Assembly: GCF_001564455.1 (NCBI RefSeq)
Contig: NZ_CP011391.1
Location: 1,770,001-1,802,000 of the forward strand
Direction: 5' to 3'
DNA from: Faecalibaculum rodentium
GTDB lineage: Bacteria > Bacillota_I > Bacilli_A > Erysipelotrichales > Erysipelotrichaceae
Length of the DNA stretch: 32,000 bases
Positions 1 to 32,000 of this stretch are shown here, piece by piece. The position numbers and the translations under genes are program-made. Below the pieces are notes generated by a model that did not search any database, was not told the origin of the DNA, and was given only the letters and a program-made list of their open reading frames with translations. Position 1 is the first letter of the stretch. Every line of letters starts with the position of its first letter.

Positions 1-7366: not shown

Positions 7367-9112
7367 CTATTTCTTCCGGTTCTTCAGGACGAGCAGCACA
7401 ACCAGGATCACGGCTGCGGCGGCAGCCAGTCCGATATACAATGCGCTGTCTGTGTTCGTGGATGTATCTGTGCCGTTTGTGCCCGTGGTACCTTTCTTTG
7501 CCTTTGCATACCAGACGGTCATGGTCGCATCCTTGTCGGCTGTGCCCGTCAGGCTGCCATCGGTCTTCACATAGGTATAGCCCTTGATGTCCGGCTTGTC
7601 AAAGCGTGTCACATCATAGGCGCTGCCGGTGCGGACTTCCACCACGTTGGCGTAGTGCAGTTCTTTGTTTGTGCCTTCTTCCAGGTACTGGATGCGGATC
7701 TTCACATCCTGCACCGGCAGGGCCTTCCAGACTGCATTGTACTCTGCCCCGCCGGTGACGGTGGCCGCCACCTGCGGGTTCCAGCCCTCAAACTCATAGC
7801 CTTCCCGTACAGGAGCCTCCGGCTGAGGGGTTGCATCGCCGTATCCGGCTGTGAATTCCTTCACCACGGATCCTTCACTGCGGTAGACGATCTTGTACTC
7901 GTCTTTTGTGAAGGCGGCTGTGAGCGTCAGGTCTCTGTCGGCTGTAGCCGGGACATTGGTCCATCCCGTAAAGGTATACCCGGTTTTGACCGCCTTGGGC
8001 AGCGTGGATTCATCAATGGCCGATCCCTTCACCACGGTGATCGGTGCAATCTCCTGGTCGCCGCCCGCAAAGGAGATGGTGACCATGTCCACCGCCTGGG
8101 GTTCGTCAGGCAGAGCTTCCAGCTTCGCGGTGTAGACCGCGTTTTCTGTCACATTCGTCCGGATCTCCGGGTCCCAGCCCTTGAAGACGTATCCATCCGG
8201 AACGCTGACATCCGGTGCCTGGGGTGTGGGCTGTCCTTCCTGCACGGTATCTGTACGGATGACCTGTCCATCCATCTCCCAGCTGACGGTGTATTCCGGC
8301 AGCGGTTCCTTTTCGTAGACTGCGTGAAACTGCTGCGATGCATCGGCTGTGGCTGGAATTTCCGGGTCCCAGCCCTTGAAGACGAAGCCTTCTTTGGCCG
8401 GCTCTGCAATGGCAGATGCATCCACAGCCTCTTTGGCCTTCACGGTCAGCACCTGGGCAGGCTGTCCGTTTTCCGGGTCAAAGGTGAGTGTCACGTTTCG
8501 TACACCATCTCCCTGCGCCTGGGCCGTTTCCTGTGTCCACTTCGGATACAGGTACAGGTTCTGTTCGGCTTTGGTTCCCTCTTTCAGGTCCCAGCCGTCA
8601 AAAACGTATCCGTCCTTTCCGGGGTCCTTTTCCGGCAGCTGAATCTTGTCTCCTGCCTTGACTGTTTCCTGAGAGAACACCTTGCCGGGTGCCTGATAGA
8701 AGACAATGTCATAGTTACCATCGTCCTTGTCTGCATCCAGATACAGATTATCTGTATCCAGGGACACGTCCGTGTCCTCCAGCGTCAGCTTTGTTCCCTC
8801 TTTTTTGTCCTTTTCAAACCAGACTTCTCCCAGGTCTGCTTCAAAACCCTTGTCCGGCCGGTGTTTCATCACGAATGTCTGCAGATCCTCCATGGCCAGA
8901 TAGGTCATGCCTTCTTTGGCATTCTCCTTTTCCATGGACTTGTACTTCAGTTCTCCCGCGGCTTTTGCAGTGCCGTCAGGATAGATGTATGTCACCTCAA
9001 GGGTATGTTCCTTTGTATCGCCAGCCGGTTTTTCTTCTGCGAATACAGCAGACGGGCCCATGACCGACAGCATGCAGGCTGCGGCTGTGGCAGCTTCCAG
9101 AATTCTGTTCAT
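7367..9112 (-). CDS. Secreted InlB-B-repeat (Listeria-Bacteroides repeat) protein with a C-terminal TM anchor
   Basis: Five repeats carry the GY-x-F-x-GW signature: GYVFDGWD, GFVFKGWDPEIPATADA, GYVFKGWDPEIRTNVTE, GYTFTGWTNVPATADRD and GYEFEGWNPQVAATVTG. The signal peptide ends VFA/EE. The C-terminus is LYIGLAAAAAVILVVLLVLKNRKK with no LPXTG. I prefer the start at 9112, with AAGGGGG 8 nt upstream. Confidence 0.75.
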   Translation of the reverse strand: MNRILEAATAAACMLSVMGPSAVFAEEKPAGDTKEHTLEVTYIYPDGTAKAAGELKYKSMEKENAKEGMTYLAMEDLQTFVMKHRPDKGFEADLGEVWFEKDKKEGTKLTLEDTDVSLDTDNLYLDADKDDGNYDIVFYQAPGKVFSQETVKAGDKIQLPEKDPGKDGYVFDGWDLKEGTKAEQNLYLYPKWTQETAQAQGDGVRNVTLTFDPENGQPAQVLTVKAKEAVDASAIAEPAKEGFVFKGWDPEIPATADASQQFHAVYEKEPLPEYTVSWEMDGQVIRTDTVQEGQPTPQAPDVSVPDGYVFKGWDPEIRTNVTENAVYTAKLEALPDEPQAVDMVTISFAGGDQEIAPITVVKGSAIDESTLPKAVKTGYTFTGWTNVPATADRDLTLTAAFTKDEYKIVYRSEGSVVKEFTAGYGDATPQPEAPVREGYEFEGWNPQVAATVTGGAEYNAVWKALPVQDVKIRIQYLEEGTNKELHYANVVEVRTGSAYDVTRFDKPDIKGYTYVKTDGSLTGTADKDATMTVWYAKAKKGTTGTNGTDTSTNTDSALYIGLAAAAAVILVVLLVLKNRKK

Positions 9113-9226
9113 CAGTTCTGCCCCCTTTTTCTCTACCATAGCCGATAGTCTGTCCCGTTACAACCAATTGAATTCTGAAGGGTGAACCATTGTCTCGTAT
9201 GTCACATGTTTGTAAGCGCATGCATC

Positions 9227-9269
9227 CAAAACAAAATCCGAATGCGGCAGTTTTGCCGCAAAACAAAAT
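9227..9269 (+). promoter_or_regulatory. Direct repeat pair flanking a small hairpin upstream of hxlA (candidate operator)
   Basis: CAAAACAAAAT occurs at 9227-9237 and again at 9259-9269. The two copies bracket the hairpin GCGGCA-GTTT-TGCCGC at 9244-9259, about 100 nt upstream of the hxlA ATG. Confidence 0.25.
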
Positions 9270-9366
9270 TCCAGCCTTTGTTTTTTCGCGAATTTTCCGT
9301 TTTCAGTGGTTCCGGGTTTTGAGGCACCGTATCATGCAGGTACAGACACACAAGGAGGAATGCATT

Positions 9367-9996
9367 ATGAAGCTGCAGGCTGCACTGGATACCCTGACAC
9401 TCGAGGAGTGCCTGGCGCTGCTGGATCACACAAAAGGAGCCGTGGATATCGCGGAAGTCGGCACACCGTTCATCATTGAATGCGGCATGGAACCCGTTCG
9501 TGCGATCAAGGCCGCTCATCCTGAGATCGAGGTGCTCGCAGATGCGAAGATCATGGACGCCGGAGAATTCGAGGCCGACAAGTGCTTTGAAGCCGGCGCG
9601 GATATCGTCACCGTCCTTGGGGTTTCCTATGATGAAACCATCGAAGGCGTGGTGCGGTCTGCGAAAACTCACGGCGGTCAGGTCATGGTGGACATGATCG
9701 GCGTGATGGACCTGGCTGCAAGAGCCCGGGAACTGGACAAAATGGGTGTGGACTACATCTGTGTCCACACGGCATTCGACATTCAGGGCACGGGGCAGAA
9801 AGATCCGCTGGAGGACCTGAAGGTGGTCAATGCGGTGATTGAAAACGCCAGAGCGGCGGTGGCCGGCGGTGTGAAGCTGGCCACAGTGGATGCGATCGCC
9901 GCAGAAAAGCCCGGTGTGATCGTGGTGGGCGGTGCCATCTGCAACGCCGATGATCCCGCAGTCATGGCCACGGCAATGAAAGAGAGAATGAAATAA
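9367..9996 (+). CDS. hxlA: 3-hexulose-6-phosphate synthase
   Basis: The protein aligns by eye along its whole length with Bacillus HxlA (MKLQAALD, EVGTP, VLADAKIMDAG, VDMIG, MGVDYICVHTAFD, AVAGGVKL, VVGGAI). AAGGAGGA lies 6 nt before the ATG at 9367. The 9190 start in the track is an upstream extension with no support. Confidence 0.85.
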   Translation: MKLQAALDTLTLEECLALLDHTKGAVDIAEVGTPFIIECGMEPVRAIKAAHPEIEVLADAKIMDAGEFEADKCFEAGADIVTVLGVSYDETIEGVVRSAKTHGGQVMVDMIGVMDLAARARELDKMGVDYICVHTAFDIQGTGQKDPLEDLKVVNAVIENARAAVAGGVKLATVDAIAAEKPGVIVVGGAICNADDPAVMATAMKERMK

Positions 9997-10556
9997 TGAA
10001 CTACAGGACAATTGCGGAAACCATTGTCAGCGAACTGAACCACACCCTGCTGTCGGTTTCCGACCAGAAGGCCAGGGAGTTCGTGGATCTCGTGGATGCA
10101 GCAGATGAAATCTTCTGTGCAGGAGCGGGCCGTTCCGGATTCCAGATCCGAGGCTTTGCGATGCGGCTCATGCACATGGGCAAAAAGAGCTATGTGGTGG
10201 GTGAAACCTGCACCCCGAACATCACGGAAAACGGCGTGCTGGTGATCTGTTCCGGATCGGGCAGCACGAAGTCGCTGGTCAACCACGCCGGGAAGGCAAA
10301 GAGCGTGGGCGCGAAAATCGCCCTGATCACCATCGATCCGGATTCTCCCATTGCGCAGATGGCGGATGTGGTCGTGGAAATCAGCGCCCCGAGCCCCAAG
10401 TCCGCGAAGGAAGGCGACATCCAGTCCATCCAGCCCATGGGCAGTCTCTTTGAGCAGAGCGAAGGGCTGTTCATGGATGCCTCGATCCTGATGCTGATGG
10501 AGAAAAATCACATGGACAGCGACACGATGTTCGGCCGCCACGCCAACATGGAATAA
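9996..10556 (+). CDS. hxlB: 6-phospho-3-hexuloisomerase (SIS domain)
   Basis: FCAGAGRSGFQIRGFAMRLMHMG, ICSGSGSTKSL, IQPMGSLFEQ and DSDTMFGRHANME closely match HxlB/PHI. The start overlaps the hxlA stop by 1 nt (TAATG). Confidence 0.85.
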   Translation: MNYRTIAETIVSELNHTLLSVSDQKAREFVDLVDAADEIFCAGAGRSGFQIRGFAMRLMHMGKKSYVVGETCTPNITENGVLVICSGSGSTKSLVNHAGKAKSVGAKIALITIDPDSPIAQMADVVVEISAPSPKSAKEGDIQSIQPMGSLFEQSEGLFMDASILMLMEKNHMDSDTMFGRHANME

Positions 10557-10572
10557 GAAAGGATGCAATCTC

Positions 10573-10932
10573 ATGAAGCAGGAAGTCATTGAATACATCG
10601 AAAAGCCCTGGGGATACGAAAAGCTGTATGCGGTGAACGACAGCTACGCCGTGAAGGAAATCGGTTTCAACAAAGGCGCCCGGTGCTCGCTGCAGAAGCA
10701 CGAACAGAAACTGGAACATGCCTATGTGCTCTACGGAAAACTCCAGGTGGAGGAAGACGACGAAAACGGCAATCTCCAGACAAACATCTACACACCGGGG
10801 ATGGTCTATGAGCAGAAGCCCGGATTCCGCCACCGCGTGACGGGTCTGGAAGACAGTGCCATCATCGAGGTCTCCACGCCGCAGCTGGACGATGTGATCC
10901 GGCTGCAGGATGATTATGGCCGGCAGTCCTGA
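10573..10932 (+). CDS. Small cupin-domain protein (type II phosphomannose-isomerase-like cupin)
   Basis: 119 aa with the cupin pattern KPWGYE...SLQKHEQKLEHAYVLYGKL...PGFRHRV. It is the third gene of the hxlAB operon. Confidence 0.65.
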   Translation: MKQEVIEYIEKPWGYEKLYAVNDSYAVKEIGFNKGARCSLQKHEQKLEHAYVLYGKLQVEEDDENGNLQTNIYTPGMVYEQKPGFRHRVTGLEDSAIIEVSTPQLDDVIRLQDDYGRQS

Positions 10933-10959
10933 CGGGCTGAAGGCGTCTGATCAGGAAAG

Positions 10960-10997
10960 GAACACCGCTTGTAGTGAAGAATGCGGTGTTCTTTTTA
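10960..10997 (+). terminator. Rho-independent terminator of the hxlAB-cupin operon
   Basis: GAACACCGC, a 14-nt loop, GCGGTGTTC, then TTTTTAT. Confidence 0.7.
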
Positions 10998-11045
10998 TGC
11001 TGTCACGGGACAGGATGCCGATGGTGGAAGGGCGAGATGGGGTGG

Positions 11046-12152
11046 TTATGCGTTGATTAGGCAGATAAATTTTGATTTGTCTATTTCCTTCTTCTCTATA
11101 GAAAATAGTTTTTGCTTCTCTAGTGGAGGAATAAATATAGTTAGATTTTTATATTTCTCAACATTAAAGTGCTTTTGTGCTGCACCCCCACTTCCCTTAC
11201 TGATCTGTTTTAACCCATGCGGAAAATTCGTATATGCACATAAATAAGTAGGGTCTATCTGGGTCAAATCAGGTTCAACTATGAGCACATCAATTGCATT
11301 GCTACCAGCATACTCTTTGGTTACAACAGCAGCCGTTCCTGGTGCTCCTGATCTTACTACGACGACATCATTTTCTTTAACCTCTGTCTTTTTATTGGAC
11401 TTAGCACCATCTTCTGTGAAGTACACCCAATTCGTATCATTGATGCAAAAAGGTGAAATGTTTAAACCACGAATCGCTTTATATCGTGTTGGGGAAGAAG
11501 AATAGAAACGTGTAGGCTTGATTACAAGGCCTACTTTTACTTTTGCAATACTTTCAACATTTGCGATTGGCCACTCCATTGAATTGTTAGTATCGCCGAA
11601 CATCTCAATAAATCGGGACTGGACTAATTGCTGTAAAGATTGTAATTGTATATTTTTAGCTTCTAAGAGATTGGCTAATAAGTCTAAGCGCTTTACAATT
11701 CTCTTTTGCAATTCATATGGTGGCAACTCAATCGAAAGTGAAGTGAGAGTTTTTTTGTTAAGTGTCACCCCCATAACTGCCTTATTTCCGTATTTCTCCC
11801 AATTTTGGGATAAACACCAATAGTATAAGTAAGAAGGATCAACTTTCTCACTTTTCTTATCTACAAATGCGATAATCGCTTCATTTGTGTACATATTATG
11901 TGTTGTGATAGATACTTTACCTAATGATAGCTTAAAACTCATTACTACAGTATCCTTAGGAATCATCTGTATCTTGGACTTGTCTATAGCCTGTTCGGTA
12001 ATTCTTTCCTTACTACAACTAATATATTTTCCTGAACTACTCAAATCTGATACAGAAAGCCACACGTTAGTCCCATTCCAGTAGTTAGGATTGCTACGAG
12101 AGGGTGTTTTTCCCATCTTCAACTCAAAAAGATCTGTAATCTTATACTTCAT
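11046..12152 (-). CDS. hsdS: Type I restriction specificity subunit HsdS (two TRDs, C-terminal conserved helix truncated)
   Basis: The parts are an N-terminus MKYKITDLFELKMGKTPS, a central conserved region LQQLVQSRFIEMFGD, a second TRD, and IPPLEKQKLF...DKSKF. The protein then ends early (ICLINA*) exactly where the sequence becomes GC-rich. I prefer the ATG at 12152, with AGAGAGG 7 nt upstream. Confidence 0.75.
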   Translation of the reverse strand: MKYKITDLFELKMGKTPSRSNPNYWNGTNVWLSVSDLSSSGKYISCSKERITEQAIDKSKIQMIPKDTVVMSFKLSLGKVSITTHNMYTNEAIIAFVDKKSEKVDPSYLYYWCLSQNWEKYGNKAVMGVTLNKKTLTSLSIELPPYELQKRIVKRLDLLANLLEAKNIQLQSLQQLVQSRFIEMFGDTNNSMEWPIANVESIAKVKVGLVIKPTRFYSSSPTRYKAIRGLNISPFCINDTNWVYFTEDGAKSNKKTEVKENDVVVVRSGAPGTAAVVTKEYAGSNAIDVLIVEPDLTQIDPTYLCAYTNFPHGLKQISKGSGGAAQKHFNVEKYKNLTIFIPPLEKQKLFSIEKKEIDKSKFICLINA

Positions 12153-12168
12153 TAACAAACCTCTCTTC

Positions 12169-12702
12169 TTATCGGGACTGGACAAGTTCATCCAATAGAA
12201 CGAGCAATTGTTTTTCGTTCTCTAGTAATAGTTGCATCAAACTTAGTCTATTAAGTCGTTTAGATTGATCACCTAAACTAGGTATATCGAGTGTAAAAGT
12301 ACCCAATTGATCCTTGGGAACGACTCTGCGACGAGCGGTTGTCCCCCGCAGTTTCTCTTTTATAAAAGTTAAAGCACGAGGGCCATGTAGATATGCTTCT
12401 AAATAGTTTGGATCAATAATGCTCTTTTTAACATCGCACACATCATAAGCAGGGCTCAAGATACCCTCATCCACAATCTTTTGGGAGTACATAACTCCTT
12501 CATCCATAGGAAATCCAAAGACAAATTGCCCTCTCCGCACAACTTTATAATTTGATCGATCTTTGGATGCAATATCCTTTTTAAACCTGTTATTCTGGAG
12601 CATGATTCCATTTTTGGAAGTCATTGATAGAACGGGTAAGTCTAAATCTCTAGCCCGCTTTACTTTTGCATAGCTGATTAAATCACCCAATTCATGCCAC
12701 AT
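12169..12702 (-). CDS. Single-TRD HsdS fragment (probable silent or decayed specificity cassette)
   Basis: 177-aa ORF with one TRD and a conserved region (LGDQSKRLNRL...LLDELVQSR). It stops exactly where SRF-x-E-x-F should continue. A degenerate conserved-region remnant and two in-frame TAG codons lie upstream at 12703-12783. Confidence 0.6.
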   Translation of the reverse strand: MWHELGDLISYAKVKRARDLDLPVLSMTSKNGIMLQNNRFKKDIASKDRSNYKVVRRGQFVFGFPMDEGVMYSQKIVDEGILSPAYDVCDVKKSIIDPNYLEAYLHGPRALTFIKEKLRGTTARRRVVPKDQLGTFTLDIPSLGDQSKRLNRLSLMQLLLENEKQLLVLLDELVQSR

Positions 12703-12797
12703 AGCTATACCTCTGTATAAACATGAGAACTATTTCTTCTATCCACTGCTTAAAACACTTCCAAACACCATATCGGGATTTGAATCTATCAGAGTTT

Positions 12798-13793
12798 CTA
12801 TGAAATATATTTCTGGTGGCTGATCTTCACATTGTTCTGGTTCACCATTGCGTACTGCATGGTGGTATCTATTTTGGTATGACCTAATAATTGCTGAACC
12901 TGTTCAACAGGCATCCCTTTATCAATGGCTCTGGTTGCCAGTGTTCTCCTGAATTTGTGCGGATGTACTTTCTTGATTCCCAGCTTTCTTCCCAGTTCCC
13001 GCAGCCGTATTTCCACTCCACTGATGGCCAATCGGTTGTGGGGATTGAGAAGAGACACAAAAAGTGCTGGATTCGCATCATTTCTTGAATCTAGATAGTT
13101 TTTCAAATGGATCTTGGTTCTTGCATCAAAATAAACCGGTCGTTCTTTGCTTCCTTTGCCAAAAACAATACATTCCCGATTATCGAAATCAATATCCTCA
13201 ATATTCAGCTTGACCAGCTCTCCCACCCGCATACCTGTGGATGCCAGAAGATCTATCATTGCCAGATCCCGAATATTTGATGCGTTGTCCCTTAGTATTT
13301 CCAGGTTTTCATCTGAATACGTTTCTTTTACTGTCTTTGGGGTTTTGATTTTATGAATTCTTCGAACTGGACTCTTTAAAATGTAGCTCTCGTCTTCAAG
13401 CCAGGAAAAGAAGGTGGACATAATTCGCCGAATGTTATCGATGTTGGACTTGCTGCAATTATTGATAGTCTGATAATCGGATAAATACTGTCTTAAGTCT
13501 TCCGTTGTAATGTGAGTAACGGAGATATCAAGAACAGAAAGCATTTTTCGAATGGTGGCCTTGTAGTATTTCAAGGTTTTGGCGCTGCATCCTTCTATAC
13601 TCTTGGCGGTGATAAATAGATCTAAGTAATCTTCATTTGACTTCTTGTCAGCATCACTTATTTGCGATTCTGATTCTTTTACATCCACACGGTAAAAACA
13701 ATGATTCAAAACCTTCTGCAATTGCTGGAGCTGGTAATTATTCAAAACAGGAAGCATTTCACGGGTGATATCTGCAATCAGTTGCTGTTTCAT
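12798..13793 (-). CDS. Tyrosine site-specific recombinase (XerC/D-like integrase)
   Basis: There is an N-terminal SAM-like core-binding domain (TLKYYKATIRKML...ITTEDLRQYL). Catalytic motifs are GMRVGEL (R), HPHKFRRT (H-x-x-R) and LGHTKIDTTMQY (H...Y). GAAGGAG lies 5 nt before the ATG. Confidence 0.9.
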   Translation of the reverse strand: MKQQLIADITREMLPVLNNYQLQQLQKVLNHCFYRVDVKESESQISDADKKSNEDYLDLFITAKSIEGCSAKTLKYYKATIRKMLSVLDISVTHITTEDLRQYLSDYQTINNCSKSNIDNIRRIMSTFFSWLEDESYILKSPVRRIHKIKTPKTVKETYSDENLEILRDNASNIRDLAMIDLLASTGMRVGELVKLNIEDIDFDNRECIVFGKGSKERPVYFDARTKIHLKNYLDSRNDANPALFVSLLNPHNRLAISGVEIRLRELGRKLGIKKVHPHKFRRTLATRAIDKGMPVEQVQQLLGHTKIDTTMQYAMVNQNNVKISHQKYIS

Positions 13794-13837
13794 GGGATCT
13801 CCTTCAGAACAATCTGGTTCCTTCTAAATATCCCCAA

Positions 13838-13874
13838 TCGTAAAACAGCATTGTCTCAACCAACAATGCTGTTC
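13838..13874 (-). terminator. Hairpin or weak terminator ending the hsdRMS-accessory transcription unit
   Basis: The minus strand reads AACAGCATTGT, an 8-nt loop, ACAATGCTGTT, then TTACGATT. The stem is a perfect 11 bp but the T-tract is short. Confidence 0.4.
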
Positions 13875-13888
13875 TTGTATACCTGCAT

Positions 13889-14296
13889 TCAGGACATTTC
13901 TTTAAAGCGCTCTACAGCCATTTCCGGATCCAGTGCATGGAAACCGATCCAGCTGGTATTCATGGTTTCAGCATCTGCCTGATGGTAAATGTTTCTGCTG
14001 GATTCTCCTGTCAGATAATGCCAGTAACGATACAAATATCCAGTCCAGTACATCATTTCCTGGTCATATAGAGGCCCATTTCTCTTGAAACCACCAGCTT
14101 CATCACCCAGCTCATCCAGCAGATATTCCTCTCCCATCCATTGCAGCCGGTCATATGTATCATCCAGATGCGATGCCACGGAACTGGTCATAAACGTTCT
14201 GATGAATTCCTGAGAATCGAAACCGGCTTTCACTGAATTTTCAAACAGCCGGCCTTGAATATCACACAGCTGTCTCTGATCCAGACTCAAATCCAT
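13889..14296 (-). CDS. Hypothetical small acidic/aromatic protein, partner of the DUF3990-like gene (possibly DUF3791-like N-terminal half)
   Basis: GGAGGA lies 5 nt before the ATG at 14296 (MDLSLDQRQL...), and the start lies 35 nt inside the upstream gene. The motif LQWMGEEYLLDEL resembles my recollection of DUF3791. The C-terminal half is aromatic-rich (YWTGYLYRYWHY). Its function is unknown. Confidence 0.55.
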   Translation of the reverse strand: MDLSLDQRQLCDIQGRLFENSVKAGFDSQEFIRTFMTSSVASHLDDTYDRLQWMGEEYLLDELGDEAGGFKRNGPLYDQEMMYWTGYLYRYWHYLTGESSRNIYHQADAETMNTSWIGFHALDPEMAVERFKEMS

Positions 14297-14933
14297 TCCA
14301 TTCCTCCACGATTTCATCAAAGTATCTGCCTTCCCGACGATACTTTCTGGCTACTTTTTCCACGAGTTCGATTCCTGCTTTTCTGTTTTTAAAACTCAGT
14401 TCTTTCAAAGCTTCGCATTCAGGTCCATCAATGTATCTTTCTTCAACCACTGATATTTGCGAACACGCCTTTTCTGAAACTGCAACATACTGTTCTCCAA
14501 GTTCCAGCCCCATCAGCGAGTGAATCAGAGCAGCATCCGTAATATCCCCTTGGAAGAAGCGGTCAAGTACAACAAACATCCGGTCATTGGCGATCAGCCC
14601 TTTGATAACATCATACCCACTGACATAGGATTGAATCGCATTATACAGGGGCAGATCCTTATATTTTTCTAGTTTGCCCCTGTAATACGCGATTACTAAT
14701 GCCCAGGTCAAATCTGCCCCCAGTTCCAGCACTCTCAAGTCAGATAAATCCAGCTCAACAGTGTATAGAACTGGACTTTCTTCATTGTGAATCAGTGTTA
14801 GTGGCTGCCAGACGACTGTACCCATGTAGAAACCGGTACCAAAATCGCATTTGTCTCTGCTGATTGGTGCTATGGGACCATTTAAGCCACTACGAGATCC
14901 GTGAAAAAGTCTGATTTTCTCCCCTTTACTCAT
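14262..14933 (-). CDS. DUF3990-like protein with PARP-type H-Y-E (ADP-ribosyltransferase-like) signature
   Basis: The motifs LFHGSRSG, FGTGFYMGT, LYTVELD and YDVIKGLIANDRMF fit the DUF3990 pattern as I recall it (LYHGS / FGKGFY / D-I-V-x-G-P-I-A-D-D). The ATG overlaps the hsdS stop (ATGA at 14930-14933), with AGGAG 8 nt upstream. Confidence 0.65.
   Translation of the reverse strand: MSKGEKIRLFHGSRSGLNGPIAPISRDKCDFGTGFYMGTVVWQPLTLIHNEESPVLYTVELDLSDLRVLELGADLTWALVIAYYRGKLEKYKDLPLYNAIQSYVSGYDVIKGLIANDRMFVVLDRFFQGDITDAALIHSLMGLELGEQYVAVSEKACSQISVVEERYIDGPECEALKELSFKNRKAGIELVEKVARKYRREGRYFDEIVEEWNGFESGSETAV

Positions 14934-32000: not shown

Follow-up and report, generated by a model that had tools for sequence, protein, structure and literature searches.

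How does a Type I R-M locus change its specificity when all of its hsdS modules lie on the same strand, next to a tyrosine recombinase? This question is raised by a stretch of 32,000 nucleotides from Faecalibaculum rodentium (hereafter the window), for which the original prediction proposed site-specific exchange at a recurring TCCCGAT heptamer, in a deletion/integration system or a decayed shufflon rather than an inversion switch. Based on the comparisons described below, we consider it likely (probability of roughly 0.8) that this is a phase-variable Type I R-M locus whose specificity is changed by shuffling of TRD cassettes between direct repeats and not by inversion.

Layout of the locus and its crossover sites

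The locus is an R-M island of ~10 kb (10951..20986; this and all features below are on the minus strand), delimited by its composition profile and by empty-site contigs. Its GC content is 37-50%, compared with ~59% for the chromosome, and it is missing from most F. rodentium contigs; alignment of the empty-site contigs (L091-L099) with the window stops at position 10950 and resumes from 20987. Pfam assignments indicate that the Type I system is complete (hsdR, hsdM, hsdS) and includes several segments that code for TRDs. As originally described, the Type I genes and the recombinase gene are on the minus strand throughout, in the order hsdR (1097 aa, 17573..20866; ResIII, HSDR_N, EcoEI_R_C), hsdM (508 aa, 16020..17546; N6_Mtase, HsdM_N), hsdS (365 aa), a DUF3990 gene, a small ORF, the tyrosine recombinase gene, a 177-aa TRD ORF, and a 368-aa hsdS.

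A motif search recovered the four predicted copies of the coding-strand heptamer TCCCGAT (plus-strand ATCGGGA at 15544, 12772, 12171, and 11612), here termed X sites. Two of them fall in hsdS central conserved regions, X(a) (15544..15550) in that of the expressed gene and X(d) (11612..11618) in that of the distal one; X(b) (12772..12778) is in non-coding DNA 19 nt past the recombinase stop, and X(c) (12171..12177) is at the end of the 177-aa segment. The 12-mer TCAAATCCCGAT common to sites (a) and (b) and the 13-mer GTCCAGTCCCGAT common to sites (c) and (d) were both found as predicted, as were M-V-F-G-S, two in-frame TAG codons, and an ATG at 12702 downstream of site (b), and a stop (TAA), a ribosome-binding site (AGAGAGG), and an hsdS start (ATG at 12152) downstream of site (c). 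The heptamer is not enriched across the whole window (7 found, 5.6 expected), so the count by itself proves nothing.

A second direct repeat, ACAAATCAAAATT, located in the distal conserved region, had been overlooked in the original prediction; it lets two of the cassettes swap slots. Its copies, Y(a) (15000..15012) and Y(d) (11068..11080), were identified by repeat comparison and from these swaps. The locus therefore contains two classes of repeat that share a short core, X in the central and Y in the distal conserved region, and the four X and two Y copies are all in direct orientation. No credible inverted repeats linking the hsdS modules were found within the locus, where inverted matches are short, imperfect, and chance-like. 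X(a) and Y both read CAAAT-N4-ATT and have unlike centers, CCCG in X and CAAA in Y; the form CAAATC-NNN-ATT covers the canonical X(a) and both Y copies, and likewise sites in 27 related loci. Because the centers differ, pairing should be restricted to sites of the same class (X with X, Y with Y). Such incompatibility would also fit the junctions compared, among which no X-Y hybrid was found.

The TCCCGAT copies bound five unrelated TRD cassettes (pairwise identity 18-31%), three of N-terminal type (T1a, T1b, and T1c) and two of C-terminal type (T2a and T2c). Each cassette has site X at its left, and each T2 cassette has site Y at its right. T1a (15551..16027), directly 3' of hsdM, is unmoved in all assemblies. 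In the present genome, the mobile cassette T2a (15013..15543) occupies the slot that follows it (slot 1) and is joined to tailA (14930..14999), the fixed 3' end of the slot-1 hsdS, which codes for the final 22 aa of the distal conserved helix. Slot 2 is entered at X(b) and holds the mobile cassettes T1b (12178..12771), T1c (11619..12170), and T2c (11081..11611), followed by a fixed short 3' end, tailD (11046..11067, ICLINA-stop), which is 16 aa shorter than tailA. T1b and T1c each have their own stop codon, ribosome-binding site, and ATG; T1c starts with these elements, and its ATG at 12152 is the likely start of the 368-aa hsdS. T1b consists of a leader with a degenerate linker, the ribosome-binding site and ATG (12702), and the 177-aa ORF, which has no Pfam match. 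That this fragment is a complete, self-starting N-terminal-type cassette had been overlooked in the original prediction; adjoining a T2 cassette, as in contigs L003 and L004, it forms a full 381-aa hsdS. In these units the layout is hsdR, hsdM, T1a, slot 1, tailA, DUF3990 gene, small ORF, hairpin, recombinase gene, slot 2, and tailD.

The recombinase gene (331 aa, 12798..13793) is inside the locus with TRD cassettes on both sides. Its product matches Pfam Phage_integrase and SAM_4 and scores above the cut-off for NCBIfam NF040815, and its catalytic residues are intact (motifs GMRVGE, GKGSKER, HKFRRT, LGHT, and MQY). Upstream of it are two cargo genes. The first (14262..14933) encodes a 223-aa DUF3990 protein (PF13151, E 8.5e-26), a family in the ADP-ribosyltransferase clan (PMC7955679) that also occurs as the toxin end of an Rhs effector (PMC4524185); carried on an excisable segment, this protein is a candidate toxin. 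The second, a small ORF called as 135 aa in other assemblies (13889..14296), extends to 14320 in the window, overlaps the DUF3990 gene, and matches DUF3791 below the cut-off (E 0.025); its product may be an antitoxin or a regulator. RNA folding identified a 14-bp hairpin ending in UUUU (13842..13875; -34.3 kcal/mol, z -3.9 for 13790-13895) between the cargo genes and the recombinase gene; it is attenuator-like and located where tvr has its attenuator (PMC6265443). Together with the DUF3990 pair, this hairpin may have a toxin-antitoxin-like stabilizing or regulating role. The recombinase and DUF3990 proteins have identical NCBI entries labeled 'MULTISPECIES' within Erysipelotrichaceae.

Cassette arrangements in public assemblies

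The same chromosomal site was compared in more than 25 public F. rodentium assemblies of the locus from ENA, Logan, NCBI, and JGI, such that the differences described are between samples and not within one clone. Junctions were reassorted only at the 7-nt and 13-nt cores. The cassettes occurred in five clear orders and in one duplicated form, possibly chimeric, with T1a always first. The window and L228 have T2a in slot 1 and T1b-T1c-T2c in slot 2, and in L227 and L229 the latter reads T1c-T1b-T2c. L002 has T1b-T1c-T2a in slot 1 and T2c in slot 2, while L003 has T1c-T1b-T2a and T2c. In L004-L007, slot 1 contains T1c-T1b-T2c and slot 2 contains T2a. Overall, T2a was found in slot 2 in L004-L009, and T2c in slot 1 in L001 and L004-L008. 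The duplicated form, L001, has one 1.7-kb cassette set in both slots and may be an assembly chimera of mixed arrangements; the same may apply to L009, in which an ambiguous path leads from the recombinase end through T2a to tailA. No assembly contained an inverted cassette, and the combination T1a+T2c was not found among them.

When the sequences to the left (L) and right (R) of TCCCGAT were followed across assemblies, 13 of the 16 possible combinations of flanks were seen, and all junctions consisted of an exact left half, TCCCGAT, and an exact right half. The left half of X(a), La, was joined to Ra, Rb, or Rc, and that of X(b), Lb, to Ra, Rb, Rc, and Rd. The exchange predicted at the heptamer was thus recovered in natural variants, precisely at this core, with cassettes exchanged between slot 1 and slot 2. 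Two of the three missing combinations, Lc-Rb and Ld-Rc, are possible only in a circle or a tandem copy; the predicted circle junctions would be ATGAACTTGTCCAGTCCCGATATGGTGTTT and AGCAATTAGTCCAGTCCCGATAAGAAGAGA, respectively. Where T2a and T2c had changed slots, the crossover was inside the 13-nt Y repeat and both tails were unmoved.

Several of these differences separate almost identical sequences. Over 10,124 bp, L228 and L229 show no SNPs (100% identity) and are distinguished only by the order of T1b and T1c. In the pair L003 and L006, T2a and T2c have traded places although 10.6 kb of flanking sequence contains just 2 SNPs. Collapsed loci were also found, in which hsdR, hsdM, and a 349-aa hsdS (T1a+T2a+tailD) are followed by the chromosomal flank, the recombinase gene and spare cassettes being gone. 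This precise form occurs in two lineages, with flanks identical to those of full-length loci or with at most 1-2 mismatches in 8.8 kb. That near-identical strains have different arrangements indicates that the system is active. Rare events in the distant past could in principle account for the variation between samples, but the SNP-free pair L228/L229 argues against this. The proposal of a deletion/integration system was upheld by the precise deletion derivatives and the lack of inverted cassettes, whereas the suggested decayed shufflon is contradicted by the arrangement differences between near-identical strains.

Proposed mechanism and alternative explanations

As no inverted repeats are available, shuffling would have to go by excision and reintegration. 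Because all sites point in the same direction, recombination between two of them would excise a circle, which could re-enter at a different site of the same class and so move cassettes. Judging from the junctions, each arrangement is a single excision and a single reintegration, at X or Y, away from another; the collapsed loci in two lineages and the ambiguous L009 path give indirect support for the putative circular intermediate. A circle carrying a single T1 cassette is predicted to be 559-601 bp, and one carrying segments with the recombinase gene and the DUF3990 pair 2.8-3.9 kb. A T1 cassette that came to adjoin a T2 cassette in slot 1 would yield a full-length hsdS, for a possible 3 x 2 = 6 HsdS proteins, and the methylation target would probably change between arrangements.

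The original prediction had suggested comparing the locus across related genomes, and this comparison gave, besides the reassorted junctions in F. rodentium, 34 all-direct loci among 52 informative (two-sided) loci with relatives of the recombinase. In these 34, every hsdS is on the recombinase strand and both X and Y repeat types are present. In the other 18, hsdS copies are inverted, the recombinases are more distant (63-69% identity), and a different repeat, ATAAACAATAATTTAG, is found. The X center is identical within the locus in 27 of 27 related loci and has five forms across loci, an agreement that none of 10,000 permutations reached (mean 7.7, maximum 16). The sites always accompany this recombinase family. 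In relatives, the cargo slot encodes Fic/DOC, nucleotidyltransferase pairs, RelA_SpoT, or DUF3990, indicating that the slot is conserved and its content is not, and the side of the locus on which hsdR is found varies.

These data bear on several other explanations. The downstream hsdS sequences could have belonged to a separate R-M locus that has since decayed, or to a shufflon that is no longer active, with short identities that reflect protein conservation in the hsdS central region. The lack of heptamer enrichment and of a Pfam match for the 177-aa ORF would suit such decay, and the L-V-K/Q-S-R-F motif gives some nucleotide similarity anyway (a 33-nt repeat with 70-79% identity). However, protein conservation cannot explain X(b), as this copy is in non-coding DNA; flanks are recombined exactly at the heptamer, site centers agree within every one of the 27 relatives, cassettes change slot in otherwise almost identical strains, and the 177-aa cassette becomes part of a full-length hsdS in other arrangements. 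The original prediction had named protein-level conservation as a result that would speak against it, and this reading does not stand; decay, already refuted by the arrangement polymorphism, is very improbable. Similarly, there is very little chance that the variants are metagenome assembly artifacts, i.e., chimeric joins between repeats or mixed strains. L001 and L009 are indeed hard to explain as single molecules, but the same junctions recur in independent samples and in several data sources with different contig-naming styles, the window matches a 2.54-Mb contig that is apparently a complete genome, and assemblers need overlaps much longer than 7-13 nt and so cannot create joins at these cores. 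Inversion switching as in ivr/SpnD39III and Mycoplasma hsd, with this genome caught in an all-direct state, would find a parallel in the 18 loci with inverted hsdS. Its probability is nevertheless close to negligible, as those relatives use another repeat, inverted matches within the present locus are chance-like, no opposite-strand cassette was found in more than 25 assemblies, and inversion between sites inside genes cannot convert inverted copies to direct ones.

It is unlikely, if less decidedly so, that the rearrangements are real and arose by general recombination (RecA-dependent or illegitimate exchange between strains, gene conversion, or horizontal transfer) instead of by the encoded tyrosine recombinase via circles. 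In the pneumococcal tvr locus, some excision at the long tail-end repeats was independent of TvrR and persisted without it (PMC6265443). In F. rodentium, the cassette-recombinase block is ~0.15% diverged between lineages, compared with 1.4-3% for the flanks and 7.9% for hsdM, which points to horizontal exchange at the locus. However, the identity to which exchange is confined extends over 7 nt and 13 nt, much less than RecA requires, and every one of the 13 junction types, like the two independent deletions, involves the same cores. Sites with inverted arms and locus-specific centers that always occur with one recombinase family are the pattern expected of a tyrosine recombinase overlap region. 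The cores and this constant co-occurrence argue that the encoded recombinase probably catalyzes the exchange.

Beyond cassette shuffling between direct repeats, a further reading is tentatively raised, and we regard it as rather doubtful. The spare cassettes, toxin-like cargo, and recombinase might form a semi-autonomous mobile element that inserts at the central X site of a resident hsdS and spreads between strains or species. Interchangeable toxin-antitoxin-type cargo might guard the excised circle against loss, the locus-specific site centers might serve as a compatibility code, and DUF3990 and its DUF3791-like partner might be a new toxin-antitoxin pair controlling recombinase output. Hints of such an element are the low divergence of the block, the 'MULTISPECIES' proteins, the varying side of hsdR, and the varied cargo.

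Comparison with known systems

The R64 shufflon resembles the F. rodentium locus in having a tyrosine recombinase and several short sites with a 7-bp core, at which Rci permutes alternative protein ends. Its rearrangements are inversions only, between inverted sfx sites; they alter the C-terminus of a pilus adhesin, and no cassette is excised and reinserted. In engineered cassette exchange with heterospecific lox or FRT sites, a cassette between two sites, whose recombinase-binding arms are shared and whose centers are incompatible, is replaced by another cassette with the same pair of sites, and orientation is kept. This artificial system serves as a working analogy, not as a family, for the exchange of T2a and T2c between X and Y.

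Inversion-type 'epigenetic invertons', such as ivr/SpnD39III, Mycoplasma pulmonis hsd, Bacteroides fragilis, and others (Huang et al. 2020, PMC7672463), likewise have several hsdS TRD modules beside a site-specific recombinase, crossovers in hsdS conserved regions, and alternative HsdS specificities. They differ in having inverted repeats and silent hsdS copies of opposite orientation and in switching by one inversion step, whereas every module and site in F. rodentium is direct, which makes inversion impossible. The same broad survey left out the TvrR clade (its clade 2) on account of overly complex configurations (PMC7672463). Direct-repeat loci make up the majority among the close relatives of the recombinase described here, across many gut Firmicutes. 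For such loci, rules can be offered: two site classes with shared arms and apparently incompatible centers, covariation of centers within a locus, and a conserved slot for toxin-like cargo. Loci of this kind break metagenome assemblies and can make methylomes and phage or plasmid susceptibility vary within a strain, which bears on strain tracking and gut-anaerobe genetics.

The closest counterpart is the pneumococcal tvr (SpnIV) locus, a precedent overlooked in the original prediction and the only one for which experiments have shown Type I specificity to switch by excision and reintegration (Kwun et al. 2018, PMC6265443). Both are Type I R-M loci in which an internal tyrosine recombinase gene is flanked on either side by segments that code for TRDs, and in which all repeats are direct, in midpoint and tail-end classes that share a short core. 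In both, the first segment after hsdM is fixed, adjacent N-type and C-type segments form a full hsdS, excision gives a shortened locus, and small cargo genes and a hairpin are located just upstream of the recombinase gene. The loci differ in gene order, as hsdR-hsdM is upstream and slot 2 ends the operon in F. rodentium, while hsdR follows the second slot in tvr. F. rodentium has five cassettes (three N-type, two C-type) compared with typically three or four in tvr, and its repeats are a 7-nt core within 12-13-nt matches plus the 13-nt distal site, compared with ~18 bp and ~70 bp. Its cargo consists of DUF3990 (ART clan) and a weakly DUF3791-like partner in place of the Phd-Doc homologues (tvrAT); a Pfam search of the cargo ORFs met no Phd-Doc-type homologues at the locus, these being an accessory feature and not part of the mechanism. 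The hosts are a mouse-gut member of the Erysipelotrichaceae and Streptococcus pneumoniae, respectively. By this analogy, the F. rodentium locus appears to work like tvr, by a type of mechanism that is already known, and it places the tvr logic in a mouse-gut commensal, with exchange points resolved to the nucleotide from public assemblies alone.

Gene layout and TCCCGAT sites of the restriction-modification island

The Type I restriction-modification (R-M) locus lies wholly on the minus strand, within a low-GC island (10951-20986; 37-50% GC versus about 59% for the chromosome). It consists of hsdR (20866-17573), hsdM (17546-16020), a full hsdS encoding 365 aa (16027-14930), a DUF3990 protein gene (14933-14262), a small ORF (14320/14296-13889), a tyrosine recombinase gene (13793-12798), a 177-aa TRD ORF (12702-12169), and a second hsdS that likely begins with the ATG at 12152 and ends at 11046. 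In terms of cassettes, the order is hsdM, T1a, slot 1, tailA, DUF3990, small ORF, recombinase, slot 2, and tailD. T1a is a fixed N-terminal-type TRD cassette, tailA and tailD are fixed hsdS 3' ends, and the slots hold the mobile cassettes T1b and T1c (N-terminal type) and T2a and T2c (C-terminal type). Pairwise identity among the five TRDs is only 18-31%, and they should therefore specify different half-sites, such that exchanging them would switch methylation. In HsdR (17573-20866), a DUF4145 domain at residues 23-110 (E 4e-4, below the Pfam cut-off) precedes HSDR_N, ResIII, and EcoEI_R_C.

In most F. rodentium contigs this site is empty (L091-L099), with the cupin gene followed directly by the CpXC gene; the island takes the place of about 256 bp of the intergenic DNA separating them. 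In index counts, the neighbouring SIS protein occurs in 2546 blocks versus 187 for the recombinase. Inspection of the island boundaries revealed no obvious target duplication. The boundary just past slot 2 carries a 13-bp inverted repeat, AAAGGAACACCGC / GCGGTGTTCTTTT (10956-10995), which is probably a terminator, and the empty site has a hairpin resembling it. A terminator and promoter scan gave counts no higher than shuffled controls and did not pick up the hairpin upstream of the recombinase.

The original prediction placed TCCCGAT at four positions, and the heptamer is present on the coding strand at each: at the end of the first TRD (a), after the recombinase stop (b), at the end of the 177-aa module (c), and at the end of the distal first TRD (d). 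Sites (a) and (b) have TCAAATCCCGAT in common and sites (c) and (d) have GTCCAGTCCCGAT. The surrounding sequence also reads as described, continuing past (a) and (d) as S-R-F-x-E-x-F. Past site (b) come a frameshifted M-V-F-G-S remnant, a pair of TAG codons, and then the ribosome-binding site and ATG of the 177-aa ORF; past site (c), TAA precedes the ribosome-binding site and ATG with which the distal hsdS starts. Seven heptamers occur in the window against 5.6 expected, which is not significant by itself, so the test of site-specific exchange had to come from other evidence.

Junctions and cassette arrangements in natural variants

Variant loci were identified by an exact look-up of the recombinase protein in public assemblies. 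The matching contigs share their chromosomal flanks and differ in how many hsdS genes, and of what sizes, lie to either side of the recombinase. Each junction was split at the heptamer into a left half (La, Lb, Lc, or Ld, from sites (a) to (d), respectively) and a right half (Ra, Rb, Rc, or Rd, the entries into the four following modules). The halves reassort exactly at TCCCGAT, and 13 of the 16 combinations were seen: La with Ra, Rb, and Rc; Lb with all four; Lc with Ra, Rc, and Rd; and Ld with Ra, Rb, and Rd. Two of the three absent combinations, Lc-Rb and Ld-Rc, would require a circle or a tandem copy. This reassortment among variants of the same locus supports the proposal of site-specific exchange at TCCCGAT (site X). 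A second crossover site, Y, is evident where T2a and T2c change slots, with the exchange falling within the 13-nt identity ACAAATCAAAATT (15000-15012 and 11068-11080) and the differing 3' tails remaining unmoved. None of the junctions of the variant loci is an X-Y hybrid.

The assemblies contain five clear arrangements and one that is less certain. In the window and L228, slot 1 holds T2a and slot 2 holds T1b-T1c-T2c, and in L227 and L229 slot 1 again holds T2a and slot 2 reads T1c-T1b-T2c. With T2c alone in slot 2, slot 1 carries T1b-T1c-T2a in L002 and T1c-T1b-T2a in L003; in L004-L007, slot 1 holds T1c-T1b-T2c and slot 2 holds T2a. The sixth, possibly chimeric, arrangement is that of L001, in which one 1.7-kb set, T1b-T1c-T2c, is repeated in slots 1 and 2 and T2a is missing. 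Another contig, L009 (1-2900), opens with the 3' end of the recombinase gene joined via X and T2a to tailA-DUF3990, a connection that an excised circle would be expected to have. Either of these two contigs could represent a genuine duplication or circle, or else an assembly chimera of a mixed population. T1b and T1c each carry their own stop codon, ribosome-binding site, and ATG, and the full-length hsdS of slot 1 is thus made by whichever T1 cassette adjoins T2. Five of the six possible T1/T2 pairs were found in slot 1; T1a+T2c was not found there in the assemblies examined.

Several comparisons indicate that switching is recent and has recurred. The sequences of L228 and L229, which derive from two runs within a single study, match at 100% identity across 10,124 bp save for the exchanged order of T1b and T1c. 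Between L003 and L006, T2a and T2c have changed slots although 10.6 kb of flank shows 2 SNPs, and L005, from a lineage about 2.5% diverged, shares its arrangement with L006. Collapsed loci, marked by a 349-aa HsdS (T1a+T2a+tailD), run from hsdR-hsdM-hsdS directly into the chromosomal flank, without cargo, recombinase, or spare cassettes. They are present in two lineages, and in each the flanks are nearly or fully identical to those of full-length loci (mismatches of 0/4832 and 0/4000 for the first lineage and of 0/4832 and 1/4000 for the second); the same precise deletion has therefore occurred at least twice. The locus is evidently a real and active cassette-shuffling system.

Divergence between L005 and L006 is uneven: 7.9% in hsdM (locus 5001-6500; window about 16100-17600), 0.64% in hsdR, about 0.15% in the cassettes, cargo, and recombinase, and 1.4% upstream and about 3% downstream in the chromosomal flanks. 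This pattern suggests mosaic horizontal exchange within the island, together with a cassette-recombinase block that may have been shared recently. In other F. rodentium strains, T1b is fused to a third C-terminal TRD type starting EIKERVPLSYF... and the short tail is a variant, KSKFIRPINA (proteins P0215 and P0194). The cassette repertoire thus differs between strains, as it does at the pneumococcal tvr locus. A homologue search with the 365-aa HsdS for chimeric HsdS proteins returned only full-length relatives, at 52-57% identity, and two partial matches at 78-88%; the chimeric proteins were listed from exact cluster membership instead.

Proposed excision and reintegration, and related recombinase loci

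The prediction that the locus is not an inversion switch was borne out, as no inverted repeats link the modules and no module lies on the opposite strand in any assembly of the locus. With the sites in direct orientation, only deletion or integration of a circle is possible. Judging from the junctions, every observed arrangement would be a single excision and a single reintegration away from another, for which we infer circular intermediates and dependence on the recombinase. Starting from the window, X(a) x X(b) would excise a 2,772-bp circle (T2a-tailA-DUF3990-ORF-recombinase, junction Lb-Ra), whose re-entry at X(d) would give the L002 state. Excision of T1b and its return one X site further would then yield L003, and a T2a/T2c swap by excision at X and re-entry through Y would yield L004. 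Further predicted circles are those of T1b (601 bp, junction ATGAACTTGTCCAGTCCCGATATGGTGTTT) and T1c (559 bp, junction AGCAATTAGTCCAGTCCCGATAAGAAGAGA) and a 3,932-bp circle from Y x Y. Circle-specific junctions were sought in metagenomes with the 15-nt pattern TWGTCCAGTCCCGAT, which is too unspecific; F. rodentium context was absent among the matches listed.

The crossovers are confined to 7 nt at X and 13 nt at Y, lengths that match the short overlap region of tyrosine recombinase sites and are too short for RecA. Both sites share the frame CAAAT-N4-ATT(T) and differ in their centres. Symmetry around the cores beyond CAAAT / ATTT is weak, and we claim no longer recombinase-binding arms. On the basis of these sequences we read X and Y as two mutually incompatible site classes, which would explain why N- and C-terminal-type cassettes are never out of order.

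Many gut Firmicutes, as well as Treponema and Selenomonas, have relatives of the recombinase at 63-78% identity. In 52 loci hsdS is present to either side of the recombinase; all hsdS copies lie on the recombinase strand in 34 of these, and 18 include inverted copies. Both direct repeats recur in the all-direct loci, as a central X-type, (TC)AAAT-Cnnnn-TTTrTsGAGATGTT, with its downstream copy about 20 nt past the recombinase stop, and a distal Y-type, GACAAAT-nnnn-A(TTT). The 5-nt X centre has five forms (CCCGA, CCCGG, CACGG, CGAGA, and CGCAA), and in 27 of 27 loci every copy has the same one (permutation mean 7.7, maximum 16; 0/10,000 reached 27); Y centres likewise match within a locus. Loci with inverted hsdS (L042, L046, L048, L051, L052, L060, L061, L066, L068, L070, L071, L074, L077, L082, L084, L085, and L087) have more distant recombinases (63-69% identity) and a repeat of another, partly palindromic kind, (G)ATAAACAATAATTTAG, which occurs in either orientation. 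A single recombinase family thus seems to serve both inversion-type and excision-type loci.

The contents of the cargo slot, between slot 1 and the recombinase, vary by species. In relatives (recorded in L011, L015, L016, L023, L046, L058, and L080) they comprise Fic/DOC, accompanied in L011 by an HTH domain; DUF3990 pairs; Polbeta nucleotidyltransferase together with NTase_sub_bind; RelA_SpoT; and an AAA_21 ATPase. Each of these classes is typical of toxin-antitoxin or abortive-infection systems. DUF3990 is a member of the Pfam ADP-ribosyltransferase clan (PMC7955679) and makes up the toxic terminus of an Rhs effector (PMC4524185). In BLASTP, the small ORF downstream of DUF3990 showed no similarity to the ORF that partners the L015 DUF3990 gene, and its match to DUF3791 is sub-threshold, making that assignment weak. 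Between the cargo and the recombinase gene, RNA folding identified a 14-bp hairpin ending in UUUU (13842-13875; z -3.9). At the equivalent position in tvr, Phd-Doc homologues and an attenuator restrain recombinase expression (PMC6265443). We infer a role for the F. rodentium cargo, and by analogy it and the hairpin may act similarly. In most relatives, a 10-14-bp hairpin encloses the recombinase ribosome-binding site and start codon (about 100 nt upstream of the ATG in L012, L015-L017, L021-L023, L027, L030, L033, L034, L050, L062, L065, L069, L075, L076, L079, and others); it is weaker in the window (13790-13835). Its stems vary between loci but remain complementary (ATGTTGGTACAC...GTGTACCAACATG versus ATTACAATCT...AGATTGTAATG), an apparent conserved brake on recombinase translation.

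Comparison with known systems

According to Huang et al. (2020), excision-reintegration may operate at a small proportion of multi-hsdS loci; that survey did not take the TvrR clade further (PMC7672463). Our literature search found no paper on this F. rodentium locus and no experimental study of excision-reintegration outside pneumococcus. The useful additions here are nucleotide-level natural evidence, rules for the sites, and an account of how prevalent the direct-repeat form is among relatives. In pneumococcal tvr/SpnIV, the recombinase mediates excision-reintegration via circles, using direct repeats of two classes, midpoint copies of about 18 bp and tail-end copies of about 70 bp, whose common core spans about 11 bp; the first TRD segment does not move, and excision yields shortened loci (PMC6265443). 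The F. rodentium locus shares every tvr architectural feature tested and differs in gene order, cassette number, repeat length, and cargo. It belongs to the known tvr-type kind, and its mechanism has precedent.

Follow-up and report, generated by a model that had tools for sequence, protein, structure and literature searches.

A DUF3990 protein of the ADP-ribosyltransferase fold class and its DUF3791-like partner, a candidate conflict module in a phase-variable Type I restriction-modification island of Faecalibaculum rodentium

Introduction

Phase-variable Type I restriction-modification (R-M) systems with a dedicated recombinase, such as SpnD39III/creX, are known. PrrC is found almost exclusively inside hsd loci, and embedding in Type I R-M, BREX and DISARM loci was the ground for nominating the cassettes PDC-M42, PDC-M13 and PDC-M10 (bioRxiv 10.1101/2024.01.29.577857). 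The 145 PDCs of Payne, Hughes, Fineran and Jackson are predictions, distinct from the seven systems that the paper confirmed; PDC-M42 is a three-family cassette (FAM_00403>>FAM_03189>>FAM_00360), and FAM_00403 is common to PDC-M42, PDC-M13 and PDC-M10 (bioRxiv 10.1101/2024.01.29.577857).

DUF3990 is listed among the members of the Pfam ADP-ribosyltransferase (ART) clan, which includes DarT and RES and also has non-toxin members (PMC7955679), and T6SS Rhs effectors carry it at their C terminus, in the toxin slot (PMC4524185, PMC10763514). DUF3990/DUF3791 cassettes are common in gut bacteria, and the activity of their members is predicted only: a literature search found no functional study of DUF3990, DUF3791 or PDC-M42/M13/M10 concerned with toxicity, NAD+ use or phage defence.

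Here we analyse a gene pair of this kind in a 32,000-nucleotide stretch of Faecalibaculum rodentium (contig NZ_CP011391.1, positions 1,770,001 to 1,802,000; hereafter the window, to which all coordinates refer). The locus is not new as a discovery, because the family, the fold class and the R-M embedding are already on record. It illustrates an already listed candidate clearly and does not represent a new kind of system; it is a compact natural case in which the pair appears to be expressed from a Type I R-M operon.

Organization of the locus

On the minus strand, hsdR-hsdM-hsdS is followed by ORFs of 223 aa and 135 aa (the latter being the partner), in this order. The features of the island are as follows.

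17573..20866, minus strand: hsdR, 1097 aa, syntenic with a gene of the related locus L001 annotated HSDR_N, ResIII and EcoEI_R_C
16020..17546, minus strand: hsdM, 508 aa, 81% DNA identity to the L001 gene bearing HsdM_N and N6_Mtase
14930..16027, minus strand: hsdS of 365 aa, coding for the expressed specificity subunit, with matches to Pfam Methylase_S and PADLOC Specificity_I (E = 6.8e-72)
14930..14946, minus strand: hsdS/DUF3990 junction as read from the sequence, AGGAG at 14946-14942, ATGA overlap at 14933-14930
14262..14933, minus strand: gene for the 223-aa DUF3990 protein, PF13151 match, ART-like fold model
14262..14307, minus strand: DUF3990/partner junction, GGAGGA at 14307-14302, partner ATG at 14296, 35-nt overlap
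13889..14296, minus strand: gene for the 135-aa partner, PDC-M42B match, distant DUF3791
About 13842..13875, minus strand: stem-loop 3' of the partner, 14-bp stem, -22.2 kcal/mol, z = -3.9 versus shuffles
12798..13793, minus strand: tyrosine recombinase gene of the hsdS-shuffling machinery, with matches to Pfam Phage_integrase (2.7e-36) and Phage_int_SAM_4 (1.2e-14)
11046..12702, minus strand: spare hsdS copies of 177 aa (12702-12169) and 381 aa (12191-11046), oriented like the expressed hsdS
10950..21000, no strand: low-GC island comprising the whole R-M, pair and recombinase unit, 34-55% GC versus 55-63% in the flanks

The ATG of the 223-aa ORF (14933-14931) overlaps the hsdS stop codon TGA (14932-14930) as ATGA, with AGGAG 8 nt upstream; the gene is thus translationally coupled to hsdS and so wired into the hsd operon. 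The partner starts 35 nt inside the 3' end of the 223-aa gene, with GGAGGA 5 nt before its ATG, and the same overlap recurs in the relatives L001, L089 and L092. Its start was placed at ATG 14296 and not at the upstream TTG 14320 because homologues begin at the same residue (M..L.L..RQLCDIQ). In comparison with relatives, both genes are under purifying selection (dN 0.13-0.32, dS at or near saturation). The stem-loop that follows has a weak U tail and was not called in a scan for consensus terminators; it may act as a terminator or attenuator, a weak one, before the recombinase gene. Gene order, ATGA overlap, both ribosome-binding sites, 35-nt overlap and closing hairpin had all been read in a preliminary description of this DNA, and all were found in the sequence.

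A tyrosine recombinase gene and spare hsdS pieces, absent from that description, lie 3' of the pair. The 381-aa spare copy matches Pfam Methylase_S (2.8e-32). The 177-aa ORF matched none of the Pfam families and is a putative hsdS, named by its position and its synteny with Methylase_S genes of 183 and 178 aa in L002 and L092. Because of the recombinase and the spare pieces, the hsd locus is of the phase-variable type, for which several hsdS copies, a recombinase and rearranged variants among the contigs of one population were all found. Direct repeats D1 and D2 are common to the spare and expressed hsdS in the window. L001 and L002 are alike except that two hsdS pieces on either side of a constant DUF3990-partner-int block are swapped reciprocally, in direct orientation, with repeats of 11 and 17 nt at the junctions. 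An inverted-repeat shufflon is ruled out by the direct orientation of both the repeats and the spare copies. The unit hsdRMS-pair-int-hsdS' was found at differing chromosomal sites.

The DUF3990 protein and its conserved residues

The 223-aa protein is a member of Pfam DUF3990 (PF13151), with E = 8.5e-26 and 90.9 bits versus a gathering cut-off of 32.2; residues 7-160 align with profile positions 1-150 of 152, and a C-terminal helical extension specific to the subfamily (YRREGRYFDEI) spans residues 165-217. The preliminary description had named this family, which a match so far beyond chance bears out. In a Foldseek comparison of its AlphaFold (AF2) model (pLDDT 85) with the PDB, the 14 best matches were all ART folds, namely PARP4, RES toxin, diphtheria toxin, ParT and tankyrase, although the matches are weak (E = 3e-3 to 0.5, TM 0.3-0.55). 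Together, the profile match and the predicted structure place the protein in the ART fold class, in agreement with the initial proposal of an ART/PARP fold. When PDB sequences were searched with the family profile, the sole match was the repetitive protein Crov588, which is spurious, and neither protein of the pair had a match in NCBIfam or PHROGs.

All the motifs noted at the outset, LFHGSRSG, FGTGFYMGT, LYTVELD and YDVIKGLIANDRMF, are present in the protein. Its conserved signature consists of H11-G-S13, D30-F-G-x-G-F-Y36, Y57 and D108, with conservation among 250 homologues of 98% for H11, 97% for S13, 99% for Y36, 99% for Y57 and 98% for D108. In remote relatives (21-30% identity), H11, S13, Y36 and Y57 are invariant and position 108 is always D or E. 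As expected of ARTs, a His ends strand 1 (H-G-S/T) and a Tyr lies in a G-x-G-x-Y strand. The active-site triad was originally given as H11-Y36-E60. Its His and Tyr stand, while E60 has to be discarded as the catalytic acid, as this position is variable (E in only 23% of the 250 homologues) and the conserved acid is instead D108, located at the start of strand 5 in the AF2 model. Another candidate acid, D117 (IANDRMF), is 94% conserved, less than D108, and is G in one remote relative. The predicted signature is therefore H-Y-D, and the residues to mutate are H11, Y36 and D108, not E60. An Asp in place of the canonical Glu counts against the enzyme reading.

The DUF3990 protein also matches the PADLOC profiles PDC-M13B (5e-16) and PDC-M42A (1.4e-11), and the partner matches PDC-M42B (E = 1.3e-11), so that both proteins match PADLOC-DB candidate models of PDC-M42, M13 and M10. 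Components A and B of PDC-M42 are adjacent here, on one strand and with the 35-nt overlap. The statement in the preliminary description that no defence system built on this family had been described needs correction, since these candidates were nominated by the very same embedding argument. As models from all three cassettes match the 223-aa protein, FAM_00403 is probably the DUF3990 family. PDC membership says nothing about function, because the three cassettes are predicted candidates. The recombinase was considered as the third component of PDC-M42 (FAM_00360) and rejected, as it matches no PDC model.

The partner protein

The partner is a 135-aa, all-helical protein with a pI of 4.5 (AF2 pLDDT 89), whose model had no credible fold match in the PDB or BFVD (best E > 1). 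Its match to Pfam DUF3791 does not reach the gathering score (15 bits versus a cut-off of 25; E = 0.025), yet weak DUF3791 matches in the same region occur in 36/36 partner homologues (best 9e-7); its N-terminal half is therefore regarded as a distant DUF3791 relative and not a formal member. Invariant motifs include QLCDIQGRLFE, QWxGEEY and RxWH, the last being YRYWH in this sequence with Y89-R90 and W92-H93 invariant, and the invariant polar residues are C11, D12, R16, E19, H93 and H120. A HEPN-like reading was rejected, as HEPN motifs are spaced Rx4-6H and YRYWH is Rx2H.

Mean column identity is 64% in the partner versus 51% in DUF3990. Such high conservation, with so many invariant polar residues, appears unusual and out of character for a simple antitoxin, and may mean that the partner has an activity of its own. 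Further, some partner homologues pair with an AbiLi-like ATPase in place of DUF3990: six lie 3' of an AbiLi-like ABC ATPase (L139, L141, L142, L144, L148 and L153), and two lie beside another AAA_21 ATPase (L123 and L127). A pairing with an AbiLi-like ATPase is not expected of a dedicated antitoxin; the cases linked to ATPases appear to represent just one or two lineages.

Distribution and genomic context

Relatives occur in at least 595 species-level genomes, and about 1,800 clusters at 50% identity make up the family. Genomic context was surveyed in DUF3990 loci from 80 other species, two of which are cut by contig ends. The partner adjoins DUF3990 in 78 of the 80, that is, in all 78 complete loci, most commonly with an 8-nt overlap. 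From the partner side, 68/80 loci have DUF3990; a full DUF3990 is missing in 11 of the 79 partner loci with intact upstream sequence, and two of these (L125 and L175) carry DUF3990 remnants beside an intact partner. A partner without DUF3990 is thus tolerated and the reverse never occurs, which fits a toxic DUF3990. Two small, co-directional, coupled genes, with DUF3990 never found without the partner, have the layout of a type II toxin-antitoxin (TA) system. As DUF3990 also takes the toxin position in Rhs effectors that have an immunity gene behind them, a toxin/immunity reading of the pair is reasonable. About 40% of homologues have an XRE-type HTH, and it is DUF3990, not the partner, that carries it as a fusion.

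Association with R-M genes is the exception: hsdM lies within 10 kb in 3/80 species loci and is absent from this range in at least 74/80. Embedding in hsd is confined to a subclade (P0001-P0004, 64-80% identity) with its own C-terminal tail and the 35-nt overlap. In three more species a Type I R-M island of like orientation follows the pair immediately downstream. Genes of AbiE, TIR/SpbK, Wadjet and MADS occur near the pair more often than expected, and the remaining neighbours are heterogeneous housekeeping genes. The spread is patchy and cassette-like, with variable insertion sites. Collections of phages and plasmids yielded five distant matches each (24-30% identity), which suggests that the pair is not typically phage- or plasmid-borne.

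Function and alternative interpretations

We consider the pair to be an autonomous conflict module, consisting of an ART-fold toxin and a neutraliser-type partner, that was captured by a mobile, phase-variable Type I R-M island and is transcribed together with it, and give this reading a probability of about one half. The 223-aa protein, with its predicted H-Y-D site, would most likely act with NAD+ on a target of the cell or the phage, modifying or depleting it. The DUF3791-like partner, made by coupled translation from the same transcript, would most likely control or neutralise the enzyme by direct binding. The module exists as an autonomous cassette in hundreds of species of gut Firmicutes and Actinobacteria, and in the Faecalibaculum/Allobaculum lineage a version without the N-terminal HTH would have been captured between hsdS and the recombinase, and would now be expressed from the hsd operon. 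Its likely role in the island would be that of a second, abortive-infection-type defence layer, an addiction function or both, with no mechanistic dependence on the Hsd proteins. The analysis shows the family, the fold class, the conserved residues, the coupling of the genes and their distribution, and from these we infer NAD+ use, toxicity, neutralisation by the partner and an anti-phage effect. The presence of the RES and ParT toxins of TA systems among the fold matches counts for a conflict module; the HTH fused to DUF3990 and the acidity of both proteins count against a simple toxin/antitoxin pair. Should the enzyme be a NAD+-dependent toxin, bacterial immunity would gain a new ART family, and several 'guilt-by-embedding' candidates would be validated together.

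The roles of the two proteins could be reversed or shared, with the partner as the effector, or endowed with its own enzymatic or nucleic-acid-binding activity, and DUF3990 as a NAD+-dependent sensor or regulator that, for example, ADP-ribosylates the partner or a signal. The better conservation of the partner, with its invariant Cys, His, Asp, Glu and Arg, speaks for this, as do the HTH fusions of many DUF3990 homologues, the homologues beside AAA_21 ATPases, and the position of others behind AbiLi-like ABC ATPases, an order that matches the ATPase-first, effector-second layout of PARIS/AbiL (PMC13064643). We nevertheless regard it as unlikely, since intact partners beside decayed DUF3990 are hard to square with a toxic partner restrained by DUF3990, Rhs proteins use DUF3990 as a secreted toxin domain, the ATPase-linked cases may represent so few lineages, and the partner has no recognisable catalytic fold. 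Somewhat less likely still is a function outside conflict, in which an HTH-linked regulator responsive to NAD+ or ADP-ribose, or a Tpt1/KptA-like transferase of the RNA/DNA repair type, came to lie in the island by chance. The XRE-type HTH of many homologues, the mostly housekeeping immediate neighbours, the non-toxin members of the ART clan (PMC7955679) and the absence of both proteins from PHROGs and their rarity in phages and plasmids would agree with such a function; the patchy, cassette-like spread with variable insertion sites, the repeated adjacency to Abi, TIR and R-M genes, the use of the domain as an Rhs toxin and the PDC nomination by embedding in defence loci would not.

The remaining explanations concern the island itself. 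The preliminary description drew an analogy with PrrC, by which the Hsd complex would keep the ART-like protein latent until a phage anti-restriction protein disabled R-M and triggered firing. Coupling of the gene to hsdS, retention of the embedded layout across the 64-80% identity subclade with its own tail and overlap, and the three species with the pair directly upstream of Type I R-M (by rough estimate about 10x chance adjacency) all favour a guard of this sort. The context survey runs counter to it: with hsdM remote from at least 74/80 loci, the module works without Hsd proteins and is mostly stand-alone, whereas PrrC is almost exclusively embedded. In addition, the pair is intact in Allobaculum although IS110 splits hsdR there, and the 223-aa protein has no similarity to PrrC in Pfam or PADLOC profiles, which makes the guard very unlikely. 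A role as an addiction module for the recombining hsdS cassette seems rather improbable, too. Here the pair and the recombinase would lie on a segment excisable as a circle, loss of which would kill the cell and so stabilise the phase-variation machinery and the island, in keeping with the direct-orientation swap between L001 and L002, the matching direct repeats in the window and the mobility of the whole island. The predicted circle, of which none was observed, is deduced from the repeats, and homologous recombination or gene conversion could also yield the swap; moreover, few homologues adjoin any recombinase (2/77 upstream neighbours; 3/80 loci), so that addiction could account for the embedded subclade only. 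Co-option of the hsd-embedded pair as a fail-safe is conceivable because this pair has lost the HTH, would be translated only from the hsd transcript and lies on a segment that recombination of the direct repeats would excise. A collapse of hsd expression, whether by phage shut-off, anti-restriction or circle loss, would then lead to death or arrest of the cell. We rate this idea as low as the addiction role; if true, a phase-variable restriction system would here have a backup based on ADP-ribosylation.

Comparison with known systems

Among described systems, the candidates PDC-M42, M13 and M10 are matched most directly, as the pair is embedded in a Type I R-M locus, which is exactly the criterion of their nomination. 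PDC-M42 is listed with three families; here the next gene encodes a tyrosine recombinase, and a third component was not recognised among the ORFs scanned with the PDC models. The domain also occurs in the Serratia Rhs5 and Enterobacter RhsA effectors, where the small gene behind it is presumed to confer immunity; yet these are secreted polymorphic-toxin tips in Proteobacteria, whereas the protein described here is free-standing, cytoplasmic and from Firmicutes, with a conserved DUF3791-like partner.

In combining a small ART-fold protein with a closely linked second gene, the pair also resembles Xre-RES, ParST, DarTG and MbcTA, and RES (9r35) and ParT (6d0h) rank with the best matches to the fold model. 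In contrast to these systems, the 223-aa protein has no sequence-level relationship to their toxins, and the partner is neither an Xre HTH nor a macrodomain nor ParS/MbcA-like and matches no known fold. An HTH, when present, is fused to the ART-like protein, unlike in the ART-fold TA systems. The name RES implies an R-E-S triad, and the signature here is H-Y-D instead.

As with PrrC in EcoprrI, a Type I hsd operon contains an extra gene of the same orientation that would be co-expressed with it, although the protein families are unrelated. With SpnD39III/creX-type systems the locus shares hsdRMS, a tyrosine recombinase and spare hsdS copies. It differs from them in that the spare hsdS copies and the repeats are direct, not inverted, and in that a two-gene ART-like module lies between hsdS and the recombinase.

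Organization of the operon

The gene pair lies inside a Type I restriction-modification (R-M) operon whose genes and features are all on one strand.

Features of the R-M unit in the window, in 5' to 3' order
20866-17573, minus strand: hsdR, first gene of the unit
17546-16020, minus strand: hsdM, between hsdR and hsdS
16027-14930, minus strand: hsdS, ahead of the 223-aa ORF
14933-14262, minus strand: 223-aa ORF (DUF3990), after hsdS
14296-13889, minus strand: 135-aa ORF (partner), after the 223-aa ORF
about 13875-13842, minus strand: stem-loop 3' of the partner gene
13793-12798, minus strand: tyrosine recombinase (int), after the stem-loop
12702-12169, minus strand: 177-aa ORF, called hsdS by synteny; no Pfam match
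12191-11046, minus strand: 381-aa ORF, hsdS by Pfam

What the preliminary description had observed in the sequence was confirmed. The 223-aa ORF shares an ATGA stop/start overlap with hsdS (14933-14930) and has AGGAG 8 nt 5' of its ATG (14946-14942); it overlaps the partner gene by 35 nt, and GGAGGA (14307-14302) stands 5 nt ahead of the partner ATG at 14296. The hairpin is real by folding (-22.2 kcal/mol, z=-3.9); its U tail is poor and a consensus terminator scan gave no call. The two small genes evolve under purifying selection (dN 0.13-0.32, dS at or near saturation). The R-M genes, pair and recombinase form an island (~10,950 to 21,000) of 34-55% GC within surroundings of 55-63% GC, which was probably acquired horizontally; no tRNA or repeat flanking it was found. 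Two tandem tRNA-Gln(CTG) genes are present at 28524-28681.

Fold and conserved residues of the DUF3990 protein

The 223-aa protein clearly belongs to Pfam DUF3990 (90.9 bits, cut-off 32.2; E=8.5e-26). Modelled by AlphaFold2 on 38 homologues, it gives a confident structure (pLDDT 85, pTM 0.81), whose 14 best Foldseek matches in PDB all have the ADP-ribosyltransferase (ART) fold: PARP4 and tankyrase 2, diphtheria toxin and one homologue of it, ParT, and the Xre-RES toxin RES. These matches score weakly (E 3e-3 to 0.5, TM 0.3-0.55), and a profile search of PDB sequences with the DUF3990 family gave no real match. The proposed ART-like fold therefore holds as a prediction at superfamily level; it was already implied by Pfam, as the ART clan listing places DUF3990 with DarT, RES, PARP and others (PMC7955679). 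A helical extension bearing the motif YRREGRFFDEI spans residues 165-217; short (about 160-aa) DUF3990 members do not have it.

Across 250 homologues, conservation is 98% at H11, 97% at S13, 99% at Y36 and Y57, 98% at D108 and 100% at Q148. The catalytic triad first proposed, H11-Y36-E60, was two-thirds right: H11 and Y36 stand, and E60 was rejected as the catalytic acid, being E in only 23% of homologues, with S, K, D, N and R about equally common there. In remote relatives (21-30% identity; Bacteroides, Segatella, Collinsella, Lactobacillus), H11, G12, S13, D30, G32, G34, F35, Y36, Y57, W77, R85, Y107, G112, A115 and Q148 are invariant; at position 108 every one has D or E, in the context Y-[DE]-h-h-x-G. 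D108 directly precedes strand 5 (residues 109-113) of the model, the place of the catalytic acid in ART folds. Because of this conservation and placement, the family signature, as read from the alignment, is H-Y-D (H11, Y36, D108), and we infer that the three residues line one pocket.

The partner protein

The 135-aa partner is acidic (pI 4.5) and its confident model (pLDDT 89) is all-helical, with nine helices and no credible structural analogue in PDB or BFVD. Its own match to Pfam DUF3791 is weak (E=0.025); since 36/36 aligned homologues match the same DUF3791 region (best 9e-7), sequence similarity identifies its N-terminal half as a distant DUF3791. Mean column identity in comparable samples is 64% for the partner vs 51% for DUF3990, and its invariant stretches are QLCDIQGRLFE, QWxGEEY and RxWH (Y89-R90 and W92-H93 invariant).

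Distribution and genomic context

A word-index search gave 1,897 DUF3990 and 1,911 partner clusters at 90% identity, and an exhaustive search 1,810 representatives at 50% identity (E<=1e-3). Relatives are encoded in at least 595 species-level genomes, mainly those of gut Lachnospiraceae, Oscillospiraceae, Erysipelotrichaceae and Coriobacteriia. PHROGs lacks the pair, and phage and plasmid collections seldom contain it. Of the 80 best species loci, 78 have the partner directly after DUF3990, most commonly with an 8-nt overlap, and the other two end at a contig edge. About 40% of DUF3990 homologues carry a fused N-terminal XRE-type HTH (~282 aa in total; for example P0113, P0026 and P0080, and loci L184 and L180), which the hsd-embedded subclade lacks. 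Immediate neighbours are very varied (PGI, phosphoketolase, MatE, FtsZ, UvrB, PBP, AddAB), with scattered defence genes (JetA, MADS, SoFic, PDC-S01, type IV restriction enzyme, AbiE). In Segatella copri (L098, 2783-3701) and on a Bacteroides uniformis plasmid (L096, 4567-5489), a short (~160-aa) DUF3990 gene has a DUF3791 gene ahead of it; the former has a further small ORF after DUF3990, giving a three-gene PDC-M13-type layout, and the latter adjoins ORF6N, Fic and RhuM genes.

From the partner side, DUF3990 is present in 68 of 80 metagenome loci, and one locus ends at a contig edge. Short DUF3990 remnants precede an intact partner in two (L125, 5904-5960; L175, 5097-5192); an AbiEi gene fills the DUF3990 site in L175. 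In six loci (L139 at 4716-6456, L141, L142, L144, L148, L153) DUF3990 is missing, and an AbiLi-like AAA_21 ATPase (PADLOC AbiLi 1.9e-84) is followed after 4 nt by a partner homologue (PDC-M42B, 6e-13). ATPase and DUF3791-like protein may here make up a distinct pair that is as yet undescribed, and it looks like a replacement event because the same partner subclade also occurs behind HTH-DUF3990. Two further partners, both orphans (L123, 5995-6429; L127, 3416-3850), lie between an AbiEi gene and a divergently transcribed, PD-T4-4_A/HEC-02-like AAA_21 ATPase, and one (L162) follows an unrelated DUF2828/DUF7788 protein.

Association with Type I R-M and hsdS exchange

Only 3 of the 80 species loci have hsdM within 10 kb of the pair (L021, 9364-19019; L037, 4562-11096; L051, 9788-17415). 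There the pair is directly upstream of, and on the same strand as, R-M islands that also hold the embedded candidates PDC-S13, TIR-type PDC-S35 and SpbK. Outside the window, the order hsdRMS-DUF3990-partner-int-hsdS' (spare hsdS pieces) was confined to the nearest relatives, namely P0002 (Faecalibaculum, 80% identical), P0003 (Allobaculum, 69%) and P0004 (64%), at differing chromosomal sites. In an Allobaculum sp. locus (L089, 1-4568), an IS110-family transposase splits hsdR and leaves hsdM, hsdS, pair and recombinase intact.

Two contigs of one population, L001 (9352-13295) and L002 (8793-12736), are 100% identical outside a reciprocal swap of 583-nt and 1,142-nt hsdS pieces in direct orientation. 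The swap spans a constant 2,247-nt DUF3990-partner-int block, and its junctions share 11 and 17 nt. Matching direct repeats in the window are 15531-15561, 12158-12188 and 11599-11629 (one set) and 15000-15021 and 11068-11089 (the other). This suggests that hsdS cassettes are exchanged by way of an excised circle, unlike the inversion that is usual for a shufflon; most simply, the circle might leave through one pair of repeats and re-enter through the second, so that the gene pair would lie on the excised DNA. Between the spare hsdS and a Flg_new-like gene, the window has three plus-strand ORFs (9190-10932) which, by eye, we take to resemble 3-hexulose-6-phosphate synthase, 6-phospho-3-hexuloisomerase and a cupin; they appear absent from L001, as only about 90 nt separate the corresponding genes there.

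Proposed function

We propose that the pair is an autonomous two-gene conflict module in which DUF3990 would be an NAD+-using toxin and the partner its controller. In the window's lineage, the HTH-less version has been captured, coming to lie between hsdS and the shuffling recombinase, and its translation is from the hsd transcript; there it probably adds an abortive-type layer of defence, acts as an addiction function for the island, or both. Several features fit this reading: the ART fold carries a conserved active-site-like signature, the domain is also used as a polymorphic-toxin tip, a small second gene is obligatorily coupled to it (DUF3990 is never alone, the partner sometimes is), the pair is inserted like a cassette at many sites, and Abi, TIR and R-M genes recur beside it without dominating.

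We give it a probability of about one half. Confidence is moderate because the partner is highly conserved with many invariant polar residues, because one lineage pairs it with an AbiLi-like ATPase, and because the HTH is on DUF3990 and not on the partner. It is unlikely that the partner itself acts as effector or possesses an activity of its own. It is also unlikely that the pair instead stabilises the excisable hsdS/recombinase segment, and a function outside conflict is improbable. The interpretation in the preliminary description is supported in part: its combination of an ART fold, operon wiring and toxin/partner logic is reasonable; its alternative of a PrrC-like guard is very improbable, as the module mostly occurs without any hsd genes.

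Comparison with known systems

The view that no described defence system uses this family needs revision, as PADLOC-DB candidate models match the pair: PDC-M13B (5e-16), PDC-M13A, PDC-M42A (1.4e-11), PDC-M10A and PDC-M42B (1.3e-11). These come from the 145 PDC candidates of Payne et al. (2024), which are given as predictions, not tested systems, in a paper that discusses PrrC as a paradigm. Its supplementary table places FAM_00403 in PDC-M10, PDC-M13 and PDC-M42, the last being CAS_00150 (FAM_00403>>FAM_03189>>FAM_00360). Serratia and Enterobacter T6SS Rhs effectors have also been reported to carry DUF3990 at the C-terminus, with its function there stated as unknown, and we found no paper testing any DUF3990 or DUF3791 protein. 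The window's pair thus belongs to an already catalogued, uncharacterised candidate family, a widespread candidate ART-fold module whose residues are now better defined and whose partner shows some unexpected biology.
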